From: a plasmid
Reading direction: 5' to 3' (one strand)
DNA length: 64,000 bases
Assembly: GCF_056712565.1 (NCBI RefSeq)
Contig: NZ_JBWXXM010000004.1
In this document: positions 1 to 64,000 of the stretch, piece by piece
How positions within the stretch are numbered: position 1 is the first letter of the stretch
Layout: every line of letters begins with the position of its first letter
Position numbers and translations under genes: made by a program
The notes under the pieces: model-generated
What the model was told of the DNA's origin: nothing
The model's input: the letters and a program-made list of their open reading frames with translations, nothing else
Databases searched by the model: none

Positions 1-1035
1 CTGCGCGATGTCAGGAAGTATGGTTTCGGTGAGATATTTCAGTGTCCGCCAGATAAATATGCGGACCCGCGTCGTGTAATCTCGCTGTATCGCGAGCTGC
101 CAGCACCGGTAGTGCCAGATGATTGGCAACTCGTACCTAAGAAAATAACACTGGAAATGGAATGTGCTCTATCAAAAGCTGATAGCTATGAAATTGGTTG
201 GCTATGGGCATTGGCAGCCGCACCTAAATACGAAGTACAGAACGCTAAACGCGTGCAAAACGCGCTTAACGCCTGCCGCGCCGCCATGCTTCAGTCCGGA
301 AACTTTCGGGAAAACAAGAATTCGTCAACCAATAATTTTCGGGAAATCGCGGAAACGTCAACCAACTATCCGGCAATTCCTAGTGAGGTGTTGTCCGCAA
401 TCCTGAAGGTTGCCAGGATTCGTGCCGATTTCGATGATTTTGACGGTGACAGGCGAGGTATCGGTGATTGTCTGGATGAGGCTGAGCAAGAGCTTATCGT
501 TACCATTAACAAATATGCCAGTCAGTTGGCAGCAGAACCGATAGCGACTAATGACGTTCGAGAGCAGCAGACAGCCGTTCCGCCAGTTCCGGAAATACAG
601 GATGATGTCGCGCAAGCAATTGAAAATCTCAAGCAGAAGTTAGTGGAATGCAATCGCTATAACTACTGCGCAGATGCAGTTAAAGGCGTAGAGGATGCCT
701 GCCACGCTGCCATGCTTCAGGGTAGGGAACGCCTTGTTCTGGATGCCGCTACCAGAACCGCCGCAGGAGGCGAAATGATGGATGTAAAAGAGAAGGTTTT
801 GCAGGTGATGCGTTCCCGGGCTGCCCTGCAAGATAAAGCTCTCGGCGGGGAATATCCATTCAGGATGGCAACCTGGAATCTGCGGTTGGCAATGGAGAAG
901 GAATTTCCTGATGAAGAATGGCGGTCGGCAGATTTGCGCAAAATTCTTATGGAGCTGGCTAAAGATGGAACAGTATCCAAAGATACCCATGCCAGCCGGA
1001 TTGGTCAGGCGGTATGGAGACTGGAGGTGAGGTAA
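1..1035 (+). CDS. hypothetical phage protein, 5' end outside the window
   Basis: Frame 1 is open from nt 1 to the stop at 1033-1035 (ORF track lists the GTG-started part 112-1035); no motif I can name; pmg-region position upstream of hot. Confidence 0.4.
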   Translation: MRDVRKYGFGEIFQCPPDKYADPRRVISLYRELPAPVVPDDWQLVPKKITLEMECALSKADSYEIGWLWALAAAPKYEVQNAKRVQNALNACRAAMLQSGNFRENKNSSTNNFREIAETSTNYPAIPSEVLSAILKVARIRADFDDFDGDRRGIGDCLDEAEQELIVTINKYASQLAAEPIATNDVREQQTAVPPVPEIQDDVAQAIENLKQKLVECNRYNYCADAVKGVEDACHAAMLQGRERLVLDAATRTAAGGEMMDVKEKVLQVMRSRAALQDKALGGEYPFRMATWNLRLAMEKEFPDEEWRSADLRKILMELAKDGTVSKDTHASRIGQAVWRLEVR

Positions 1036-1111
1036 TAAGCTGGCCTGAAGCATTTGCGATTGTAGGCGTAGCTATGGCGATTGCCGCTATTTTTATCTTC
1101 TGGGGGTAACG

Positions 1112-1345
1112 ATGGGAAAATTAACTTTTGTAGTCGAATTTGAGGATGGCAAAGAGCCACCTGTTAGCGCCAATCTTGATGTTGCTGGTGGCAGGCTGGT
1201 TTCGGTTCTATTTGGTGATTACCGCGACGACTTCTTTCAGCCTGAAGAAGTTGATGTAGTGCGAGAAGCATTAAACGAGCTAAGTGTTGATAACGATGAT
1301 GCTCATGCGGAAATCATCAAAAAAATGGAACTGCTAACTCACTAA
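1112..1345 (+). CDS. hypothetical small acidic protein (77 aa)
   Basis: ORF track; ATG start, same strand as neighbours; no motif. Confidence 0.3.
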   Translation: MGKLTFVVEFEDGKEPPVSANLDVAGGRLVSVLFGDYRDDFFQPEEVDVVREALNELSVDNDDAHAEIIKKMELLTH

Positions 1346-1427
1346 ATTATCAATTATGGTGCTATCACCTACGACACCGAGAGAAAATTTATAATGTCAA
1401 AAGTAAATGTTTTGATTTTTTCAGCAA

Positions 1428-1817
1428 TTGTTGGCTTTGGTTTTACTGCCGGAGTGCAGATTTATATTACGTGGGAAAAAATCATCAACTACGCATGGAG
1501 TTGTTTTATTAAGTGAGGTAAGTATGTGGAGAGGTAATAATCATGGCAAAAGCCAGATGATACTTACCGAATATAAGCTAGACCACAAAACCAATAAATC
1601 ACGCTCAGTATATTTGCTCCGGCACAATAGCCGCGTAAGAAATACCGTGCTGGAACAAAATCTGACAGTTGAAATGGATAATTGCGGGGGATTCAAGCCA
1701 ACAATTTCGCTTGATGATTTTCCTCGTGGTTTAAGCGAAAGAGAAGCAATGCTGAAATTAGCAGAATGGCTACAAAGATTAAGCATTGCTATTGAAGATA
1801 ACTGGTCTGAACCTTAA
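1428..1817 (+). CDS. hypothetical protein (129 aa; possible true start at ATG 1524 behind GAGGT)
   Basis: ORF track; internal ATG preceded by gtgaggtaagt. Confidence 0.3.
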   Translation: MLALVLLPECRFILRGKKSSTTHGVVLLSEVSMWRGNNHGKSQMILTEYKLDHKTNKSRSVYLLRHNSRVRNTVLEQNLTVEMDNCGGFKPTISLDDFPRGLSEREAMLKLAEWLQRLSIAIEDNWSEP

Positions 1818-1823
1818 ATTTAT

Positions 1824-2198
1824 ATGATGACACTAAAACATTTTCTTGACCGCCCATTATGGGCGGCAGCCGCAGGCTATGACTTTAATTATATGGATTG
1901 CATGTCTTATACTGCCAATGCATACGACCATTCGTTCATCCTGCTGTTTAATTCTTTAAGAATATTGCCGGAAACAGAAGTTGGAGAGCTTCATTTATGG
2001 CTATTGGGCTTTATCGCGGCTGTCGTTGGTATTGCTGTATGGCCTTTTATTTTCTGGCTGGTGGCTGTTGTAGTGTGGTTTAAGTGCAAGACATACCGGA
2101 AAAAGTATTTCTTAGGTGATGGAATGACTGATATTGCCAAAATGAACATTGAAGAATGGACTAAGGAATGTGAAAAGAAATGGCGCAAAAAGAAATGA
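1824..2198 (+). CDS. small membrane protein (124 aa)
   Basis: Long hydrophobic segment LHLWLLGFIAAVVGIAVWPFIFWLVAVVVWF followed by a Lys-rich tail. Confidence 0.35.
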   Translation: MMTLKHFLDRPLWAAAAGYDFNYMDCMSYTANAYDHSFILLFNSLRILPETEVGELHLWLLGFIAAVVGIAVWPFIFWLVAVVVWFKCKTYRKKYFLGDGMTDIAKMNIEEWTKECEKKWRKKK

Positions 2199-2830
2199 CC
2201 AGAATCACTGAAGAGCGCATATCAGAGATTATTTCCCGTATCGAAATGTATGGTCACGGTGCTGGATATACGGCAGATGAAGTATTGGAAATAGCCCAGC
2301 AGATGCTGGCCTTGAGACAAAAAGAGCAACATGAAAGTAATACGTGTAGATTGAATTTTGAGCATTGGCTGGAACAGCAACGCGGAAAAATCGATGTGGA
2401 CTGTGGTTGTGTGTCCACTGAAACATTCATGCACTGGCTGCGGGTAGCTTACGAGGCTGGCAACTATCCGGATATTCCGGATAGTTCGGTGCCAGCGCCA
2501 GGAAAGGGCGTCACCGGTGAACGTATCCGCATTAAGCCGCATGTTTATCGCGAACTGGTTAACCGTCTCCACGATACAGCGATCAAGTGTGCTGGCACCC
2601 AGCAATTACGAGAAAGAATTAGCCGTGTTTTGGGCGACGTTATTACACCAGATCATCATAAACAAGCCGAGAAAAGTGACCTGGAAAGGTGTCACCTTGA
2701 GGCGGCATTAAACATTAAGCCGGGGCATACGCTTGGCATTATTGATGCACTATTGGTTCATAAGATGGCCAGGGCTTTATTGCCGCTGGTGGCTGAAAAG
2801 CATGAGGTGGACCATGCCAACGAAAGCTGA
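2180..2830 (+). CDS. hypothetical protein (216 aa)
   Basis: ORF track; co-directional tight spacing with neighbours. Confidence 0.4.
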   Translation: MAQKEMTRITEERISEIISRIEMYGHGAGYTADEVLEIAQQMLALRQKEQHESNTCRLNFEHWLEQQRGKIDVDCGCVSTETFMHWLRVAYEAGNYPDIPDSSVPAPGKGVTGERIRIKPHVYRELVNRLHDTAIKCAGTQQLRERISRVLGDVITPDHHKQAEKSDLERCHLEAALNIKPGHTLGIIDALLVHKMARALLPLVAEKHEVDHANES

Positions 2831-3081
2831 ATTACAGGTGCGCGTAGATGAGCTGAAAAAGAGAACGCGAGCCTCAAAAAAATGCTGTCGCGGGCGGAAA
2901 GGGAATTATCAGGCAAATTATTGCCAGAAGAACTGCCACCAGCAGATATACTAGATCGAGTGTCCCAGTGGATGAAGTCTTTTGGTTTACCGTGGGAGGC
3001 TTTTTGGTGCTACGACCATCGCAGATGGTGTGATGAACTTGATAGCAATTTTCCCTACTTTGCGGAAGGGAACACCTGCCC

Positions 3082-3432
3082 TCAATGCAGGGGATAGCAT
3101 TTGACGAAATCGATCACCCTATCCTGAACTTCAGAAAGAAGGTCTTTTTCACGCGCCAGGACGTCAGGATATTGACGTTCTGGCCTTACCAGATGCCGGA
3201 GCTTCCCATTAAGCAGAATGGCCTCAGAAAACACTTTTACGCTGTGCTTTATCCCCTCTGTTTCACTTTTCAGCGTCAAAATAAAGCGCAATTGCTTATT
3301 AGCCTGATTCGGATTCAATACACGAATTTGCAGTTCGTCTATGCTGTTTCGCAATGGGATTGATGCCACCACACTGGTGCAGTCTCTGATTGTCTGAATT
3401 GAACGGCTAACATTGAGAACGTTATTGTGCAT
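3082..3432 (-). CDS. hypothetical protein (116 aa), lxr-position relative to hot/humD
   Basis: ORF track; position only. Confidence 0.3.
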   Translation of the reverse strand: MHNNVLNVSRSIQTIRDCTSVVASIPLRNSIDELQIRVLNPNQANKQLRFILTLKSETEGIKHSVKVFSEAILLNGKLRHLVRPERQYPDVLAREKDLLSEVQDRVIDFVKCYPLH

Positions 3433-3464
3433 GTGCCTGATCCACTAACTCCTGGAGGTTTCTT

Positions 3465-3716
3465 GTGTCAGATCGAAATATAGCAGCTAAAAGCCAGGAA
3501 GAGCGAGACAAGGTGAACGTAGACCTTGCCGCCAGCGGCGTTGCTTACAAAGAACGGCTGAATATACCTGTGATTGCAGAGCAGGTGGCCCGTGAGCAAC
3601 CGGAAAACCTGCGCGCCTATTTCATGGAACGGCTACGGCACTACCGGCAGTTAAGCCTCCAGTTGCCAAAAGGGAGCGATCCGGTGTATCAGAACGAGGA
3701 TGCACCAAAAAAATAA
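3465..3716 (+). CDS. hot: Hot, homologue of DNA polymerase III theta subunit (HolE)
   Basis: 83-aa product with [39 protein letters not shown] resembling theta subunit; P1-like synteny hot-humD-phd-doc. Confidence 0.75.
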
Positions 3717-3802
3717 CGGCAAGATGGGGGAGAAATGTGATTAGCCCCCAGCGTGGCGCGCCTACAAACCCCGCTTTCACAAACTATGCCTTTTCAATGT
3801 AT

Positions 3803-3822
3803 ACTGTATGAATAAACAGTAT
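3803..3822. promoter_or_regulatory. LexA box (SOS operator) upstream of humD
   Basis: tactgtatgaataaacagta = CTGT-N8-ACAG palindrome close to consensus TACTGTATATATATACAGTA, 18 nt upstream of the humD start. Confidence 0.6.
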
Positions 3823-3839
3823 CATTGAGGTAAAACGCT

Positions 3840-4229
3840 ATGGGCTTCCCTTCTCCTGCGGCGGATTATGTTGAAAGCCGAATTTCTCTTGATCAGCAGA
3901 TAATTAGACATCCATCAGCAACCTACTTCATGCGGGCAGCTGATAGCCATCACCGTGAGGGAATATTGCAGGGTGCTTTGCTGGTGGTTGATTCTTCGCT
4001 TACTCCAGTTGATGGTTCGCTGCTTGTGTGCGCTATGGAGGGTGAATATCGCATAAAGAGATACAGGAAGTATCCGCGCCAGCACCTGGAGGATTTAAGC
4101 ACCGGGAAGAAAGAGGCGTTACCAGTAGATGACGATGGATGCACGGGCAGTAATGCTGTTTTTGGTGTGATCACTCATGTCATCAATGATGCCCGAAGTG
4201 GGGAGTTTGATGATTGTCCGGTTATTTAA
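3840..4229 (+). CDS. humD: HumD, UmuD-like S24 peptidase-family SOS mutagenesis protein
   Basis: 129-aa product, LexA/UmuD-like C-terminal domain; LexA box upstream; P1 synteny. Confidence 0.8.
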   Translation: MGFPSPAADYVESRISLDQQIIRHPSATYFMRAADSHHREGILQGALLVVDSSLTPVDGSLLVCAMEGEYRIKRYRKYPRQHLEDLSTGKKEALPVDDDGCTGSNAVFGVITHVINDARSGEFDDCPVI

Positions 4230-4301
4230 GCTGCAAAGGGCTGGTGCTTTATGCCTGTGAGGTTTATAATTGTGTACACATAACGAGTACACGAGGTGTT
4301 T

Positions 4302-4523
4302 ATGCAATCCATTAACTTCCGTACCGCGCGCGGCAACCTTTCTGAAGTGCTCAACAATGTTGAAGCCGGGGAAGAGGTTGAAATCACCCGCAGAGGCCGT
4401 GAGCCAGCAGTAATTGTCAGCAAGGCTACTTTCGAAGCCTACAAAAAAGCGGCGCTGGATGCTGAATTTGCATCCCTGTTTGACACCCTGGACTCCACCA
4501 ACAAGGAACTGGTTAACCGATAA
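4302..4523 (+). CDS. phd: Phd antitoxin (prevents host death)
   Basis: Translation [73 protein letters not shown] matches P1 Phd as I recall it; stop overlaps doc ATG (taATGa). Confidence 0.9.
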
Positions 4524-4903
4524 TGAGGCATATATCACCGGAAGAACTTATTGCGCTTCATGATGCGAATATAAGCCGCTACGGCGGCCTGCCTGGCATG
4601 TCAGATCCGGGCAGGGCAGAGGCCATTATCGGGAGAGTTCAGGCCAGAGTTGCCTACGAAGAGATCACCGACCTTTTCGAAGTCTCCGCCACCTACCTGG
4701 TGGCTACAGCGAGAGGGCATATATTCAATGATGCCAATAAGCGTACCGCGCTAAACAGCGCGCTGCTATTTCTACGCCGTAACGGGGTGCAGGTATTTGA
4801 TTCACCTGAACTGGCAGACCTTACTGTAGGCGCTGCGACTGGCGAGATATCTGTATCTTCTGTCGCCGACACGTTACGTAGATTGTATGGTTCTGCGGAG
4901 TAG
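4523..4903 (+). CDS. doc: Doc toxin (death on curing; Fic-fold kinase)
   Basis: 126-aa product [22 protein letters not shown]...; translationally coupled to phd. Confidence 0.9.
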
Positions 4904-5087
4904 ATTAATGGCACGCAAATACAACAAATTGTCCCTTGAAGCGTTAAAGATGCTTCTTGATGGCGTGAGTCGCCGCAAGGTAAAGCAATACCTGGTTGGT
5001 AAGCAAATTGGAGTCAGGACCGCTATTGCTGTGTTATGCCGTCAGGAAATGGTTGTGCTTAAACAGAGAATGCCGGGCAGCAGATAA
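4887..5087 (+). CDS. hypothetical small protein (66 aa), post-doc position
   Basis: ORF track only. Confidence 0.25.
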
Positions 5088-5114
5088 AGCCCAATCAGTG
5101 ATTAAAGGTGTGAT

Positions 5115-6158
5115 GTGAAAGCCGTAATTACTCCCTTTGTACAGAAAGAGCTTGGCCTCGCCACGTTCAAAGTGGATCAGGAGGTCAGAAAACTGGTGGA
5201 GGCTGGCCGTAAATTTATCATGGAGCCGGTGCCGCGTGAGTTAATCGAGCACATGGAAGACGGCCTCGTTGTTACCGAGCAAACCATGGCAACAAATGAG
5301 GCGTTGCAGCCGTTTTTTAACAGCGATGAACTGTTTCGCCGTATTGGTGGAATTGACGCGCTGGTGGCGTGGTTGCGTAGGAAAGAGGGTCAATGCCAGG
5401 CCGCAGATCGTAGTTGGTGTGACAACCATATTGTCCACGCTGAACGAGACAATAGCGCGGTGTTGTTGTGCTGGCATCACGATAACCATTACCGGATGCG
5501 TGGTTTTAATGAGCTGAAAGAAACGCTGCACAATAATCGCGTTAACTGGATACTGGATGTCGCCCGTCAGGAAATGGGCCTTTCAAATAGCCATGATTTA
5601 AGTATTCAGGAGCTGTGCTGGTGGGCTTTCATGCGCAACATGATGCACCTGATGCCGGAAGAAGTCTGCCGCATATCAATAAATAAGATGAAGGCTACTC
5701 CGCAGGATAGCGGACCTCTGAAAGAGGCGGATATTCGCCCGTATGACGATCGCGCTACAGCATATGTTCAGATGATGGAAGAACGCGCCGCGCCGATGCG
5801 TGCAAAAGTATGCCCTGTGGATGTTGACTCCGACCCAGGTATGGCGCATTTCAAAATACCAAAACTTCAATCGCTAAAATTGCCCGAGTACATGGACTTT
5901 GTGGCTTCCCGTCCATGCTGTGGCTGTGGAGCTGCGGGAGCTGGCGCTCACATTACGCCTTATATCGTTCGTCATAGTCGATTATGCGCGCATGACATTT
6001 ATGCTATTCCTCTGTGCCAGTCATGCCAGCGTGATATTGAGCGTGACCGCGATAATTGGGAGAAGACGCACGGTAGGCTGGCGATGCATCAACGATTGTT
6101 CTTTGATTACGCGCTTGGAGTCGGCGCTATCACAAGTCACTCGTCGAGCGTTAGATAA
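5115..6158 (+). CDS. hypothetical protein with C-terminal Cys cluster (347 aa), post-doc position
   Basis: GTG start; C-terminal CCGCG...CAHD...CQSCQ metal-binding-like cluster. Confidence 0.45.
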
Positions 6159-6159
6159 A

Positions 6160-6176
6160 ATTGCTCTAATGTATTG
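6160..6176 (+). promoter_or_regulatory. C1 operator-like 17-mer upstream of lpa-position gene
   Basis: attgctctaatgtattg, 13/17 to the P1 C1 operator consensus ATTGCTCTAATAAATTT. Confidence 0.4.
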
Positions 6177-6246
6177 CTATTTCTTTAATCGAGGGTATTA
6201 TATTCCACGTTGATTAGTTGACATGGGCTAATCAGTAGGTGACAGG

Positions 6247-6699
6247 ATGTTACTTAACTGGCAGGGACGCCACTTCATGGAAATAAATCACTCACGAATA
6301 ACATCGTACGAGATTGCGGATTACATGATCCGCACTAAATCTCTTCTATCAGCGAAAGAACTCGCAGCAATTCTTGAAAAGGAATACCCGCATCTGGATG
6401 TCGATAAGCGCGATGTTTATCTGCGCTTAAAGGCTATCGCTGTGTCTAAGTATTCGTCTGTTTTGATTGATGACAGTACACGCCCACGTAGATTTCAGAT
6501 CCACTCTCTGAATCCTGAATTCTTTCGCCGCAGCCGCGCTCCGCGCCGGTTTGATGAAAAACTCCAGAACGAACTCTATATGACGCAGGACGAAAAGGAA
6601 CGCCGGGAGCACCAGCCTTGGGTGATGGCGCGTCAACTTTTCAATAAGGTGGTCCGTCAGCACCGTCATTACGGTAATGCCACATCCGCACGTATCTGA
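6247..6699 (+). CDS. late promoter activator (Lpa)-position protein, 150 aa
   Basis: Immediately upstream of pacA with a C1-operator-like site in front, as for P1 lpa; identity by synteny only. Confidence 0.45.
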   Translation: MLLNWQGRHFMEINHSRITSYEIADYMIRTKSLLSAKELAAILEKEYPHLDVDKRDVYLRLKAIAVSKYSSVLIDDSTRPRRFQIHSLNPEFFRRSRAPRRFDEKLQNELYMTQDEKERREHQPWVMARQLFNKVVRQHRHYGNATSARI

Positions 6700-6785
6700 T
6701 TGATTGCTTGCCCGTTCCGGGCCTTTTGACATGTGACTTTCGTTACCCTCGCGTCAAAAAGAGTTTTATACGAAAGGAAGCATAA

Positions 6786-7978
6786 GTGACCTGGGACGAT
6801 CACAAGAAGAATTTTGCTCGCCTGGCGCGAGATGGTGGTTACACCATCGCACAATATGCCGCCGAGTTTAATCTCAACCCAAACACCGCACGTCGTTATC
6901 TCCGTGCATTCAAAGAAGACACCGGAACAGCGGACAGCCGTAAGCCAAATAAGCCTGTCAGAAAACCACTAAAAAGCATGATCATTGATCACGCTAATGA
7001 TCAACGTGCAGGTGATCACATTGTGGCTGAAATGGCTGAAAAACAAAGAGTTAATGCTGTTGTCAGTGCCGCAGTCGAGAACGCGAAGCGCCAGAATAAG
7101 CGCATAAATGATCGTTCTGATGATCATGACGTGATCACCCGCGCCCACCGGACCTTACGTGATCGCCTGGAACGCGACACCCTGGATGATGATGGTGAAC
7201 GCTTTGAATTCGAAGCTGGCGATTACCTGATAGATAACGTTGAAGCGCGGAAGGCCGCGCGCGCTATGTTGCGTCGGTCCGGGGCTGATGTTCTGGAAAC
7301 CACTCTTCTGGAAAAGTCTCTCTCTCATCTCCTTATGCTGGAGAACGCCAGGGATACGTGTATTCGCTTGGTTCAGGAAATGCGCGATCAGCAAAAAGAC
7401 GATGATGAAGGAACTCCGCCTGAATACCGTATCGCGAGCATGCTAAACAGCTGTTCCGCGCAGATAAGCAGCCTGATCAACACCATTTACAGCATCCGGA
7501 ATAACTATCGAAAAGAAAGCCGGGAGGCGGAAAAGCACGCTTTGTCTATGGGGCAAGCTGGCATTGTAAGCTGGCATACGAACGAAAGCGTGAAAACAAC
7601 TGGTCAGTGCTGGAGGCAGCTGAATTCATCGAGGCGCATGGAGGGAAAGTACCGCCCCTGATGCTGGAGCAAATCAAAGCCGATCTGCGTGCTCCTAAGA
7701 CCAATACCGATGATGAGGAAAGGCAAACAGCCGTCGGTGGCCCTTCTCTTGAAGATCTGGACAAAGTTGCGCGAGAACGGGCCGCCAACCGCCGCGCCGA
7801 TGCCGCATTGTGGATTGAGCAGCGTAGGGAAGAAATCGCCGATATCGTTGATACAGGCGGTTATGGAGATGTTGATACTGAAGGTGTATCAAACGACCCA
7901 TGGCTGGAACAAGACCTGGACGAAGACGAGGAGGAAGACGAAGAAGTTACCCGCAAGCTATACGGGGATGATGATTAA
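6786..7978 (+). CDS. pacA: terminase small subunit PacA, reading frame broken in this sequence (ORFs 6786-7661 and 7607-7978)
   Basis: Contains the pac hexamer cluster; directly precedes pacB; total span 1193 nt (one short of a multiple of 3); the second frame reads continuously upstream to about 7580. Confidence 0.65.
6979..7137. other. pac packaging site: 4 + 3 TGATCA/G hexamers flanking the cleavage region
   Basis: TGATCA at 6979, 6986, 6998, 7013 and TGATCG/TGATCA at 7109, 7121, 7132; each contains a Dam GATC; the 4+3 layout is that of P1 pac. Confidence 0.75.
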
Positions 7979-9462
7979 TGGCCAGAAGTTGCGTAACGGA
8001 TCCACGTTGGCGCGAGCTGGTGGCGCTATATCGTTATGACTGGATTGCTGCCGCTGATGTTTTGTTCGGCAAAACACCTACCTGGCAGCAGGATCTGATT
8101 ATTGAGTCTGTGCAGGAACAGGGTAGCAAGACATCTGTTTCGTCTGGTCACGGTACCGGGAAATCAGACATGACTTCTATCATGATCATGTTGTTCATAA
8201 TCATGTATCCAGGTGCCCGTGCCATTATCGTTGCGAACAAAATTCAGCAGGTAATGACCGGTATATTCAAGTACATCAAGATAAACTGGGCTACTGCCAC
8301 CAGCCGTTTCCCATGGCTTGCTGATTATTTTGTTCTGACAGAAACCGCTTTCTATGAGATTACTGGTAAAGGTGTATGGACTGTAGTACCGAAGGGCTTT
8401 CGTCTGGGAAGTGAAGAAGCTCTCGCCGGTGAACACGCAGATCATCTTCTGTATATTATCGATGAAGCCTCCGGTGTCAGTGATAGAGCTTTCGGTATCA
8501 TCACCGGTGCTCTTACCGGACAGGATAACCGCATCTTATTGCTGTCACAGCCTACACGCCCAAGCGGCTATTTCTACGATACACACCATAAACTGGCCAA
8601 GCGTCCTGGTAACCCTGATGGCGTTTATACGGCGATCACGCTTAACAGTGAGGAATCACCGTTGGTAACGCCAGCATTTATCAAAATGAAGCTGGCGGAG
8701 TACGGCGGGCGTGATAACCCTATGTACATGATTAAGGTACGCGGCCTATTCCCTAAATCACAGGATGGCTTCCTTCTTGGACGTGATGAGGTTGAACGTG
8801 CGACGCGGCGGAAAGTCAAGATTGCCAAAGGATGGGGCTGGCTTGCATGTGTGGACGTTGCTGGTGGTACGGGACGGGATAAGTCCGTTATCAATATCAT
8901 GATGGTGTCCGGCCAGAGAAATAAACGCCGTGTAATCAACTATCGAATGCTGGAATACACAGACGTTACAGAAACGCAGCTTGCCGCCAAAATTTTCGCA
9001 GAATGTAATCCTGAGCGATTCCCAAATATCACCATAGCGATAGACGGCGATGGGCTGGGTAAAGCAACGGCGGATCTGATGTACGAGTATTATGGTATTA
9101 CCGTACAGCGTATACGCTGGGGTAAAAAGATGCATAGCCGTGAAGATAAGAGCCTGTACTTTGATAAACGTGCTTATGCCAACGTTCAAGCCGCAGAGGC
9201 CGTAAAATCTGGTCGTATGAGACTGGATAAGGGTAATGAAACTATTGAGGAAGCGTCGAAAATCCCTGTAGGGATTAACTCCGCAGGTCAATGGAAGGTG
9301 ATGAGTAAGGAGGATATGAAGAAAAAACTCAACCTGCACTCACCAGACCATTGGGATACATATTGTTTCGCTATGCTGGCGGATTATGTTCCCCAGGATG
9401 AAGTGCTTAGCGTCGAAGACGAAGCGCAGGTTGATGAAGCTCTGGCATGGCTTAATGAATAA
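7978..9462 (+). CDS. pacB: terminase large subunit PacB
   Basis: 494-aa product; follows pacA; terminase-like ATPase region. Confidence 0.85.
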
Positions 9463-9486
9463 CTCATTGACCATGCCGGATGGAAA

Positions 9487-10338
9487 CTATTGCGCGCTTT
9501 CGGGGTTGTCGTTTACTGGCTGCCCTTTCTTAGTTTTACGGCTGCGCGTAACTGATGCGGCTGATTTGACCTTTTTCTCTTCGCGAGTGATGGCAATTTG
9601 TTTTTTTACATTTTCAATATCTGCCAGGCGATATATTTTTGCCTGCGGCCAGCGGTCGCAGATGATCGGTTCTATAGAGTCATAAAGGCTAAATTTTGCT
9701 TTCTCGAATTCACCGTTGATGATAATTCCATCACGGAGAGTTTCATCGCAGATAAACACACCACATAGCGGCACATGGTAACTAACTGATTTACCATCAT
9801 TGTAGTTAGGGCTACTAGAAATGTAATGGACGCGCAGCATTGTTTCGCTAAAGCCGTGTACGCGCATACGGAATTTTTCATCCTCCGGGTACTGCTTCAT
9901 TAGCTCTTTTGTTGCTTCCAGGTTCTCTATGTATTTCGCACTGTGCTCATTGATCCCTGCGCTTTTCTGGATGCGAATGTCCTTATCAATCAGATGAATA
10001 ATGCGGCCAGCGGTCATGTTGACGCTGTTCACAGCTTCTGTCTGATAAGTCGTAACCTTACGCACACCGCGAAGGATGTTAGGTACTGGATATAAAATAG
10101 TCTTTGGGATATTGAGGTCTGGGTACTGTTCCAGTTCCCGCGCCATTAAAGTCCATTTATCAATTTCAGCCTGAATGCTGTCAGTTTCTTTGAACGGCAG
10201 AACGACAACCGGGCGTACAGGACGACCGTCGCTGGCGGCATCAACGTGTTGGGCGCGTGCAACAGCTTTTTTTAGAAAGAGATCCCTGAAGCTGACGAAC
10301 TCCTGGTACAGTTGTTCGCCGTAGACATAATTTATCAT
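9487..10338 (-). CDS. c1: C1 repressor of lysogeny
   Basis: 283-aa product (length of P1 C1); convergent with pacB, downstream of coi, operators nearby. Confidence 0.85.
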   Translation of the reverse strand: MINYVYGEQLYQEFVSFRDLFLKKAVARAQHVDAASDGRPVRPVVVLPFKETDSIQAEIDKWTLMARELEQYPDLNIPKTILYPVPNILRGVRKVTTYQTEAVNSVNMTAGRIIHLIDKDIRIQKSAGINEHSAKYIENLEATKELMKQYPEDEKFRMRVHGFSETMLRVHYISSSPNYNDGKSVSYHVPLCGVFICDETLRDGIIINGEFEKAKFSLYDSIEPIICDRWPQAKIYRLADIENVKKQIAITREEKKVKSAASVTRSRKTKKGQPVNDNPESAQ

Positions 10339-10360
10339 TGATCCTCCTCCAGAATTGACA

Positions 10361-10403
10361 TGGCCAACAACTCACAGCGGATTACACTGGGAGTTGTTGG
10401 CCA
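10361..10403 (-). promoter_or_regulatory. perfect 13-bp inverted repeat in the coi-c1 intercistronic region
   Basis: tggccaacaactc ...17 nt... gagttgttggcca. Confidence 0.35.
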
Positions 10404-10448
10404 CCATTATAGAAGGATCCAACGAAAATAATAGATTTATTAGTGCAT

Positions 10449-10658
10449 TTATTGTGAGTCTGGCTGGTTAGTGGCCATGAGATATTCGATTGTGTCAGTG
10501 AGATCATCCAGGTCGTCTTGGGTGATGCGGTACTCCTGATTGGATATCTTTGAGTAGTGTTCAGCAATGGCGCGGGCAGCGTCGGTTTCGGCGGGGTCTA
10601 CAGATAAAGCGTTAGAGCAATGTCTAACGTCGTCGATGGTTGGTGGAATGAAAGCCAT
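10449..10658 (-). CDS. coi: Coi, C1 inactivator
   Basis: 69-aa product directly upstream of c1 on the same strand. Confidence 0.75.
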   Translation of the reverse strand: MAFIPPTIDDVRHCSNALSVDPAETDAARAIAEHYSKISNQEYRITQDDLDDLTDTIEYLMATNQPDSQ

Positions 10659-10896
10659 AATTATGCCTCACTGTATTGACAACACAGAGCCTGAAGCTCT
10701 GACCTACTGTTTCACCCATGATCCATGCTGGGGTAATCTAACAACATTGCGCTGTGTGTAAGATGAGCAATGCATAGCTGTAATGCCGTTGTATAAGGTT
10801 TCCCTGTTTGCTCATTTCCTTCTGAGCCGCTCTACAACGCTGAAGACACATTAAATAGTGAATCCAAAGTCGTATTACGAAACGGCGGCAAAACTA

Positions 10897-10913
10897 TAAT
10901 TTATTAGAGCAAT
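10897..10913 (-). promoter_or_regulatory. C1 operator (Op99-type) upstream of coi-c1
   Basis: Plus strand taatttattagagcaat; reverse complement matches ATTGCTCTAATAAATT(A), 16/17. Confidence 0.55.
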
Positions 10914-10979
10914 TGTCAAACAACTATGAAAAACAATCCAGTTTTTGGCTGGTGGAGTGGGATTTTTCTCTCAAAATTT

Positions 10980-10996
10980 ATTGCTCTAATAATTCT
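10980..10996 (+). promoter_or_regulatory. C1 operator-like 17-mer
   Basis: attgctctaataattct, 15/17 to consensus. Confidence 0.5.
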
Positions 10997-11029
10997 TGAT
11001 TTTTATGCACAGCTGGACGTAAACTCCTC

Positions 11030-11063
11030 TTCAGACCTAATAACTTCGTATAGCATACATTAT
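11030..11063. other. loxP site-specific recombination site
   Basis: Exact 34-bp ATAACTTCGTATAGCATACATTATACGAAGTTAT (13-bp inverted repeats plus 8-bp spacer). Confidence 0.97.
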
Positions 11064-11171
11064 ACGAAGTTATCTTAAGGGTTATTGAACATGATCAATT
11101 TACCTGTAAATCCATACAGTTCAATACCTTATCAGGTCAAATAGTGATCACTTGATCATTTGATCAAGGTT

Positions 11172-11230
11172 GCGCTACGTAAAATCTGTGAAATGTTGGC
11201 AGTGTTAGTGCTCCAGATTTCGCGTAGCGC
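11172..11230. promoter_or_regulatory. 17-bp imperfect inverted repeat pair in the cra/cre leader
   Basis: gcgctacgtaaaatctg ...25 nt... cagatttcgcgtagcgc (15/17 complementary); preceded by four GATC within 85 bp. Confidence 0.4.
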
Positions 11231-11262
11231 ACTTAGCACCACCAATCAATCAGAGGTGAAAA

Positions 11263-11484
11263 ATGGGATATTCAGCTGCTAAAGTGTCCACTCATATTGA
11301 GCTTGAGAAAAACCGTGGTTACTGGCGGGCAAAAGGGTTTGATCGTGATAGTTGTCAACTGTCATTATCGCGCGGTGAAGAGAAAATAGAACGCACGCGC
11401 GGTCGCTGGCGTTTCTATGACGAGAACCATAAACAGGTAAAGGCAGAGCCGATCCTGTACACTTTACTTAAAACCATTATCTGA
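11263..11484 (+). CDS. Cra-position small protein (cre-associated function), 73 aa
   Basis: 73-aa ORF ending 8 nt before cre. Confidence 0.5.
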   Translation: MGYSAAKVSTHIELEKNRGYWRAKGFDRDSCQLSLSRGEEKIERTRGRWRFYDENHKQVKAEPILYTLLKTII

Positions 11485-11491
11485 GTGTTAA

Positions 11492-12523
11492 ATGTCCAAT
11501 TTACTGACCGTACACCAAAATTTGCCTGCATTACCGGTCGATGCAACGAGTGATGAGGTTCGCAAGAACCTGATGGACATGTTCAGGGATCGCCAGGCGT
11601 TTTCTGAGCATACCTGGAAAATGCTTCTGTCCGTTTGCCGATCGTGGGCGGCATGGTGCAAGTTGAATAACCGGAAATGGTTTCCCGCAGAACCTGAAGA
11701 TGTTCGCGATTATCTTCTATATCTTCAGGCGCGCGGTCTGGCAGTAAAAACTATCCAGCAACATTTGGGCCAGCTAAACATGCTTCATCGTCGGTCCGGG
11801 CTGCCACGACCAAGTGACAGTAATGCTGTTTCACTGGTCATGCGACGGATCCGAAAAGAAAACGTTGATGCCGGTGAACGTGCAAAACAGGCACTGGCGT
11901 TCGAACGCACTGATTTCGACCAGGTTCGTTCACTCATGGAAAATAGCGATCGCTGCCAGGATATACGTAATCTGGCATTTCTGGGGATTGCTTATAACAC
12001 CCTATTACGTATAGCCGAAATTGCCAGGATCAGGGTTAAAGATATCTCACGTACTGACGGTGGGAGAATGTTAATCCATATTGGCAGAACGAAAACGCTG
12101 GTTAGCACCGCAGGTGTAGAGAAGGCACTTAGCCTGGGGGTAACTAAACTGGTCGAGCGATGGATTTCTGTCTCTGGTGTGGCTGATGATCCGAATAACT
12201 ACTTGTTTTGCCGTGTCAGAAAAAATGGTGTTGCCGCGCCATCTGCCACCAGCCAGCTATCAACTCGCGCCCTGGAAGGGATTTTTGAAGCAACTCATCG
12301 ATTGATTTACGGCGCTAAGGATGACTCTGGTCAGAGATACCTGGCCTGGTCTGGACACAGTGCCCGTGTCGGAGCCGCGCGAGATATGGCCCGCGCCGGA
12401 GTTTCAATACCGGAGATCATGCAAGCTGGTGGCTGGACCAACGTAAATATTGTCATGAACTATATCCGTAACCTGGATAGTGAAACGGGGGCAATGGTGC
12501 GCCTGCTGGAAGATGGCGATTAG
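11492..12523 (+). CDS. cre: Cre tyrosine recombinase
   Basis: 343-aa product MSNLLTVHQNLPALPVDATSDEVRKNLMDMFRDRQAFSEHTWKMLLSVCRSWAAWCKL... with catalytic Tyr context NVNIVMNYIR; adjacent loxP. Confidence 0.97.
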   Translation: MSNLLTVHQNLPALPVDATSDEVRKNLMDMFRDRQAFSEHTWKMLLSVCRSWAAWCKLNNRKWFPAEPEDVRDYLLYLQARGLAVKTIQQHLGQLNMLHRRSGLPRPSDSNAVSLVMRRIRKENVDAGERAKQALAFERTDFDQVRSLMENSDRCQDIRNLAFLGIAYNTLLRIAEIARIRVKDISRTDGGRMLIHIGRTKTLVSTAGVEKALSLGVTKLVERWISVSGVADDPNNYLFCRVRKNGVAAPSATSQLSTRALEGIFEATHRLIYGAKDDSGQRYLAWSGHSARVGAARDMARAGVSIPEIMQAGGWTNVNIVMNYIRNLDSETGAMVRLLEDGD

Positions 12524-12540
12524 CCGTTCATTTGCGCTTG

Positions 12541-12557
12541 ATTGCTCTAATTATTTG
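12541..12557 (+). promoter_or_regulatory. C1 operator-like 17-mer downstream of cre
   Basis: attgctctaattatttg, 14/17. Confidence 0.45.
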
Positions 12558-12573
12558 ATATTTATGGTGACGC

Positions 12574-12885
12574 ATGCGGAAGGATTTCAAAATAGACGGA
12601 AAATATGTGGTGCTGTCTGTAAGCTCTCAAATTCAGTCACCATCTGTCATTGTCACCGTAAAGTTGAGCGATAGGATGCCTGATATCGACTCGATATCTG
12701 TTGCGTTCCCCGTTAAAAGCATGCGGAGTGCTGAACATTTTGTGATGAATGCAACGGAGGAGGAAGCGCGGCGCGGGCTTACTAGAGTGATGGTGGAATT
12801 TGGCGAACTCCTGGGTAAGGTAAACAATGCCCTTTCAATCAGTTCAGCAAGATCCAAAGCGTTAACAGCTTCCATGATGAAATAA
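12574..12885 (+). CDS. hypothetical protein (103 aa), c8-position
   Basis: ORF track; operator-like site upstream; position only. Confidence 0.35.
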   Translation: MRKDFKIDGKYVVLSVSSQIQSPSVIVTVKLSDRMPDIDSISVAFPVKSMRSAEHFVMNATEEEARRGLTRVMVEFGELLGKVNNALSISSARSKALTASMMK

Positions 12886-12909
12886 AAAAAGCCTGGCAAG
12901 GAGCCAGGC
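12884..12909 (-). terminator. hairpin with A7/T7 tract, intrinsic-terminator-like for leftward transcripts
   Basis: aaaaaaa gcctggc aagga gccaggc; the U-tract is on the minus-strand side. Confidence 0.35.
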
Positions 12910-13016
12910 TGCACAAAAGAGCGGGTTTGTATTCCGCATCCAATCAATCAAGAAGGAGTATAGCACACAGGTACTGAAGTGAAAAAATGTGATTCGCGAT
13001 TAACAAAATATCTGCC

Positions 13017-13046
13017 ATTGCTCTAATTGATTGCTATAATTAAGCC
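13017..13046 (+). promoter_or_regulatory. overlapping pair of C1 operator-like sites upstream of ref
   Basis: attgctctaattgattg (14/17) overlapping attgctataattaagcc (11/17). Confidence 0.45.
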
Positions 13047-13100
13047 GCAGTTTTTGTCAACTACGAAGACGTTGCCATTACTTAACTCCTTGACATCATT

Positions 13101-13127
13101 GGCGGCCATTAGGCCGCCTTTTTTTTT
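13101..13127 (+). terminator. intrinsic terminator-like hairpin 6 nt upstream of the ref start codon
   Basis: ggcggcc atta ggccgcc followed by T9. Confidence 0.55.
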
Positions 13128-13132
13128 GCCAT

Positions 13133-13693
13133 ATGAAAACAATCGAACAAAAACTTGAACAGCGCCGCGAGTGGCAGAAGGCAGCCAGAGAACGAGCGAT
13201 CGCTCGGCAACGGGAAAAGTTGGCTGACCCCGCCTGGCGAGAATCGCAATATCAGAAAATGCGGGATTCTATCGACCGCCGTATCGCTAAACAGAAAGAG
13301 CGCCCACCAGCCAGCAAAACGCGGAAAAGTGCGGTAAAGATAAAATCTCGTGGCTTGAAGGGGCGAACATCGACAGCGGAGGAACGGAGCATCGCCAATG
13401 CTCTTGGCGCTCTCCCCTGCATTGCCTGCTACATGCATGGAGTAATATCTGAAGAGGTATCTCTGCACCATATCTCCGGTCGTACCGCGCCGGGTTGTCA
13501 CAAAAAGCAATTGCCCCTTTGTAGATGGCACCACCAGCATGCAGCACCGGCTGAAGTAAGAGAAAAATACCCCTGGCTGGTCCCTGTTCATGCCGATGGT
13601 GTGGTTGGAGGCAAGAAAGAATTCACCTTGCTGAACAAGTCAGAGATGGAGTTGCTGGCTGACGCCTATGAGATGGCAAACATCATGCACTAA
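13133..13693 (+). CDS. ref: Ref, HNH-family recombination enhancement endonuclease
   Basis: 186-aa product; HNH-like CYMHGVISEEVSLHHISG...CRWHH; P1 position after cre/c8. Confidence 0.85.
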   Translation: MKTIEQKLEQRREWQKAARERAIARQREKLADPAWRESQYQKMRDSIDRRIAKQKERPPASKTRKSAVKIKSRGLKGRTSTAEERSIANALGALPCIACYMHGVISEEVSLHHISGRTAPGCHKKQLPLCRWHHQHAAPAEVREKYPWLVPVHADGVVGGKKEFTLLNKSEMELLADAYEMANIMH

Positions 13694-13735
13694 TAAATAT
13701 ATTATTTTTAATCTGAAATAATTGACAACTGACAA

Positions 13736-14524
13736 GTGACTTCAGTCAGAATCATCACATGCCCGGTACGGATGGATCCCTTTTCAAATATTCCATGGAC
13801 GGCACAGTCTGAGTACCGGGCGCTACCTTCAGTTGTATTGCTAAGCCGCCGCTGGTGGCTTTTCTTTTTTGTAGGGGGCGCTATGGATAAGAAAATATGC
13901 GTTGTTTCGATGAGCGTCGGCAAACCGGCGTCAATGACTGCTGCATGGATCAACAATGAGCTAATAATGGCTGAGCGGACCAGCTACCCTGAACGCCGCC
14001 GCGATATGGAACTCCAGCTGCTGCGCGAATTGCGAGAAAAAGAGGAAAAGGGTTTTATCGTGCTGGTGGAAGAGGAAAACAGCTTTATTACTGGTCGAGT
14101 TGGCCAGCGTGTAAGGTTGCGCGATCCCTTCATGAACGGCAGGCCGGTACTAATTGAGGCAATGCAGATTTATAAGGAGCTGGAACGCCAGAAAGCAATC
14201 AAGTTACCGCGCAAGGAATCCGGCAAATACATTCTCCACCAAAGCATCTTCGATTCCGAACACGATAAAAAAGGCGATGAGTTTTTCAACATCAACTGGA
14301 GCGAAATAACGACAGAGCATGTTCTGACGTTGTTATGCTGCTTCGCAACAGAATACAACAACGTGGTAAGCGCAGACTACATCAGGGCAATGGCTGGAGA
14401 AGTTGAGGCCCGCCAAGAACCATCGTTACTAAGTCCACTGATTAACATAATTCTGGGCACCCAGATACTGGAACAAAAAAAAGTGCCGAAAGGGGTATTA
14501 ACAGGCAAGCATAATTATTTTTAA
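13736..14524 (+). CDS. hypothetical protein, mat-position (likely true start ATG 13883 behind GGGGG)
   Basis: ORF track; internal Met MDKKICVV preceded by gtagggggcgct. Confidence 0.4.
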   Translation: MTSVRIITCPVRMDPFSNIPWTAQSEYRALPSVVLLSRRWWLFFFVGGAMDKKICVVSMSVGKPASMTAAWINNELIMAERTSYPERRRDMELQLLRELREKEEKGFIVLVEEENSFITGRVGQRVRLRDPFMNGRPVLIEAMQIYKELERQKAIKLPRKESGKYILHQSIFDSEHDKKGDEFFNINWSEITTEHVLTLLCCFATEYNNVVSADYIRAMAGEVEARQEPSLLSPLINIILGTQILEQKKVPKGVLTGKHNYF

Positions 14525-14617
14525 CAATTACATACAGTAATTTTGTGGTTACATTCTCCATTGATTTTCTAACCGCTTTATCATTAGATGTAACAGCATG
14601 TAAATCATTTAAAATGG

Positions 14618-15754
14618 ATGAAAGCAATGGGGAATGAAGTTTATCAAAGTCAAAAATGCAAGTTGAAATATTCAAAATCTCAAATTGATAGGGCTGCTCA
14701 ATTGATAAGGCACGGGTGTAGTGACGAAGAAAGGCAGCAATCTATTGAAATGATACAAAATTTCCGTGAGCTGCATCTTTATCCATTAATGCTCATGAAA
14801 AATCATTTAGCAAGAGCAGCTGCTAAGGTTGACAAGGACAAAAAGATTCTCGTTGCAAGAAGACTTAAGCGACTTTCTACCATAATAGATAAACTAGAGC
14901 GTCCTAGTCTTGATGGAGGCAGAACTAGCAATGCAATTAAATTAACACGGATGCAGGACGTTGGCGGATGTAGGGCCATTGTCAGAAACTTAGACCAGTT
15001 GATACAGCTAAAGGAACGTCTTTTAAAAAGCAAATCTGTTCATAGGATTGTTAAAGAGTATGATTATCTTACTCCCAAAGACAGCGGCTATAGTGGAATC
15101 CACCTTGCATACAGTTGCTTCGATCAGAAAGAGGATCAATATCCGTGGCGAAAAACAAAGATTGAGATACAGTTAAGAACTCAATTGCAGCATGCTTGGG
15201 CTACCAGCCTTGAAATAATTGATACCCTTGAAGGTATCAAGCTGAAAACTTCAAGTGAAGGGCATCCAGAATGGAGACGATTTTTCTATCTAGCCGGATG
15301 TCTTGTAGCGCACGACGAAAAAGCCTGCACTCTTGATGAGCTAGTTGTATCTCAGTATGAAGGCGAGCTTAAAGAGCTGGAACGGACTTTATCTGTACGG
15401 AGGAAACTAAGCACATACACCATCGCCTTAAATTTAACTTCTGACGCGAATTTGATTAAGAAGTTGCCAAAAAATCATAAGGGGCATTACTTAGTAACAA
15501 TGAGAAATGCAGAAAACAAGCCCAATACAAAAAACAAAAAAATGTTCCTAGTGTCTGTTCGCGCATTTAAAACAAAAGAAGCAGATGAAGCCCTTGAGGC
15601 CTTAAATAAAGACGATTCTAATCCTAATGTATTGATATCTGTTCTCGTTGCTACAGATAACATTAAGTCACTAAAAAAAGCCTACCCCAACTATTTTGGC
15701 TCAACAAACCAGTTTACAAAATTCTTAGATAAGCATCTTCGTAACGAAGGATAG
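14618..15754 (+). CDS. RelA/SpoT-domain nucleotidyltransferase (toxSAS-like), candidate fused toxin-antitoxin of the CapRel type
   Basis: 378-aa product with RLKRLSTIIDKLER, DVGGCRAIV (DxxGxR), DYLTPKDSGYSGIH and EIQLRTQLQHAWA (ExQxRT..HxW) motifs; no neighbouring antitoxin ORF; AT-rich flanks; Cys-poor Lys/Asn-rich C-terminal third. Confidence 0.7.
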   Translation: MKAMGNEVYQSQKCKLKYSKSQIDRAAQLIRHGCSDEERQQSIEMIQNFRELHLYPLMLMKNHLARAAAKVDKDKKILVARRLKRLSTIIDKLERPSLDGGRTSNAIKLTRMQDVGGCRAIVRNLDQLIQLKERLLKSKSVHRIVKEYDYLTPKDSGYSGIHLAYSCFDQKEDQYPWRKTKIEIQLRTQLQHAWATSLEIIDTLEGIKLKTSSEGHPEWRRFFYLAGCLVAHDEKACTLDELVVSQYEGELKELERTLSVRRKLSTYTIALNLTSDANLIKKLPKNHKGHYLVTMRNAENKPNTKNKKMFLVSVRAFKTKEADEALEALNKDDSNPNVLISVLVATDNIKSLKKAYPNYFGSTNQFTKFLDKHLRNEG

Positions 15755-15760
15755 TTGCTT

Positions 15761-15790
15761 AATTTTGCCCGGTAATTCCGGGCAAAATTG
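15761..15790. terminator. bidirectional intrinsic terminator between the toxSAS gene and the lxc-position gene
   Basis: aa ttttgcccgg taatt ccgggcaaaa tt (10-bp stem) between convergent stops. Confidence 0.6.
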
Positions 15791-16039
15791 TCAATCTGCA
15801 TTCAGGAGCAATGCGTTATCTATGATGATCTGCTCCCATTCTTCGAATGCCCGATCGCGGACGCCCTGGGGAACACTGTTAGTTTTGAAATCGACCACCG
15901 TCCGCCATTTCCCGTCCGGGCGGTACATGCGCAGAGCTTTACTTCCCCCTTCCCTGCGCACCTCAACGTTATGCTTATCAGCAAACTCTTGTAATGCTCG
16001 TAGCGTCCCATGCTTTACTGTGTAGTATCGCTTTTTCAA
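15791..16039 (-). CDS. small protein (82 aa), lxc-position (modulator of C1 repression in P1)
   Basis: 82-aa ORF immediately downstream of the ulx-position gene and darB on the same strand; identity by synteny only. Confidence 0.4.
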   Translation of the reverse strand: MKKRYYTVKHGTLRALQEFADKHNVEVRREGGSKALRMYRPDGKWRTVVDFKTNSVPQGVRDRAFEEWEQIIIDNALLLNAD

Positions 16040-16476
16040 GTTTTCTCTCCAGCCTGTGCCAAGGCTTCAACTTCCAAATCGTAAGACTCAAACTCATAGT
16101 CCTGGTCGTCAACTTCTTCAGGCACTGGCAGTAAATGCCAGGCTGAGTATATCTGACCATTATCAAAACGCTCCTGGCTGTAGAGCGTCGCGGCTATGAG
16201 TGTTAGCGCCGGGCGGTCATAACGGTAAATTTTGCGAACGTCACGGTCAACGAGACGACCGAAATTACCATAACCGCGCTCCAGTAATAATTTTTTAATT
16301 TCCGGCCAGTATGGACCATAGCTGCGGTACAGGCGGGGATTTTTCAGTAATCGCCCGCGTAGCCCTGACAGGAAGAAATCAACGTATTCGTCTTCTGTCT
16401 TTCCTAACAACGCTGTACGGAGTACCGCCTCAAGATATGTTTTATTCGGTTTTATTGTATCAGATAGTGTGGCCAT
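16036..16476 (-). CDS. hypothetical protein (146 aa), ulx-position
   Basis: ORF track; overlaps the next gene start by 4 nt (coupled). Confidence 0.4.
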   Translation of the reverse strand: MATLSDTIKPNKTYLEAVLRTALLGKTEDEYVDFFLSGLRGRLLKNPRLYRSYGPYWPEIKKLLLERGYGNFGRLVDRDVRKIYRYDRPALTLIAATLYSQERFDNGQIYSAWHLLPVPEEVDDQDYEFESYDLEVEALAQAGEKT

Positions 16477-16509
16477 ATTATGCGACGCCCGGCGAACCGG
16501 GCGCTCCTG

Positions 16510-19500
16510 TTATGCGTATTGTTGGATGACGGCCAGAACGTCCGCCACGTTGTGTTTTGTCTCGATAATCCACCAGTTACCCGGGAAATCGCTGTTCTTC
16601 GCCTTCGCTGGCAGCCAGCGAGCGCCGAATTTCGCCTTGATTGCGTCTTTCGCACGGAAAAGAACGCCTTTCATGCCTGAGGCTTCCTGAAGCCCAAATA
16701 CCTCGCCAGCGGCGAATTTTGGTGCGTACATCATCTTCAGGTCGGCGGTGGATACGCGATAATTCAGACCAAGAGACTGAGCTATGCTGGTGGCATCACC
16801 CTGTGTTGATGATAACTCTTCTTGTTTCTCGTTTCTGGCGGCAATCTCTTCCTCCGTGATGTTGCCAAGGGCTAGGTTTATCCGATCAGCGTCGGCCTGT
16901 TTCTCTTCATCGGTGCGCCCGGCAAGAACCGTGTTAATTCTCTGCAATATCTCCACATGATTCTTGCGCATGCTGAGCAATTCCGGCGTAACCTCGTTAA
17001 GATCCACCAGCCCAAGGATGGCAAGGTCGGAAAACATTGATACCAGGTTGTAGGTCATGCGATAGCTGAGTTGACCATAGGCTGATGGCAACTTCACAGC
17101 ATCCATTTGATAGGCATCCATAAATTTAGAGCCGTCGTTTACGACATCCGCTATTGCAGGTGTGATTTTCCCTGTGGTGGCGGCCTCCCTGATTGCTGTT
17201 ACCCACGATTGAGTCAGCGCGGCGACTGCATGATTCAGATTGGCTTCCCGTTCTGCTACGATGCGCGCGCTTGCTGCGTCCATTGCCTGCTTGATCTCGG
17301 CTTTATTGCTGTAAATGCCAATGGTGCCAAACTGTGCTGTGGTGATCTCATAATCTGACCCCCGGAACTCATTGGTACCGAAAATGGCATTGGTGACTTC
17401 AAGTTCAGAATCCCCGTTACGAGTAGCCCCCTGGCTTGTTTTTTCCGGCATTCTGGCGATCGCATCCGCTATTTTCTCCTGAATTGCTTCAGGGGATAGC
17501 GTATCTCCGTATGACGCGATTACATCGCCATAATTGGAGCCAAACAATTCAACCAGGAATGTTTCTGCCGAACGGATCTGGCGGTTATTCCCTTCCGACA
17601 TCATACCAAGCACCCATTTTGCAATTGACGACTTCAGCGCGTCGTCACGGCGATCCGGGTAAACCGCATGCTTCAGTGGGTCCGTATAGGTACCAACAAA
17701 ATCAATGCTATAGCCTGACTCTGTAGTCTGAACGCCGTACGAGTCAGTTATTTTGATCATGCCGCGCTGCTGGAAACGGTAGAAATCGTCACAGGAAATG
17801 ATGTCGTTAATCCCGGCGATGGAGACGCCACCACTGATTTTCTGCATAACAGCATCTTCATCGGGAGTTACATCCACCTGTTTATCCAGCGTCTTCACAT
17901 CCCAGTTACCCGATTTGGTGCCTTTGAAGGTAAAGATGATCTCCACGTCTGCGCGCTGGCTGTCGAAGTCCAGCGACTTAATGCGAACGATATCACCGGC
18001 ACAATCGTAGTATTGGCCTACACGCCATGAGCGATCGCCGATAACAAGGAACTCACTCGCATGGTTAACCAGGTCAGGATCAACATCCAGAATGCCTTTA
18101 TTTATTGCATCCTCCACCAGCGGGCGCAGGCGTTTGATATCCGTCGCGGCCTTCTGAGTACGGTTCAATAATTTCTCATAGCGGGAGATGGCTTGAGAGA
18201 TATTAGCCTTGCGCTGAATGGCGTTTTTCAACGACGCGCGATACTGTGCTAACAACATACGGTCTGTGTGATGGACGCTCCCCCAGCGGGCCTTCCAGTC
18301 TGCGTTATCAGCTGCTTTGGCCATTACCGCCTGTTTGAATTTGGCGACGTCGGCGGTGGTCTTTTCAAGTTCCGCTTTGCTTCGCTCTAATTCAGCGGTA
18401 AGTACCTCCACATCCTCGCCAGCTGCGTGCTGCGCCTTGATGTAGTTCTGAAGGTCGATAGTAGCCTGTTCTTTCTGGCGAGCGCGTTGCGCGGCTTTCG
18501 CCTTATCCATTTGAACCTGCATCATTGCCAGACGTTCGCCATCATCCTTAGCGGTATACATCTGCATTTCGATCATATCGTTGGCGTCGGCGTTCTCCAT
18601 TTCTGACTTATCTGAACGGAGGATATCGGAGATCCAGCCTGCTTTACGCTTCAGCGTCTTCAGTCGGTATTCATCGAAAGAACCCTTGCCGCAGTAGTAG
18701 TGAACGCGAACGCTTGCACGGTTGGAGCCAACTCGGGCACCGCGACCGTTACGCTGTGCGATACTGGCTGGTGTCCATGGCAACGTCAGATGATGGATGT
18801 CAGTCGTTCCTCGATGCAGGTTGATACCCACCTCTGCCTTTTTGTTGCAGATGATGATCGGAGTCCGGCCCTCCTGGAAGTCGGCAGCAATCTTTTCCAG
18901 CCCACCCAGCGACATTTCATTTTGCTGCGCGATATAGGCGTCATACAGAGCCATTTGCTCGTTGTATTTCGCTATCTGTGCATCTGTTGGTTCATCCGGT
19001 AGCTCTTTCGGCGGTTTAACCGCTTTCAGTTTCTTACCGGTTTTACCTGCCTCGGCAACCGTCTGAGCATTCAGGATCCCCACCTTTGAAGGTTCAAGGT
19101 TAAGAGCATTGCAGATAATGCGCTTGAGCTTCTGGTGTTGCGTTTTTTCATCGGTGAAGATGATTTGCTTACCTTCCGGGAAAAACTCCTTCAGCGTGGC
19201 AATCAGCTTCGCGTATTTGGGCGTAACGGGGTGAGTTACGGTCTGTTCGTCAATGCCAAACTTGGCCAGGCGCTTATTCACTTCCTGCTCGAACGCTTCC
19301 GGAACCTGCAACTGAATAAACTCGCCCTTATCTATCAGGGAGTATTGCGATTGCTGCGTGATTGAATCATCACTGTCGTCGTCTTCGCTGGTGGCTTGTT
19401 TAGGCAAACTGTCCGCCAGCTGCTGCACCGCATCGGCGTACTCCGGCAGGAAACGATAGGTGATCCGGCGATAGTACAGGTCCATGTCAGTACATACGCG

Positions 19501-22500
19501 GTCCATATCCCTGATTATTGAGAAGATCGGACGGGCTTTCTCGTGCTCAATCACGCCGTCTTCATTGACCGAGGTCGTTACGCCATTGTTGGCTTTGGCC
19601 GCCGCTTCCGCCTGCTGACGCAATTCTTCATACGCCGCCAGTTGTTCTTCAGTAAGTGGTGCATCCTGCTGGTGTTCGTCCAGCTCCGGGATCTCCACGG
19701 TATCCTTAACGTCTTCCGCCGTTTTAAGCGTTACCCAGCGATGGAATATACCGCGCAGCGCATCAAGGTTTTCAAAGCCCACCAGCGCCATTTTTTCTTC
19801 AACTTCACCGCTAATTTTCTGTACCGTTTCCAGCCTGGTCTTGCCGAAGAATTTAACGAAGTCATCAGGACCGTAGATCCCCATGTTCTGCCAGTATTCC
19901 TTCGGCAGAACATGAGAAAGCATGTTGTATGCATCGATCGGGGTGTTAACGACTGGCGTTGCAGTCAGGAGAACCGGCCCGCGCCCGCCATTCTTTTTCA
20001 TCAGGTACGCGTTTTTAATTGCCATATCTCGCGCCGATTGCGCCACCGCGCTGGTGGGCAGATAGGCCAGTTGTGACGCTTCGCGACCATTTTTATAGCT
20101 ATTGCGGTAGTTGTGACCTTCGTCGGCGATCACACTATCGAAGCCCATATCCTCAAAGTACGGATACTTCTCTGCTTTTTCGGTGCCGGTATCTGAATAC
20201 TCCGACAATACCCGGCGACGCGCGGCCTCTTTGCGGTGGGAGTCGGAGTCCATTGCGCTGGCTACGCGCCCGGCTGCAACGAAGTCATAAAGCATATCCT
20301 GTGCATGCTCATCTACGGTGTCATCACGTAGCGGAATGCGGGCGTATTGTTCTTTGGTAAACACGACTGCACGGTAATTTGAGTGCGGGATCGCGTTCAT
20401 CCGCGCCGTGATAGTGGCTTCATCTGCCAGTTTTAGGGCATCGCGCATAACTGGAGTGCCATCAGTACCAAGAACAGGTTTACCGTTCTCATCGAGCACC
20501 GGCACCTGGCGAATCTGATCGCCATCCATCAGCACATCAAGACCGACGAACAGGTAGTTACTGAATGCCTCTTCACTCAGGAATTCTTTTGCTTCGTAAT
20601 ACCAGTTTTCCAGCACTGATTTAGGCACTACATACGCAGTACGGGTGGAGCGACCGTTCTCATAGTTGAACGCCTCAAGCGCCAGCGCGGTCGTAGTTTT
20701 ACCCAGCCCGGTGCCGAAGCCCAGGATGCCGCGCCCATCTTCGGACAGTCGGCGCACTTCGCTATTCTGGTAATCAAATGGCTGGCGCTTACCGCTTAAT
20801 CCCTTCAACCCAAGCGGATCGCCAGAGTGTTCATACGGGATATTGCTATTGAACACATCGTTGTATTTGGCAACCAGTTCATCGTAGCGATCGTGCGTCT
20901 TGATCCACTTATTGAACTGGTCCTCAAGCAGTGCCATCTGCTCGCGGTAGCCGTTCGCCGTCGCGCTATCTTTGCCACCGATACGCGCACCATTGAGATA
21001 CTTTTCCAGCTGTGCCGGGAACCCGGTCGCGTTTTCACCTGATTTACGGTCCCACTCGTAGCGGATCTCGCCTGTTTCTTTATCCTTGCGCTGGACGACA
21101 CCGTATCGGTGCCCGACGAACAGACCATCACCACCGTGATAGGTGTCAGAAACCATTTCGTCGCCTTCCAGCTGCACTGACTGCACATAGCGAAGATCCG
21201 GATAGCCGTTTTCCTGCAAAAATTCCAGAATGACGGAACGGTCGAACCAACGGCTATTGAGCTTAAAGCGGATATTCTCTGCTGGCGTCTTGATGCGCTT
21301 CTCTTCGATCGCTGCCAGCTGATTAAGGACGTTGTTCTTTACTGGACCGTCGGGGAGTGTGGCAAGGAATTCCTGTTTTGGTGCCACTATCTCGTTAATG
21401 TCGCCGCTGGTGGCGCGGGCGAACGGAACAATCCCGCCATACGGTGAAACCGCAATGCCAGGGGTGCTGGCCAATAAATTAAGCAACTCGTCATCACTGG
21501 CTGGCAGTTCGCCGGTAAACGCAAGGCGGAAATCATCGAGCTGGATTGGATCGCGAGTGAGATCACTGTAGAGATAACGCAGGGTGTCCTGATAGCTGGT
21601 GGAGTCATAACTGGCGCTGGAATCATGCGTAACCAGTTTTCCTGTCAGCTCGTCAGAAATAGTGCCATCCAGCTTAATTGCACCACGGAAAGCAAACCAG
21701 GCGCGCGCACCGCTCCCCGATAATTTCGCTATCGGACCGCGACCGGGGTTACCAAAACGGTCAATCTCTGCCTGCAAACGGGATACCAGAGAAAGGCGCT
21801 GCTGTTCGATTTGTTCAGCACTATGCCCGGCGGCCTTCATGTCCTGATATTCAATTAACATCCGGCCAATCATCGCCCCGCGATACAAGCGTTCACGGTA
21901 TTTTTCAGGCTGGCTGTTAATCCAGTCCACCAGCTGCACCATATCGTCGCTGATTGATGTGGTGTACTTATCGCGGACATTTGCCATCTGGGTAAATGTC
22001 ATGCCGAGACGGCCTTCTGTTGTAGTCAGGTTACGCTGAAGAGCCTCCCAGCTATCCGCGCCATAACTGGCAGCATCGATCTTAAGTTCCTTCCCTGCAT
22101 CAGCTTCAATCCAGCGACCACCAGCATATTTTTGCCATACGCCATTAATCAGGCGCATTTCCCCTTCACCAACAACGTCTGCGGTCGGTGACGGTTCAGC
22201 CATATCGAGCAAAGACCAGTCGATACGGCTTTCGAAACGATGAATCAGCTTCGCTTTAAGAGCCTGGTTATCAATCTGACCGTCGGCACGAACCTCAATA
22301 CGCCCCTGGAAGCCCTTTTCCTGGGTGCCATGAACAAACCGGCGGCCATCCTTTTCAAACCACTTGCCAGAAATAAACGTTGACCAAAGCACATTTGCCG
22401 ATTCGAGAGTGCTTTCATCCACCAGGGGGATTTTCTCAGCCATCTCTGCCGGATGTTTGCGCATCAGCACCACATCTACGACCGTACTGGTCCCGTTAGC

Positions 22501-23277
22501 GTCAAAAGTACCGGTAGGCAAGCGGTGAGCGCCAAGAAATTCAGCTTTACGGGATAGGCGCAGGCGTAACCGCTTCATGTTTGAACCTGAAACAATGGAC
22601 GGCGGCACAATCACGCACATGAATCCGCCTGGCTTTATCTTGTCCAGCATGCGGAGCATGAAGTAAGAACCCATGTCCGTTTCTTCTGCGTAAGGCTTAT
22701 CGATGTTGCGTGTGTTATCACGACCACCGAACGGAACGTTACCCACAACATGGTCGAATGAATCGTTAGGCGTGCTTACAGCCAGCTGTTCGAACGGGGA
22801 AATCTGTACGCTGTCTTCCGGGTGTAACAGCTGGTTTATACGACCGGAAACACTGCTGATCTCAGTCGCAGTCATCACCGTACCAACCGGTTTTGTCTCA
22901 TTAAAAACGCCGGTGCCCGCCGATGGTTCCAGAGTGTTACCTACGTCCGCGCCGTAGAGCTTCATGATCTCCCAGACACCTTCAGCGATCGGCTTTGGTG
23001 TGTAATATTCGGAGACGGACCCGCCAATGCCGCCTTCACCGGTGTACCCAGCCAGGATCTGGCGCTGTTCATCTGTCAGTGTCGCGCCGTCCACCAGCGA
23101 ATTAAGCAAATCTATCGCCTTCTGATTCGCCTCCCGGCGCAGTCGGTCATAGCTTTTGCCTTCCACCTTTTCCACGCCGTATTTAATCGGCGCTCGGTGA
23201 GATGTTATTGCCCTAATGTATTTCAATATTTCGCTGACACTTGAACAGCGAAACACCCCCATAGATAGCTTGTTCAT
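16510..23277 (-). CDS. darB: DarB, antirestriction protein packaged in virions (N6-adenine methyltransferase plus DExH helicase domains)
   Basis: 2255-aa product (length of P1 DarB); MTase motif-IV-like HVVGNVPFGG; Walker A GFGTGLGKTTTALA; DExH VIADEGHNYRN. Confidence 0.9.
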   Translation of the reverse strand: MNKLSMGVFRCSSVSEILKYIRAITSHRAPIKYGVEKVEGKSYDRLRREANQKAIDLLNSLVDGATLTDEQRQILAGYTGEGGIGGSVSEYYTPKPIAEGVWEIMKLYGADVGNTLEPSAGTGVFNETKPVGTVMTATEISSVSGRINQLLHPEDSVQISPFEQLAVSTPNDSFDHVVGNVPFGGRDNTRNIDKPYAEETDMGSYFMLRMLDKIKPGGFMCVIVPPSIVSGSNMKRLRLRLSRKAEFLGAHRLPTGTFDANGTSTVVDVVLMRKHPAEMAEKIPLVDESTLESANVLWSTFISGKWFEKDGRRFVHGTQEKGFQGRIEVRADGQIDNQALKAKLIHRFESRIDWSLLDMAEPSPTADVVGEGEMRLINGVWQKYAGGRWIEADAGKELKIDAASYGADSWEALQRNLTTTEGRLGMTFTQMANVRDKYTTSISDDMVQLVDWINSQPEKYRERLYRGAMIGRMLIEYQDMKAAGHSAEQIEQQRLSLVSRLQAEIDRFGNPGRGPIAKLSGSGARAWFAFRGAIKLDGTISDELTGKLVTHDSSASYDSTSYQDTLRYLYSDLTRDPIQLDDFRLAFTGELPASDDELLNLLASTPGIAVSPYGGIVPFARATSGDINEIVAPKQEFLATLPDGPVKNNVLNQLAAIEEKRIKTPAENIRFKLNSRWFDRSVILEFLQENGYPDLRYVQSVQLEGDEMVSDTYHGGDGLFVGHRYGVVQRKDKETGEIRYEWDRKSGENATGFPAQLEKYLNGARIGGKDSATANGYREQMALLEDQFNKWIKTHDRYDELVAKYNDVFNSNIPYEHSGDPLGLKGLSGKRQPFDYQNSEVRRLSEDGRGILGFGTGLGKTTTALALEAFNYENGRSTRTAYVVPKSVLENWYYEAKEFLSEEAFSNYLFVGLDVLMDGDQIRQVPVLDENGKPVLGTDGTPVMRDALKLADEATITARMNAIPHSNYRAVVFTKEQYARIPLRDDTVDEHAQDMLYDFVAAGRVASAMDSDSHRKEAARRRVLSEYSDTGTEKAEKYPYFEDMGFDSVIADEGHNYRNSYKNGREASQLAYLPTSAVAQSARDMAIKNAYLMKKNGGRGPVLLTATPVVNTPIDAYNMLSHVLPKEYWQNMGIYGPDDFVKFFGKTRLETVQKISGEVEEKMALVGFENLDALRGIFHRWVTLKTAEDVKDTVEIPELDEHQQDAPLTEEQLAAYEELRQQAEAAAKANNGVTTSVNEDGVIEHEKARPIFSIIRDMDRVCTDMDLYYRRITYRFLPEYADAVQQLADSLPKQATSEDDDSDDSITQQSQYSLIDKGEFIQLQVPEAFEQEVNKRLAKFGIDEQTVTHPVTPKYAKLIATLKEFFPEGKQIIFTDEKTQHQKLKRIICNALNLEPSKVGILNAQTVAEAGKTGKKLKAVKPPKELPDEPTDAQIAKYNEQMALYDAYIAQQNEMSLGGLEKIAADFQEGRTPIIICNKKAEVGINLHRGTTDIHHLTLPWTPASIAQRNGRGARVGSNRASVRVHYYCGKGSFDEYRLKTLKRKAGWISDILRSDKSEMENADANDMIEMQMYTAKDDGERLAMMQVQMDKAKAAQRARQKEQATIDLQNYIKAQHAAGEDVEVLTAELERSKAELEKTTADVAKFKQAVMAKAADNADWKARWGSVHHTDRMLLAQYRASLKNAIQRKANISQAISRYEKLLNRTQKAATDIKRLRPLVEDAINKGILDVDPDLVNHASEFLVIGDRSWRVGQYYDCAGDIVRIKSLDFDSQRADVEIIFTFKGTKSGNWDVKTLDKQVDVTPDEDAVMQKISGGVSIAGINDIISCDDFYRFQQRGMIKITDSYGVQTTESGYSIDFVGTYTDPLKHAVYPDRRDDALKSSIAKWVLGMMSEGNNRQIRSAETFLVELFGSNYGDVIASYGDTLSPEAIQEKIADAIARMPEKTSQGATRNGDSELEVTNAIFGTNEFRGSDYEITTAQFGTIGIYSNKAEIKQAMDAASARIVAEREANLNHAVAALTQSWVTAIREAATTGKITPAIADVVNDGSKFMDAYQMDAVKLPSAYGQLSYRMTYNLVSMFSDLAILGLVDLNEVTPELLSMRKNHVEILQRINTVLAGRTDEEKQADADRINLALGNITEEEIAARNEKQEELSSTQGDATSIAQSLGLNYRVSTADLKMMYAPKFAAGEVFGLQEASGMKGVLFRAKDAIKAKFGARWLPAKAKNSDFPGNWWIIETKHNVADVLAVIQQYA

Positions 23278-23343
23278 TGGTAATCCTTAACAAGTGACTA
23301 GTGTTAAATTCCGTTCAAACACGATGTGAATTATTCTAATTAA

Positions 23344-26074
<2,731 letters not shown>

Positions 26075-26087
26075 CCATCAAAAATAA

Positions 26088-26113
26088 CCCCGGCGGCTGC
26101 CGGGGTTCTCGTT
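26088..26113 (+). terminator. intrinsic terminator after pro-position gene
   Basis: ccccggc ggct gccgggg followed by ttctcgtt. Confidence 0.55.
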
Positions 26114-26365
26114 AACTATTATCGCCTTCGTCTGCGTGCCATATATTTTCGCACCGCGCGACGTGGGCAATCTGAAGCGGTTTCTTTCTGCTGCATCAAT
26201 CTTGCAGCCATGCTCAAAAATGTCAGGCACAGCCGAAGCCCGGCATATAATAGCGGTTCCAGTGGCCACGTCTCATTGATCACATATACCGCCATGAAAA
26301 TCGAGTCGAAAACTATCGCCGCCAGCGATAACTTCATTGTCGAAAGTCGGCGGAGCTGCCGGAGT

Positions 26366-26923
26366 TTATTCATTGACCAGTCCCGTCAGGCAAAGCTGAC
26401 GTTCTTTTTCACGGCGAATCTTTAAGCCTCGCAGTGGCACGCCGTTACTGTTCACGAAATCAGGGAGATGGTTACACATATTCACCCATTCCCCTTTCTG
26501 CGCCCACTTGTGGATGGACGTTTCTACTCGCATGCCTCGCGCTTTGCTGTAGTAGGTCCGTAAACTATTGCATCCCATATTGAATGCCGCGCTTGTCATT
26601 GCACTGAAGGCATTATCGGGCATGTCTTTGCCCCGGAAGTGCTGATTAATACAGCGTTCAGCGATCAGGATATTCTTTTCCCAATCAGCGGCGATTTGCT
26701 GGTCGGTTTTTCGCACGCCTGGCGTTACCCCGTGTGTATTACCAATCCCGTCAGTCCATACACCCGCCGGGCACATGTATGGGTCACGTCGGCAACCTTC
26801 AGCGTTTCCGATAAGCTCAAGCCCCGCCTGGTTGGTTCGCACATTGCCATTACCCATCACGATGGTAATCATCACCGCGATAGCGCAAATTGCACCGCCT
26901 CCTGCGGCTGTTTTTCCCTTCAT
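26366..26923 (-). CDS. lyz: Lyz, SAR (signal-anchor-release) endolysin, T4-lysozyme fold
   Basis: Start MKGKTAAGGGAICAIAVMITIVMGNGNVRTNQAGLELIGNAEGCRRDPY: N-terminal weakly hydrophobic Gly/Ala-rich SAR segment followed by a catalytic Glu context; the ORF track starts 15 codons earlier. Confidence 0.85.
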   Translation of the reverse strand: MKGKTAAGGGAICAIAVMITIVMGNGNVRTNQAGLELIGNAEGCRRDPYMCPAGVWTDGIGNTHGVTPGVRKTDQQIAADWEKNILIAERCINQHFRGKDMPDNAFSAMTSAAFNMGCNSLRTYYSKARGMRVETSIHKWAQKGEWVNMCNHLPDFVNSNGVPLRGLKIRREKERQLCLTGLVNE

Positions 26924-27055
26924 AAAGACCTCATAAGCGAATTTTTTACGCTCCAGGACAACACCCATTCACAGCCAATACCGACTGACTCGATCCCTTT
27001 AGAAGGCACAGGATAATGCAAATCACTTGTTAGCTACGTTTCAAAGATATACATT

Positions 27056-27072
27056 ATTGCTCTAATTAATTT
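27056..27072 (+). promoter_or_regulatory. C1 operator upstream of ssb
   Basis: attgctctaattaattt, 16/17 to consensus, 20 nt before the ssb GTG. Confidence 0.5.
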
Positions 27073-27091
27073 ATTTTATTAGGTAAGATAA

Positions 27092-27580
27092 GTGGCACAA
27101 CGCGGTGTAAACAAAGTCATCCTGATTGGTACCCTGGGGCAAGACCCGGAGATCAGGTATATACCAAATGGCGGAGCGGTCGGAAGACTCAGCATCGCAA
27201 CGAATGAATCATGGCGCGACAAGCAAACGGGCCAACAGAAAGAGCAAACAGAATGGCATAAAGTCGTTTTGTTCGGAAAACTTGCTGAAATTGCGAGTGA
27301 GTATTTACGAAAAGGTTCTCAGGTCTACATCGAAGGGAAACTTAAAACCCGTAAGTGGACAGATGACGCCGGTGTAGAACGTTACACGACGGAAATTATC
27401 GTCAGCCAGGGCGGCACCATGCAAATGATCGGCGCTCGCCGTGACGATTCACAGTCCTCAAATGGCTGGGGGCAATCAAACCAACCTCAAAACCACCAGC
27501 AATACAGTGGTGGCGGTAAACCTCAGAGCAACGCCAATAACGAACCTCCAATGGACTTTGACGACGATATTCCGTTTTGA
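27092..27580 (+). CDS. ssb: single-stranded DNA-binding protein
   Basis: 162-aa product; OB-fold N-terminus [23 protein letters not shown], Gly/Gln-rich linker and acidic tail DFDDDIPF. Confidence 0.9.
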
Positions 27581-27657
27581 ATGTGTAAAAAACGACTGAA
27601 AGAAAAGCGGTGGTCCAGACGCCAACAAAAGCACGAACTCGCTAAAAAACGCCAAAG

Positions 27658-28566
27658 TTGGCAATGGCACGCGTTTTTAACGAACAGAACACCACGAGAT
27701 ATTGCTTTCGCTGGTGGGAAAACATTCCTAACCCACCTGAAGACGCAATACATCAGTTTTTAAGCAGAGAAAAGACTATGACAGCACAAAAAACTAAAAC
27801 CATTCAATACCGCCTACGTAATGGCCAGAGTGTCGAAGTGACCATCAATAATGATGGAGTACCTGGCGAAAAAGTTTCTATCTCTGATCTGGCTATCGAA
27901 AAAACCATCATGTGCCACCTTGGCTTTACTGAAGAAGTGAGCAAAAAGCATGGTGTAGCAATCTGGAGCGCAATGGATACTGGTATGCGCAAGTTCATTA
28001 CTGCTCGTACCCCAGGGATGACCATGATGGACCTCATGCAGATTGCGCCGCTGTTTGAATGTGAGCCTTTAGATGTATTCAGCAATCCAGCTATCTGCCA
28101 GCAGTTATATGGTGAGATGAAACTCGCGGTTACCCCCATTGTGCTGCATGAAGGATCGCTTGCTGGCGTGTGGAAAGTAGAGCGTATTTCAAGCTACATG
28201 CCTTTCCATGTCAACGGCGTAATCACTGGTGAAAATCAACCTGTTTCCGTTATAAAGTCAGACCTCAAGCGCGCAATTCTTGAAGCAAGTTGTCGAGTTG
28301 TCGGGCTGGGCAAACAGTCTTATGTTTCCTTCCCGGCTGGCCCTGAAGGCCCGGCAGAAATTCTGATTATGGATGCCGATCTGCTCTGGCAAATACAGTT
28401 TCTGATTGGCAAAAGCATCATCCGCGCTGAAGAACTCGATCAGTACATTACCTGCACGATGACGGATGAAGTCAAAAGTGTGGCTATAGCCAATGCCCGG
28501 AACCTATGTCGTGCTGCATTAACAGAACTGCAAGAAAACACCACGGAAGAAGTGGAAAGCGATTAA
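27658..28566 (+). CDS. hypothetical protein (isaA-position; probable true start ATG 27775, MTAQKTK...)
   Basis: ORF track; no motif. Confidence 0.35.
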   Translation: MAMARVFNEQNTTRYCFRWWENIPNPPEDAIHQFLSREKTMTAQKTKTIQYRLRNGQSVEVTINNDGVPGEKVSISDLAIEKTIMCHLGFTEEVSKKHGVAIWSAMDTGMRKFITARTPGMTMMDLMQIAPLFECEPLDVFSNPAICQQLYGEMKLAVTPIVLHEGSLAGVWKVERISSYMPFHVNGVITGENQPVSVIKSDLKRAILEASCRVVGLGKQSYVSFPAGPEGPAEILIMDADLLWQIQFLIGKSIIRAEELDQYITCTMTDEVKSVAIANARNLCRAALTELQENTTEEVESD

Positions 28567-28597
28567 AAAAAATCCCGCCGATTGGCGGGATTTCTTC
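28564..28597. terminator. bidirectional intrinsic terminator
   Basis: A8 atcccgcc gatt ggcgggat ttcttc between convergent genes. Confidence 0.65.
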
Positions 28598-28904
28598 AAT
28601 ATACGATCTGGTCTACATGATCACCAAAATCATCGTCGTCGTCCTCATCGCCACCATCTACTGCTGGCCAATCAACAAACCAGCCAGCGTAAAGATGCAG
28701 CGTTCGGAGAACATCACTTGCGGGAGCATCAAGGGTGTTAACGAATCCCATATAGCTATTGGGATTTGCTCCAGCTATGGCTTCAGCGATCATGTCCTCG
28801 GTAATGTCACCGGAGATAATGCTTAAACGCCCGGAAACTTCTTCATTATCATCAAATTCGATAATGGCATCTCCGCCTAATGGCGCTGCGATTTTAATCT
28901 GCAT
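28596..28904 (-). CDS. hypothetical acidic protein (102 aa), last gene of the dar operon
   Basis: ORF track; C-terminal DGGDEDDDDDFGD. Confidence 0.35.
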   Translation of the reverse strand: MQIKIAAPLGGDAIIEFDDNEEVSGRLSIISGDITEDMIAEAIAGANPNSYMGFVNTLDAPASDVLRTLHLYAGWFVDWPAVDGGDEDDDDDFGDHVDQIVY

Positions 28905-31881
28905 TATTTAGCTCCTTTGCCACACCTAATAACAGTTCCAGCAATCCGTCACCATTCATCAGTGATGCGGCAGCGGCCTCTTTGTCATGATACAACTGAA
29001 GAGCCATAGAGAATACTTCCGTTGCTGACGTTTTGGAAATAGTCGGTGATTTCTGCCGAATTTTCCCGGAATTACTCACTGAGGCTGGCGGGTATACCTT
29101 CGCCATATAAATATTACTCAATCGAGATCTGAAGCACCATTCAGGCTTGCCACGCCCACCGATATTAACGAAAGATGGCTTATCCCCTTCAACATTGGCC
29201 TTCAGGAATGACCGGGCTTTCTCTAACAAACCAGGGTTACTGTACTCAAGATGATGACCCAGCTCGTGCCACAGTGCACTTGCATTTTCATCGTTCAAAT
29301 TGACAGCAACAACACCATTAAGATTTGCATATGCCCTTCCCTGGTGGTGAACCACCTTTGTTAAGGTCGAAATTTTACCGCCGGTCAGGCGATAAATATC
29401 AGCAAGTTCCTTGCGCAGGTCTATCCCACCATTCTGTCCAGCGCGGGCTTCTTCCACTTCTTCCGTGATAAAAGAGTCGGCCCACTCAAGAGCTTTTTCT
29501 TCAGATACGGATGAGTTGGCGATCGCACTGTTCATGGCAGATAACACTTTCTCGTGGACCGAACCCATACTTCGCTGATTCATTTGCCAGCGTGTCTGCG
29601 GGTTATATGAGAATCGCTTAAGTAGTTGGTCAAGCTGCTCAAGTTCTTCTTCACTGACATACTTTTTAGCCTCACCAATAATGCCAGGGAGAATATTGCC
29701 GTTAGGATTAAACGCTCGCGAAAGGAAGAGTTTCAGCGCCCCCATGCCCTCCGATGCTTCAATATCACCAATAACCCGGTTAACAATGGCCGCACTCTTC
29801 GGATTAGCATCCGCCAACGCTCTGGCTACGATTTGCAGGGACGATACGACCTCACGCTGCATATCCGTCCTGATCTCATCAATAAACTCTGGCGTTATGC
29901 CGTGCTCTTTAAGGATATCCCGGCCTTCCGCCGTTACCCCATCGATATCACCGACATGTTTATTAACACGACTTTGCAATGCCTTAAATGCCTTCAGAAT
30001 TCCACGGGCATCATCCGCTTTACTAACGGCCTTCCTGAATGCTGGCAAGAAGTCAGAGTTAACCTCATTTTGTTGATCGGCCCACTGAATGGAGGCTTCT
30101 TTCATCTCGTCCAGAGTCAGATCACCCAACGCGGTATGGTCTGTGAATATGAGCGACAACCTCTGAACCATTTCTGCCAATGGTGATGCCGAATGCGCCG
30201 CGCTAAGGAATGCTTTCACCCTGGTTGGGCGAATGGAAAACCAGTCAATAGCTGGTGGCATATCTCCGTTTTTTATCGCCTGCGCTATCTCATCAAAGCC
30301 GTCGCGCCCAAGGGAGGATGCGTGATTTAACAATCCGCGAAGTAACGAATTGCTGATACCGAATAATCGGCACCATTTATTCACGTCGGCAACAGGCATT
30401 CGAACAAAATGCGCAAGCACTTGTACAAGCTGTTCATCCTGGGGATCTGTACGGGAAAGCAGCCTGATCAGATGAATAATGTCTTTGATGCCGGATGCCC
30501 GATGTAATAGCAAGCTGGTATATGGAGCAACACCGTTGTAACTACCGCCGGAAACGGACTCGAAAAGACCGCCGGATATCCCTTGCATGCCTTCGTTTTC
30601 CAGTTCCTGAGACACCTGGCGAAGGATATCCTGTAACGACACATCACCACCGCCAAACATATCCCCCAGCGCCTGGCCCTGGTGCTGTAACTCATCATTG
30701 ATACGTTGAGCCATCAATTTAAAGGCGGTGGCCATACGCTTCGCGCTACGGTTATTCGCGACGATGAACAACGCGAGAGCTTTCACTTCCGGGGCTGTTT
30801 CGCTGAACATATCCCCCTGAGCAATAACATCGGTAATATGTTGGCCTGACTCCTTCGATTGCCTTACCAGGTCTACCGCATCTTTCAATGCCGCCAGCGC
30901 CTTTTTATCGAGACTATCCGCTGTCTCAATACCATCAACAATAGTTGTCACAGCCTGCTTGTGCGCTTCTCCTGATAAAGCCTGCATCTGGACAAAATCA
31001 TTGGCTGCCGCATTAAGCGCCGTCAGAACATTACGCATATCCGGATCAGGTTCTTCTGCAACCATCCTTACCAGGCGCGCATCCTTATATGCCTTGGCAA
31101 AGATCGCGTTTTGTATACGGTCAACAAGTTGCCGCGTTGGTCGCCCATCTTCCGTTACAAGGCCAGCCGCCTGTGTGGCACCAACTTGCGTCATAAATCC
31201 GCGAATAAACGCGTCATTACTGCGGCTAAGCAGATCTCCGCTTTCTGACGGGTTAAAAAGCGCCATCATCGCCGGTGTTATGCTGTCGGCATCAACAAAA
31301 GCCTTTTCACTGGCTGCCATTTCCTGAAGATCAGAAATATTTGAGTCCTTGGCAAACTGAACGCGGTCAACCTTGGTTAACCGGCGGCGCACCAGTACCG
31401 GAGCCGTCATTGATTCAACCTTTTCAGGTCGTATGCCGAATTCGGTCGCATGATCAATCAGGTACTCACGATACCGATCCGCATTGCCGTCCTGATAGGC
31501 TTTGATGATCCCCATGGTCCGTCCATTACCTGACTCAACGGCATTGTCCTCACCAATTATCGGCGCACCATGGCTGGATAAACCGGAATCAGTAAGCTGA
31601 GCAGGCCGCAAATCTTTGGATATCTGGTTAACCTGAAGAAGGCTGGATGCGCGGGTCCGGTCGCGCGGCTGAAGTTCCTGGGGATAGTCAGGATTAATTT
31701 TCCCATCCAGAGTATTGGATACCAAAAGAGCTGAGGCATCGACGATATCAAACGCTGTTTTTACCTCGTCTCCCTTCGCTGTCACCACATACGAAACCCG
31801 CCCATAACCGGGCAGGTTCTTTAGCAGCTCGATCAGCGTTTCTATGCTGGTGGCCATTACCACCTGATCGCTTAAGCTCAT
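28894..31881 (-). CDS. DdrB-position protein (995 aa), dar operon
   Basis: Large ORF downstream of darA/ddrA on the same strand; identity by synteny. Confidence 0.45.
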   Translation of the reverse strand: MSLSDQVVMATSIETLIELLKNLPGYGRVSYVVTAKGDEVKTAFDIVDASALLVSNTLDGKINPDYPQELQPRDRTRASSLLQVNQISKDLRPAQLTDSGLSSHGAPIIGEDNAVESGNGRTMGIIKAYQDGNADRYREYLIDHATEFGIRPEKVESMTAPVLVRRRLTKVDRVQFAKDSNISDLQEMAASEKAFVDADSITPAMMALFNPSESGDLLSRSNDAFIRGFMTQVGATQAAGLVTEDGRPTRQLVDRIQNAIFAKAYKDARLVRMVAEEPDPDMRNVLTALNAAANDFVQMQALSGEAHKQAVTTIVDGIETADSLDKKALAALKDAVDLVRQSKESGQHITDVIAQGDMFSETAPEVKALALFIVANNRSAKRMATAFKLMAQRINDELQHQGQALGDMFGGGDVSLQDILRQVSQELENEGMQGISGGLFESVSGGSYNGVAPYTSLLLHRASGIKDIIHLIRLLSRTDPQDEQLVQVLAHFVRMPVADVNKWCRLFGISNSLLRGLLNHASSLGRDGFDEIAQAIKNGDMPPAIDWFSIRPTRVKAFLSAAHSASPLAEMVQRLSLIFTDHTALGDLTLDEMKEASIQWADQQNEVNSDFLPAFRKAVSKADDARGILKAFKALQSRVNKHVGDIDGVTAEGRDILKEHGITPEFIDEIRTDMQREVVSSLQIVARALADANPKSAAIVNRVIGDIEASEGMGALKLFLSRAFNPNGNILPGIIGEAKKYVSEEELEQLDQLLKRFSYNPQTRWQMNQRSMGSVHEKVLSAMNSAIANSSVSEEKALEWADSFITEEVEEARAGQNGGIDLRKELADIYRLTGGKISTLTKVVHHQGRAYANLNGVVAVNLNDENASALWHELGHHLEYSNPGLLEKARSFLKANVEGDKPSFVNIGGRGKPEWCFRSRLSNIYMAKVYPPASVSNSGKIRQKSPTISKTSATEVFSMALQLYHDKEAAAASLMNGDGLLELLLGVAKELNNAD

Positions 31882-31893
31882 CCCTGTTACGCC

Positions 31894-32259
31894 TTATGCT
31901 GCCTCTTTAATGTTGGCGGCTATCCATGCCGCCGTGTGCTGTTTAACCTGGTCCAGGTCGATGTATGTGCCAACATATTGACTCAAATCCTGCAAGGTAC
32001 CGATAAATGCATCGGTGCTCTGATCGACGAATTTATCAGCCAGGAAATCAGCAACCAGTTTTGGCACACCATCATGTACCGAAGGTTGTTTTTCCTCGCC
32101 ACTACTGCCGCCGGACACACCGTACCCCATCTGTTGCATGATCTGGTCAATTTCATCGCTGATATCCAGCAACTCCATGCCACTCGCGGTAGCCGCTTTG
32201 GACATCAAAGCATCCAACTTATCGCTGAGATCCATTAACTCAATAGCTGATAGTGTCAT
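31894..32259 (-). CDS. DdrA-position protein (121 aa)
   Basis: ORF track; overlaps darA stop; synteny. Confidence 0.4.
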   Translation of the reverse strand: MTLSAIELMDLSDKLDALMSKAATASGMELLDISDEIDQIMQQMGYGVSGGSSGEEKQPSVHDGVPKLVADFLADKFVDQSTDAFIGTLQDLSQYVGTYIDLDQVKQHTAAWIAANIKEAA

Positions 32260-34175
32260 GCCGCTACCCCCGCTTTCTGGATTGCTACCAGCAGATCAGC
32301 CAAGTGGCGAGCAGCGCCATTAACCAGCTCTTCGTTTTCCTCAAAACGCCCGGCAGCCTGAAGGGCTGCAATCGCTTCCCGGACATTACCCCGGGCGTTA
32401 CGGATCTCCGCCATGTCAGTGCTTTGCATATCCATCACGTTATTGAGATATTCAATGGCTTTATTAGCCTCTGCATCTGCTTCGCTAACCGTTTCATCAG
32501 GCTGTGCCGGGGCAGGTTCTGGCTGAGTAATCTCACCGACTTCGGCCTGCAATGCATTGATCATGCTCTGCACCATTTTCTCGGTGCCAGCGCCCCCCGG
32601 AAACGCAATATTGGGGAAAGTTTTTTGAAACTGAGTTTTCAGCATTACGCGGAACTCGTCTGGTGAGCTGGTGGCCAGCTCCAGAGCTTTTTGTGCATAT
32701 TTGCCAAACGGACCATTAGTAAGTGTCTTCGCCAGGAAGTCGAAAGAATCCTCGCGAGGCAATAACTTCAGGTCGTACTCACTCATTTGCTGATCAGAAA
32801 GCGGGGTATCGTAAGTAGCAATGCCGTAGCGTGCATATTCATAATACGGGTCACCTTCATCAGGGCGCGGCAGAATTGCTTTGTTACCTTCAGGTATTGC
32901 GCCAGGGGCCGCCGGACGCATTTGCAGGGCATATCGATATGCACCTACAGAGACTTCTGGTTCAGGCGAAGAGCTACCGGTATCCTCCGCTGGTTCAGGT
33001 TCGACGTTTTCCGGTTTATGTTCTTCTGGTTGGACCAGGTATTCCGATACATTACCCGCTTTATAGGCTTTAAACAGCTTGCCGATCGCATCTGCCATGT
33101 CCACACCCTGTATGGATTTAGCCTTGATCATGTACACGCTGCCATCCGAATCGGTTAACTGGATATACCCTTCGCCGTCCTCAATGAATTGCTTCATTGA
33201 TGCACCATTACTGAGCGTCACTTCCCCGTTCATATGCATACGATTTTTGATACTGGCAAGGCGATCCGTCATCGCGCGAGAGTGTCCACCAGTCATCCCC
33301 GCAGGAGCAATGGTATCGCGCCCACCAGTGCGATTGAGCTGATCAATCTCCGTCTGCAAACGCTCATTCTCTTCATAAAGAGAATCCGCTTCCGATGCAA
33401 CAGCGTTAATTTTCTGCTCCAGATCTACCTTCTGCCCTTCTACCGCTGCCACCTGATCCACGAGGTCGCTCATGGCATCCTCTTTCTGGTCACTGTCAGC
33501 CTGTAGTTGGGTTATTTCATCAACAAGGGCTTTTTTCTTCTTCTGCGCACGCTGAAATTTTGCCGAGTTTTTCTCTGCAAGGTTGGCAAGTTTCATGGTG
33601 ACCTGCGCCAGCGTCATATCACGTCCACTCATCGGAGCAACGGTGTGAGTAACGTCTTTTTTATTCAGTAAGAACTGGAAAGCAACCAGCGTATCGCTAT
33701 TGGTGATCCGGTTTTCCGCTGTCGGGCTATGAAACAGAATGCTGATAGTCTGACCATCACTGAGCGGAATAATGGCTGGCAGGACCGGCAGCCCGTTAAC
33801 GTTACGTGCCCGGCCAATTTCAGCACCGCCGATCGCGCGCGCGCCGCTCTGGGCCACATCCCCCGTTTTATCACTCCCCGCAGAGATTCCGGTACCATTC
33901 AGCTTCTGGTTCAATGCCCGGACAAATGCCTGCATGGTCCGGTGTAACTGCAAACGAGTAGAACTAATCGCCTCCAGTAAATCCGTAGCACACCAGTGGA
34001 TCGGCGTGTCATAGAAGAACGTAGCCTCGATTTCCTCCAGGGTGTTGGATTCCGTCATCAGATAGCGGTCCTCACCGGCCATTAATGCGCGATATTCATC
34101 ATCAGTCACTGGCGGGGGAAGCACGTCAAGCCCAGGCTTGATCGTCACCCCTTTATTGATATTGAACTGTTCCAT
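32256..34175 (-). CDS. darA: DarA, antirestriction/virion internal protein precursor
   Basis: 639-aa product; shares the KNSAKFQ segment with the adjacent 203-aa Hdf; operon context with lyd genes. Confidence 0.6.
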   Translation of the reverse strand: MEQFNINKGVTIKPGLDVLPPPVTDDEYRALMAGEDRYLMTESNTLEEIEATFFYDTPIHWCATDLLEAISSTRLQLHRTMQAFVRALNQKLNGTGISAGSDKTGDVAQSGARAIGGAEIGRARNVNGLPVLPAIIPLSDGQTISILFHSPTAENRITNSDTLVAFQFLLNKKDVTHTVAPMSGRDMTLAQVTMKLANLAEKNSAKFQRAQKKKKALVDEITQLQADSDQKEDAMSDLVDQVAAVEGQKVDLEQKINAVASEADSLYEENERLQTEIDQLNRTGGRDTIAPAGMTGGHSRAMTDRLASIKNRMHMNGEVTLSNGASMKQFIEDGEGYIQLTDSDGSVYMIKAKSIQGVDMADAIGKLFKAYKAGNVSEYLVQPEEHKPENVEPEPAEDTGSSSPEPEVSVGAYRYALQMRPAAPGAIPEGNKAILPRPDEGDPYYEYARYGIATYDTPLSDQQMSEYDLKLLPREDSFDFLAKTLTNGPFGKYAQKALELATSSPDEFRVMLKTQFQKTFPNIAFPGGAGTEKMVQSMINALQAEVGEITQPEPAPAQPDETVSEADAEANKAIEYLNNVMDMQSTDMAEIRNARGNVREAIAALQAAGRFEENEELVNGAARHLADLLVAIQKAGVAA

Positions 34176-34176
34176 G

Positions 34177-34788
34177 TTAATTTCCTGCTTTCAGTTGCTT
34201 AAGACGGCGTTTGAGTTCGCCATTTCGGGCCTTTTCGTTATTGAGTCGGCCTGTCTCCTTATCCAGCTTCGCCCGCAAATCAGTGATCTGCTGTTGATTG
34301 AAAGACACCGAGTTCTGCGCTGATTTATAAGCGGCAACCACCTGAGCATTCCGCTGTTTTGCCTCTTGCAGGCGCTGAAAGTTGGATTTTACTGCCGGTT
34401 TCTTGTCTACCGGATTGGCAACACGTTTCGCTTTGGCGATCAGTGATTTCTGGAATTTTGCGGAGTTTTTGCGGGCCGCTTGCCCCATGACGGTACCAAG
34501 CGTCTTGATATCCGGCGACTGAGCGTTAGGAATAGCTTTTCCATTCAGCCTCACAGACGATATATCGCCAGTATCGTTTACCTGTATGGCAAGAATTTGT
34601 CCGTCGTTAAGAACCAGCTTTGCGGTTTTAACTTTAACGCCATCTTTCGTTGTTGCGCGGTTGCTGGAGTCAACCTCAATTACCGTAACACCGGTTTTAT
34701 TGATCGCCGCGATAAGGGATTTCAGCCCCTTTTCATTAACCTGGTCAAAATCGACCGTTGCATACTTATTTTTCGTCATCTGACACAT
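34177..34788 (-). CDS. hdf: Hdf (homologue of DarA fragment)
   Basis: 203-aa product containing ARKNSAKFQKSLIAKAK, paralogous to DarA AEKNSAKFQRAQKKKK. Confidence 0.5.
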   Translation of the reverse strand: MCQMTKNKYATVDFDQVNEKGLKSLIAAINKTGVTVIEVDSSNRATTKDGVKVKTAKLVLNDGQILAIQVNDTGDISSVRLNGKAIPNAQSPDIKTLGTVMGQAARKNSAKFQKSLIAKAKRVANPVDKKPAVKSNFQRLQEAKQRNAQVVAAYKSAQNSVSFNQQQITDLRAKLDKETGRLNNEKARNGELKRRLKQLKAGN

Positions 34789-35209
34789 CCTGTGCGAGAT
34801 TTATTACGTAACTTCTGCGGATTTGCTGAGTAACAGGGAAAATCCGATACAACGGGTTAATGAACGAGTCGCCATGCGTAACCATGACGTTGAAATGCCA
34901 CAGTCGCTCTCCTTTACCCATATATTCAGTGGGTATGTACAACCATTCACTGTTTTCGCCCTGTTCAGCCGACGTCAAACAACGTTGTTCGCCTTCAATC
35001 ACTGTCGTCGGCTTCTGAACATCGCGGATCCAATATCTGACCGTTGCGCCGCGCAAAAACGGGAATTTAGACCGGTATTTGAACGGCACCCGGATGAAAC
35101 CCGGTTTAATTTCCACATCACCAAGTTCTAAATGCGTGATGTCCTTGCGTTTTAGCAAATAGCGATCGGCTAAGGCTAACGCAAGAACGCATACACCCCA
35201 GCCAATCAT
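34766..35209 (-). CDS. lysis-region protein with N-terminal hydrophobic segment (lyd position)
   Basis: N-terminus MIGWGVCVLALALADRYLL; overlaps neighbours by 4 nt. Confidence 0.35.
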   Translation of the reverse strand: MIGWGVCVLALALADRYLLKRKDITHLELGDVEIKPGFIRVPFKYRSKFPFLRGATVRYWIRDVQKPTTVIEGEQRCLTSAEQGENSEWLYIPTEYMGKGERLWHFNVMVTHGDSFINPLYRIFPVTQQIRRSYVINLAQDVSDDEK

Positions 35210-35535
35210 TTCCCGCCTCCCTTTTTCACCAAACTTGTAAGAACATTCAGAATGCTATCGATATTCACTCGTTTCATCCCTGAAATCACCTCATGACCGT
35301 TATTGCTGGCTATCGTTACCATTAAGTACGTAATTGATAACTCCCAGCCCTCGTGTTGCCCCAATAGGTACGCCACCGCGCCAGCTGTCACTGCAACAAA
35401 GATCTCCGTAACCAATCCCAACAAATTGCCAGACTGGCGACCGTCTCGGACATCCATCAGGAACGTGCCTATCCCACCAATTACTGAAAGCAGGAGCGCA
35501 ATAGCAACTGGAGCTAATTCCTGTGTGTCAAGCAC
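35206..35535 (-). CDS. holin-like membrane protein (lydA-like)
   Basis: 109-aa product with two or three hydrophobic helices (LAPVAIALLLSVIGGIGTFLM, IFVAVTAGAVAYLLG) and charged C-terminus. Confidence 0.5.
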   Translation of the reverse strand: MLDTQELAPVAIALLLSVIGGIGTFLMDVRDGRQSGNLLGLVTEIFVAVTAGAVAYLLGQHEGWELSITYLMVTIASNNGHEVISGMKRVNIDSILNVLTSLVKKGGGK

Positions 35536-35609
35536 AAGTTCCCTCCTACGTTGTCAGGAGGTAATGGTATGCAAAGTAACTTCTCAACCGGTTATGTTGC
35601 ATAAGAGAC

Positions 35610-35873
35610 TTACCTATTCAACCGACTTTTGGAACCTTCAATAATAAGCCTGCTATTGGCGCTGAAAATAAGAACCATGCAGCTCTGAAGGCTTTCATTC
35701 ATGTCCTTATATTCCGCGAGATACATGCCAATAAAGCCAGCAAGTACGGCGGAAATACATTCGGCCAGCAATTTCTTGCATGAAGACTCGTAACGGTTTT
35801 CACATAGCCCACTCAAATACGAATACACCCCACCAAGAAGGGATAACATCACGATATGTACATAAAATGTCAT
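35610..35873 (-). CDS. small membrane protein (87 aa), first gene of the lyd/dar operon
   Basis: Two hydrophobic segments (VHIVMLSLLGGVYSYLSGL, ISAVLAGFIGMYLA). Confidence 0.35.
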   Translation of the reverse strand: MTFYVHIVMLSLLGGVYSYLSGLCENRYESSCKKLLAECISAVLAGFIGMYLAEYKDMNESLQSCMVLIFSANSRLIIEGSKSRLNR

Positions 35874-36000
35874 TTTTTACCTATACAACAGTAAGTTGAA
35901 CAACATTTGAGAACGGTATGCACTTTGTGATTTCCACACACACTGGTTTTGTTAATTAAAACCTGTAGCTTGCAATAAATAACGATAGTGGGCAGAAAAT

Positions 36001-36185
36001 ATGCTAATAGGCTATGTACGCATATAGACAAATGAACAAAACACAGCTATGCAGTGAAAAGCACTTGAAAGCGCAGGATGTGAGCTAATTTTTGCGAATA
36101 AGGCGAGCAGCAAAAAAGCTGGGCACCCTGGGTTAAAAAAGGTTCTGCGTATGCTTTCCAGAGGTGATACCCTAGTCTCGGACTA
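36001..36185 (+). pseudogene. degenerate 5' fragment of a Cin/Gin/Hin-family serine invertase gene, inverted relative to the adjacent invertase
   Basis: Translation MLIGYVRI*TNEQNTAMQ*KALESAGCELIFANKASSKKAGHPGLKKVLRMLSRGDTLVSD* aligns to invertase residues 1-61 with two in-frame stops. Confidence 0.6.
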
Positions 36186-36212
36186 GGGACAACATTTCGA
36201 GAACAGTTTTCA

Positions 36213-36641
36213 TTAGCGGTCAGCAGGCGCTAGATACATCGAATTGATGTGCCGCGCGATAAATGTACCTATTCTATCAAGATAAATTACACCGACGCGG
36301 CAAGCACCCATGACATGAAAAAAGAAACGCCCCATGGGTGTTGATGTGTCAATACTGTCTGTCAGACTACGGAAATTAACACCTTTTTCCCGCAACTCCT
36401 CTATAAGCGTGATAAGGTGTTTCATACTTCTGCCAAGCCTATCCAGCTTCCAGACAACCAGCGTATCTCCTTCTGATAACGTTCTGAGCAGCTTTTTCAA
36501 GCCTGGTCTGGCTGACTTTGTTCCGCTTATTTTATCTTCAAAAATCAGTTCACATCCTGCGCAGTTCAGTGCATTTCTTTGTAAATCTGTGTTTTGGTCA
36601 TTTGTTGACACACGAATGTAGCCAATTTGCATGAAAAACAA
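36213..36641 (-). CDS. cin: Cin/Min-family serine DNA invertase, C-terminally truncated (homology ends after about residue 113 at about nt 36301)
   Basis: MQIGYIRVSTNDQNTDLQRNALNCAGCELIFEDKISGTKSARPGLKKLLRTLSEGDTLVVWKLDRLGRSMKHLITLIEELREKGVNFRSLTDSIDTSTPMGRFFFHVMGA matches the Gin/Hin/Cin catalytic domain; the next 29 residues are unrelated and the HTH domain is absent. Confidence 0.75.
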   Translation of the reverse strand: MFFMQIGYIRVSTNDQNTDLQRNALNCAGCELIFEDKISGTKSARPGLKKLLRTLSEGDTLVVWKLDRLGRSMKHLITLIEELREKGVNFRSLTDSIDTSTPMGRFFFHVMGACRVGVIYLDRIGTFIARHINSMYLAPADR

Positions 36642-36692
36642 CCTCTTTGTTTAGTTAAAAATACATCGTTGGTATAGGTAGGGATTAAGACT

Positions 36693-36717
36693 AAAACGTT
36701 GGTTTGGGGGAAGGCTC
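36693..36717 (+). other. invertase crossover site xs-1 (cix/mix-like), starts cassette tfc-1
   Basis: aaaacgTTggtttgggggaaggctc; core AACGTTGGTTT resembles the Hin/Gin/Cin family core AAACC-NN-GGTTT; 62 bp from the divergent invertase start. Confidence 0.55.
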
Positions 36718-37171
36718 GGCACTGCCCGTTGGTGTACCTGTTCCATGGCCCTCAGCCACACCACCAACGGGGTGGCTGAAATGCAATGGTGCAGCATTTT
36801 CTTCTGAAAAGTACCCAAATCTGGCAAAGGTTTACCCTACTAATAAATTGCCGGATCTACGGGGCGAATTTATTCGCGGCTGGGATGACGGGCGGGGGAT
36901 TGACTCTGGCCGTAATTTATTATCTGCACAGAATGATGCAATTCAGAATATTGTTGGTTCTTTCGGGCGTACTCAGCTTTTTAGAGATGTACTTAGTTCA
37001 GGGCCATTTAGTCAACATGGTCAAGTATTATCTACAGGCCTAAAGGAAACGGAAATTATTGAGGGTTATGGCTCTTATAACTGGACATTCGACGCCTCTC
37101 GCTCAGTTCGTACAGCATCTGAAACCCGCCCCCGTAATATTGCATTTAATTACATCGTAAGGGCGGCATAA
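36704..37171 (+). CDS. silent tail-fibre C-terminal cassette tfc-1 (TTG start, no promoter)
   Basis: Begins (M/L)GEGSALPVGVPVPWPSATPPTGWLKCNGAAFSSEKYPNLAKVYPTNKLPDLRGEFIRGWDDGRG, same as the junction of S, then a unique 80-aa core, ends ETRPRNIAFNYIVRAA. Confidence 0.65.
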   Translation: MGEGSALPVGVPVPWPSATPPTGWLKCNGAAFSSEKYPNLAKVYPTNKLPDLRGEFIRGWDDGRGIDSGRNLLSAQNDAIQNIVGSFGRTQLFRDVLSSGPFSQHGQVLSTGLKETEIIEGYGSYNWTFDASRSVRTASETRPRNIAFNYIVRAA

Positions 37172-37195
37172 AAACGTTGGTTTGGGGGAAGGCTC
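37171..37195 (+). other. crossover site xs-2
   Basis: aaaacgttggtttgggggaaggctc directly after the tfc-1 stop. Confidence 0.55.
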
Positions 37196-37658
37196 AGCAT
37201 TGCCCGTTGGCGTGCCCGTTCCGTGGCCCTTAGAAACACCGCCAACGGGGTGGCTGAAATGTAACGGAGCAGCATTTTCTTCTGAAATGTATCCCAAACT
37301 GGCAAAGGCCTACCCCACCAATAAATTACCGGATTTACGGGGAGAATTTATTCGCGGCTGGGATGATGGGCGCGGGGTGGATGCGGGACGTGCTTTATTG
37401 AGCATTCAGACAGGAATGCTGGAAAAGCACCGACATATTGTTGTAGCCAATGATGGTTACGACACAAAAGATGAATGGGAGCTGGCGACAATTTTCAAAA
37501 AAACATACACACAAGGACGGGGGCTTGATGCCTCAAATACAGGAGGGAATTTGATTCCATCACCGACACTTCATTCTCGAGGGAGTATTGGTAATACTGG
37601 CGGGAGTGAAACCCGTCCACGAAATATCGCATTTAATTACATCGTAAGGGCGGCATAA
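37182..37658 (+). CDS. silent tail-fibre C-terminal cassette tfc-2
   Basis: Same conserved head (PLETPP/SSEMYPKLAKAYPT allele) and tail ETRPRNIAFNYIVRAA, distinct core. Confidence 0.65.
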   Translation: MGEGSALPVGVPVPWPLETPPTGWLKCNGAAFSSEMYPKLAKAYPTNKLPDLRGEFIRGWDDGRGVDAGRALLSIQTGMLEKHRHIVVANDGYDTKDEWELATIFKKTYTQGRGLDASNTGGNLIPSPTLHSRGSIGNTGGSETRPRNIAFNYIVRAA

Positions 37659-37682
37659 AAACGTTGGTTTGGGGGAAGGCTC
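37658..37682 (+). other. crossover site xs-3
   Basis: aaaacgttggtttgggggaaggctc. Confidence 0.55.
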
Positions 37683-38133
37683 TGCACTGCCTGTTGGTGT
37701 GCCCGTTCCGTGGCCCTTAGAAACACCACCAACGGGCTGGCTAAAATGCAATGGTGCAGCATTTTCTTCTGAAATGTATCCCAAACTGGCAAAGGCCTAC
37801 CCCACCAATAAATTACCGGATTTACGCGGTGAGTTTATCCGTGGTTGGGATGATGGGCGAGGTGTGGATGCGGGAAGGGTCATCTTAAGCATACAGGGGT
37901 GGTTACAGGAAGTCATTATCATAATATTCGGTCATGGGACGCGTGGATAACACGGTATTGGTGCCATTAATTGACATGAGGGGGGGATAGTCTGTTGTCG
38001 ACAGATAACGCCGTCAGGCATTTTCAGCGATTAATGGTAAATTTCACCAGTCAACTCTGTAGGTGATGGTATAAATTTTGTTGCTGTCAGGCCGCGAAAT
38101 ATCGCATTTAATTACATCGTAAGGGCGGCATAA
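37669..38133 (+). pseudogene. degenerate duplicate of cassette tfc-4 (frameshifted cassette tfc-3)
   Basis: Near-identical to 38144-38602 at DNA level but with indels (ggttacagg vs ggttaacagg); ORF stops after 93 codons although the terminal RPRNIAFNYIVRAA coding block is present at 38090-38133. Confidence 0.55.
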
Positions 38134-38157
38134 AAACGTTGGTTTGGGGGAAGGCTC
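38133..38157 (+). other. crossover site xs-4
   Basis: aaaacgttggtttgggggaaggctc. Confidence 0.55.
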
Positions 38158-38602
38158 TGCACTGCCTGTTGGTGTGCCCGTTCCGTGGCCCTTAGAAACA
38201 CCACCAACGGGCTGGCTAAAATGCAATGGTGCAGCATTTTCTTCTGAAATGTATCCCAAACTGGCAAAGGCCTACCCCACCAATAAATTACCGGATTTAC
38301 GCGGTGAGTTTATCCGTGGTTGGGATGATGGGCGAGGTGTGGATGCGGGAAGGGTCATCTTAAGCATACAGGGGTGGTTAACAGGAAGTCATTATCATAA
38401 TATTCGGTCATGGGACGCGTGGGATAACACGGTATTGGTGCCAAATGACAGAGGGGGGGATAGTCTGTTGTCGACAGATAACGCCGTCCGGCAAGGAGCG
38501 ATTAATGGTAAATTTACCAGTCAATACAGAACGGAGTTATCTGGGGGGAATGAAACCCGCCCACGTAACATTGCCTTCAATTATATTGTGAGAGCAGCAT
38601 AA
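38144..38602 (+). CDS. silent tail-fibre C-terminal cassette tfc-4, coupled to a tail fibre assembly gene
   Basis: 152-aa cassette; stop overlaps the ATG of the following tfa gene (taATGg). Confidence 0.65.
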   Translation: MGEGSALPVGVPVPWPLETPPTGWLKCNGAAFSSEMYPKLAKAYPTNKLPDLRGEFIRGWDDGRGVDAGRVILSIQGWLTGSHYHNIRSWDAWDNTVLVPNDRGGDSLLSTDNAVRQGAINGKFTSQYRTELSGGNETRPRNIAFNYIVRAA

Positions 38603-39213
38603 TGGATAATGCGATATTAAATAGCGAACTTATAGCCATACAGGCAGGAAACATTATCGTTTATAACTATGATGGTGGTAATCGGGAATATATTTCTGCA
38701 TCAACTGAATATCTTGCTGTTGGCGTTGGTATTCCGGCAAATTCTTGTTTGGATGCTCCAGGCTCACATAAAGCAGGTTATGCGATTCTCCGTTCAGAGG
38801 ATTTAAGTTCATGGGAGTATGTGCCAGATCATCGTGGCGAAACTGTCTATAGCATTGACACTGGGAATCCCGAAGAAATCACGGTGTTGGGTGACTATCC
38901 GGAAAATACAACCACTATCGCCCCGCTAACACCATACGACAAATGGGATGGAGAGAAATGGGTGGTTGATACTGAGGCTCAACATAGTGCAGCTGTAGAG
39001 GCAGCAGAAACAAAACGTCAGTCATTGATTGATACTGCGATGGATTCCATTAGTCTGATTCAGTTGAAATTACGGGCTGGACGGAAGTTGACGCAGGCAG
39101 AAACCACGCAGCTTAACTCCGTGCTAGATTATATAGACGAGCTGAACGCGATGGATTTAACCACGGCACCAGATCTCAACTGGCCTGAAAAACAACTTTC
39201 TACAGCCAGTTGA
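38602..39213 (+). CDS. tail fibre assembly chaperone (Tfa / U-like)
   Basis: 203-aa product; Tfa-like C-terminal region DYIDELNAMD...WPE; translationally coupled to tfc-4, as U follows Sv in Mu/P1. Confidence 0.65.
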   Translation: MDNAILNSELIAIQAGNIIVYNYDGGNREYISASTEYLAVGVGIPANSCLDAPGSHKAGYAILRSEDLSSWEYVPDHRGETVYSIDTGNPEEITVLGDYPENTTTIAPLTPYDKWDGEKWVVDTEAQHSAAVEAAETKRQSLIDTAMDSISLIQLKLRAGRKLTQAETTQLNSVLDYIDELNAMDLTTAPDLNWPEKQLSTAS

Positions 39214-39218
39214 TATAA

Positions 39219-39716
39219 TTAATCCGCCCTCACAATATAATTAAATGCAATATTACGAGGGCGGGTTTCTAAGCCAGCAGTACCTAAATTAGCTACGGAC
39301 TGTTTATATGTTTTAAAAGTTCCATAATTAGGGGCTGGCAATCCTGCATCGCTTGTGTTCCCCCATCTGATAACTCCCGTATTACCACTAGTAGCCCATG
39401 CCTCGTCAAAGTAGAAATTAATTGAGCGGTCAGTTGCTACGGTTGATTTTGACGGTAATCCGTGAGCATGATCCTCCGTTGCATATCCTTGCTCGCTTAA
39501 AATAGAGCGACCAGAGTCAATCCCTCGCCCATCATCCCAGCCACGGATAAACTCACCGCGTAAATCAGGTAATTTTAACGTTGGGTAAACCTTTGCCAGA
39601 TTTGGGTACTTTTCAGAAGAAAATGCTGCACCATTGCATTTCAGCCACCCCGTTGGCGGTGTGGCTGAGGGCCATGGAATAGGTACACCAACGGGCAGCG
39701 CCGAGCCTTCCCCTAA
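39219..39716 (-). CDS. silent tail-fibre C-terminal cassette tfc-5 (no start codon: TTA at the crossover site)
   Basis: Open frame LGEGSALPVGVPIPWPSATPP...ETRPRNIAFNYIVRAD; missing from the ORF track because it begins TTA-GGG instead of TTG-GGG. Confidence 0.55.
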   Translation of the reverse strand, partial: LGEGSALPVGVPIPWPSATPPTGWLKCNGAAFSSEKYPNLAKVYPTLKLPDLRGEFIRGWDDGRGIDSGRSILSEQGYATEDHAHGLPSKSTVATDRSINFYFDEAWATSGNTGVIRWGNTSDAGLPAPNYGTFKTYKQSVANLGTAGLETRPRNIAFNYIVRAD

Positions 39717-39727
39717 ACCAACGTTTT
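39703..39727 (-). other. crossover site xs-5 (TTA variant, like the site in S)
   Basis: Plus strand gagccttcccctaaaccaacgtttt. Confidence 0.55.
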
Positions 39728-40155
39728 CATGCCGCCCTTACGATATAATTAAACGCAATGTTACGAGGACGAATGGTTACATAATTAACCCCATCACCTC
39801 GTGAAGGCCCTGCAAATGAAAAACGGGAAAATCCTGGTTGGTTAGAAACAATTTGGTCATAGTTATTGATTGAATGACCAGACCCAATGTCGAAATTACC
39901 TCCGTAATGAGAAAAACTTGTACCATCCTGCCCTGAAAGCAGGGTACGTCCCGCATCAATCCCGCGCCCATCATCCCAGCCACGGATAAATTCACCGCGT
40001 AAATCCGGTAATTTATTGGTGGGGTAGGCTTTTGCCAGTTTGGGATACATTTCAGAAGAAAATGCTGCACCATTGCATTTTAGCCAGCCCGTTGGTGGTG
40101 TTTCTAAGGGCCACGGAACGGGCACACCAACAGGCAATGCTGAGCCTTCCCCCAA
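39727..40155 (-). CDS. silent tail-fibre C-terminal cassette tfc-6
   Basis: 142-aa; conserved head and tail, unique core. Confidence 0.65.
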   Translation of the reverse strand: MGEGSALPVGVPVPWPLETPPTGWLKCNGAAFSSEMYPKLAKAYPTNKLPDLRGEFIRGWDDGRGIDAGRTLLSGQDGTSFSHYGGNFDIGSGHSINNYDQIVSNQPGFSRFSFAGPSRGDGVNYVTIRPRNIAFNYIVRAA

Positions 40156-40166
40156 ACCAACGTTTT
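40142..40166 (-). other. crossover site xs-6
   Basis: Plus strand gagccttcccccaaaccaacgtttt. Confidence 0.55.
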
Positions 40167-40669
40167 TATGCCGCCCTTACGATGTAATTAAATGCAACGT
40201 TGCGAGGGCGAGTTTCTGTACCTACATTTCCACTAATTTCACCATAACGTTTAACACTACGAGAGCTAATAGCTCGTAGTGAGGAAGGCACCTTATGACC
40301 GGGTTCGTCCGTTTTAACTATTCCCCCGTCACCGTATGTAGCTAGTATTCCTGGATTTACGCCTTCCCGTGCACTTCCTGCGGCGAGTCCGTCCCCTGTC
40401 CATAATTCCATATAGTGTGCATGGTCCAAAATTGTGTGTGGCTGCCAATTAAGCAAAGCGCGGCCAGCATCCACCCCGCGCCCATCATCCCAGCCACGGA
40501 TAAATTCACCGCGTAAATCAGGTAATTTTAACGTTGGGTAAACCTTTGCCAGATTTGGGTACTTTTCAGAAGAAAATGCTGCACCATTGCATTTCAGCCA
40601 CCCCGTTGGCGGTGTGGCTGAGGGCCATGGAATAGGTACACCAACGGGCAGCGCCGAGCCTTCCCCTAA
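40166..40669 (-). CDS. silent tail-fibre C-terminal cassette tfc-7 (no start codon; ORF track shows only its GTG-started distal 102 aa)
   Basis: Continuous frame LGEGSALPVGVPIPWPSATPP...GRGVDAGRALLNWQ...ETRPRNVAFNYIVRAA. Confidence 0.55.
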   Translation of the reverse strand, partial: LGEGSALPVGVPIPWPSATPPTGWLKCNGAAFSSEKYPNLAKVYPTLKLPDLRGEFIRGWDDGRGVDAGRALLNWQPHTILDHAHYMELWTGDGLAAGSAREGVNPGILATYGDGGIVKTDEPGHKVPSSLRAISSRSVKRYGEISGNVGTETRPRNVAFNYIVRAA

Positions 40670-40680
40670 ACCAACGTTTT
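40656..40680 (-). other. crossover site xs-7 (TTA variant)
   Basis: Plus strand gagccttcccctaaaccaacgtttt. Confidence 0.55.
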
Positions 40681-41141
40681 TATGCCGCCCTTACGATATA
40701 ATTAAAGGCAATATTACGAGGACGGTTTTCATTAGCTGTTGGCACGACACGAGAGGCGTCGAATCCAAGGTCATCGGTTTTGCCTATATCAGTTGTGTTA
40801 TTCGGCATTCTCGCAGATCGTGTTCCTGCATCATAAAAAGCCCCTCTGATTGCATCAAAAGACATGCCAATCCCGCCATCTGCGAACCCCTCAATATTTC
40901 TTATTGCATCCCCCTGTGAAGATAATAATTGTCGCCCGGCATCCACACCACGTCCGTCATCCCAGCCACGAATAAATTCACCGCGTAAATCCGGCAATTT
41001 ATTAGTAGGGTAAACCTTTGCCAGATTTGGGTACTTTTCAGAAGAAAATGCTGCTCCGTTACATTTCAGCCACCCCGTTGGCGGAGTGGCTGAGGGCCAC
41101 GGAACAGGTACGCCAACAGGCAATGCTGAGCCTTCCCCCAA
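40680..41141 (-). CDS. silent tail-fibre C-terminal cassette tfc-8
   Basis: 153-aa; conserved head and tail, unique core. Confidence 0.65.
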   Translation of the reverse strand: MGEGSALPVGVPVPWPSATPPTGWLKCNGAAFSSEKYPNLAKVYPTNKLPDLRGEFIRGWDDGRGVDAGRQLLSSQGDAIRNIEGFADGGIGMSFDAIRGAFYDAGTRSARMPNNTTDIGKTDDLGFDASRVVPTANENRPRNIAFNYIVRAA

Positions 41142-41152
41142 ACCAACGTTTT
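41128..41152 (-). other. crossover site xs-8
   Basis: Plus strand gagccttcccccaaaccaacgtttt. Confidence 0.55.
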
Positions 41153-41505
41153 TATGTGGCCCTTACAATGTAATTAAAAGCAACGTTGCGGGGGCGCATT
41201 GATATCCATGCCCCGGTAAAATTATCCTCTGCCGTCCTTTGAGTGCCTGTTATGGAGTTATCTGATGATGCTGGAACATAATCGCTATTATCTCCTGCTT
41301 TAGGATTAGCAGGGTTTCCAACAGTTATAACAGAATCAGCAGCGATACCTACTTTGACATTAGTAGTCAGATCGACACCGTAATAATCCTGCAAAGCTGT
41401 ACGAATAAATGTTGCAGTCTGACCACTTAGCAATGAACGCCCTGTATCAATCCCTCTCGAATCATCCCAACCACGGATAAACTCACCGCGTAAATCAGGT
41501 AATTT
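41152..41505 (-). CDS. distal part of the tail-fibre cassette now in expression position (tfc-9), in frame with S but separated from it by a TAA at 41506-41508
   Basis: Frame continues from the S stop: *KLPDLRGEFIRGWDDSRGIDTGRSLLSGQTATFIR...SMRPRNVAFNYIVRAT. Confidence 0.55.
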   Translation of the reverse strand, partial: KLPDLRGEFIRGWDDSRGIDTGRSLLSGQTATFIRTALQDYYGVDLTTNVKVGIAADSVITVGNPANPKAGDNSDYVPASSDNSITGTQRTAEDNFTGAWISMRPRNVAFNYIVRAT

Positions 41506-43155
41506 TTACGTGGGGTAAACCTTTGCCAGATTTGGGTACTTTTCAGAAGAAAATGCTGCTCCGTTACATTTCAGCCACCCCGTTGGTGGTGTGGCGGAGG
41601 GCCATGGAACAGGTACACCAACGGGCAGCGCCGAGCCTTCCCCTAAACCAAGGTAATCAAGAACGCTATGAATACTGGTCTTACCAAGAATGGCGCGTCC
41701 AACACTTGTCAATGCAGTTAACGCGGCACGATCAACACCTGTGAAATAAGGGAGTTTATCTGCTGCTGTAGCTAGTGCCGCTAGAGCAGTGAGCGTAGCG
41801 TCTGCCGCTTGCTTTCCATTAGCCAAATCATATGCAGCCTTGACAGCTTTCGGTGTGGCGGCCAGCACTTCAGACGTGCTGTTAGTGGCACTACTGAGCT
41901 GAGTGATGCCTTTCGCTGTCAATGAAGCTGTTGGCACACCAGTGATCTGATTCCAGGGATGTGTATGACTGGATGGTGCCTTTCCGGCTGCTAGATCGTA
42001 TGCAGCTTTAACCGCTTTTGGAGTTGCAGCTAATGTTTCAGAAGTGCTGTTGGTGTCGCTACTGAGCTGAACTATCCCTTTTTGTGTCGTGGTTGCATCC
42101 TGGGCTGTATACTTCCCGTTAGCCAAATCATATGCAGCCTTGACAGCTTTCGGTGTGGCGGCCAGCACTTCGGACGTACTGTTAGTGGCACTACTGAGCT
42201 GAGTGATGCCTTTCGCTGTCAATGAAGCTGTTGGCACACCAGTGATCTGATTCCAGGGATGTGTATGACTGGATGGTGCCTTTCCGGCTGCTAGATCGTA
42301 TGCAGCTTTAACCGCTTTTGGAGTTGCAGCTAATCTGTTGGTGTCGCTACTGAGCTGAACTATCCCTTTTTGTGTCGTGGTTGCATCCTGGGCTGTATAC
42401 TTCCCGTTAGCCAAATCATATGCAGCCTTGACAGCTTTCGGTGTGGCGGCCAGCACTTCGGACGTACTGTTAGTGGCACTACTGAGCTGAACTAATCCCT
42501 TTTGCGTTGTGCTTGCATCCTGCGCCGTATACTTGCTTTTCGCCAGATCGTAGGCTTTTTTAACTGCCAGCGAACTCGCAGCAACATCACTTCTGGTACT
42601 GGTTACAGAGTCTGAAATATCAATGCCGATCGTGCGGTTGATACGCTCGGATGTATCAATCATCTCTTGAGTAATGGTAGATACGCCAGCAGGGATATTC
42701 ACCGTACAAACCAGCAGTTCCCCATCACCTAACTGATATGAATCGGTATAGGTTCTGGCAACAAATTCAGCTGCATGAATATGTGACGCGGTATTAACCT
42801 GATAGGTATCTTCTCCAAGAAGGTATCTTCCCTTCAGCACAATTGCATATTTCTTGCCTGCGTTAAGTGCAAGAGAGATATCCTTACGATGCTGAATAGT
42901 TACCTGGTAGAATTCACCAATATCCACTGACGCCGCGCCAGCGGTTTTATCTCCATCCACTGAGGTGATTAACAGGTTCATCCCACCGCCAGGCTTAGGC
43001 AAGAAACCAGCATAAAATCCCGGGTCAACAATTCCCCTGAATTTTCGGTTTAGAGCGGCTGACAGATATGGTTCGTGGTATTGCACATCAGCCACCAGAG
43101 CCAACGACTCGGGTGATGGGTAAGTAACCGATGTAACAACTGTAACGTCATTCAT
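41506..43155 (-). CDS. tail fibre protein S (constant N-terminal part plus start of the expressed cassette), ends at an in-frame ochre codon inside the conserved cassette head
   Basis: Start MNDVTVV behind AAGGA; internal repeats of the phage tail-fibre repeat motif (SSATNSTSEVLAATPKAVKAAYDLA); ends ...LGEGSALPVGVPVPWPSATPPTGWLKCNGAAFSSEKYPNLAKVYPT*. Confidence 0.7.
   Translation of the reverse strand: MNDVTVVTSVTYPSPESLALVADVQYHEPYLSAALNRKFRGIVDPGFYAGFLPKPGGGMNLLITSVDGDKTAGAASVDIGEFYQVTIQHRKDISLALNAGKKYAIVLKGRYLLGEDTYQVNTASHIHAAEFVARTYTDSYQLGDGELLVCTVNIPAGVSTITQEMIDTSERINRTIGIDISDSVTSTRSDVAASSLAVKKAYDLAKSKYTAQDASTTQKGLVQLSSATNSTSEVLAATPKAVKAAYDLANGKYTAQDATTTQKGIVQLSSDTNRLAATPKAVKAAYDLAAGKAPSSHTHPWNQITGVPTASLTAKGITQLSSATNSTSEVLAATPKAVKAAYDLANGKYTAQDATTTQKGIVQLSSDTNSTSETLAATPKAVKAAYDLAAGKAPSSHTHPWNQITGVPTASLTAKGITQLSSATNSTSEVLAATPKAVKAAYDLANGKQAADATLTALAALATAADKLPYFTGVDRAALTALTSVGRAILGKTSIHSVLDYLGLGEGSALPVGVPVPWPSATPPTGWLKCNGAAFSSEKYPNLAKVYPT
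41633..41658 (-). other. crossover site xs-9 inside S (constant/variable junction)
   Basis: Plus strand gagccttcccctaaaccaaggtaatc; core ACCTTGGTTTAGG, reverse-complement-symmetric around TT like Hin/Gin/Cin-family sites. Confidence 0.55.
41815..42530. repeat. about 300-bp tandem direct repeats (2.4 copies) inside S
   Basis: 41821-42120 and 42121-42405 nearly identical (second copy lacks 15 bp near 42336), third partial copy to about 42530. Confidence 0.7.
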
Positions 43156-43166
43156 CAAGCATATCC

Positions 43167-43601
43167 TTATGCTGTAGTCGAGTTTATGGCCATAACTGCG
43201 GTATATGTTTTGCCCACATACAGCGAGTCTTCCTGGACACAAATAATGGCGATTGGCTTATTCTCGTTATCCAGAACAACCAGAGTGTTGAATGGGTAGT
43301 TTTTCCCTTCCTGCAACTGACTTTGATCAAGGTCCATTCGGACAGTAATTATCCCGCCTGAGTAGGTTGGGACGAGGTTGATGGTGCAAAATTGACTGGT
43401 CAGTTCTGCCAGATCGAAAGCCTTTGGCAGTTCTCCAATCTCATAAGTGCCATCTCCTTTCTTAGTAACCAGTGAACTGGTACCGAAAACGGCCTTGCTG
43501 ATTAAAAATCGAGAGCCTTTGTTAATGGACGATTCAGCGCGCCGCTGATAGTAATAGTCCAACAACTGACTCTTATAGAGGTTTGTTGAGACGTCAGACA
43601 T
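43167..43601 (-). CDS. tail fibre-associated protein (R-position), 144 aa
   Basis: Immediately upstream of S on the same strand; synteny. Confidence 0.45.
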   Translation of the reverse strand: MSDVSTNLYKSQLLDYYYQRRAESSINKGSRFLISKAVFGTSSLVTKKGDGTYEIGELPKAFDLAELTSQFCTINLVPTYSGGIITVRMDLDQSQLQEGKNYPFNTLVVLDNENKPIAIICVQEDSLYVGKTYTAVMAINSTTA

Positions 43602-43679
43602 GATTTTCCCTAATCAATGTTGTGAAGCCTCATTGTAAGATAAGTAACTTGTCACCCCGCCCTGCGGACGGGGTGATTG

Positions 43680-44519
43680 TCACGCATCGCTATCCAACAG
43701 CAAATCATCTGCGCGGGTGCGATCAAACGTAGGCGTTGCTTTCACAATAGTGCCGCCCGGCGTTGCAGTGATCGGGGCGTTAATCGACGTAACTTCAGTA
43801 AGCGAAGTTGTATCCGAAGTTTCAAACCAGCAGAATGCTTTTTCGGTATCAGAAATCTCATTCAAAGTGATCATGTCGGCCTGTTCATTTACAACAACCG
43901 ACAAATAGAGCGTAAGCCCATCAAACACTATATGCAGTGGCAGTAGAGGCTTTACGAACTGATTAAACTTTCTGAGAATTTCTTCTGTAATTGCGGACTG
44001 ATCTATCGTTCCAGTAATACCCATTGTCCGGGCCAGGTCGTTTATGGGAATACTGATCATTCCTCTGGAAGTCAGAAACATCTCGCCGAATGTGCCGCCG
44101 GTGGTTTCCAGTGTGCTTTCTGGAATCAGGACCGTGCCATAGGGATGACGTTCAAAGTCCACCGGAGCATATATGGGATCCCATAAAACCGATATACCGT
44201 TAAATTCGCGATAAATTGTCTGGTTTATAGGGCGTTCAGTACCCTTAAAATGGATCTCATCAAACCGCTGTTGTAACAACATCGGAACGGAAGATGAATT
44301 CGACGTTCTGATAGTAAAAAACTGGCCAAGTTCATTTGTCCTAGTCTCCAGATCCTCCTTGCTCATGGAGAAAATAGACTTCCGGTTGGTAATTCGCTCC
44401 AACCATGGGTCAACAAAGGTGTCCATCATTGACTGAACCAAATCAGCCAATGATTTATAAAGTAATGACTTTTGCTTAGCTGATGTAAGCCGGTTATTAA
44501 ACCAGGAACGCTGCATCAC
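43680..44519 (-). CDS. baseplate/tail structural protein (gene 16-position), 279 aa
   Basis: ORF track; synteny within tail gene block. Confidence 0.4.
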   Translation of the reverse strand: MMQRSWFNNRLTSAKQKSLLYKSLADLVQSMMDTFVDPWLERITNRKSIFSMSKEDLETRTNELGQFFTIRTSNSSSVPMLLQQRFDEIHFKGTERPINQTIYREFNGISVLWDPIYAPVDFERHPYGTVLIPESTLETTGGTFGEMFLTSRGMISIPINDLARTMGITGTIDQSAITEEILRKFNQFVKPLLPLHIVFDGLTLYLSVVVNEQADMITLNEISDTEKAFCWFETSDTTSLTEVTSINAPITATPGGTIVKATPTFDRTRADDLLLDSDA

Positions 44520-45949
44520 TCCTCCTCATACGAAATATTAAAGGTGGAGTTTTCTGTATCCAGATAAACGAAATCGTAAAAGCCGTTGGACTCATTCCAC
44601 TCGACAAATTCCAGATAAAAGTCGCGGAAATAACCCAGCGTTTCGATAAATGCCCAAGCGTCTTTTTTCTTGATTAGGATGTACTTGCCGACACGGTTCG
44701 GATCAAAGAAAGTTGAGTCACGCCCAAATTTTGTTTCCAGTGCCGACTTCAGCTCATCAGTCACGTTCTCAATGGTCAGGCTTGCCGATATCCGCCCAGT
44801 GATGGTGATCTTAAAGGGGAGTTTTCTGACCTCTTTATACGAGAATTTCTTGTTCAACTCATTCGGCACCTTCTTAAAGGCAGCCAGGATCATTTCTTCA
44901 AGCTCTGACTGGCTTTTGTTTGGATGCCATCCTGAAATAAATATCTTATTGATATTCCGAACATTATAAGCACCATCTAATTTCTCTTGCTGGCCTTCGC
45001 CCCATGCCTTTACCCAGGACAGTCCCGGGATGTTACGCACCAGAAAATACGTATAGTCCCCGCCCCATACGACCTGATCATCATAGGCAAGGTAATATTG
45101 TGCACGGTTACGTGTGATCTCCGTTGTTTCGGCATCGGTACCTGCGGTTATAGGTGTCGTTGTCTTAACTGAAATCAAATTAGCTAAATTAGCCGCAGAA
45201 TCGACAGGCGTCAGGTTTTGGCCAGCAACCAGGGTTATATCGCCGTTGGTGCACCATACCTTAAGCGTAATGGTCGAGCCTTCTGGCGGTATTTGCCCAA
45301 TTAGCCCATCACCGAATCGAACCCCCAACTGCTCGGATGGTTTATAAAACTCAACGTAGACCTGGCTTTTACTACCGGCTAACCGGAACATAGTGCTGGA
45401 AGACCACTGCGTGGTCTTACCATCGGTCGTCACGAATACTTCCAGCTTATAGCAGACAGCAGTGAGAGCCTTTGATAACACGACTTCCAGAAATTCTTTG
45501 GCTGCCGTAACGGTATATGTCACCTCCTGGATTTCCAACTGTGCCACTTCTACCGTACCGGTGCCGTCAACCAACCTGCATACATCCATAGTCATGTAAG
45601 GATACTGGTCGTCAGATATTAAAGGCATGTTTTTGGGGATTACCGCTGGGGCATCTTCACTTGTGGCGGTGATCTCAATCATCCCCGATGACGGTGTTGG
45701 CTTGGTACCAACGTAACTATTCGTTTCTGCCGCTGCCAGGATAGAAGAACGCCGCGTCGCGGTCGATATAAAGCCTTCAGCCAGCGCCGCATCGGCATAC
45801 TGAAAGCACCTGTAGACAATCTGGGTAATAAACAATGTCAGCATCGAGACAAATTGAGAGCCGACAAACTTCGACCAGAATGAATCTTTCTCGACAAGCT
45901 CTTCAAACTCTGCACGAATACTGTCTTTAGTAGGTGTTGTTTTACTCAT
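44516..45949 (-). CDS. baseplate protein (bplA-position), 477 aa
   Basis: ORF track; 4-nt overlap coupling with neighbours. Confidence 0.4.
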   Translation of the reverse strand: MSKTTPTKDSIRAEFEELVEKDSFWSKFVGSQFVSMLTLFITQIVYRCFQYADAALAEGFISTATRRSSILAAAETNSYVGTKPTPSSGMIEITATSEDAPAVIPKNMPLISDDQYPYMTMDVCRLVDGTGTVEVAQLEIQEVTYTVTAAKEFLEVVLSKALTAVCYKLEVFVTTDGKTTQWSSSTMFRLAGSKSQVYVEFYKPSEQLGVRFGDGLIGQIPPEGSTITLKVWCTNGDITLVAGQNLTPVDSAANLANLISVKTTTPITAGTDAETTEITRNRAQYYLAYDDQVVWGGDYTYFLVRNIPGLSWVKAWGEGQQEKLDGAYNVRNINKIFISGWHPNKSQSELEEMILAAFKKVPNELNKKFSYKEVRKLPFKITITGRISASLTIENVTDELKSALETKFGRDSTFFDPNRVGKYILIKKKDAWAFIETLGYFRDFYLEFVEWNESNGFYDFVYLDTENSTFNISYEEE

Positions 45950-46305
45950 AGCACCACGTCCTGTGTGATAGTTATATCCCTGATACGAATGGATATTTTC
46001 AACTTATCAAAAGCATCTCCCTCGGCTACTGACAAGCCAGAAATCGGTATGTCGGGTAAATCTACCGTCAGTTTTTGCAAAAGCATTGCCTCAACCGCAA
46101 TTTGAACATGCGACAAGTTGGTCGGTTCGTGTTTAAACTGCGGTAAAACATTGCCCCATGACGGATCTCCGTATACCTCACCCTGATAAGTGTTTAGCCA
46201 CTCATATAAACGAGCGCCCCAGGCCTCCTCCTGGGACTCATACGTTTTTACGCCGGATAACTCCAGCGTCAGCAAAGGATCAATTTCGTTATTGTTGGCC
46301 ATCAA
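45946..46305 (-). CDS. putative morphogenetic protein (pmgA-position), 119 aa
   Basis: ORF track; coupled to sit. Confidence 0.35.
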   Translation of the reverse strand: MMANNNEIDPLLTLELSGVKTYESQEEAWGARLYEWLNTYQGEVYGDPSWGNVLPQFKHEPTNLSHVQIAVEAMLLQKLTVDLPDIPISGLSVAEGDAFDKLKISIRIRDITITQDVVL

Positions 46306-49300
46306 TCAACTCTCGCGTAGTCATTCATCAACGGATCATCAATTGACAGTGGCACCGTGCGCATAACGCCCGGTTGAGGCGTGCTGACCTTTACGACAGT
46401 TCCCTGGCCTTTCGCCGAGTCTTTAGTGTGCTCTTCAATCCTGGCAAGCAATGAGGTCATCTGCGCAAACAGCCGCTTCGTTTCACCATCAAGTGAAACG
46501 GTATTATCAGCCAACTGCATTGTCGGCTTGGCACCGGAGCCGCCAAGGTCACTAATAACCTGTCCGTCTATCTGCATACGACCGGTTGGTTGCTGCAAAT
46601 CGTTGGCGGCAGTCGTCACCTGGGACGTGGAGGCTGGTTCAGGCGCATTATTTTTCCGCATCCCCGGCGAGTTGCGGAGTTTATCAAATAGTCCATCAAT
46701 CCCCATTTGTGCGCCGAGTTGGTCAAAGTAACTTGAGTTGCTGGCCACCGGACGCGCCTCTTCAACTGGCATCTGAGTATCAACATACACATTGCCAGCT
46801 GCTGTTGCGGTCCCCTTCCCTCGTGCACGTTCTTCGAGCGTTCCCTGAACGACTTCCCGACGCATACCCCGGCCATTCATGAATTTGTTGACCAGATCGT
46901 TAACGCCAACAGCATTGCCAATTTTGTCTACCAGACCGCCTTTCTCAAACGGGCTATCACCAGGGGTAAACGCCAGGCCAGTAGACTGATCGATAACAGC
47001 GTTATCAGGCAGTGGTCCCCTCACTCCATATTGCGCCCCACCCTGTGCTCCTGCTCCAGGTGTATAGATTTCACCACCTAAATAGCGAGCACGATGAGTA
47101 TTGACCTTGATCGCGTACTCACGGTTTTCTTTCGATAAGTCACCTGTGCCTTTTTTCCACTTATTAATAGTGCCAAACCCAGCGTTATATGCAGTGATGG
47201 CCTCGTTTAAGTCTCCATTGGCTTGCTTCAGATACTTGCTCATGAGAAGAGCCGCAGCTTCTGCCGATTTTTCCGGATTAAAAGAATCTTCCCGGGATAA
47301 TCCAGTTTCCTCACGAGCAACGCGCGTAAACTGGAACATCCCGAGTGCGCCACCACTTAACTTTCCATCTGGTGATCTTGTAAGCGGAGACTTTGCGTTA
47401 GGATCCCCTCCTGATTCAGTTGCAGCAATCGCGTAAAGAGTGCCTTCAGGAAGACCATATTTATTCTCTAGTTCAGCAAAATACGGAGCTAACTTATCGA
47501 GATTTGCCTTACCTTCAGCGCCAAGGCTTCCGACTTTTACATCTAAGTTGCCATTATTGTAGGTATCAGCAGCTTTCTGAATGTCATTCCCAGTGCCGGT
47601 GGTATTACGCGACGATGATGACGAGCTATTTTGTCCAATAGCTGAATCAATTTTCCGCACCGCGCTATTGCCCATTTCTACGGCATTTGCATTGATAATC
47701 TGATTGGCAGTTTCTTTAACTGTTTTATTGCTATCTTTCGCCGTGTCCAGTGCCGCATTTATCACGCGGGTAGCAATATTAGTCTGTTTAGCATCGGATT
47801 CAGTTTTAGAATCAGATGTCTCCTGGTGGCTATTAACCGGAGCTTTTAACTCTGGAGTGATTTCTTTTGCATTAGCCTCGCCGATCGGATTGGGTATTTT
47901 TGATACAATCATTGCCGCAGGGGTATTTTTAACGGCATCAACCGCTGCATCTAATGCTTTACCGGGTAAATTTTTAACCCCATCCCAAATATTACCAGCC
48001 GCCTCTTTAATGTGTTTCCCTGGGTTCTTAATGAAGTCAATTGCACTATCAATTGCATCACTGAAAACCTGTTTCAGGTTATCGACAGTAAAGAAGTCTT
48101 TGATGGCATCCAGCTTTTCAAGCAACTTATTAGATGTATCGCTAAACCATGCTGAAACAGCATCACCAATCTTTGCTGTGTAATCATCGAACTTGGTAGA
48201 AATGGTGTCGCCAAGGTTAGAAATATATGTTTCTAAGTTGGTAACCCCGCTATCAATGGCCTGGGCAATACTTTCCGTCGAAAATGATTGCAACATATTG
48301 CCGATATCCTCAAATCCAAGTGATTTGAGAACATCACCAATAGCACTGCTAATACCAGATACCAGTCCCCCCAAATCAAGAACATTGGCTAACGTATAAG
48401 CGGCTTTTTGCTGGAATGATGGATCTTGTCCTGATTTAAGCCCAAACGCTCGACGTTGCGCTTCTGTATCATTCCAACCGGTTACCGCATCATAAATACC
48501 TCCAGCCACTGTGCCGACTAGGGGAATTGCGCGTAACGCCCCTTTACCAACTGCCTTTAATCCAAGTTTACCTGCTGCCCGGGCAGCCAAATCTCCGCCT
48601 TCATGGGCGAGAGTCTTCTTGCCCCCACCGCGTAGCATTCCTACGAGTCTCTTTGCCCCCAGAGCGCCAAAAGCGAGTGCTCCAGCTTTTTTCAGCATGC
48701 CACGCCCCATTAACAACGACGCGACGCCACCGGCCCCCTTCCCTAACAGGCTAAATAGTTTAGACAGCAAGCCGCCCTTCTTTTTCCCGGTGTTTTTGGC
48801 TATCTGATCAAGGGCGCTGAGAATCTTGTCATTGCCCTCTTTAATTTCGCTGGTCTGCTCCTGAAGTTCCTGAACCGTCCGTTTTTGGGTGTTAACCTGA
48901 ACGACATCGGCACTATTTTGCGATTTACGCCTAAAAAAACCTTTTCTACGGCTGTTATCGTCATTGCCACGAATCACATCGGCAATAGACTTTCTGGCAC
49001 CATTAAGCGATCCACCAACTTCTTTTGATATCCCGCCAAGCTCCTTCCCTGCTGCCCACAATGGACCAGCAACAGCATAACCTAACGCATCGACGGCACG
49101 AGTCTCTGAAGGGTTACCTATGCCTTCAGCTACTTTTGACAGTTTTTTTAATAAACCTGATTCAGCATTTAGACGCTCATCATCCTCTTTGCGCCTGGCC
49201 TTTTCAGCACGTTCAGCACGGGCATCTTCCGCTGCGGCCTTACTCCCTGACTTTCCAATAAAACGACCACGCGCATCGCGTTGGTTTTGGCTTTTTTGCG

Positions 49301-49724
49301 CACCGCCTTTTTGACCGAACATTTCGCGAGCGTGTTCGGCTGCTTCGGTCCGTTGCGCCTTTACATCTTCTGTTATAGCCTTCTTGCGTCGTTTTTTACC
49401 CTTTCGCGTAGTTGATTTGGCCTGCGGTTCCTGTAGAGCAACATCCTCCTGAACTACACGAGAAACGTCCCCTAAATTAAGCCGTTTCATTGCCTCAACA
49501 ATAGGGTCCACTGATGGCGCATTGGCCACAAAGTCTGGCCGGGAATTTTCGATTGTGCGATTTAATGCCGACACACTGCGAGAGACAGGATCAACAGTTG
49601 CAACGCGTCCCCCTTTCAAATCTTCAACAGCTTCCCGGATACCTGCAAGCTCTTCCAGCTCTTTTGCGCTGGCGGTTTCAACCGTCCTTATCACATCGTC
49701 AATGTTGGCGTTTTTTCTTTCCAT
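46302..49724 (-). CDS. sit: Sit, tape-measure-like structural injection transglycosylase
   Basis: 1140-aa product (length of P1 Sit); soluble lytic transglycosylase motif AIAATESGGDPNAKSPLTRSPDGKLSGGALGMFQF; Ala/Gly/Lys-rich repetitive N-terminal half. Confidence 0.75.
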   Translation of the reverse strand: MERKNANIDDVIRTVETASAKELEELAGIREAVEDLKGGRVATVDPVSRSVSALNRTIENSRPDFVANAPSVDPIVEAMKRLNLGDVSRVVQEDVALQEPQAKSTTRKGKKRRKKAITEDVKAQRTEAAEHAREMFGQKGGAQKSQNQRDARGRFIGKSGSKAAAEDARAERAEKARRKEDDERLNAESGLLKKLSKVAEGIGNPSETRAVDALGYAVAGPLWAAGKELGGISKEVGGSLNGARKSIADVIRGNDDNSRRKGFFRRKSQNSADVVQVNTQKRTVQELQEQTSEIKEGNDKILSALDQIAKNTGKKKGGLLSKLFSLLGKGAGGVASLLMGRGMLKKAGALAFGALGAKRLVGMLRGGGKKTLAHEGGDLAARAAGKLGLKAVGKGALRAIPLVGTVAGGIYDAVTGWNDTEAQRRAFGLKSGQDPSFQQKAAYTLANVLDLGGLVSGISSAIGDVLKSLGFEDIGNMLQSFSTESIAQAIDSGVTNLETYISNLGDTISTKFDDYTAKIGDAVSAWFSDTSNKLLEKLDAIKDFFTVDNLKQVFSDAIDSAIDFIKNPGKHIKEAAGNIWDGVKNLPGKALDAAVDAVKNTPAAMIVSKIPNPIGEANAKEITPELKAPVNSHQETSDSKTESDAKQTNIATRVINAALDTAKDSNKTVKETANQIINANAVEMGNSAVRKIDSAIGQNSSSSSSRNTTGTGNDIQKAADTYNNGNLDVKVGSLGAEGKANLDKLAPYFAELENKYGLPEGTLYAIAATESGGDPNAKSPLTRSPDGKLSGGALGMFQFTRVAREETGLSREDSFNPEKSAEAAALLMSKYLKQANGDLNEAITAYNAGFGTINKWKKGTGDLSKENREYAIKVNTHRARYLGGEIYTPGAGAQGGAQYGVRGPLPDNAVIDQSTGLAFTPGDSPFEKGGLVDKIGNAVGVNDLVNKFMNGRGMRREVVQGTLEERARGKGTATAAGNVYVDTQMPVEEARPVASNSSYFDQLGAQMGIDGLFDKLRNSPGMRKNNAPEPASTSQVTTAANDLQQPTGRMQIDGQVISDLGGSGAKPTMQLADNTVSLDGETKRLFAQMTSLLARIEEHTKDSAKGQGTVVKVSTPQPGVMRTVPLSIDDPLMNDYARVD

Positions 49725-49805
49725 GATCTTATCGCCTACCGCTTCGGTTTAAGTTTTTCTTCCAGTTTCTCCAACAGGAAAAACGCATAGGATTCAGTGA
49801 GCCTT

Positions 49806-50687
49806 TCAGCGTCCTGAATCGGTATACCCCCATACAAAACCAGGTTGGACACTAAGGTCTGATAGCTTTTCAATCCCCACCTGTGGAATGAAGTCGGTAG
49901 CCCGAAAGGGCACCCACAGACGGGTATACGCACCCTCTGTGGACTCCTTTGTATCCTGGTTTGGGCATTTGTGCGGCGGGAGACGAAGACGCATTTCGCC
50001 TTTATCGATGTAGCACGGTAAACCATGTTCGAGCTTTTCATGAGCCACCCGGATGTGTGCCGCCAGCTTCATAAATTCAGTATCAATGGCCATCCGTTTG
50101 ATCGTTTCATAACGACGCTCAGCCTGCTCTTCACGAGTACCGCTAACATCGTTATAAAGTTCACACTGATAAGCGAATTCCCAAAAACGCAAATCAACGA
50201 TCGCTTCTTTGAATTCCGCGTCGTCTTCAGGTGGCAATGCTGCACGGCGCATCTCCAGCATTTCCATTGCCCAACCATCAAGCGGCACGATACGCCATTG
50301 ATAAGGCACGCCCTCTACAGACACCTCAATATCGTCAATGAACGGTTCCACTTCCAGGACCTGGATATCTTCAGCCAGAGCATTCATATCGCAATCGTAA
50401 TAATGCTCTTTACCGCAATGTTTACAGGTGTAGGTGAATGTCTCGACCGGTGTTTCACGGGAGCCAGTAAATATCCACCATAACGCGGTAATCCGGTCCT
50501 GCGCCGTCCATGTCAGGGGATCATATTTCGCGGGTTCAGCCAGCAAGGCTTTTAAATACGCCGTTGTCTGTTGTTCTTGTTCCTCCGGTGTTATCGAGTT
50601 GAAACGCATCGCATCAGCAATATTTGGCTGACGGAACTGGATCAATTCAGTTGGCCGCGATGGTAGCGGGAAAAGAGGTAAAAGCAT
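49806..50687 (-). CDS. putative morphogenetic protein (pmgB-position), 293 aa
   Basis: ORF track; synteny. Confidence 0.35.
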   Translation of the reverse strand: MLLPLFPLPSRPTELIQFRQPNIADAMRFNSITPEEQEQQTTAYLKALLAEPAKYDPLTWTAQDRITALWWIFTGSRETPVETFTYTCKHCGKEHYYDCDMNALAEDIQVLEVEPFIDDIEVSVEGVPYQWRIVPLDGWAMEMLEMRRAALPPEDDAEFKEAIVDLRFWEFAYQCELYNDVSGTREEQAERRYETIKRMAIDTEFMKLAAHIRVAHEKLEHGLPCYIDKGEMRLRLPPHKCPNQDTKESTEGAYTRLWVPFRATDFIPQVGIEKLSDLSVQPGFVWGYTDSGR

Positions 50688-50701
50688 CCTTGCTCCTTAA
50701 T

Positions 50702-51313
50702 TTAAAGCGAAAAACTAAAGCCCAGAAGGGAAGCTAAAGAACTTGAGGATTGGTTAAACGTGCTGTGCAATGCGAAGGTCATTGGGAATGACTTAAATTC
50801 CGTAACCTGATCCCGCGCATAGGTGACATCGCCGGTAGTGACCGGGAATACCGTCATCTCATTTTCCAGTTTGGTTAAACCGGAGGACAGCAACCGATAA
50901 ATACGCACATTGAGCAAATATTTAGACGGTATATTCCCGGTACCGTCCGGATTGATCACCCGACTTTTTGCCGTCTTAAACCAGTCCAAAACGAGGCCAT
51001 CAACGGTATCCCTGACCATCATTGTTATCTGCCCAGGCGAACGCTCCGTTGGCTGAAGGATATTCCCTCCGCCGATTTTAATCGTTTCATATTCGATGCT
51101 GTAATCGTGGTAGGTAATGTCTTTAGCAAAGAAGTCTGCCCCCTCCAGACCATCAACTTCGACAGAGAACTGCCATCCTTGCGCGAACAGCATTTTGTTC
51201 ATGATGATTGACGTCAGCTTACCAACTTCCCGCTCACCAACGCCGGAGCCAAATAATGTCGTCGTTAATGCCGAAGATACATAAGACTTTACTGAAGCAA
51301 CATTAAGCCCCAT
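50702..51313 (-). CDS. tail tube protein (tub-position), 203 aa
   Basis: ORF track; synteny. Confidence 0.4.
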   Translation of the reverse strand: MGLNVASVKSYVSSALTTTLFGSGVGEREVGKLTSIIMNKMLFAQGWQFSVEVDGLEGADFFAKDITYHDYSIEYETIKIGGGNILQPTERSPGQITMMVRDTVDGLVLDWFKTAKSRVINPDGTGNIPSKYLLNVRIYRLLSSGLTKLENEMTVFPVTTGDVTYARDQVTEFKSFPMTFALHSTFNQSSSSLASLLGFSFSL

Positions 51314-51323
51314 ATCAGCCCCC

Positions 51324-51914
<591 letters not shown>

Positions 51915-52043
51915 TTACCCGATTCTACGAGTTGTCATTTGTTACCGGTCAGTCTACACATTTCAGATGCTGCGTTAAAAAACCCAAGTACTTCAAGTAG
52001 CACATCGTCATCAACACCCAGCCCCAAGATACGGTGATAAAAT

Positions 52044-53078
52044 TCAAGCCTTAAGAGGCTTTGTGTATGTTCGTGTAATCCATCCAGTAATAAACTCGTC
52101 CCCTGATTTAACCTGCACGAAAAGCCATTGGCGATCTTTTTTATCTAAAACAGCCACTATAGTATTTTTGCCAATGCATTCAATCACCTCACTATTTATA
52201 GAAGGACTGACGTGTAATCTTACGTTCTCACCAGTTATAAAACGAAAACCATTGAGATCTTCCCAACTAATTTCTTTGTTTTCTTTAATTAATTGTTGTT
52301 TTGATATTGGTTTATCCTCAAACAGAGATATAAAATATGATTCTGCCTTGTGTATTCCCAGCAAGGTTTTCTCTTTTCCGTAATCAATAAAAGCACCAAA
52401 CACAACTTGAGAAAATATAACCATTAGTAACCATTGCAGTGGATAAGGAAGCTCTTTAAATGAATCAACAAACTTTGAGCTAGGTTTATTTAATCCTTTA
52501 TTTTGAACATTACTTTTGGTGTGTGATGTTTCAGTAGCACCTTCAGCATAAGCCTGCGCAATAGATGAAATCCCCTGCTCTATTATTTGATGTAATGAAG
52601 CATTTCTTGTTCTAGCATAGTGATCTAGTACTTTCTTTATGTCTTGGCTTACATCTATTTTATAACTTGCACTTTGTTGTAATTCTTTAAGTATCGCTTG
52701 CATGTTATTTAAACCAGCTTGCTTATTAAGCACCTCAAGCTGTTTTCGTAATGGCATAGCTATTTCGGCCTGTTTCCTTAGCATTTGAATATATCTATTT
52801 GCATCATGAGGGAAAAGAGCCTGAGTCTGTTTCTGTAAAATCGCGATATGTTCACGATACTTGCTGCCTATTCCAGCCAAGTTCGGTATACTAGCCAATT
52901 GTTTTCGAAGAGAGTTACTAATTACAGCTTGTCTATTCAATCTTGGCATATTTTGAAAAGAATGTTTTTCTATTCCTAATTGTTTTTGCAAGATCGCTAC
53001 GTGATCTTTGTATGATGGAATGAGCACTGACTGTTTATACAGCAACTTCAACTCATTAGAATTAGTAATTTTTGTCAT
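52044..53078 (-). CDS. membrane-anchored protein with N-terminal ILQKQ-type repeats and C-terminal SH3-like domain (sim-position cluster)
   Basis: 344-aa; repeats HVAILQKQ / HIAILQKQ / LRKQ; TM segment LPYPLQWLLMVIFSQVVFGAFIDYG; C-terminal GENVRLHVSPSINSEVIECIGKNTIVAVLDKKDRQWLFVQVKSGDEFITGWITRTY; AT-rich codon usage. Confidence 0.5.
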   Translation of the reverse strand: MTKITNSNELKLLYKQSVLIPSYKDHVAILQKQLGIEKHSFQNMPRLNRQAVISNSLRKQLASIPNLAGIGSKYREHIAILQKQTQALFPHDANRYIQMLRKQAEIAMPLRKQLEVLNKQAGLNNMQAILKELQQSASYKIDVSQDIKKVLDHYARTRNASLHQIIEQGISSIAQAYAEGATETSHTKSNVQNKGLNKPSSKFVDSFKELPYPLQWLLMVIFSQVVFGAFIDYGKEKTLLGIHKAESYFISLFEDKPISKQQLIKENKEISWEDLNGFRFITGENVRLHVSPSINSEVIECIGKNTIVAVLDKKDRQWLFVQVKSGDEFITGWITRTYTKPLKA

Positions 53079-53152
53079 ATTATTCCATTTCTATAATAGA
53101 ATATTACGCAACCAATGTTTTATTGATTGCGTTAATCTTTAACACAGAAAGA

Positions 53153-53629
53153 TCATTTGCCTCGTTTAATACATCCATCCATTTTGGCTTGTTGATACAA
53201 CTTACTTAGCCCAGAAAGAGGGAATGTAGCAATTTTTTCATTATCAACATAAGCATCAATCATATTAGCATTTGAATCTGCTGCATCTTGCCAAAAGGCA
53301 TACCACCAAGAATCTCCAACCATTGATCCAAGATTGCTAAAAGGATATTGATCACCATCTATAGTTAATACTATTTTATTCTTGTCAGCATTATACTCTT
53401 TTTTATTATTCGACGAACTTAGCAACAAGCCTAAACTACCTGCACTATCTGGTGAACCATACATGAATCCCATATCACATAAAAAACTTATCTTATCACC
53501 ATTATGATTATGGATTGTATATTCTCTCCCCCCTCTCTCTTCAATTACATTCCATTGTAGAGGATCAATTTTTGCAAATGTTCCTGCTGAAACTAACGAT
53601 ACAAATAATAAAAACCATCTCATATTCAT
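53153..53629 (-). CDS. secreted/periplasmic protein with signal peptide (sim-position cluster)
   Basis: N-terminus MNMRWFLLFVSLVSAGTFAKIDP (n-h-c signal peptide with AxA-like cleavage context). Confidence 0.5.
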   Translation of the reverse strand: MNMRWFLLFVSLVSAGTFAKIDPLQWNVIEERGGREYTIHNHNGDKISFLCDMGFMYGSPDSAGSLGLLLSSSNNKKEYNADKNKIVLTIDGDQYPFSNLGSMVGDSWWYAFWQDAADSNANMIDAYVDNEKIATFPLSGLSKLYQQAKMDGCIKRGK

Positions 53630-53651
53630 TCTTTTCGCTTCTTATCTGTAA

Positions 53652-54002
53652 TTATTCTGCAATATCATTTGCCCATTGCACGGCAGCAAAATGAGTACCC
53701 AAACCACTCAGGAAAGCAATTACCCCCAAAACAATACTTGCTGCTGTTGATTCAAACAAAGTACCAATACTATAGCCAATAGCTCCCCATACTAAGCTAA
53801 ATACAATCATCAATGGTATTGCTAGAAATTTTATTCTTAAACTAAAAATCAGTCCAAGAAAAGAACCGCCAAAGGCCCACCATGATTTAGACATTAAACC
53901 TATCAGTATTGACAGAATTCCTATTTCAATAAAGAGAATATTAGATTGCTCTTCATTGAATTTCGCATTTGTTACACCTTTACGAACATGTTCAGATGAC
54001 AT
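53652..54002 (-). CDS. small polytopic membrane protein (sim-position cluster)
   Basis: 116-aa, three hydrophobic helices (ILFIEIGILSILIGLM, FLGLIFSLRIKFLAIPLMIVFSLVWGAIGY, AASIVLGVIAFLSGLG). Confidence 0.45.
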   Translation of the reverse strand: MSSEHVRKGVTNAKFNEEQSNILFIEIGILSILIGLMSKSWWAFGGSFLGLIFSLRIKFLAIPLMIVFSLVWGAIGYSIGTLFESTAASIVLGVIAFLSGLGTHFAAVQWANDIAE

Positions 54003-54148
54003 GATTAACTATCTCCTGCCACAGATAAAACGCCTTAAAATAACATTTTGTAGCATAAAGTTTCACCATGCAATGGTCAAAATCTTTGACCCATATCAAT
54101 TAAACTCATACATTTTAGTTACCAGAGAAATAATTTACATGGTTGCAA

Positions 54149-54165
54149 GTTGCTCTAATTATTTT
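54149..54165 (+). promoter_or_regulatory. C1 operator-like 17-mer in the promoter region of the sim-position cluster
   Basis: gttgctctaattatttt, 14/17. Confidence 0.4.
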
Positions 54166-54292
54166 ATTTTTTTAGCTTCATATGCTACATTAACTTGCTT
54201 GCGTGCTAATGCATTTTCGGTTTATCCTAAACAGGCATCTTAGTAAAACGGATGCCGGGATTGGAACCCCGGATAATGCAAAAGGCGACATA

Positions 54293-54314
54293 GACGCCAA
54301 AAGCGTCTTTTTTT
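54293..54314 (+). terminator. intrinsic terminator on the plus strand with no protein gene upstream
   Basis: gacgc caaaa gcgtc followed by T7. Confidence 0.5.
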
Positions 54315-54717
54315 GTGTCATGCCATCGCACAACCATACGTAGCACATAGCTCCGAGATCAATGGTAGTGCTGGCTGGGCTGCCGAAAGGCAGGCCGGTT
54401 CCCTTTTGCGCCGGTAGTTCCAACCCAGTCAGTGCTACCGCCATTGAGATTGGAACCTCACGCGGTAGCTCCTTAAATTAGCAAAAGGAGGCTGCCATTG
54501 TGGCTACTATCCCTACCCCTACTCATCCTGAATTTATCTGGCGCTTTTACTCCTGCCAAAAACACCACTATCACTTCGTTATCGCAGCAACAGAAGACGA
54601 AGCACGCTCTCAATTGCCTGATGGCCCCTGCATTTTTACTGCCCGTTTTTCAACTAACTCGCGCAATTCACTTAGTTACTGGAGCCTCCCCTTCTCTGCC
54701 GACGTTCAGGGGGGTTT

Positions 54718-55755
54718 ATGAAAACACCTCTCGTCACCCGTAATGAAATAGCCGAAGCGATCGCCTTGCATACTGCCTGTATGCCGACACGGGAGATCCC
54801 CGGCGCAATTGCTAACTATTTCATGATAACCAGACGTTTTTATACCCGAACAGATAAGGCTGTGATCAACAGGCTACTGATAGCCGAGATCAGGGATTAT
54901 TTGATTGAACAAGGACGTCTACGTTACGCAACAGTGGCAGCAGAAATGAGAAAGGAGGCACATAGAATGACCGGTAATAATTTAAATGTTGAAAAAACAG
55001 CACCTGTTGCTTCAGCTACGCCATCACCAGCTGTGAATGTTATCTCCAACACTGGAGACACAATCGACAGCCAGACACTGTTAAAGATGGTCAATGAAGC
55101 GCGTAAGTTATGTGGGGAACCAGAGGTTCGGAACAACAAATTCATCGAAAAAATACTCGATGAGCTTGATGGTGAGCACTACACAAAAAGTGTAGTGGAA
55201 AAAATGAACAAAACATCAATGCTTGTCATAACCATGACTTTCAAACAAGCCCTGCGAGTCGCCGCGCGCGAGTCAAAAGCGGTCCGCCGTTCGCTGATCG
55301 ACAAACTGGAAGAATTACAGCAGGCAAACTCCCCTACCCCATCGATCCCCCAGACATTACCAGAAGCCCTACGCCTGGCTGCCGAGTTAGCAGAACAGAA
55401 AATGCAGTTGGAACAACAGCTGGTGGCCGCAGCCCCTAAAGTCGATTTTGCCGACCGGGTATCAGTGGCCAATGGAATCCTGATCGGGAACTTTGCAAAG
55501 GTCGTTGGACTTAAGCAAAACGCCCTTTTCTCATGGTTGCGCCAGAACGGCATTCTCATGGCTTTTGGTGCGCGCAAAAACGTACCGCGCCAGCAGTACA
55601 TTAACGCCGGGTATTTCACGGTGAAAGAAGTGGTGCTGGATGATGAAAATGGCTACCAGATACGGCTGACGCCCCAATTAACGGGTAAAGGCCAGCAGTG
55701 GTTAACTCGCAAGCTACTTGATGCTGGTTTGTTAAAACCAGTAGCAATAGGTTAA
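54718..55755 (+). CDS. KilAC-domain antirepressor-like protein (rlfA-position)
   Basis: 345-aa; C-terminal 130 aa (PQTLPEALRLAAELAEQK...GKGQQWLTRKLLDAGLL) paralogous to the C-terminus of the next gene; GGGG-ATG start context. Confidence 0.55.
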   Translation: MKTPLVTRNEIAEAIALHTACMPTREIPGAIANYFMITRRFYTRTDKAVINRLLIAEIRDYLIEQGRLRYATVAAEMRKEAHRMTGNNLNVEKTAPVASATPSPAVNVISNTGDTIDSQTLLKMVNEARKLCGEPEVRNNKFIEKILDELDGEHYTKSVVEKMNKTSMLVITMTFKQALRVAARESKAVRRSLIDKLEELQQANSPTPSIPQTLPEALRLAAELAEQKMQLEQQLVAAAPKVDFADRVSVANGILIGNFAKVVGLKQNALFSWLRQNGILMAFGARKNVPRQQYINAGYFTVKEVVLDDENGYQIRLTPQLTGKGQQWLTRKLLDAGLLKPVAIG

Positions 55756-55776
55756 CAAAAGAAAAAACCTGCCAGC

Positions 55777-55800
55777 AAACTGGCAGGTTTCTGAGCAGAT
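55777..55800 (+). terminator. intrinsic terminator after rlfA-position gene
   Basis: A6 cctgccag caaa ctggcagg tttctg. Confidence 0.65.
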
Positions 55801-55832
55801 CGTCCAACCCGATCTGGATCGGGTCAGAAAAA

Positions 55833-55849
55833 TTTGCTCTAATAAATTT
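55833..55849 (+). promoter_or_regulatory. C1 operator upstream of rlfB-position gene
   Basis: tttgctctaataaattt, 16/17 to consensus. Confidence 0.55.
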
Positions 55850-55918
55850 CGTTTTCTAAGTGCAAAGAATCACCTTTTCGAGCTGGTGATTGAAGGTTGA
55901 TGCAAATTTGGAGAAAAA

Positions 55919-56719
55919 ATGCAACAAACATTCAATGCGGATATGAATATATCAAACCTTCATCAAAATGTCGATCCTTCAACCACTCTGCCTGTTATTT
56001 GTGGTGTTGAAATTACGACCGACCGCGCTGGCCGTTACAACCTTAATGCTCTACACAGAGCGAGCGGACTCGGTGCCCATAAAGCGCCAGCTCAATGGCT
56101 AAGAACGCTGTCAGCCAAACAGCTTATCGAAGAGCTTGAAAAAGAAACTATGCAGAATTGCATAGTTTCGTTCGAAGGCCGTGGCGGCGGTACGTTTGCC
56201 CATGAATTGCTCGCTGTGGAGTACGCAGGCTGGATTTCTCCCGCGTTTCGGCTGAAGGTAAACCAGACATTTATCGACTATCGAGCCGGAAGATTACAAC
56301 CTGCTATTCCGCAGAGTCTCCCTGAAGCTCTCCGTTTGGCTGCCGACCTGGCAGAGCAAAAGCAACGGCTGGAGCAAAAAATGCTTATGGATGCGCCTAA
56401 AGTCGAATTCGCCGAACGCGTTGCTACCGCCAGCGGGGTTCTAATCGGCAACTATGCCAAAGTGCTCGGCCTGGGCCAAAACTATCTCTTCACCTGGTTG
56501 CGTGATAACGGAATTCTGATCGCAACCGGTGAACGCAGGAACGTCCCCAAACAAGAATACATATCCCGTGGGTATTTCACCCTTAAAGAAACCGTGATCG
56601 ATACAAGCAATGGAAGCAGGATTTCTTTCACGACTCGTATAACCGGCAAAGGTCAGCAGTGGCTGATGAAGCGATTGCTTGATGCTGGTGTGCTGGTACC
56701 TGTCGCGGCAACGCGCTAA
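55919..56719 (+). CDS. KilA-N / KilAC antirepressor-like protein (rlfB-position)
   Basis: 266-aa; N-terminal KilA-N-like region (GRYNLNALHRASGLGAHKAPAQWLRT) plus KilAC-like C-terminus shared with the preceding gene. Confidence 0.55.
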   Translation: MQQTFNADMNISNLHQNVDPSTTLPVICGVEITTDRAGRYNLNALHRASGLGAHKAPAQWLRTLSAKQLIEELEKETMQNCIVSFEGRGGGTFAHELLAVEYAGWISPAFRLKVNQTFIDYRAGRLQPAIPQSLPEALRLAADLAEQKQRLEQKMLMDAPKVEFAERVATASGVLIGNYAKVLGLGQNYLFTWLRDNGILIATGERRNVPKQEYISRGYFTLKETVIDTSNGSRISFTTRITGKGQQWLMKRLLDAGVLVPVAATR

Positions 56720-56748
56720 CAGACGTAGTAAGAACCACCAGCATTGTA

Positions 56749-57594
56749 ATGCTGGCTAAAGTCACTTTCCTGAGCTGTATAACGATGAGCGATTTTACTT
56801 TTTCTGGCTATGAATTGGCCTGCTTTGTAACACACTCCGGTCTATCTCGTAGCGCCGGGCATATCCTGTCGCAATGTGCAAATCTAGCGGCAACAACCAG
56901 TGAATACTTCATTCACAAGCCTCACCGCCTGATCGCGGCAGAAACTGGTTATAGCCAATCAACCGTCGTTCGTGCATTCCGTGAAGCTGTAAACAAAGGA
57001 ATTCTGTCTGTAGAGATTGTTATCGGCGATCACCATGAACGTCGTGCTAACCTGTACCGGTTTACACCATCCTTTTTGGCCTTCGCACAACAAGCCAAAA
57101 ATGCGCTGATTGAAAGCAAATTAAAGATCTCTTCAGCGGCAACCAAGGTTAAAGCTGTTCTCGCTAAGACATTGGCTTTATTTAATTTTTTATCCACACC
57201 CCCATGTCAAAATGATACCCCCTCCCCCTGTCAGGATGACGTGGCAATAAAGAATAAGAAGTCACAAGTTAAAAAAACAAAAAGATCAGTTTCCGGCGGT
57301 GCCGGAACGACCAGACTCAAAAAATTGACTTCATGGATCGCTGAGGTAAAAGCAAAGGCTGACAATCTGCGGTTATCCAAAAAACGCGCTCAAAAACATG
57401 AGTTCAAGCAGAAAGTAGAGGCGGCAGCGCGGAAATATGCTTACCTGAAGAACAAGCGTTCTCCTGATATTGGCGGGGTATCAAACTTCGATAATCTGCC
57501 GCATTGCATGACGGTAAACGAAGCTCTTAATGCGGTTTTAGCCAAAAATAAAGATAACGAACAATGGGGTATACCGGCAGGATTCAGAGGGTGA
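56749..57594 (+). CDS. putative DNA-binding protein with N-terminal winged-helix/HTH (pmgF-position)
   Basis: 281-aa; HTH-like GYSQSTVVRAFREAVNKGIL; Lys-rich C-terminal half. Confidence 0.4.
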   Translation: MLAKVTFLSCITMSDFTFSGYELACFVTHSGLSRSAGHILSQCANLAATTSEYFIHKPHRLIAAETGYSQSTVVRAFREAVNKGILSVEIVIGDHHERRANLYRFTPSFLAFAQQAKNALIESKLKISSAATKVKAVLAKTLALFNFLSTPPCQNDTPSPCQDDVAIKNKKSQVKKTKRSVSGGAGTTRLKKLTSWIAEVKAKADNLRLSKKRAQKHEFKQKVEAAARKYAYLKNKRSPDIGGVSNFDNLPHCMTVNEALNAVLAKNKDNEQWGIPAGFRG

Positions 57595-57890
57595 TAGATT
57601 GCTCTAATCTGGAGTCACCTGGCGTTTTCAGTTTGAGGTCGGAGATGCAATCTGATTTTTTACAGTTAGCGATCGCTTTTGCAGGATATGTTTGTATTGG
57701 CTTCTGTGTATACATGATCAGCCGAAAAATGCTTGTCGATATCGACCGCAAAGAACGAGCAGAGGAGATCTTAGTATGGATTTTCTTTGGCGCGGTCTGG
57801 CCATTAGGGATCATGTTTGCTGCTACATTTCTTCTGATGTGGATATTCACCCTTCCAGGTGATTTCTATAGAAAAAAAGCCAGACATTGA
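57564..57890 (+). CDS. small membrane protein (probable true start ATG 57645), preceded by an ATTGCTCTAAT operator half-match at 57598
   Basis: MQSDFLQLAIAFAGYVCIGFCVYMI...WIFFGAVWPLGIMFAATFLLMWIF: two or three TM helices. Confidence 0.4.
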   Translation: MGYTGRIQRVIDCSNLESPGVFSLRSEMQSDFLQLAIAFAGYVCIGFCVYMISRKMLVDIDRKERAEEILVWIFFGAVWPLGIMFAATFLLMWIFTLPGDFYRKKARH

Positions 57891-58072
57891 TACAATCGTT
57901 GCGGGTGCTTGAGGCTATCTGCTTCAGGCATTACCCGAAAAGCAGATAGAAGAAAGCCCCAGATAACATTACGCGTCCTGCAAGACGCTTAACATTAATC
58001 TGAGGCCATATCTATGCTTAGCATACGTAGATTAACCCTCTCCCATTTTAAGGAGCAAGGAATTTTTTACTG

Positions 58073-58705
58073 CTATGCCGCATTTCCAATTATGGATTCA
58101 GCGACCAGAACAACCCCATGCTTACTTCGATCTGGGTGTTCACTCCATATCTCGGATTCAGGAATACTTACCCCGTCATAGCAAACACGTTCGCCGTCAA
58201 ACGGGTAATACTGAGCGGCATCGGTGTCGAGGATAAACACTTTTAGCTCGGAAGAGCGACGGGCGATATGTTGCCAAAGAGCTTTTCCACCTTCGTATTG
58301 CTCATTATCACTGAGCAAAACAACACCAGCTTTTGAGGCTACGGTTTCGTAAACAAAAGTAGCTAAACCGACATCCCGGACAGTTCCATCAACCACGATA
58401 CCTTCAATCTGGGCAACATCGCTATCCTCCCAGAACTTCCTTACCAGTACGCCTTCAAGCTGCGGGCGACGTTGAAGTTCAAGAGTAGCGACAACCTTAT
58501 GCCGCATATCACCATCGATAACAGAAGGCGCAGCCTCTATTACAGCTGCAAATGGGGTTTTGGAATCCCATATAACCTGGTAAAGCACACCCTGGATGGT
58601 AACTCCGTCCAGGATCGAAAATCGACGAGCGACAGTACCCGGGGAGTACGACATTGGAATCACAGCCATTTTAGAGTCCCCCTTTAACAGTACAGGCACA
58701 AACAT
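58073..58705 (-). CDS. hypothetical structural-block protein (210 aa)
   Basis: ORF track; AT-rich promoter-like region upstream. Confidence 0.35.
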   Translation of the reverse strand: MFVPVLLKGDSKMAVIPMSYSPGTVARRFSILDGVTIQGVLYQVIWDSKTPFAAVIEAAPSVIDGDMRHKVVATLELQRRPQLEGVLVRKFWEDSDVAQIEGIVVDGTVRDVGLATFVYETVASKAGVVLLSDNEQYEGGKALWQHIARRSSELKVFILDTDAAQYYPFDGERVCYDGVSIPESEIWSEHPDRSKHGVVLVAESIIGNAA

Positions 58706-58800
58706 CTACCTCAATAATTGTAGTTTATTAGAACATTAATAATCTAACATAAAACTCCAGACAATGTTATCGATGCATGTTTATATAAAATAGTTATAAA

Positions 58801-58822
58801 AAAAGCTCCCGAAGGAGCTTTA
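58801..58822 (-). terminator. bidirectional intrinsic terminator
   Basis: A7 agctcc cgaa ggagct ttaaaa; on the minus strand the hairpin is followed by T7. Confidence 0.65.
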
Positions 58823-58840
58823 AAATACAAGGGATGACTC

Positions 58841-59350
58841 TTAATCCCACTCAATCCAGTTGTAGACGATACGAAGTGACGGGCGCACAGCGGCAGTCAC
58901 ATCTTCGGTACTAAAGTCGATTGCATCACTGTAGATTTTGCAGTCCAACATTTCAATTGTTGTAGCAGCTTTTGTTACAGCGTTAACCCCGGAAGATTTG
59001 GATTCAGGGGTAGCAGCCATCGTGATATCAACATAGTCCTTCGCCGCAATGCGATCCTTGATGAACTGAAGAATATCGCCTTCGATAGTCTCCACGCACT
59101 GGACCTGGATTTCCCCAGAGTTTCGAATTGGTCCGTGCTGGTTGAACTTCACACCATTCGGACCATAGTCCTCCACATCCTCGCGGGTCATTTCAGGAAT
59201 TTGCGACGTGCGAACCAGTACGCTGATATCTTCATGGCCTGCAAAAGTGAGCTGGAATTCAGAAGATACCAGTCGTTCGCCTTTGGCCGCGTTGGCAGTA
59301 TAGCGGCCCTTAATAAATTTACGGTTTCCCTTAGTGTTATTGTGCCCCAT
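58841..59350 (-). CDS. tail/baseplate structural protein (169 aa)
   Basis: ORF track; synteny with P1 bplB/pmgG/21 block. Confidence 0.35.
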   Translation of the reverse strand: MGHNNTKGNRKFIKGRYTANAAKGERLVSSEFQLTFAGHEDISVLVRTSQIPEMTREDVEDYGPNGVKFNQHGPIRNSGEIQVQCVETIEGDILQFIKDRIAAKDYVDITMAATPESKSSGVNAVTKAATTIEMLDCKIYSDAIDFSTEDVTAAVRPSLRIVYNWIEWD

Positions 59351-59361
59351 ATAAAATCCTT

Positions 59362-59943
59362 TTACTGGAACGCCCGAACAATATCGGAGCTGTTATATAT
59401 CGAAGAACCGGTCAACTGGAGGTTGACGGTGTTTTTCAGGAAATATCCATTACTGTCCCTTGGCGCATCGAGATCAAAACTTAAGTCCTGGATAGCGACA
59501 TCGGTGATGTTGATCCGGCGACCAATGTTTAGCGTCACACGTTCCGGGATTCGACCACCAACATTGGCCGCTTTTAGTTCCGGGCTAATCATGGCTGTCA
59601 ACGCGGCGATAGCGCCTGAAACTTCAATGAATGGATTGTTCAAAGCAATGAAAGTTACGGGCAGCGTGAACGTCGGCGGTGTCCCCCCTTCCCAAACCAT
59701 TAAGCTGTTCCAACGGGCAACCGACGTTGTTTCAGTACCTACTTGCACAAACCCCCCCAGAGCGCCAGAAACAGACCCCATGGACATACCAGTAAACGGT
59801 GCTTCCCAATTCTGGGCCATGTTCATTGCCGCCCCCTGGCTGATATATCCGGTAACCTGATACTGAGAGTTCGTTAAAGTAACTTTCAGAAATGGCGATA
59901 CACCGTCAGCCTGGCTGTAAACCCCATAAGGTATAGGTGCCAT
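59362..59943 (-). CDS. tail/baseplate structural protein (193 aa)
   Basis: ORF track; synteny. Confidence 0.35.
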   Translation of the reverse strand: MAPIPYGVYSQADGVSPFLKVTLTNSQYQVTGYISQGAAMNMAQNWEAPFTGMSMGSVSGALGGFVQVGTETTSVARWNSLMVWEGGTPPTFTLPVTFIALNNPFIEVSGAIAALTAMISPELKAANVGGRIPERVTLNIGRRINITDVAIQDLSFDLDAPRDSNGYFLKNTVNLQLTGSSIYNSSDIVRAFQ

Positions 59944-59978
59944 TCAAGTTAAAGGCCGGAGTTCTCCGGCCTCCTCCT

Positions 59979-60794
59979 TTAGCCAAGGCGCTTACGGCGC
60001 AGTTTCATTGACTTTTTGCGGGCAAGTTTTGCCGCGCCGGTCTGGGCTTTTCGACGCGCTTTTTTCAGCGCCGATTTTTGAGCCGCAGTCAGACGTTTTT
60101 TACGCAGGCGTTTACGGATGAGTTTGATCTCACCATTACGAACAACCTTCTTAAATGCTTCAGTCAGCATTTCATCAGAAGTGCCAGCAACAACAAACGC
60201 CGCTTCCAGTTCGTCGCGGTCGTCGCTATCTAAACCAGCGATAGAGGCACCAACATCAGCAGCTGCGTCGTCGTCTTCATCGTCAGCCAGTGCTTCGATC
60301 AGGTCATCATCTACACCGCATGCTGCGAGGAAGTCAGCAACATTTGCCCATGCTTCGTTATAGGCATCGTCCTGTTCTTCTGTAACTTCGGAGTCGTCGT
60401 CATCAGAGATACCAGCGATAGCCTGAACGAAACCATCAAGGGAGTCGAAAGTCAGATCACCGCTATCAGCCCAGGCGAAAACGGCGTCGGCCGCATCACT
60501 CAACGCATTCTGCATAGCACTTCGATTTGCAGCTTCCAGAATCATCTGGTGCGCCTGTTCGACGGTCCATTCTTTACCGTCTTTCCCTTCCAGGATTTGC
60601 TCAGGAGCCGGGGCAGATGGAACGTTATCGTTAGTCTGTGCCGCCGGTTCCGGATTATTATTAATAACCGGATCTGTTGGCGGTTCAGCGCTTGCTCGGG
60701 CAGACTCCATCAGCTGCACAGGATCAGAGTTCAAAGCGAAACGAGACAGTCCATTCCCCAAAAATGCCCCGGATTGAAAAAAGTTTTTGCTCAT
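59979..60794 (-). CDS. structural-module protein with acidic centre and Lys/Arg-rich C-terminus (271 aa)
   Basis: DDDSEVTEEQDD...; C-terminal RKRLRKKRLTAAQKSALKKARRKAQ. Confidence 0.35.
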   Translation of the reverse strand: MSKNFFQSGAFLGNGLSRFALNSDPVQLMESARASAEPPTDPVINNNPEPAAQTNDNVPSAPAPEQILEGKDGKEWTVEQAHQMILEAANRSAMQNALSDAADAVFAWADSGDLTFDSLDGFVQAIAGISDDDDSEVTEEQDDAYNEAWANVADFLAACGVDDDLIEALADDEDDDAAADVGASIAGLDSDDRDELEAAFVVAGTSDEMLTEAFKKVVRNGEIKLIRKRLRKKRLTAAQKSALKKARRKAQTGAAKLARKKSMKLRRKRLG

Positions 60795-60803
60795 TGTATT
60801 CCC

Positions 60804-62393
60804 TTACTTAATAAGCAGCGGTACGCCCTGGATACGACGGGCTACGCCAGTCGGGCAGCAGGCCCAGACTACTTCCCATTTATCGAATTCCGCCTGCGTA
60901 ACTTTCAGCACATACGGTTCTGTACCGTCAGCATCAGGATCACGAGGAGCCACCAGAGCGCCGGAGGCGACAAAGCGATCTAAAAGTTTGGTCATCCCTT
61001 TAGTCAGGCCAGCCGCAGTAATACCGTCCGGGTTATGCTTCATCTGTCGGGCTAACTGGACAAAGAAACGGCTGATTGCGTTCATCAGGGATGGGACGTG
61101 CTGGAAGTGCAGATAGTTGTCCTGCGTGCAGCAAGTTAAAGCATCATCGATGATCATCTGGCCCGAAGTACCTACAGATACTTTATTGAGTCGGCCCTTG
61201 ACCATAGCTTCTTCGTCCGGGGTGTCTTCAGGATACAGCGGCTGAAGTGATGCACGAGCTATGACGGCACGTTCTTCACCAGCCGGTGAGTAATGCCAAC
61301 CGCCGACATCGGAGTTTTTCTTGACGCCACGAGCTTTCGCCGCATACGCCGCGCCAGACAGACCGAAGACCACGCGGGATTGGGTCCATTTGTCTTTGCA
61401 GGAGAACGGGAAATGATAGACAGCACAGCTTACATAATCGGTACCAAGTAAACCGGTATCTTCAACAGCAGAGATCGCTTCCGTGTACGTCAATGTCGGT
61501 TTGACATCAAAGAAGCCATCAATCAGGCGATCAGAACAGATATTACCTAACGCAGTGATCGCCGCATTGTCATAGCACCCCAGGCCGAGAACAGCGGTGT
61601 ACATGTACGGCGCATTGTTCAGCACTTTCACCGCACGCAGGTACGCAGCGGTTGAGATTTTCGACTGATCGCCGTTGGTACCGCCAGTGAACGCCAACGA
61701 TTTTTTGTTTGTTACTTTCGCTGTCGAAATCAGCTCTTCATTAACAACCGCGCGCAGATATTTAGAACGGGCTTCCAGAGCCGTAGGCAGATAACACAAG
61801 CGGCCCATGTCATCTTTCGCTTCTTCCGCCAAAGACACAGTGTGTGTCTCCAGGGTCGTTACCACGCCGAGCGAAGTCGTCTGGGTCAGTTTTAAGAGGA
61901 AGCGTTCATTACCCGCGCTGTCCGCTGTTGCCGTTTCGATGGTTAACTCACGGGTAGGTGAAATACACGGATCACCATCATCAACGTAGATAGCAAAGGC
62001 TTCGCCACTATCAAGTTCAATTTCAGAACCGTATGGCAACGCACTGTAAGCCGGTTCGCCTGATTCATCGAACATAATAATCGGGAACTTCGCATCATCC
62101 GGAACAGCGCGAACAACATAACCAGATGTTTGCTGAATAGCTTCGTATACATGGCGAATTGGTTCGAACTGTGAGCCGGAAGACGGCTTCAGCGGTTCGC
62201 CGAGAACATCTTCGTAATTGGACTCAGTAACCGCAAGAACAGTAAACGGCTTGCCACGCGCAAATACGCCAATACCAGCCCACAAGCTGCTATTTAATGC
62301 AACACCGGTAGATAACGTCGCATCGGCATTGATCGGGCTAACCGCGACGCCGGATGCATTACCTAATGACTGTTGAATTGAATATTGAGACAT
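60804..62393 (-). CDS. tail sheath protein (gene 22-position), 529 aa
   Basis: Size and position upstream of the tube/baseplate genes; identity by synteny. Confidence 0.45.
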   Translation of the reverse strand: MSQYSIQQSLGNASGVAVSPINADATLSTGVALNSSLWAGIGVFARGKPFTVLAVTESNYEDVLGEPLKPSSGSQFEPIRHVYEAIQQTSGYVVRAVPDDAKFPIIMFDESGEPAYSALPYGSEIELDSGEAFAIYVDDGDPCISPTRELTIETATADSAGNERFLLKLTQTTSLGVVTTLETHTVSLAEEAKDDMGRLCYLPTALEARSKYLRAVVNEELISTAKVTNKKSLAFTGGTNGDQSKISTAAYLRAVKVLNNAPYMYTAVLGLGCYDNAAITALGNICSDRLIDGFFDVKPTLTYTEAISAVEDTGLLGTDYVSCAVYHFPFSCKDKWTQSRVVFGLSGAAYAAKARGVKKNSDVGGWHYSPAGEERAVIARASLQPLYPEDTPDEEAMVKGRLNKVSVGTSGQMIIDDALTCCTQDNYLHFQHVPSLMNAISRFFVQLARQMKHNPDGITAAGLTKGMTKLLDRFVASGALVAPRDPDADGTEPYVLKVTQAEFDKWEVVWACCPTGVARRIQGVPLLIK

Positions 62394-62453
62394 AACTTTC
62401 CCTGTTATGCGCCCCGCACGGGGGCGCTATGTTAAACGGAGAACTTCCCCTGA

Positions 62454-64000
62454 TTACTCAGAGTCACCGGCATCAATCGTGTCGCCGCTAATGAAGTTAA
62501 GCCCGCCTTTTTTGGCCATTGTCAGCGTTACACGAGTGAAGTAATCAGCGCCGTTGCGTGGGTGCATATCGTTGATAGCCGAACCCCACAGTGTGGTACG
62601 GTTGACCAGCGCCGGAGTGGTCGGATGCTGGAACGGGATAGCCGGGACAGCATCACCAGTCACGAAGCCTGCTTTACCCGGATTTTCATCACGGACGTAG
62701 CACAGCACATCCATCGAGCTGAACTGAATGTTCTCTGTCGTTAAGTTCTTACAAATACCAGCAGGTACTTCGTACACTTTCACGTTACCGAACAGGGTAC
62801 CGATGTAGTGAACATACGGAGTCTGGATATAGTCTTCGGCTGGCTGGAAGAAATCCTTCGGCAACTGTTTGAAGAAAGATGCTGCATCAGCACCAGCAAA
62901 CATCCCCATCGCACCAGAAGATTTAACGCGCTCAATAATGTCGCGATATACAGTCTGGAATTTGCCACGAATGATGGTTGCCCATACATCAAAGGACTGG
63001 TTAACCGGCAGAGCGATGTCAAAGGTGTCGGTCGCAAGAGTACGCCAGATCATGATGCGAAGACGCAGCATATCCTGTTCATGAGACAGGTATTCCTTCA
63101 GGGTGCGGAACTGTAGGGAACCCAGGTCCAGACCAAATTCACGCTGTGCTTCATACGCCGCCTGTACCGTGTGCTCAGCCGCGATAACGAACTGGCTTGG
63201 GAACAGGGTGTATTTCTTCATTTCGTGGTTGATCAGCGGGATCAGCTCAGGAGCGGCTTCAATATTGATTTCCGTCTCAATTGCGATCTCAGTGCCTTTA
63301 TCCGGCGCTTTGGAGAACGACAGGGCAATCTGACCAATGTTGTAGTTCAGAGAGCAGGTAACAGTGATTTGCTCACCAGCAGCATTAGTAAACGAGTGAA
63401 GTAGGCTGCCGGAACCGTTATCAACAACAGACTTAATACGGTTAACGTAGATATTAGTGCGACCTTTTCGGATTGGTACATTCTGGCCTTCGAAGTCTTC
63501 CATCTTGAAGGTTGCGGTTTTGCTGGTGCCATCGGAGCTTGCCACCAGCACATAGCGGCGGCGTAACTGGCTGTACACACCGACGGATTGCATGTCCAGA
63601 ACATCACCAGCAGCATAAGAACCAAAAGAGGAACCTGCCACGTTAAAGACTTCATAGATGTCGGACTGGTCACGCGTAACCGGAATGAAGGTACACGCAT
63701 CAGCGGTAGCTGCCCCCAACTGAACAGGCAGGATCATCGCGAGGAATAAAGGCAGACGCATAACACCGTCAGAAACGCTCATCATCTCTGCTGCGACGGA
63801 TTCCAGCATCGCTTTATTAGTGGCATCCATGCTATTGCGGGTGGACTCAATCAGGCAGTTTTCCAGCGTCTGGTGGCAGGAGGCCAGAATTTCCGGACGC
63901 GGCATAGATTTATGTGCTGCGGCGTAGTCAGCCAGTGCACTTGCCCACGCTGTAGCGATTTGAGCGGTGGCATTATCAGAGATACCCGCAAAAACCGGGT
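62454..64000 (-). CDS. major head protein (gene 23-position), N-terminus outside the window
   Basis: ORF track lists 62454-63905, but the frame stays open upstream of the ATG to the window edge (...PVFAGISDNATAQIATAWASALADYAAAHKSM...). Confidence 0.4.
   Translation of the reverse strand, partial: PVFAGISDNATAQIATAWASALADYAAAHKSMPRPEILASCHQTLENCLIESTRNSMDATNKAMLESVAAEMMSVSDGVMRLPLFLAMILPVQLGAATADACTFIPVTRDQSDIYEVFNVAGSSFGSYAAGDVLDMQSVGVYSQLRRRYVLVASSDGTSKTATFKMEDFEGQNVPIRKGRTNIYVNRIKSVVDNGSGSLLHSFTNAAGEQITVTCSLNYNIGQIALSFSKAPDKGTEIAIETEINIEAAPELIPLINHEMKKYTLFPSQFVIAAEHTVQAAYEAQREFGLDLGSLQFRTLKEYLSHEQDMLRLRIMIWRTLATDTFDIALPVNQSFDVWATIIRGKFQTVYRDIIERVKSSGAMGMFAGADAASFFKQLPKDFFQPAEDYIQTPYVHYIGTLFGNVKVYEVPAGICKNLTTENIQFSSMDVLCYVRDENPGKAGFVTGDAVPAIPFQHPTTPALVNRTTLWGSAINDMHPRNGADYFTRVTLTMAKKGGLNFISGDTIDAGDSE

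Follow-up and report, generated by a model that had tools for sequence, protein, structure and literature searches.

A tandem array of putative shaft modules in a P1-like tail-fibre gene S

The tail-fibre gene S of the plasmid analysed here contains tandem copies of a ~300-bp sequence. The window, which is the whole stretch of DNA that was analysed (64,000 nucleotides), was utilized to ask whether these copies form a genuine coding array, how copies might be gained and lost, and whether their number has consequences for the fibre.

Gene S and the structure of its repeat array

As currently joined, S occupies 41506–43155 on the minus strand (549 codons + TAA; ORF list, P1/P7 similarity and Pfam) and starts at an ATG that is common to all relatives (MNDVTVVTSV...). 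Gene R, encoding a tail-fibre structural or assembly protein, lies immediately upstream (43167–43601, minus strand; ORF, phrog_2032 at E 1e-84 and P1 annotation). Baseplate and tape-measure genes also lie upstream, with Sit (1,140 aa) at 46302–49724, and the gene order around S is the same in relatives. R and the 5' part of S are 95.9–96.6% identical to P1/P7 at the nucleotide level over 42467–43300. S has a P1 gpS-like N-terminus, the R-S gene order and a tip joined at a crossover site, as in the P1/p15B type. Judged by its sequence, the element in the window is a P1-like (Punavirus, p15B-type) phage-plasmid, with the array located in the constant part of its S gene.

A Pfam search for Phage_fiber_2, suggested as a check by an earlier sequence-only reading of this DNA, matched S with PF03406 over six stretches at 332.6 bits (E 1.2e-101), the curated gathering cut-off being 22 bits. 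S also carries a Collar domain (PF07484) and matches the PHROG tail-fibre families phrog_454 and phrog_2631. The Phage_fiber_2 sequence is made up of several ~40-aa repeats, comprising the five cores of the array described below and one degenerate repeat, SSLAVKKAYDLA (42541–42576, minus strand; motif coordinates), in the N-terminal part. This N-terminal P1-type part (aa 1–208; 42532–43155, minus strand; P1/P7 match) is unique sequence ahead of the array. The constant part has a second unique stretch, the post-repeat segment (QAADATLTALAALATAADKLPYFTG...LDYLGLG; 41641–41811, minus strand), which served as the right-hand anchor for array length in relatives.

TRF returned a single array at 41812–42490 (period 300, 2.3 copies, 95% matches, score 1230), one of only two arrays of this kind in the window, and a repeat search agreed on the register, the copies being spaced 300 and 288 bp apart. 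Units were aligned on the coding (minus) strand of S. In coding order the alignment gives a 132-bp half unit (42400–42531), a 288-bp unit (unit 1, 42112–42399) and a 300-bp unit (unit 2, 41812–42111), all on the minus strand and all in frame. The near-identical ~300-bp copies that the sequence-only reading had described are thus confirmed by both TRF and alignment, and its third partial copy is present as the half unit. The half unit (module type m1, 44 aa) contains one Phage_fiber_2 repeat, YTAQDASTTQKGLVQLSSATNSTSEVLAATPKAVKAAYDLANGK, and is invariant across the four loci compared. Unit 1 is of module type m25 (96 aa) and unit 2 of the commonest type, m2 (100 aa). Each full unit consists of two Phage_fiber_2 repeats with a SSHTHPWNQITGVP linker between them and contains SHTHPW; the linkers, which carry the HxH motif, lie at 42232–42273 in unit 1 and 41932–41973 in unit 2 (minus strand; motif coordinates). 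Five LAATPKAVKAAYDLA cores and two SSHTHPWNQITGVP linkers are encoded in total, as had been read from the sequence.

The 300-bp and 288-bp units differ by four substitutions and one gap, and the last 91 bp of the half unit are identical to the 288-bp unit. A perfect 156-bp tract is common to the units, which are 98–100% identical. Unit 2 has the signature AAT GGA, which marks the terminal unit in all arrays compared. The gap corresponds to 12 bp, CACTTCTGAAAC on the coding strand, missing in frame from the first Phage_fiber_2 repeat of unit 1 with a junction between 42334 and 42335; AAC AGC ACT TCT GAA ACA TTA becomes AAC AGA TTA and four codons are lost net. The earlier claim that the second copy is shortened at STSET holds, but STSET is replaced by R and the loss is 12 bp rather than 15; the second copy therefore spans 288 bp and not the 285 bp implied by the limits first proposed (42121–42405). 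A probe for the deletion junction matched nothing in ecoli_genomes, plasmids, phages or IMG/VR. Direct-repeat microhomology was considered as the origin of the deletion and gave no simple fit when the flanking sequence was read by eye. A terminator-like hairpin at 42001–42028 (non-coding strand, inside the repeat) was dismissed because shuffled sequence gives an equal number of such hits.

Copy number in related elements

Relatives were sampled with a flank-only query, utilizing the unique flanks of the array against 5,426 complete E. coli genomes, ~495 of which carry the S locus. In the best 60 of these ~495 records the inter-flank DNA measures 131 + 300a + 132b bp with a = 0–6. Four records have no unit, nine have one, seven have two, 15 have three, ten have four, 13 have five and two have six. 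The comparison among relatives that the sequence-only reading had proposed thus returned quantised variation (0–6 units in 60 E. coli records), and PLSDB plasmids, sampled across their spread, showed the same quantisation. Where flank identity is 99.9%, four records (loci L004–L006 among them) have 1, 2, 4 and 2 units and, as judged by sequence comparison, show quantised variation to be very fast, with 1, 2 and 4 units occurring at that flank identity.

The fetched loci contain 1, 2, 4 and 5 units. Among 97 full-length homologues the number of HxH modules is 2 (n = 2, window included), 3 (n = 44), 4 (n = 49) or 5 (n = 2), in 36 distinct module architectures, and the parsed homologous proteins have 2–6 units, with 7 in P0121. 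Overall, S of close relatives has 0–7 copies of the 100-aa module; the window allele, a half unit and two units, is short, most relatives having 3–5. TRF gave 5.3 copies for phage vB_EcoM-673R5 and mixed 168/300-bp periods for phage 813R1. Inserts of a few relatives deviate by 1–2 bp and locus L001 has 299-bp units; part of the between-record variation could be assembly error. The module is matched by 2,789 cluster representatives, single proteins having as many as 16 stretches, and the motif [SN]HxHxWxxIxG is present in 35 of 149 diverse representatives.

The S array is VNTR-like, with an in-frame unit whose length is divisible by 3 and a copy number that differs among close relatives. A contingency locus in the strict sense would, unlike a repeat that is simply polymorphic, show a high rate of clonal switching together with a phenotypic consequence.

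Origin and meaning of the length variation

In the parsed homologues, variant modules adjoin copies of themselves (m8 m8 m8; m19 x3; m4 x3), two units can be duplicated as a block (m12 m2 m12 m2; m2 m10 m2 m10) and register variants of 44 aa and 56 aa exist. The AAT GGA signature is fixed in the terminal unit and the internal units vary in number. Self-adjacent variant units are what would be expected from unequal homologous exchange, a reading that these arrangements support. The proposal in the sequence-only reading that the repeats may expand or contract is likewise supported, by a copy number of 0–7 units among relatives and by such recombination footprints.

A real in-frame array of shaft modules in S, with a copy number changed by recombination or slippage, is therefore our main reading, to which a probability of roughly 85% is assigned. 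Each unit of 300 bp (100 aa) encodes two Phage_fiber_2 repeats separated by a APSSHTHPWNQITGVPTASLTA linker. The array lies between the N-terminal domain of P1 type, by which the fibre is attached to the baseplate, and the crossover site for invertible receptor-binding tips, and from this position the units would be shaft modules of a presumably trimeric fibre. Whole units would be gained or lost in frame by misaligned homologous recombination or replication slippage because identity between units is ~98–100% across stretches as long as 156 bp, and out-of-register exchange between the two repeat types of a unit would add or remove pieces of 132 bp or 168 bp. The outcome would be a population of S alleles with 0–7 modules. 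Since the unit is a multiple of 3, in-frame lengths arise automatically and are no evidence of selection.

Each module is expected to lengthen the shaft by a fixed amount, and fibre length may in turn affect adsorption. A conserved His-x-His is present in each full unit of S. In the fibre tip of T4 gp37, HxH motifs bind metal on the axis through six histidines from three chains; by analogy, the HxH of the S linker is a putative ligand of a metal ion on the threefold axis. A PDB sequence search with the HxH linker gave only chance antibody matches (E ~0.8), and a search with the whole constant part of S matched one Phage_fiber_2 repeat of Mu gpS only. An AlphaFold2 monomer in which one module was modelled with the half unit and the post-repeat segment came out all-helical at too low a confidence to be usable (pLDDT 40.7, pTM 0.25).

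The array may be real and polymorphic and its module number nevertheless without effect on adsorption or host range. Such neutral slippage is a reading of what the array does and not of what it is, and so fits with the main account. Units from 0 to 6 all occur at appreciable frequency with no dominant class (best 60 of ~495 records), elements whose flanks agree at 99.9% have different copy numbers, and in-frame change is automatic for a 300-bp unit. Nothing directly opposes neutrality: conservation of the module and its HxHxWxxITGxP linker across very diverse fibres indicates that the module itself is under constraint and is silent on the number of modules. Neutrality of module number is accordingly given somewhat less than an even chance. 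It is rather unlikely that module number acts as a rapidly mutable length dial, with unequal exchange continually producing fibres that differ in reach and selection fitting the reach of the fibre to the thickness of O-antigen or capsule; if it did, it would provide a second, quantitative axis of host range beside qualitative Min-type tip switching.

That the two full units are an assembly artefact, the true array being longer (3–5 units) and its near-identical 300-bp copies collapsed to two, is improbable. Units that are 98–100% identical with a perfect 156-bp tract would be prone to collapse, which is conceivable here since most relatives have 3–5 units, and the arrays of some deposited relatives include signs of sequence error (the 299-bp units and inserts off by 1–2 bp). 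However, the full units are distinguishable by four substitutions and the 12-bp deletion, and their order is sensible, AAT GGA being terminal as it is in all relatives. A consensus unit would be a likelier product of collapse than an in-frame deletion that is private to one copy, and alleles of two units are known from four complete assemblies that are independent of each other (O55:H7 USDA5905 among them). The sequence is not error-prone in general, since other long ORFs of the window, such as that of Sit (1,140 aa), are uninterrupted.

Downstream of the array, a crossover (cix/mix-like) site inside S joins the variable tip cassettes (41635–41663, plus strand; site pattern search). Nine such sites in both orientations were located at 36697–41653 (9 matches vs 0 expected), and at least nine tip cassettes (GEGSALPVGVPVPWP...RPRNIAFNYIVRAA) are present on both strands. 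Programmed change of copy number, by a Min/Cin-type invertase at sites inside the repeats or by a diversity-generating system, is extremely improbable: the array adjoins this multi-site inversion region, but none of the nine crossover sites lies within 41812–42531, the units are direct repeats on which productive action of a Din-family invertase is not expected, arrays differ in length by entire homologous units that bear no signature of a site, and the invertase gene of the window is truncated.

Recombination or slippage between the modules is retained as the probable source of the length variation, in a tail-fibre locus that looks decayed from its sequence. The tip cassette now fused to S (41152–41640, minus strand; comparison with related cassettes) encodes the collar domain and is interrupted by an in-frame TAA at 41506–41508, where related cassettes have TTA (Leu); at this site the window reads AATTTTTACGT vs AATTTTAACGT, and P0012/P0013 read PTLKLPDLRGEFIRGWDDSRG... 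The invertase gene is present and truncated, a 248-bp deletion relative to p1506-2 removing ~80 C-terminal codons, and its ORF diverges past ...FFFHVMGA. No adjacent intact Din-family (Cin/Min) invertase gene was found in the window, and the invertase-deletion junction was not found in ecoli_genomes. Taken together with the short allele and the unmatched in-frame deletion, the nonsense codon and the truncation of the invertase gene point to a non-working fibre system, which in this element is probably defective and drifting.

Repeats that vary in number are commonplace in the tail-fibre genes of phages and well known there; that repeated motifs make such genes plastic is a long-established principle. 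P1-like phage-plasmids are present in ~9% of complete E. coli genomes and the length of S from short reads is unreliable for assembly and typing. S length differs between near-identical elements and could therefore serve as a fine-scale marker. For engineering of P1 tail fibres for DNA delivery, it is relevant that the shaft tolerates 0–7 modules in nature.

Comparison with known systems

The tail-fibre duplications of T4-type phages, which are said to have been described by Tetart et al. 1996/1998, reportedly affect His boxes in the receptor-binding tip of gp37 and expand host range. They resemble the array of the window in being short in-frame duplications via conserved repeated motifs, HxH included. 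They are located in the tip and alter fibre properties, whereas the repeats in the window are in the constant part, the putative shaft. Phage Mu gpS (PDB 5YVQ, 9KI1, 8JU3) contains one Phage_fiber_2 repeat, KKGLVQLTSATDSPSETLAATAKAVKIAMDNA, that is like those of the window (E 1.5e-7), and its fibre is of a type likewise switched by a Din-family invertase. Only this single repeat of Mu was matched by sequence, with no tandem 100-aa module in the match and no HxH linker detected.

The P1-related IncY plasmid p15B (GenBank X62121), reportedly studied by Sandmeier et al. 1990–1992, is said to have an S-type gene with many tips, a Din-family invertase and a Min region with six crossover sites. Multiple alternative tip cassettes at an S-type gene are common to p15B and the window, which has at least nine; the window differs in its nine crossover sites, against the six reported for p15B, and in its truncated invertase gene. 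The P1 record is annotated as 96% identical to p15B in the 5' region of R/S.

The constant part (Sc) of P1 gpS (GenBank AF234172 / M81956) is annotated with tandem "repeated elements" a0, a1, b1 and b2. P1 and the window share the gene, the R-S-invertible-tips order and ~96% nucleotide identity, which runs through R and ~690 bp into S. Element a1 is 132 bp, the size of one Phage_fiber_2 unit in the window, and occupies the same place in Sc. Homology stops within the first half unit at ~42467; beyond this point P1 has the 222-bp b1/b2 elements, which are absent from the central region of S in the window, and the window has 300-bp HxH modules there. P1 also has a single invertible C segment where the window has many cassettes. 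TRF returned none of the a/b elements of P1 at a score >= 40, so they are too diverged for direct comparison. On the sequence comparison, the central region of S is of the p15B-like type and not of the P1 type.

The full-text literature search found no paper on copy-number variation of these S modules. Genes for p15B-like tail fibres and invertases in P1-like plasmids are described in PMC6906374 (Venturini 2019), where repeats are unmentioned, and PF03406 is among the Pfam repeat families without known structure that were modelled by the authors of PMC8078820.

Also close are the S proteins of P1-like phage-plasmids of E. coli and Salmonella (e.g. pUSDA5905_1, pEH09-18-41_2 and p1506-2; phages vB_EcoM-673R5 and 813R1), with flanks that are 99–99.9% identical to those of the window. 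The 12-bp deletion is found in none of them and, unlike in the window, their tip cassette and invertase gene are mostly intact. They share the half unit, the 100-aa modules and the post-repeat segment of the window, and carry 0–7 modules where the window has 2.

Structure of the array in the tail-fibre gene S

According to Tandem Repeats Finder (TRF), the 64-kb window contains just two tandem arrays. One of them spans 41812-42490, with a score of 1230, a period of 300, 2.3 copies and 95% matches. A repeat search agreed on the register: its spacings are 300 and 288 bp, and 42047-42202 matches 42335-42490 perfectly over 156 nt. The array lies on the minus strand within a 549-codon open reading frame (41506-43155, N-terminus MNDVTVVTSV) and consists, in coding order, of a 132-bp half unit (42400-42531, -), a 288-bp unit (42112-42399, -) and a 300-bp unit (41812-42111, -). 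The half unit is the third, partial copy described in the sequence-only reading, and the tandem repeat seen there is real: four substitutions and a single gap set the 288-bp and 300-bp units apart. Missing from the shorter unit are 12 bp (CACTTCTGAAAC, junction between 42334 and 42335), not the 15 bp originally stated; this converts N-STSET-L to N-R-L, a net loss of four codons.

The gene is S. Phages P1, P7, RCS47 and SJ46 match nucleotides 42467-43300 at 95.9-96.6% identity through R and the 5' portion of their S genes, the protein strongly matches PHROG tail-fibre families, and the upstream ORF is the R protein. A Sit-like protein of 1,140 aa is also encoded upstream of S. Many RefSeq records name the baseplate gene that lies upstream of R (44516-45949, 477 aa) 'bleomycin hydrolase', apparently a misannotation passed from record to record; newer records call it 'baseplate J/gp47 family protein'.

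Each full unit encodes, in order, YTAQDATTTQKGIVQLSSDTNSTSETLAATPKAVKAAYDLAAGK, APSSHTHPWNQITGVPTASLTA and KGITQLSSATNSTSEVLAATPKAVKAAYDLANGK, that is, two Phage_fiber_2 repeats and a joining linker with HxH, in agreement with the paired motifs and linker first described. The Pfam search proposed as a check matched PF03406 (Phage_fiber_2) to S in six stretches (E 1.2e-101), followed by a Collar domain (PF07484) at residues 513-545. The module type is widespread, matching 2,789 cluster representatives with up to 16 stretches per protein, and the linker motif [SN]HxHxWxxIxG is conserved among diverse fibres. Giant proteins of 2,400-3,400 aa contain 10-16 related repeats. The same 100-aa modules were also found in chromosomal prophage fibres, and in P0057 they follow a different, non-P1 N-terminal domain (MGADKTNNIM...). 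The module has evidently been exchanged between unrelated fibre genes (P0057, P0066 and P0117 from the S constant-part search; P0145, P0166 and P0168 from the module search).

A PDB sequence search returned only one related Phage_fiber_2 repeat, in Mu gpS, and nothing matching the HxH linker; the AlphaFold monomer (pLDDT 40.7) was too low in confidence to use. In the T4 gp37 tip a metal ion is bound by HxH, and the motif of the module may by analogy do likewise. Each module would lengthen the fibre, and module number would be expected to affect shaft length.

Downstream of the array a unique segment (41641-41811, -) runs on into a crossover site within S (41635-41663), one of nine GCCTTCCCCNAAACCAANG crossover-like sites at 36697-41663, against none expected by chance. 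Four are in one orientation and five in the opposite; between the sites lie at least nine alternative S tip cassettes (GEGSALPVGVPVPWP...RPRNIAFNYIVRAA), in both orientations, and the region contains a tail-fibre assembly gene (38602-39213, +). The array thus belongs to the constant shaft part of S, with the baseplate-proximal domain on one side and the switchable receptor-binding tips on the other. A second tandem duplication, at 37620-38524, comprises 1.9 copies of a tip cassette with a period of 475 bp and 97% identity. Compared with the intact copy (38144-38602), the first one (ORF 37669-37950) has a frameshift after ...SIQGWL.

Module number among relatives

Thousands of near-identical tail-fibre proteins, encoded on ~95-kb E. 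coli plasmids, matched the constant part of S, and the best 120 of them were parsed. The architecture is a half unit, then n 100-aa modules, then sometimes an extra 44-aa unit. Modules were counted in the 97 sequences with both constant-part ends (96 homologues and the S of the window): n was 2 in two (the window being one), 3 in 44, 4 in 49 and 5 in two, with 36 distinct architectures, in a list biased towards long arrays because it was ranked by bit score. One cluster representative has seven modules.

Of 5,426 complete E. coli genomes, 495 proved to have the locus in an unbiased query of unique flanks only (41650-41811 joined to 42531-45500). The inter-flank distance in the best 60 records was quantised as 131 + 300a + 132b bp, where a is the number of full units; a was 0 in 4 records, 1 in 9, 2 in 7, 3 in 15, 4 in 10, 5 in 13 and 6 in 2. 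Copy number therefore differs among relatives, as had been predicted. Identical length steps were obtained in a spread sample of PLSDB plasmids, and direct counting gave one unit in p1506-2, two in pUSDA5905_1 and four in pEH09-18-41_2. TRF gave 5.3 copies in phage vB_EcoM-673R5 and mixed 168-bp and 300-bp periods in phage 813R1. Several units in these two phage loci (L001 5403-6990 and L002 5109-6244, respectively) are 299 bp rather than 300 bp, and S is split into several 'tail protein (Fragment)' CDSs in both records, which suggests single-base sequencing errors within the arrays.

Gain and loss of units

Unit counts of 1, 2, 4 and 2 occur in four records whose flanks are 99.9% identical, so unit number changes faster than ~1 substitution per kb accrues. 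Across nine full units of four elements only 5 of 300 columns are variable; AAT GGA is always in the last unit and AAC GGG in internal units, and arrays therefore differ by internal units. Variant module types adjoin their own copies (m8 m8 m8; m19 and m4 three times each), two-unit blocks are duplicated (m12 m2 m12 m2; m2 m10 m2 m10), and 44-aa and 56-aa pieces occur at out-of-register recombination between the two repeat types of a unit. Such patterns would be expected if long direct repeats of near-identical sequence gained and lost units by slippage or unequal homologous exchange. Together with the quantised copy number they support the expansion and contraction by recombination originally proposed. 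Programmed, invertase-driven change of unit number is unlikely because no crossover site lies within the array. A more speculative reading, of low probability, is that the number of modules acts as a length dial under adaptation to the surface layers of the host.

The window allele and known systems

The two units of the window are at the short end of the observed range, and two-unit alleles occur in four other complete assemblies. A 60-bp probe across the 12-bp deletion junction had no match in 5,426 E. coli genomes, 72,556 plasmids, 50,697 phage records or IMG/VR. In the expressed tip cassette, codon 41506-41508 (-) is TAA instead of the TTA (Leu, ...KVYPT-L-KLPDLRGEF...) of related and paralogous cassettes, a single-base change beyond which the frame is open to 41152; the expressed fibre would therefore be without its receptor-binding tip. 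The cassette fused to S also lacks three codons (YAT) found in relatives. A Cin/Min-type invertase gene (36213-36632, -) is truncated by a 248-bp deletion relative to p1506-2 (deletion point ~36302), losing ~80 C-terminal codons, and runs into unrelated sequence past ...FFFHVMGA. The lost part presumably includes the DNA-binding helix-turn-helix, by comparison with Cin, and this junction is absent from all other complete E. coli genomes. Without another invertase acting in trans, the multi-cassette region can probably no longer invert. Since large ORFs elsewhere in the window are intact, sequencing noise is a less likely source of these lesions than real mutation; read most simply, this copy of the fibre system is defective and drifting.

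No paper describing the series of 0-7 module copies was found in the literature searched, although tail-fibre mosaicism, as already understood, predicts such a series. Hundreds of deposited plasmids carry the same 300-bp modules under the annotation tail fibre protein. The inversion region is organised as the p15B/Min type, whereas P1 has a single C segment; six crossover sites are reported for p15B, fewer than the nine here. The copy-number-variable array in S is a feature of known kind. At the equivalent position in Sc, tandem "repeated elements" are annotated in the P1 reference record (a0, the 132-bp a1 and the 222-bp b1/b2), which also mentions the relationship to p15B, so repeats in this part of S have been recognised since the gene was first sequenced.

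What the first reader, a model, noticed from the sequence alone, without database searches (positions are those of the whole stretch)
52044..54240. AT-rich three-gene envelope cluster at the superimmunity (sim) position
Three co-directional genes stand out from the neighbouring tail genes by visibly lower GC (not computed). They encode a 116-aa three-helix membrane protein, a 158-aa protein with a classical signal peptide, and a 344-aa protein with four ILQKQ-type repeats, one TM helix and a C-terminal SH3-like beta domain. An operator-like 17-mer (54149-54165) lies in the upstream region. In P1 this position holds sim, which blocks superinfecting P1; I cannot tell whether these are sim orthologues or a different exclusion/defence module swapped into the same slot.
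Basis: partly seen in the sequence, partly recalled or inferred. Interest (0 to 1): 0.6.

Follow-up and report, generated by a model that had tools for sequence, protein, structure and literature searches.

The report
Envelope-protein cargo in P1 sim hotspot
A P1-like phage-plasmid carries, where phage P1 has its superinfection-blocking sim genes, three unrelated and separately swappable genes for cell-envelope proteins of unknown function, which most plausibly also keep other phages out, although nobody has tested this.

Summary
Three minus-strand genes (g344 52044-53078, g158 53153-53629, g116 53652-54002) form the most AT-rich 2.2 kb of the window (GC 0.34 against 0.48). They lie exactly where P1 has simCBA, between late promoter LPsit and the C1 operator of the c4-icd-ant operon.

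They are not sim orthologues: BLASTP and profile comparison find nothing. They match no known defence system. Low GC does not set them apart, because P1 sim is 33.5% GC.

The cluster is a mosaic, not one unit:
- g158 is a Sec-exported periplasmic protein of the uncharacterised YfjT/YkfB family. This family is detectable in more plasmid records (182, nearly all of P1-like size) than SimC (141).
- g116 is a conserved small membrane protein that also occurs alone in Vibrio and in metagenomes.
- g344 is a membrane-anchored protein with variable helical repeats, predicted cytoplasmic, and a conserved SH3 domain, predicted periplasmic. It occurs with other partners or alone elsewhere.

All three are under purifying selection. 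The 17-mer is a real C1 operator, but it belongs to the divergent immunity operon.

My best reading is superinfection exclusion at the envelope, inferred and untested. This is a new variant of a known kind, in an already known variable region, and of moderate interest.

The parts
51922..51941 (-). Late promoter LPsit, the conserved left border of the variable slot. Homology to P1 and P7 ends at 51943-51945.
   Evidence: Window 51900-51942 is 97.7% identical to the P7 stretch annotated as LPsit. The homology break was mapped by blastn.
52044..53078 (-). g344: single-pass inner-membrane protein. It has a helical, KQ-repeat N-terminal domain (1-205, net charge +14, predicted cytoplasmic), a TM segment at 213-234, and a conserved C-terminal SH3_3 domain predicted to be periplasmic. 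It is an independent single-gene module.
   Evidence: All 27 family members carry SH3_3. The C-terminal ~140 aa are conserved, while the N-terminus varies in length and sequence (325-481 aa). omega is 0.2-0.3 for the C-terminal part and 0.44-0.65 for the N-terminal part. It occurs alone in D6-like elements and in Yersinia.
53106..53132 (-). Stable hairpin between g158 and g344, at the junction of two exchangeable modules. It is terminator-like.
   Evidence: 11-bp stem, -17 kcal/mol, z = -4.9 against shuffles. Homology to plasmids that carry DUF4760 instead of g344 starts at 53159.
53153..53629 (-). g158: Sec-exported periplasmic protein of the YfjT/YkfB family (PF27224), with a conserved Cys pair (C51, C153).
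   Evidence: Precomputed Pfam PF27224:YfjT on the 98%-identical cluster representative and on relatives. RefSeq uses the name 'YfjT/YkfB family phage-associated protein'. It is 26% identical to K-12 YfjT, E 5e-7. The AF2 model has pLDDT 90.4. omega is 0.22.
53652..54002 (-). g116: small inner-membrane protein with 3-4 hydrophobic segments, GxxxG motifs and a conserved N-terminal motif VRKGxTNAKFNEEQS.
   Evidence: Homologues are 58-72% identical in a Salmonella P1-like element, Vibrio and metagenomes. omega is 0.07-0.09. It stops 22 nt before the g158 start.
54052..54080 (-). Sigma-70 promoter-like site upstream of g116 (TTGACC-17-TATGCT). This is weak evidence only.
   Evidence: The number of promoter-like sites in the region is not above the shuffled expectation (7 against 9.6).
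54149..54165 (+). C1 repressor operator (the Oc4/Op51 equivalent) of the divergent c4-icd-ant (immI) operon. It marks the right border of the cargo proper.
   Evidence: It occupies the same position relative to the C4 RNA as in P1. From 54150 rightwards the sequence matches the immI leader of JL22, RCS47 and D6.

Best explanation
The 2.2-kb AT-rich stretch is accessory cargo in the known variable 'sim' hotspot of a P1-like phage-plasmid. The hotspot is a site that P1 does not need for lytic growth, lying between late promoter LPsit and the C1 operator of the immI operon.

The stretch is a mosaic of separately exchangeable genes, all encoding cell-envelope proteins:
- g116 is a small polytopic inner-membrane protein.
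- g158 follows it by 22 nt and is a secreted, probably disulfide-bonded periplasmic protein of the YfjT/YkfB family.
- g344 follows a strong hairpin. It is an inner-membrane anchor with a variable helical-repeat domain, predicted cytoplasmic, and a conserved SH3 domain, predicted periplasmic.

Shown here: the position, the gene structure, the lack of homology to Sim, family membership, modular exchange, and purifying selection.

Inferred: the genes are expressed from the plasmid prophage and act at the periplasm or inner membrane to stop incoming phage genomes after adsorption. This would be superinfection exclusion, as for P1 Sim, T4 Imm/Sp, HK97 gp15 and P22 SieA. In this reading g158, perhaps helped by g116, interferes with the periplasmic stage of injection. 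That stage depends on the injected transglycosylase and tape-measure protein Sit. g344 would bind peptidoglycan or a tail component through its SH3 domain.
For: Position and dispensability:
- The slot has the same borders as P1 simCBA and P7 upf50.0/50.5.
- P1 simABC is non-essential by CRISPRi, whereas the adjacent pmgC is essential (PMC10695390).
- simABC is listed as one of eight low-GC variable regions of P1-like elements (PMC9603915).

Envelope bias:
- All nine cargo families I saw in this slot have a signal peptide, a lipobox or TM segments. They are SimA, SimB, SimC, Upf50.0, Upf50.5, YfjT-like, g116, g344 and DUF4760.

g158 and its family:
- The family is detectable in 182 plasmid records, nearly all 90-100 kb and non-mobilizable, against 141 records for SimC.
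- In other P1-like elements a YfjT-like gene follows a full-length SimA homologue. That homologue carries a motif copied from Sit (BLASTP E 6e-9; hmmscan to the Sit PHROG E 1.2e-7). This points to the injection step.
- YfjT relatives are phage-associated everywhere I looked: the K-12 cryptic prophage CP4-57, beside the small membrane protein YpjK and the lipoprotein YfjS, and small-ORF arrays of jumbo phages.

Functional, anciently diverged alleles:
- omega is 0.07-0.65 for the three genes. Cargo dS is 0.11-0.20, against 0.007 in the flanking tail genes.

Topology:
- The g344 N-terminal domain has net charge +14 and no signal peptide, so the SH3 domain should be periplasmic.
Against: - There is no experimental or homology link to any protein with a shown exclusion function. 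PADLOC and NCBIfam find nothing.
- g116 is 58-72% identical across distant bacteria and often sits in non-phage contexts. That fits a conserved housekeeping-type membrane role better than an arms race.
- The variable part of g344 is the part predicted to be cytoplasmic, not the periplasmic domain that would meet an incoming phage.
- Expression in lysogens is not shown, and the promoter scan is not above chance.
- From my own knowledge, not checked here: Sim itself gives a phenotype mainly when present in multicopy.
Confidence: 0.45

Rival explanations
1. Lysogenic-conversion genes for host fitness. The envelope proteins would alter host surface or envelope physiology (stress tolerance, colonisation, serum or antimicrobial resistance) and would play no role against phages.
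For: The g116 family is highly conserved and occurs in ordinary chromosomal neighbourhoods. YfjT/YkfB are retained in K-12 cryptic prophages. No defence family matches. The elements are common in clinical and animal E. coli.
Against: YfjT relatives also sit in lytic jumbo phages, which gain nothing from long-term host fitness. The slot is the one known to hold an exclusion gene. The usual partner of YfjT in this slot mimics the injected protein Sit.
Confidence: 0.2
2. A membrane-based abortive-infection or other defence system. g344 would sense peptidoglycan damage or a phage protein through its SH3 domain, and g116 (a small protein with GxxxG motifs) would depolarise the membrane.
For: The cluster combines an AT-rich hotspot location, a small membrane protein with GxxxG motifs, and a sensor-like architecture (SH3, TM, repeat domain). 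One g116 homologue lies next to an AAA_15/AAA_21 ATPase gene in Vibrio.
Against: The three genes do not travel together, so a three-part system is unlikely. PADLOC finds nothing. No enzymatic or nucleotide-binding domain is present.
Confidence: 0.12
3. Accessory functions for the phage's own lytic cycle, such as lysis timing or inhibition, or anchoring to peptidoglycan during assembly or release.
For: The genes are co-oriented with the downstream late tail operon. The SH3_3 domain is the type found in endolysins (weak PHROG amidase hit, E 0.009). From my own knowledge: periplasmic phage proteins include antiholins such as T4 RI.
Against: The slot lies upstream of the late promoter LPsit and is dispensable in P1. 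Its content differs completely between otherwise ~99% identical phages. In D6-like elements g344 is a lone gene on the opposite strand, in the manner of a moron (an independently expressed add-on gene).
Confidence: 0.1
4. Highly diverged orthologues of P1 simA/B/C.
For: The position, strand and gene number are the same. There is one exported protein, as for SimC, and the AT content is similar.
Against: BLASTP gives no hit better than E ~1. hhalign of a 60-sequence YfjT profile against SimC and SimB gives probabilities of 0.1% and 2%. The lengths and architectures differ. P1 simA is the truncated 5' end of a different gene that is absent from this window.
Confidence: 0.03

Closest known systems
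P1 superimmunity locus simA-simB-simC
   Same: It has the same slot (LPsit to Oc4), the same strand, three genes, about 34% GC, at least one Sec-exported product, and it is dispensable accessory cargo.
   Different: There is no sequence or profile similarity. The sizes and architectures differ. The window has no simA remnant. No function has been tested.
E. coli K-12 YfjT / YkfB (cryptic prophages CP4-57 and CP4-6; Pfam PF27224)
   Same: g158 is a member. It is ~155 aa with a signal peptide and conserved Cys residues, and it sits next to a small hydrophobic membrane protein (YpjK in K-12, g116 here).
   Different: It is only 26% identical to K-12 YfjT. K-12 has the lipoprotein YfjS between the two genes. 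The family itself has no known function.
Slot variants in other P1-like elements (Ro157c2YLVW, Cronobacter phage JK004, O157:H7 pF1273-3, Salmonella P1-like plasmids)
   Same: They have a YfjT-family gene in the same slot. g344 homologues occur in pF1273-3, and a g116 homologue (72% identical) occurs in Salmonella.
   Different: Those elements start the slot with a full-length SimA homologue that carries a Sit-like motif, which this window lacks. Their YfjT alleles are only 28-38% identical to g158.
T4 Imm + Sp, HK97 gp15, P22 SieA (superinfection-exclusion proteins of the inner membrane and periplasm)
   Same: This is a functional analogy only. They are small phage-encoded inner-membrane and periplasmic proteins that block DNA entry after adsorption. 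This rests on my own knowledge, not on a test.
   Different: No homology was tested or is expected. Membership cannot be claimed.
P7 Upf50.0 / Upf50.5
   Same: They occupy the same slot and are exported or lipoprotein cargo.
   Different: There is no similarity. The GC content is higher (0.40).

Membership tests
P1 Sim (SimA/SimB/SimC) | Sequence or profile homology to SimC, SimB or SimA | tested here: not met
   The best BLASTP E-value is ~1. hhalign probabilities are 0.1% (SimC) and 2% (SimB, signal peptide only).
P1 Sim (SimA/SimB/SimC) | Location between LPsit and operator Oc4, on the strand of the tail genes | tested here: met
P1 Sim (SimA/SimB/SimC) | Blocks P1 infection after adsorption and before DNA reaches the cytoplasm | not testable with these tools
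   This needs infection assays. Literature on Sim was cited through PMC8546580.
YfjT/YkfB family (PF27224), for g158 | Match to the family model or to family members | tested here: met
   PF27224 is precomputed on the 98%-identical representative P0001 and on slot homologues. A profile built from g158 relatives retrieves proteins labelled PF27224. BLASTP to K-12 YfjT gives E 5e-7. RefSeq uses the family name. Caveat: the local Pfam-A and NCBIfam copies gave no hit.
YfjT/YkfB family (PF27224), for g158 | Protein of ~150 aa with an N-terminal signal peptide and a conserved Cys pair | tested here: met
   Alignments A2 and A3: C153 is invariant and C51 is present in at least 90% of sequences. AF2 pLDDT is low only in residues 1-20.
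Bacterial SH3 (SH3_3, PF08239), for g344 | Pfam SH3_3 match | tested here: met
   E 2.2e-5 at residues 285-338. All 27 aligned relatives match, the best at 3.8e-9.
Known anti-phage defence systems (PADLOC-DB v2) | HMM match of any of the three proteins | tested here: not met
   No families at E <= 1. Other cargo proteins of the slot also gave none.
P7 Upf50.0/Upf50.5 | Sequence homology | tested here: not met
Imm/Sp- or Sie-type exclusion proteins | Homology to, or shown exclusion phenotype like, T4 Imm/Sp, P22 SieA or HK97 gp15 | not tested
   No reference sequences were compared. The resemblance is by localisation and size only.

The most novel reading that the evidence does not exclude
YfjT/YkfB-family periplasmic proteins, here g158 working with the small membrane protein g116, together with the SH3-anchored g344, are new envelope-level anti-phage exclusion factors. 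They would block the periplasmic stage of myovirus genome injection that depends on Sit (the injected tape-measure protein and transglycosylase). The P1 'sim' slot would then be a dedicated, recombining arsenal of such factors. This would give a function to the E. coli y-ome genes yfjT and ykfB.
Probability: 0.3. Interest if true: 0.6.

Novelty: new variant of a known kind. Interest (0 to 1): 0.4.

Why it matters
P1-like phage-plasmids are common in clinical and animal E. coli and carry resistance genes. In this survey 112 of 5,426 complete E. coli genomes carry some part of this cargo. What occupies the sim slot may decide which phages, including therapeutic phages and other P1-like vectors, can enter a lysogen.

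The survey shows that classical simBC is only one of several alternatives. An uncharacterised secreted family (YfjT/YkfB, also present in E. coli K-12) is detectable in more plasmid records than SimC. A direct test could therefore assign a function to long-standing unknown genes and explain how exclusion works in P1-like elements.

If no phage phenotype exists, the cluster is simply one more uncharacterised add-on gene set (a 'moron' cluster) in a known hotspot.

Tried and rejected
- **Sim and P7 homology.** BLASTP against SimA/B/C and P7 Upf50.0/50.5, and hhalign of the YfjT profile against SimB and SimC, found no homology.
- **Family libraries.** PADLOC, NCBIfam and local Pfam-A gave nothing for g158 and g116. 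PHROGs returned only families of unknown function.
- **Cultured phages.** tblastn of g344 and g116 against 50,697 phage records found no match. g158 has only relatives at 38% identity or less there.
- **g344 structure.** The AF2 model was unusable (pLDDT 41.5), so no fold search was made. Sequence and profile searches of PDB with g344 hit only designed helical repeat proteins.
- **Promoters.** The promoter scan was not above the shuffled expectation, so expression and its regulation are left open.
- **Literature.** Searches for yfjT, ykfB and P1-like hotspot cargo found no functional study.
- **Idea rejected: one co-inherited three-gene system.** The modules recombine independently.
- **Idea rejected: the operator controls the cluster.** It sits at the position of the immI operator.
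- **Analysis not done: co-variation of Sit alleles with slot type.** Tight physical linkage would make any correlation uninformative.
Full report
**What is there**

The window is a P1-like phage-plasmid, 100% identical over this region to about 20 E. coli plasmids of 90-100 kb. Around the finding lie the following genes:
- sit (46302-49724, minus strand)
- pmgB, tub and pmgC (49806-51890, minus strand)
- icd (54500-54721, plus strand)
- ant1 (54718-55755)
- kilA (55919-56719)
- repL (56749-57594)

GC of 52044-54240 is 0.340 against 0.484 elsewhere. This is the lowest of all 2.2-kb stretches in the window, and GC3 is 0.22-0.27.

**Borders and the operator**

Homology to P1 and P7 stops at 51943-51945, just past the late promoter LPsit, and resumes at about 54527 inside icd.

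From 54150 rightwards the sequence is the leader of the immI operon in a third immunity type, similar to JL22, RCS47 and D6. That leader contains:
- a C1 operator at 54149-54165, with 3 mismatches to the consensus; the window holds 10 such sites against 0.21 expected
- an isrK-like RNA at 54235-54313
- the C4 antisense RNA at 54358-54445, scoring 76.7 bits

The operator lies 209 nt before C4, against 203 nt in P1. It is therefore the Oc4/Op51 equivalent and belongs to the divergent c4-icd-ant operon. The cargo proper is 51944-54149.

**Comparison with sim**

In P1 the same slot holds simC, simB and simA on the same strand. In P7 it holds upf50.0 and upf50.5.

None of the three proteins resembles SimA/B/C or the P7 proteins by BLASTP. 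A 60-sequence profile of the g158 family does not match SimC or SimB (hhalign probabilities 0.1% and 2%). The P1 sim slot is itself 33.5% GC, so AT-richness is a property of cargo in this slot, not of this cluster.

The simABC region is already listed as one of eight low-GC variable regions of P1-like elements (PMC9603915). It is dispensable for lytic growth, while the neighbouring pmgC is essential (PMC10695390).

**g158**

g158 belongs to the YfjT/YkfB family:
- Precomputed Pfam PF27224 'YfjT' is assigned to its 98%-identical cluster representative and to slot homologues.
- Recent RefSeq records name it 'YfjT/YkfB family phage-associated protein'.
- It is 26% identical to K-12 YfjT.

It has a signal peptide and a Cys pair that is conserved across the family. 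The AF2 model is confident (pLDDT 90.4, pTM 0.82) and shows a beta-rich fold with two helices.

The family is phage-associated wherever I looked:
- P1-like slots
- the K-12 cryptic prophage CP4-57, where the order is ypjK (a 78-aa glycine-rich membrane protein), yfjS (an inner-membrane lipoprotein), then yfjT
- small-ORF arrays of jumbo phages of 170-280 kb

In PLSDB a YfjT-type gene is detectable in 182 plasmids, nearly all 90-100 kb and non-mobilizable. SimC is detectable in 141.

**g116**

g116 is a small membrane protein with 3-4 hydrophobic segments and GxxxG motifs. Homologues are 58-72% identical. They occur in a Salmonella P1-like element (same slot, upstream of a different YfjT allele), in Vibrio metschnikovii and in metagenomic contigs. 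There they are often alone or follow a DUF4431 exported protein.

g116 is under strong purifying selection, with omega 0.07-0.09.

**g344**

g344 has 48 relatives, mostly on contigs of about 90-100 kb from Escherichia, Citrobacter and Salmonella, and it also occurs in Yersinia.

The C-terminal ~140 residues (juxtamembrane motif, TM segment, linker, SH3_3) are highly conserved. The N-terminal helical KQ-repeat region varies in sequence and in repeat number, giving lengths of 325-481 aa.

The N-terminal domain has net charge +14 and no signal peptide. This predicts a cytoplasmic N-terminus and a periplasmic SH3 domain. The AF2 model was poor (pLDDT 41.5), so I did not use it.

**Modularity**

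The three genes do not form one unit:
- Other P1-like plasmids have g116+g158 with a DUF4760 gene on the opposite strand instead of g344. The homology break is at 53159.
- O157:H7 pF1273-3 has a full-length SimA homologue, a different YfjT (29% identical to g158) and a g344 homologue.
- In D6-like elements of Salmonella and Citrobacter the g344 homologue is a lone opposite-strand gene near darB. In Yersinia it follows umuDC-like genes.
- An O111:H8 plasmid has two YfjT paralogues in tandem, separated by a 102-bp copy of the LPsit region. This shows how the slot grows by homologous recombination.

A stable hairpin at 53106-53132 (-17 kcal/mol, z = -4.9) marks the g158/g344 junction.

Cargo alleles are far older than the backbone. 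dS is 0.11-0.20 for g116 and g158, against 0.007 for tub and pmgC, in the same pair of plasmids.

Of 5,426 complete E. coli genomes, 112 carry some part of the cargo and 36 carry the full cluster. 113 of the 114 places are on plasmids.

**Context that bears on mechanism**

P1 simA (52 aa) is the 5' remnant, about 46 codons, of a longer exported protein of 163-222 aa. That protein precedes YfjT in Ro157c2YLVW, JK004, pF1273-3 and Salmonella.

The full-length protein carries a segment copied from the C-terminal part of Sit. BLASTP gives E 6e-9 to Sit residues 937-979, and hmmscan to the Sit PHROG gives E 1.2e-7. Sit is the injected tape-measure protein and transglycosylase. The full-length gene is absent from this window, but it suggests that the slot's cargo is aimed at the injection step.

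All nine cargo families I saw in the slot are exported or membrane proteins.

**Interpretation**

The best-supported reading is that these are prophage-expressed envelope proteins acting in superinfection exclusion at the periplasm or inner membrane. I hold this with a confidence of about 0.45.

This rests on position, predicted localisation, phage association of the families, allelic diversity and the Sit-mimic partner. It does not rest on homology to any protein of proven function.

No known defence family matches. No paper in the library addresses these proteins.

The rivals are host-fitness conversion genes (0.2), membrane-based abortive infection (0.12), a lytic-cycle accessory function (0.1) and diverged sim (0.03).

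**Verdict**

The finding is a new variant of a known kind, namely accessory envelope cargo in an already described hotspot. It is of moderate interest.

Noticed in passing
L003 (P1) 1905-2071; L005 2802-3449; L017 5368-5859; L016 4234-4902; L006 3401-3970: P1 simA (52 aa) appears to be the truncated 5' end (about 46 codons) of a 163-222 aa exported protein. That protein is intact in other P1-like elements, where it precedes a YfjT-family gene. DNA homology between P1 and Ro157c2YLVW stops 46 codons into the gene.
   Followed up: partly
window Sit residues 937-979 (gene 46302-49724, minus strand) compared with L005 2802-3449 and L016 4234-4902: The full-length SimA homologue carries a motif (GMRxxxVQGTLEERARGxGT) copied from the C-terminal part of the injected transglycosylase and tape-measure protein Sit (BLASTP E 6e-9; Sit PHROG E 1.2e-7). 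It could act as a periplasmic decoy of Sit.
   Followed up: partly
window 54235-54313 (+) and 54358-54445 (+): An isrK-like RNA (58.3 bits) lies just upstream of the C4 antisense RNA (76.7 bits) in the immI leader. This immunity type differs from P1 and P7 and resembles D6, JL22 and RCS47. In JL22 and RCS47 the matching sequence lies far from pmgC, which suggests a second c4-like locus there.
   Followed up: no
window ~54362-54481 (+): RefSeq annotation of identical plasmids places a 39-aa 'ash family protein' CDS over the C4 antisense RNA. This is probably an annotation artefact.
   Followed up: no
L025 3096-3197; L018 753-4277: Some P1-like plasmids have a duplicated LPsit/pmgC-5' segment, or a whole duplicated pmgC-tub block, between two sets of slot cargo. 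One has two YfjT paralogues in tandem. The slot seems to expand by homologous recombination between different P1-like elements.
   Followed up: partly
L021 (E. coli K-12 CP4-57) 12446-13616: ypjK (a 78-aa glycine-zipper membrane protein), yfjS (an inner-membrane lipoprotein) and yfjT form a compact run next to the regulator gene yfjR. It shows the same pairing of a small membrane protein with a YfjT-family protein as g116-g158.
   Followed up: partly
window 47400-48400: GC dips to 0.40-0.44 inside sit, which may mark a variable or recombinant central segment of the tape-measure protein.
   Followed up: no
L004 3050-3943 (+): An alternative cargo gene in the slot encodes a DUF4760 protein with N-terminal TM segments, on the opposite strand. 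It has no PADLOC hit.
   Followed up: partly

What the first reader, a model, noticed from the sequence alone, without database searches (positions are those of the whole stretch)
54003..54717. Long intergenic region with twin hairpins sharing an ATTGGAAC loop and an orphan terminator
Between the sim-position cluster and the rlfA-position gene lie about 700 bp with no convincing ORF. It contains two hairpins with the same 8-nt loop (ccggg-ATTGGAAC-cccgg at 54255-54272 and tgag-ATTGGAAC-ctca near 54444-54459) and a strong plus-strand terminator (54293-54314) with no gene upstream. In P1, as I recall, tRNA genes lie around here; I could not fold a cloverleaf. The region may encode a small RNA, protein-binding sites, or tRNA remnants.
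Basis: partly seen in the sequence, partly recalled or inferred. Interest (0 to 1): 0.4.

Follow-up and report, generated by a model that had tools for sequence, protein, structure and literature searches.

The report
Phage P1-type C4 antisense RNA switch
The "empty" 700 bp is the well-known immunity control region of a P1-like phage-plasmid: a small antisense RNA (C4), a short terminated leader RNA (IsrK-like) and two matching sets of target sites that together decide whether the phage's anti-repressor is made; it is ordinary, not a tRNA remnant.

Summary
The described features are real at the stated coordinates (second hairpin off by one base). They are parts of one known system, the P1-type immI regulatory cassette. 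Rfam places an IsrK-type leader RNA at 54235-54313 (58.3 bits, cut-off 50) and a C4 antisense RNA at 54358-54445 (76.7 bits, cut-off 45). ARAGORN finds no tRNA anywhere in the window.

The shared loop ATTGGAAC is the "a" target site, present upstream (a1, 54260-67) and downstream (a2, 54449-56) of C4. C4 carries the complement GUUCCAA (54417-23). A second pair of sites, GCAAAAGG (b1 54278-85; b2 54481-88), matches the C4 loop CCUUUUGC, and b2 overlaps the ribosome-binding site of icd. The "orphan" terminator ends the leader RNA.

The last 222 bp are not intergenic: they are icd (95% identical to P1 Icd), coupled to ant1, not rlfA.

In 103 related loci, the C4 7-mer has its exact complement on both sides in 98. 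Foreign alleles match in 0 of 1339 tests. Relative to P1, the sim operon and this control region are replaced by a D6-like cassette that differs from D6 by a coordinated 2-nt change at all three sites.

Verdict: a new member of a known kind; low interest.

The parts
54149..54165 (+). C1-repressor operator-like site (equivalent of P1 Oc4/Op51)
   Evidence: GTTGCTCTAATTATTTT matches the operator consensus ATTGCTCTAATAAATTT at 14/17. The window has 10 matches with 3 or fewer mismatches against 0.21 expected. The site aligns column for column with the annotated P1 Oc4.
54199..54228 (+). Inferred promoter of the leader/C4/icd/ant transcript (equivalent of P1 P1c4/P51b): -35 TTGCGT, 17-nt spacer, -10 TATCCT
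   Evidence: The -10 aligns with the annotated P1c4 -10 TATAGT of P1 and ends 7 nt before position 1 of the isrK model match (54235). This is inferred by homology; the consensus scan did not list it.
54235..54315 (+). IsrK-type leader RNA: hairpin 1 (54235-55), hairpin 2 presenting a1 (54255-72), single-stranded b1, and an intrinsic terminator
   Evidence: Rfam RF01394 isrK scores 58.3 bits (cut-off 50) over model positions 1-77. The fold shows three hairpins. Hairpins 1 and 2 have compensatory changes in 9 of 10 pairs across 49 loci.
54260..54267 (+). a1 target site (ATTGGAAC) in the loop of leader hairpin 2
   Evidence: Complement of C4 54417-23. The upstream copy is present in 101 of 103 loci and covaries with C4.
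54278..54285 (+). b1 target site (GCAAAAGG)
   Evidence: Exact complement of the C4 loop CCUUUUGC. Loop-to-b1 complementarity averages 7.2 nt for a locus's own loop and 4.9 nt for foreign loops.
54292..54315 (+).
   Evidence: 6-bp stem with 4 G-C pairs, followed by T7. It is the third hairpin of the isrK model. A terminator-like hairpin with a T run lies between a1 and C4 in 82 of 98 related loci.
54358..54445 (+). C4 antisense RNA (predicted mature form about 54364-54442, by alignment to the annotated P1 c4)
   Evidence: Rfam RF01695 scores 76.7 bits (cut-off 45), full length. MFE is -46.4 kcal/mol, z = -5.5. 14 of 21 pairs show compensatory changes across 49 loci. P1 c4 ends are taken and the alignment.
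54402..54409 (+). b' (CCUUUUGC) in the loop of the second C4 hairpin
54417..54426 (+). a' (GUUCCAA, plus CCC) in the single-stranded stretch of C4
   Evidence: D6 and JL22 carry GUCUCAA here together with TTGAGAC at both targets.
54445..54460 (+). a2 hairpin (tgag-ATTGGAAC-ctca), starting 3 nt after the predicted C4 3' end
   Evidence: a2 begins 19-26 nt after CAACCC in all 98 loci that have it. The stem covaries: 25 and 18 sequences carry double changes at the two core pairs.
54481..54491 (+). b2 target (GCAAAAGG, 54481-88) overlapping the icd Shine-Dalgarno AAGGAGG (54485-91)
   Evidence: In the family alignment b2 always runs into GGAG(G), followed by a start codon.
54500..54721 (+). icd (73 aa, GTG start); its stop overlaps the ant1 start (ATGA)
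   Evidence: 63/66 identical to P1 Icd. RefSeq annotates identical DNA as Icd-like.
54718..55755 (+). ant1 antirepressor, the regulated output
   Evidence: Pfam ANT/KilAC, E = 1e-30. 96% DNA identity to the P1 icd-ant-kilA region.

Best explanation
The region is the control cassette of a P1-type immI operon.

Transcription and processing. Transcription starts at about 54235, from a promoter next to a C1 operator. A fraction of transcripts stop at the terminator (54292-54315), giving an approximately 80-nt IsrK-like leader RNA that displays a1 in a hairpin loop and b1 as single strand. The rest read through and contain C4, which is cut out as a stable approximately 79-nt RNA. In P1 this cut is made by RNase P.

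Repression. C4 pairs through its single-stranded a' (GUUCCAA) with the a2 loop. Through its loop b' (CCUUUUGC) it pairs with b2, which overlaps the icd ribosome-binding site. This blocks icd translation. Because ant1 is translationally coupled to icd (ATGA overlap), it also blocks synthesis of the Ant antirepressor, so C1 repression and lysogeny are kept.

Role of the leader. The upstream copy a1/b1 competes for the same C4 surfaces. As a free short RNA it acts as a decoy that relieves repression.

Specificity. The a/b sequences define immunity specificity. This element carries the D6-type b allele and a different a allele, and it is orthogonal to P1 and P7.

What is shown here: the RNAs' family membership and folds, the three-way complementarity and its covariation, the overlap of b2 with the SD, the operator, and the terminator. 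What is inferred from P1 and Gifsy-1 experiments: processing, repression, the decoy action, and heteroimmunity.
For: Rfam hits are above the curated cut-offs for isrK and C4, adjacent and on the same strand. The same pair is found in D6, JL22 and Stx phage F039, where both are annotated, and C4 with an isrK leader recurs in diverse viral contigs.

The C4 fold has z = -5.5 and 14 of 21 pairs are compensatory.

a' has its exact complement both upstream and downstream in 98 of 103 unique loci spanning 14 alleles. Foreign alleles match in 0 of 1339 tests. The b' loop covaries with b1 and b2.

Window versus D6: GA to AG at a1, a2 and the complement in C4, with everything else in C4 nearly identical. 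P1 versus P7 shows the same kind of triple change.

Predicted duplex energies for C4 with its own a2+b2 are -24.4 kcal/mol, against about -10 with P1 or P7 targets. Own a1+b1 gives -30.2.

b2 overlaps the SD, 8 nt before the icd GTG. The P1 record annotates Oc4, P2c4/P1c4, a1, b1, c4, a2, b2, icd and ant in the same order.

Literature. C4 RNA is needed for full repression of ant in P1 (PMC8198154). In Gifsy-1, short terminated IsrK activates translation of the read-through mRNA more than 100-fold in trans, and a stable processed RNA (STnc1160) complementary to IsrK lies downstream. G28A and G31A, with partners C162U and C159U, affect this (PMC4825925). By my numbering against the isrK model, these positions fall in a1 (TTGGCGT) and a' (ACGCCAA). 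IsrK and STnc1160 are highly transcribed in lysogens (bioRxiv 10.1101/787010).
Against: There are no expression data for this element; processing, repression and decoy activity are all by homology.

The Rfam c4-a1b1 model scores only 18.1 bits here (cut-off 46.7), so the leader is of the IsrK type rather than the P1 type.

The operator has 3 mismatches.

The Gifsy-1 cis data do not fit a pure decoy model. Mutating a1 within the long transcript raised, rather than lowered, basal translation, so a1 also acts through alternative folding of the precursor.

A conserved alternative pairing exists between the C4 3' arm and the segment after a2. The simple model does not explain it.

Duplex energies ignore intramolecular structure. 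The D6 C4 is predicted to bind the window a2 region as well as its own, through the adjacent TTGAGA, so the window/D6 specificity difference may be incomplete.
Confidence: 0.9

Rival explanations
1. The region holds tRNA genes or decayed tRNA genes, as the reader recalled for P1.
For: C4-type RNAs have an acceptor-like closing stem and a 3' ...GCCA-like end. From my own knowledge of the literature (Hartmann et al. 1995), the P1 C4 precursor is an RNase P substrate, so a superficial tRNA-like flavour exists (structure).
Against: ARAGORN finds 0 tRNA or tmRNA in the whole window. No tRNA family appears even at E<=1 in the Rfam scan of 53000-56000. The P1 record has no tRNA between sim and rlfA. 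The sequence is fully accounted for by isrK and C4 matches above cut-off.
Confidence: 0.01
2. The ATTGGAAC repeats are DNA-binding sites for a regulatory protein, for example an iteron- or operator-like pair, and the hairpins are incidental.
For: Two identical 8-mers lie 189 bp apart in a regulatory region that also contains a genuine protein operator (the C1 site).
Against: Across 103 loci the repeat sequence changes in step with a 7-mer inside the C4 RNA (98 of 103 own, 0 of 1339 foreign). Both copies always sit on the transcribed strand, in hairpin loops whose stems covary. One copy lies within a terminated RNA. A DNA-binding-site model predicts none of this.
Confidence: 0.02
3. The cassette works mainly in cis, as an RNA conformational switch. 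The leader a1/b1, the C4 body, the post-a2 segment and the SD hairpin form mutually exclusive structures within one read-through transcript. The terminated leader flips the switch, as in the Gifsy-1 structure A/B model. Trans-acting C4 plays only a minor part.
For: Gifsy-1 experiments were interpreted this way (PMC4825925). The window precursor has competing helices: the C4 3' arm pairs with 54462-69 (-18.9 kcal/mol for the extended a2 hairpin), and the same segment can pair with the icd SD (-14.8). That alternative pairing covaries across loci.
Against: In P1, C4 acts in trans as a stable processed RNA and determines P1/P7 heteroimmunity. This rests on Citron and Schuster 1990, as cited in PMC8198154 and in the annotation. 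The C4 fold is by far the most stable element (-46.4 kcal/mol, z = -5.5). The two views are not exclusive.
Confidence: 0.3
4. The conserved sequence at 54362-54481 encodes a small 'Ash family' protein (39 aa), as RefSeq annotates, and the conservation is protein-level rather than RNA-level.
For: Pfam PF10554 Phage_ASH scores 33 bits against a cut-off of 26. RefSeq annotates the CDS on identical DNA. The homologous orf45 of Gifsy-1 was reported as translated and needed for coupling to anrP. The frame from the C4 5' ATG stays open into the downstream gene in many loci.
Against: Variation follows base-pairing: 14 of 21 pairs are compensatory. In P1, the experimentally characterised member, the frame stops after 14 codons (sequence). 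Seven of 99 loci have no ATG and many have short, unrelated ORFs. The ORF coincides with the RNA from end to end.
Confidence: 0.15

Closest known systems
Bacteriophage P1/P7 immI operon: Oc4 - P51a/P51b - a1 b1 - c4 RNA - a2 b2 - icd - ant1/ant2
   Same: The order of all elements is identical. A C1 operator lies upstream. C4 matches the same Rfam family. There are two target pairs, with b2 at the icd RBS. icd and ant1 are 94-96% identical to P1 at the DNA level from 54527 on. Specificity alleles change in triplicate, as between P1 and P7.
   Different: Upstream of codon 9 of icd there is no P1 homology. The a/b sequences differ: P1 has TTGACAG / GTTAGTG and the window has TTGGAAC / GCAAAAGG. 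The leader ends in a strong canonical terminator and matches isrK (58 bits), not c4-a1b1 (18 bits). The P1 leader is the reverse (c4-a1b1 51 bits, isrK 35 bits) and has only a weak 5-bp hairpin before its T run. The adjacent sim operon is replaced by three unrelated genes.
Phage D6 immI-like cassette and the second cassette of P1-like phage JL22 (next to pacB)
   Same: 87.7% identity over leader, C4, targets and icd. The isrK and C4 scores are the same, and b', b1 and b2 are identical.
   Different: The a allele differs at two adjacent bases in all three copies: TTGAGAC/GUCUCAA in D6 and JL22, TTGGAAC/GUUCCAA here. The genomic context and the downstream antirepressor also differ.
Salmonella Gifsy-1 IsrK - orf45/STnc1160 - anrP locus (PMC4825925)
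   Same: A terminated leader sRNA of the same Rfam family is followed by a stable processed RNA complementary to it, and then by an antirepressor gene. Read-through of the leader terminator is needed to express the downstream genes.
   Different: Gifsy-1 is a lambdoid prophage and has no icd. There the small ORF overlapping the C4-like RNA (orf45) is the coupling ORF. The output is AnrP and then AntQ. The alleles are different.
Satellite phage P4 CI RNA with seqA / seqC
   Same: Homologous RNA: blastn finds 70.5% identity over window 54359-54539 to the P4 'cI' region (H50). The RNA is processed from an untranslated leader and has complementary sites on both sides.
   Different: In P4, pairing causes premature transcription termination rather than RBS occlusion, according to PMC4825925. 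The regulated genes are replication genes.

Membership tests
C4 antisense RNA (Rfam RF01695) | Covariance-model score at or above the curated gathering score, full-length match | tested here: met
   76.7 bits against a cut-off of 45, model positions 1-87 of 87, at window 54358-54445 +.
C4 antisense RNA (Rfam RF01695) | Long closing stem enclosing two hairpins, supported by covariation | tested here: met
   MFE -46.4 kcal/mol, z = -5.5. 14 of 21 consensus pairs carry compensatory changes in 49 loci.
C4 antisense RNA (Rfam RF01695) | Two exposed segments (a', b') complementary to two sets of sites, one upstream (a1, b1) and one downstream (a2, b2) | tested here: met
   a' 54417-23 pairs with a1 54261-67 and a2 54450-56. 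b' 54402-09 pairs with b1 54278-85 and b2 54481-88. Family-wide, 98 of 103 own alleles match against 0 of 1339 foreign.
C4 antisense RNA (Rfam RF01695) | The downstream target overlaps the RBS of the first ORF of an antirepressor operon | tested here: met
   b2 overlaps AAGGAGG, 8 nt before the icd GTG. The icd stop overlaps the ant1 ATG.
C4 antisense RNA (Rfam RF01695) | Excised from a precursor by RNase P; represses icd/ant translation in trans | not testable with these tools
   Known for P1 (annotation; PMC8198154). RNA analysis and reporter fusions would be needed here.
IsrK sRNA (Rfam RF01394) | Covariance-model score at or above the gathering score | tested here: met
   58.3 bits against a cut-off of 50, model positions 1-77 of 77, at 54235-54313 +.
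IsrK sRNA (Rfam RF01394) | Three hairpins, the last a Rho-independent terminator; located directly upstream of a complementary processed RNA and an antirepressor gene | tested here: met
   Fold; terminator. C4 starts 43 nt downstream and ant1 lies at 54718.
IsrK sRNA (Rfam RF01394) | Hfq binding; trans-activation of the read-through mRNA | not testable with these tools
   Shown only for Gifsy-1 (PMC4825925).
c4-a1b1 motif (Rfam RF03163) | Covariance-model score at or above the gathering score | tested here: not met
   18.1 bits against a cut-off of 46.7, at 54222-54275. The a1/b1 sites are nevertheless present. In P1, L045 and L048 the isrK and c4-a1b1 models hit the same leader, so the two models describe one kind of element and this copy is of the isrK flavour.
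tRNA gene | Cloverleaf with anticodon, detectable by ARAGORN or Rfam tRNA models | tested here: not met
   0 genes in 64 kb. No tRNA hit at E<=1 in 53000-56000.
P1 immI operon | C1 operator upstream of the c4 promoters | tested here: met
   A 14/17 match at 54149-65, aligned to the P1 Oc4. Operator matches are enriched 10 against 0.21 in the window. Binding itself was not tested.

The most novel reading that the evidence does not exclude
In this D6/IsrK-type cassette carried by a P1-like plasmid, the strong leader terminator sets the ratio of decoy (leader with a1/b1) to C4. Every transcript yields a decoy, but only read-through transcripts yield C4. If so, de-repression of the C1-controlled promoter would produce an excess of anti-antisense RNA and flip Ant on, making immI a self-amplifying switch rather than a simple brake. 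In addition, the a and b alleles reassort independently: five loops are found with two different a' alleles. They are also shared between P1-like plasmids and lambdoid Stx/phiP27-type prophages; GUUCCAA occurs in both. This would create partial cross-immunity or cross-induction between unrelated co-resident prophages.
Probability: 0.3. Interest if true: 0.45.

Novelty: new member of a known kind. Interest (0 to 1): 0.15.

Why it matters
Little is at stake scientifically, because the system has been understood in outline since 1990. There are three practical points.

1. RefSeq annotation of identical DNA in many E. coli and Salmonella P1-like plasmids lists only an 'ash family protein' where the C4 RNA lies, and no ncRNA. 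The regulatory RNAs are therefore invisible to users.

2. The a/b allele of a phage-plasmid predicts which relatives it can coexist with or exclude. That is relevant to the spread of resistance-carrying P1-like plasmids.

3. The 103-locus covariation table gives a clean, large-scale confirmation of the three-site pairing rule that was derived from only P1 and P7.

Tried and rejected
- tRNA search (ARAGORN, whole window): nothing found.
- Simple enrichment of ATTGGAAC or GCAAAAGG in the window: not above chance as raw counts. Significance had to come from context and comparison with related loci.
- The consensus promoter scan did not list the homology-inferred promoter. Its two + strand hits (54086-54114, 54134-54162) do not align with the P1 promoters, so I did not use them.
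- Pfam gave nothing for Icd. Its identity rests on 95% identity to P1 Icd.
- RNAalifold on the leader did not recover the terminator hairpin, because the alignment is gapped there. I counted terminators with a direct stem-plus-T-run scan instead.
- RNAalifold on the downstream segment recovered only the a2 stem.
- I tried to read the D6 genome paper (PMC5800970) and the P1 genome paper (PMC523184); neither is held.
- The duplex-energy matrix is too crude to decide window/D6 cross-reactivity.

Full report
OBSERVATION. There is ccggg-ATTGGAAC-cccgg at 54255-54272, and tgag-ATTGGAAC-ctca at 54445-54460, one base to the right of the stated position. There is also a G+C-rich stem, AGACGC/GCGTCT at 54292-54308, followed by seven T. 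ATTGGAAC occurs only at these two places in the window. Two occurrences in 64 kb is what shuffles give (2.74 expected), so the count alone proves nothing.

Two descriptive statements are wrong. The last 222 bp of the "intergenic" stretch are an ORF (54500-54721, GTG start) whose product is 63/66 identical to P1 Icd. The gene that follows, at 54718, is ant1, with a KilAC domain (E = 1e-30) and 96% DNA identity to P1. It does not sit in the rlfA position. In P1 the interval between sim and rlfA holds c4, icd, ant1/2, kilA and repL, and no tRNA.

WHAT IT IS. ARAGORN finds no tRNA or tmRNA anywhere in the window. Rfam gives two adjacent, same-strand matches above the curated cut-offs. One is isrK (RF01394) at 54235-54313, with 58.3 bits against a cut-off of 50. 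The other is C4 antisense RNA (RF01695) at 54358-54445, with 76.7 bits against 45. Both are full length.

The first hairpin of the finding is hairpin 2 of the isrK match, and the "orphan" terminator is its third hairpin. The second hairpin begins 3 nt after the predicted 3' end of C4. C4 folds with -46.4 kcal/mol (z = -5.5).

C4 carries GUUCCAA (54417-23) in its single-stranded stretch, which is the complement of TTGGAAC. It carries CCUUUUGC (54402-09) in the loop of its second hairpin. The complement of that loop, GCAAAAGG, lies at 54278-85, between hairpin 2 and the terminator. It lies again at 54481-88, overlapping the AAGGAGG Shine-Dalgarno 8 nt before the icd start.

This is exactly the a1-b1 / c4 (b', a') / a2-b2 layout annotated in the P1 record, down to the order Oc4 - promoters - a1 - b1 - c4 - a2 - b2 - icd - ant1. 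A C1-operator-like 17-mer (14/17) lies at 54149-65 and aligns with P1 Oc4. Operator matches are strongly enriched in the window, 10 against 0.21 expected. A -10 element TATCCT (54223-28) aligns with the annotated P1c4/P51b -10 and ends 7 nt before position 1 of the isrK match. This promoter is inferred by homology only.

COMPARATIVE TEST. A pattern scan of viral contigs for the invariant C4 core returned 120 loci, giving 103 unique loci with enough flank.
- The exact reverse complement of each locus's own a' 7-mer is present both upstream (within 260 nt) and downstream (within 80 nt) in 98 of 103 loci, across 14 different alleles.
- The a' alleles of other loci match on both sides in 0 of 1339 tests.
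- a2 starts 19-26 nt after the conserved CAACCC.
- The b' loop likewise covaries with b1 and b2. Its longest exact complement averages 7.2 and 8.3 nt for a locus's own loop, against 4.9 and 4.6 nt for foreign loops. b2 regularly runs into GGAG(G) followed by a start codon.
- A terminator-like hairpin with a T run lies between a1 and C4 in 82 of 98 loci.
- The C4 fold has compensatory changes at 14 of 21 pairs.

Thirteen diverse loci all have C4 above cut-off. Seven of them have isrK above cut-off directly upstream. In two of them, and in P1 at sub-threshold level, isrK and c4-a1b1 hit the same leader. These two Rfam families therefore describe one kind of element.

ORIGIN. The 715 bp are 100% identical in at least 15 P1-like (IncY-type, 90-100 kb) plasmids of E. 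coli and Salmonella. RefSeq annotates there only an "ash family protein", Icd-like and KilAC proteins, and no RNA.

Relative to P1, homology is 98% at 51311-51943 and 96% from 54527 onward. The 2.6 kb between is foreign. It replaces the sim operon, the operator, the promoters, the leader, c4, the targets and the first approximately 9 codons of icd. The control part resembles phage D6 and a second cassette of phage JL22, at 87.7% identity.

Against those two, the window differs by GA to AG at a1, at a2 and, complementarily, in C4, while b is identical. P1 and P7 differ by the same kind of triple change at both a and b.

Crude duplex energies put the window C4 at -24 kcal/mol on its own a2+b2 and about -10 on P1 or P7 targets. 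The window/D6 discrimination is ambiguous in this model.

MECHANISM. Shown here: family membership, folds, three-way complementarity with covariation, b2-SD overlap, icd-ant1 overlap, operator and terminator.

Taken from experiments on relatives:
- In P1 the C1-controlled operon c4-icd-ant needs C4 RNA for full repression of ant (PMC8198154; annotation).
- In Gifsy-1, a fraction of IsrK transcripts read through the terminator to give an untranslated mRNA. Short IsrK supplied in trans activates translation more than 100-fold. A stable processed RNA complementary to IsrK (STnc1160) lies downstream.
- Mutations G28A and G31A and their partners C162U and C159U alter the switch (PMC4825925).
- Numbering from the isrK model start, G28 and G31 fall in a1 (TTGGCGT). 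C162 and C159 fall three bases apart in a' (ACGCCAA), as the a1:a' duplex requires. This mapping is my inference.
- IsrK and STnc1160 are abundant in lysogens.

My reading is as follows. C4 occludes the icd RBS through a2 and b2, and thereby silences Ant. The terminated leader is a competitor for the same C4 surfaces.

Two points remain unsettled. First, in Gifsy-1 an a1 mutation in cis raised basal translation, so a1 also acts through precursor folding. Second, the segment after a2 (54462-69) is the exact complement of the C4 3' arm (54434-41). This complementarity covaries across loci, and the segment can alternatively pair with the icd SD. These helices suggest a cis conformational component that I could not resolve.

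RIVALS. tRNA remnants and DNA-protein sites are excluded by the data above. A protein-coding reading of the C4 region (the "Ash" frame, Pfam 33 bits) is unlikely as the cause of conservation. The variation is pair-wise compensatory, and in P1 the frame stops after 14 codons. However, translation of the homologous orf45 was reported in Gifsy-1, and the frame is open in many loci, so it is not excluded.

VERDICT. This is a correct observation of real features. The object is an unannotated but ordinary member of a long-known system, the P1 immI C4 antisense control with an IsrK-type leader, carrying a specificity allele that differs from P1, P7 and D6. Interest is low.

Noticed in passing
window 54434-54441 and 54462-54469 (also 54464-54496): The segment just after the a2 hairpin (GCGGTAGC) is the exact complement of the C4 3' arm (GCTACCGC). 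It gives an extended hairpin with a2 at its tip (-18.9 kcal/mol) that competes with the C4 closing stem in the unprocessed transcript. The same segment can instead pair with the icd Shine-Dalgarno (-14.8 kcal/mol). The complementarity covaries across related loci (own mean 6.4 nt, foreign 4.7 nt). I know of no description of this for P1, and it is not explained here.
   Followed up: partly
window 54362-54481 (+): RefSeq annotates a 39-aa 'ash family protein' (Pfam PF10554, 33 bits) that coincides with the C4 RNA. It is in the same frame as icd and ends with TAG directly at b2. In P1 the frame stops after 14 codons. In many lambdoid loci it stays open into the downstream gene. It is probably an annotation artefact of a conserved RNA, but the Gifsy-1 homologue orf45 was reported as translated.
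   Followed up: partly
window 51944-54526: Relative to P1, the sim operon and the whole immI control region are replaced en bloc. The three minus-strand ORFs in the sim position are 116 aa with no Pfam hit, 158 aa with a signal-peptide-like N-terminus, and 344 aa with a weak SH3_3 match. They have no P1 homology. The 116- and 158-aa genes travel with this cassette in other plasmids (L127).
   Followed up: partly
window 57903-58077 (+), ORFs 58014-58236: A sok antitoxin RNA (RF01794, 97 bits) with a hok-type toxin ORF lies downstream of kilA (55919-56719) and repL (56749-57594), where P1 has rlfA/rlfB. On the related plasmid pFORC64.1 the corresponding gene is annotated hokD.
   Followed up: no
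window 55833-55849 (+) and eight other sites (6160, 10433, 10897, 10980, 12541, 13017, 23207, 27056): C1-operator matches with 3 or fewer mismatches: 10 in the window against 0.21 expected. The site at 55833-49 (1 mismatch) corresponds to the P1 OrepL/Op53 upstream of kilA.
   Followed up: no
L001 2234-2315 (P1); L045 3125-3216; L048 839-927: The Rfam families isrK (RF01394, not in a clan) and c4-a1b1 (RF03163, clan CL00128) hit overlapping coordinates of the same leader element. They appear to model one homologous element and could be placed in the same clan.
   Followed up: partly
L002 2074-2153 (phage D6): D6 has a second, weaker C4-like match (40.2 bits, below cut-off) about 550 nt upstream of its main C4. 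JL22 carries a complete second isrK-C4-icd-roi cassette next to pacB, in addition to its P1-type immI.
   Followed up: no
L017 6560-6644; L009 6600-6665; L014 1243-1308: Unrelated RNA hits in the fetched viral contigs: a type II hammerhead ribozyme (63.5 bits) and int-alpA RNAs (57 bits).
   Followed up: no

Follow-up and report, generated by a model that had tools for sequence, protein, structure and literature searches.

The two genes at 54718–56719 are almost certainly ant1/ant2 and kilA of a P1-type plasmid prophage, placed in two adjacent operons of the lysis-lysogeny switch. They lie in a 64,000-nucleotide stretch of plasmid DNA (contig NZ_JBWXXM010000004.1, assembly GCF_056712565.1), which we call the window and to which all coordinates refer. 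Gene 1 corresponds to the ORF at 54718–55755 (+ strand, 345 amino acids) and gene 2 to the ORF at 55919–56719 (+ strand, 266 amino acids). The original prediction gave exactly these ORF limits and described tandem genes with a common C-terminal domain, without recognizing the pair as the classical ant1/ant2 and kilA of phage P1. Mapping of the regulation of the P1 genes dates back to the late 1980s. Their promoter, operator, and antisense control was determined experimentally and is annotated in GenBank AF234172. The pair, its domains, and its operator are all already known; these are the prototype genes of their families, and nothing in them is new. The observation is correct and ordinary, with little weight as a discovery. 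Its value lies in showing that the window is a P1-type phage-plasmid whose C1/C4/Ant immunity circuit and lytic replicon are intact, and in serving as a positive control in which domains and operator were read correctly from raw sequence.

A megablast search with window 54400–57000 matched P1, P7, SJ46, RCS47, and others at 96–98% identity, with 95% of the query covered. The features in the matching records are annotated icd, ant1, ant2, kilA, and repL, with only the 5' part of repL inside the matches because the query ended at 57000. The stretch that is 96–98% identical to P1, P7, SJ46, RCS47, JL22, and Ro157c2 runs from 54527 to 57000. When window 52000–59000 was searched, four E. coli plasmids of approximately 95–100 kb matched at 100%, and 820 plasmid records contained a match. 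Because of these matches to P1 relatives and E. coli plasmids, the window reads as a P1-like phage-plasmid. In the two nucleotide searches, the closest relatives of both genes were all inside P1-like elements, with none outside.

The product of kilA (55919–56719, + strand) is identical to P1 KilA at 265 of its 266 residues, with the sole change at position 123. In its AlphaFold model, a KilA-N domain (residues 27–123) is followed by a long helix (approximately 134–170) and a KilAC core (approximately 174–256); a sequence search of the PDB returned no match for the protein. The P53 promoter (PkilA) is located at 55798–55843 on the + strand, with a −35 hexamer TGGATC at 55815–55820 and a −10 hexamer TCTAAT at 55838–55843, base-for-base as in P1. 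Three Dam GATC sites (55798, 55811, and 55817), again as in P1, are placed in its −35 region. The original prediction placed the second gene behind a near-consensus C1 operator, and this is indeed Op53 (OrepL) at 55833–55849 (+ strand). The 17-bp operator, TTTGCTCTAATAAATTT, overlaps the P53 −10 hexamer, is identical to P1 Op53, and has a single mismatch to the consensus ATTGCTCTAATAAATTT. Only two differences separate the whole ant-kilA spacer from that of P1, an indel and a substitution, and neither touches the P53 hexamers, Op53, or a Dam site.

The antisense promoter P53as (PaskilA; 55946–55974, − strand; TCGACA-17-TATATT) is at its P1 position, inside kilA at the 5' end. With 10/12 matches and an extended TG, it is the top promoter-like site found by a promoter scan of 54000–57000. 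A terminator scan also identified a 13-bp, G+C-rich, perfect hairpin between ant and kilA at 55763–55792, whose 13 pairs lead into a T-rich tail on the − strand. A/T-rich runs lie on either side of the hairpin, and P1 has it too, differing by an indel of one base in the A-run next to the stem. The distance to the annotated antisense start is approximately 175 nt, and transcription could end here in both directions, for ant (+ strand) and for the antisense RNA from P53as (− strand). Directly after kilA, as in P1, is repL (56749–57594, + strand), the second gene of the kilA operon, which encodes the lytic replication initiator and contains oriL. Its ORF of 281 amino acids equals the length of P1 RepL. 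The window thus has the promoter, operator, Dam sites, antisense promoter, and kilA-repL order in common with the P1 lytic replicon. In P1, kilA-repL is controlled by P53/Op53 (PMC9948254), and KilA is lethal on expression yet dispensable for replication or plaque formation (PMC9948254, PMC10695390). A CRISPRi screen that also provides functional annotations for P1 found ant1/2 and kilA to be non-essential (PMC10695390).

The repressor that would act at Op53 and Op51 is encoded by c1 at 9490–10338 (− strand), which was located by tblastn with P1 C1 (99.6% identity over residues 1–283). Allowing ≤3 mismatches, there are 10 C1 operator matches in the window vs 0.21 expected from shuffles, an enrichment of approximately 50-fold. 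One of these, GTTGCTCTAATTATTTT at 54149–54165 (+ strand; 3 mismatches to the consensus), is an Op51/Oc4-type operator upstream of the immI (c4-icd-ant) operon and aligns with the annotated P1 operator Oc4. Gene 1 thus also appears to be under C1 control, indirectly through this Op51-type operator, as well as under C4 antisense RNA control. Near c1 itself, a cluster of operators at 10433–10449, 10897–10913, and 10980–10996 corresponds to the P1 immC region. Further matches are found at 6160, 12541, 13017, 23207, and 27056.

Downstream of the Op51-type operator, the immI leader (54235–54313, + strand) matches the Rfam family isrK (RF01394) at 58.3 bits vs a gathering score of 50. The leader carries decoy C4 target sites a1 (54261–54267) and b1 (54278–54285), which are complementary to the C4 loops, and it ends in a short hairpin and T-run at 54292–54308. 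It is followed by the C4 antisense RNA, the repressor of icd/ant translation, at 54358–54445 (+ strand; Rfam C4 RF01695, full length, 76.7 bits, E 2.4e-14), here as a non-P1 allele. The C4 loops at 54402–54409 and 54417–54423 are complementary to the b and a sites, respectively. The second set of target sites, a2 (54450–54456, TTGGAAC) and b2 (54481–54488, GCAAAAGG), spans 54450–54488 on the + strand with exact complementarity to C4. Site b2 overlaps the icd Shine-Dalgarno, and the a2/b2 layout is as annotated in P1. The cell-division inhibitor gene icd (54500–54721, + strand, 73 amino acids) was identified by NCBIfam phage_ICD_like (E 3e-14) and aligns with P1 icd. The icd stop codon and the ant1 start codon share bases in the sequence ATGA. 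The roles of C4, Icd, and Ant have been described for P1 (PMC8201110).

Compared to P1 immI, the control module of the window (54149–54527), comprising the operator, leader, C4 RNA, and first icd codons, is a different allele. Similarity to P1 starts inside icd near 54527, and upstream of this point the closest phage is D6 at 84%. This pattern points to a recombination breakpoint inside icd near 54527, joining a non-P1 control module to P1-type icd/ant. When the window was aligned with P1, D6, and Ro157c2, the loops of C4 proved to co-vary with both pairs of target sites (a1/a2 and b1/b2) through compensatory changes. The window has the a allele TTGGAAC with the b allele GCAAAAGG, and D6 has TTGAGAC with the same b allele as the window. 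The a and b alleles are TTGACAG and GTTAGTG in P1 and TTAGCAG and GATTGTG in Ro157c2. Such co-varied loops and targets are the expected signature of distinct immI specificities, which suggests that the specificity of the window is distinct as well.

The antirepressor gene ant1 (54718–55755, + strand) encodes a 345-residue Ant1 with a specific N-terminus, a central module at approximately 107–204, and a KilAC domain at 232–334. The protein is 94% identical over its full length to P1 Ant1 (AAQ14019) and belongs to PHROG 63, ‘anti-repressor Ant’ (E 1.8e-104). Nested within it is ant2 (54967–55755, + strand, 262 amino acids), which begins at an in-frame internal start, Met84. The ant2 ATG at 54967 is preceded 8 nt upstream by AGGAGG (54953–54958), at the position of the annotated P1 ant2. 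In the P1 record AF234172, ant1 spans 48688–49731 and ant2 48937–49731, with the ant2 start in frame 249 nt into ant1. The place after c4-icd, the ATGA overlap with icd, the AGGAGG-led Ant2 start, and the KilAC C-terminus are all common to the window and P1. However, the window Ant1 has 345 amino acids whereas P1 Ant1 has 347, and a patch of 11–13 residues at Ant 159–169 (DNA approximately 55190–55225) has diverged from P1 between nearly identical flanks. The patch reads VVEKMNKT--SML in the window vs AKSHGTRAGRSFE in P1. In the AlphaFold model it falls in a predicted β-hairpin (‘wing’) of the central module, where homologues vary most. The patch may be a product of recombination or a determinant of specificity. 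Given the non-P1 immI control module and the diverged Ant patch, the quantitative behavior of the switch could differ from that of P1.

The anatomy of the switch was read from the window itself. For its functional steps, including C1 binding by Ant, the lethality of KilA for the host, the silencing of P53 through Op53, and the action of the antisense RNAs, we relied on published P1 experiments as given in the AF234172 annotation, PMC9948254, PMC8201110, and PMC10695390. In this arrangement, ant1, with ant2 nested inside it, closes the immI operon c4-icd-ant. C4 antisense RNA, cut from the same immI transcript in a lysogen, would pair with a2 and b2 and cover the icd ribosome-binding site. Because ant1 translation would be coupled to the C4-blocked icd through the ATGA overlap, no Ant should be made. 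The other operon, kilA-repL, is the lytic replicon operon with kilA as its first gene. C1 bound to Op53 would block P53 and silence kilA because the promoter overlaps the operator, so that neither KilA nor RepL is made, and antisense RNA from P53as inside kilA would damp leaky transcription. When C4 control is overcome, the Ant1/Ant2 complex would bind C1 non-covalently and strip it from its operators; in the GenBank annotation of P1 (AF234172), this complex binds and inactivates the C1 repressor. Upon loss of C1, P53 would fire and RepL would start replication from oriL, with the host-lethal KilA presumably contributing to host shut-down.

The proteins of the pair are most alike at their C-termini. 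BLASTP of the whole products gave 50% identity over approximately 200 amino acids (E 3e-66), and the domain of about 130 residues that the original prediction had reported is an ungapped block of 136 residues with 65% identity (Ant 207–342, KilA 127–262). The motifs it had quoted, PQ(T/S)LPEALRLAA(E/D)LAEQK and GKGQQWL..LLDAG.L.P, are all present. The block contains a Pfam ANT/KilAC domain (PF03374, gathering score 25.3 bits) in both proteins, at residues 232–334 of Ant1 (106.4 bits, E 1.2e-30) and 152–254 of KilA (112.2 bits, E 2e-32). The predicted KilA-N-like N-terminus was likewise borne out, in the second protein only, by Pfam KilA-N (PF04383, gathering score 23.8 bits) at KilA residues 27–123 (75.4 bits, E 3.7e-21). 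The proposed Pfam check thus returned both domains, rather than the absence of KilA/Ant hits that had been named as evidence against the prediction. KilAC is the name used in Pfam's own description of PF03374, and P1 KilA is the protein that gave the KilAC and KilA-N domains their names. The window proteins do not differ from these families, of which they are prototype members. No NCBIfam model matched Ant, KilA, or RepL.

In the database, KilAC is fused to KilA-N, to pRha (PF09669), or to an Ant-type N-terminus, and this variety documents domain shuffling directly. Ant and KilA have KilAC in common through old shuffling of domains among antirepressor-type proteins of phages. There is a weak resemblance between the KilAC core and winged helices of the MerR/Xis type. 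A similar layout, with a variable N-terminal module joined to KilA-C, is found in Gp07 of staphylococcal phage Phi11 (Bro-N and KilA-C). Gp07 is likened to the window proteins here by domain layout, and it differs from them in its Bro-N N-terminus and Gram-positive host. Its overexpression inhibits growth, an effect that the KilA-C domain keeps (PMC5944126).

PHROG profiles and a database search showed that residues approximately 107–204 of Ant make up a shuffled module of their own. In proteins of approximately 220–230 amino acids from Enterobacterales and Arsenophonus, it is joined either to KilAC or to C-termini that are unrelated. The AlphaFold model of the module (pLDDT 86) has the order β-α-α-β-β-α-α, a predicted fold that weakly resembles winged-helix/APSES-like domains. 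Foldseek found nothing in the PDB at E ≤ 0.001 for this model, and a profile of the module had no match among PDB sequences. Pfam searches at E up to 10 with the N-terminal 215 residues of Ant and with Ant2 residues 1–132 gave only noise (Kinesin_assoc, Imm68). Profile-profile comparison by hhalign yielded E 0.16 against KilA-N. Against a Rha-type N-domain alignment built from pRha+KilAC proteins, it yielded E 0.026 at a probability of 1.9%, with an alignment confined to the C-terminal half, though in the register expected. These values do not demonstrate sequence-level homology of the module to Rha or KilA-N. The idea that Ant carries a KilA-N domain was rejected, and only a weak fold resemblance was kept. 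The statement that the N-terminal parts of the two proteins differ was therefore kept, although they may have a distant fold in common.

The likeness of the two proteins allows other readings of the pair. The adjacency of the genes on the same strand, with 3' halves that are alike, could signify a recent tandem duplication or an assembly artefact instead of two distinct functional genes. However, the N-terminal parts differ, both ORFs are intact, and the pair is kept in P1, P7, SJ46, RCS47, and hundreds of plasmids. The DNA of the common block is only 62% identical, and because its longest identical run is 12 nt, the likeness appears to come from an old duplication or shuffle and not a recent repeat. 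This DNA divergence, together with conservation of the pair across P1 relatives and plasmids, refutes the duplication or artefact, to which we assign a negligible chance. Greater, though still slim, is the chance that, as the original prediction suggested on general grounds, the two genes work chiefly in trans, inactivating the foreign repressors of other prophages in the cell. Antirepressors of the Gifsy phages, among others, act across prophages, and the joining of KilAC to at least three different N-terminal modules (KilA-N, pRha, and Ant-type) suggests diversified specificity. Conversely, the element encodes its own cognate repressor and operators, and both genes are built into the P1 circuits for immunity and lytic replication. 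The C1 repressors of P1 and P7 are targets of P1 Ant, which is not known to cross-react beyond this near-identical pair.

Two further readings concern the function of KilA. With 65% identity between the KilAC domains over the 136 ungapped residues, and with KilAC proteins generally annotated as antirepressors, KilA could be a second antirepressor that binds C1 through the domain it has in common with Ant, with host killing as a side effect. We regard this as unlikely, if the least so of the alternatives. If true, C1-repressed kilA would create a positive feedback loop that locks lytic commitment. A more extensive version is somewhat more doubtful. It holds that Ant2 and KilA are full-length paralogues, each an APSES/KilA-N-like winged-helix module joined to KilAC, and that KilA is a C1-repressed second antirepressor; it adds, as a separate point, that the C4 RNA/target pair of the window defines an immI specificity distinct from P1, D6, and Ro157c2. 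A second antirepressor of this kind would give a feed-forward loop, with the KilA made upon removal of C1 by Ant going on to displace still more C1. The preferred reading remains the P1-type switch, with Ant1/Ant2 as the antirepressor and KilA as the host-lethal product of the lytic replicon operon, and no result of the analysis speaks against this identification.

The regions on both sides of the switch also differ from P1. At window 52044–54002 (− strand), three unrelated ORFs take the place of P1 simABC. They encode 344 amino acids with a weak SH3_3 match, 158 amino acids with an N-terminus that appears signal-peptide-like by eye, and 116 amino acids that appear hydrophobic by eye; the 158- and 116-residue products matched no Pfam family. 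On the 3' side of repL, P1 has rlfA/rlfB, whereas the window has a 108-residue ORF and a sok RNA. The ORF, at 57564–57890 where rlfA/rlfB are absent, encodes a hydrophobic protein, and the sok antitoxin RNA at 57903–58077 is full-length (RF01794, 97 bits). The presence of the two together implies a hok/sok-type addiction module.
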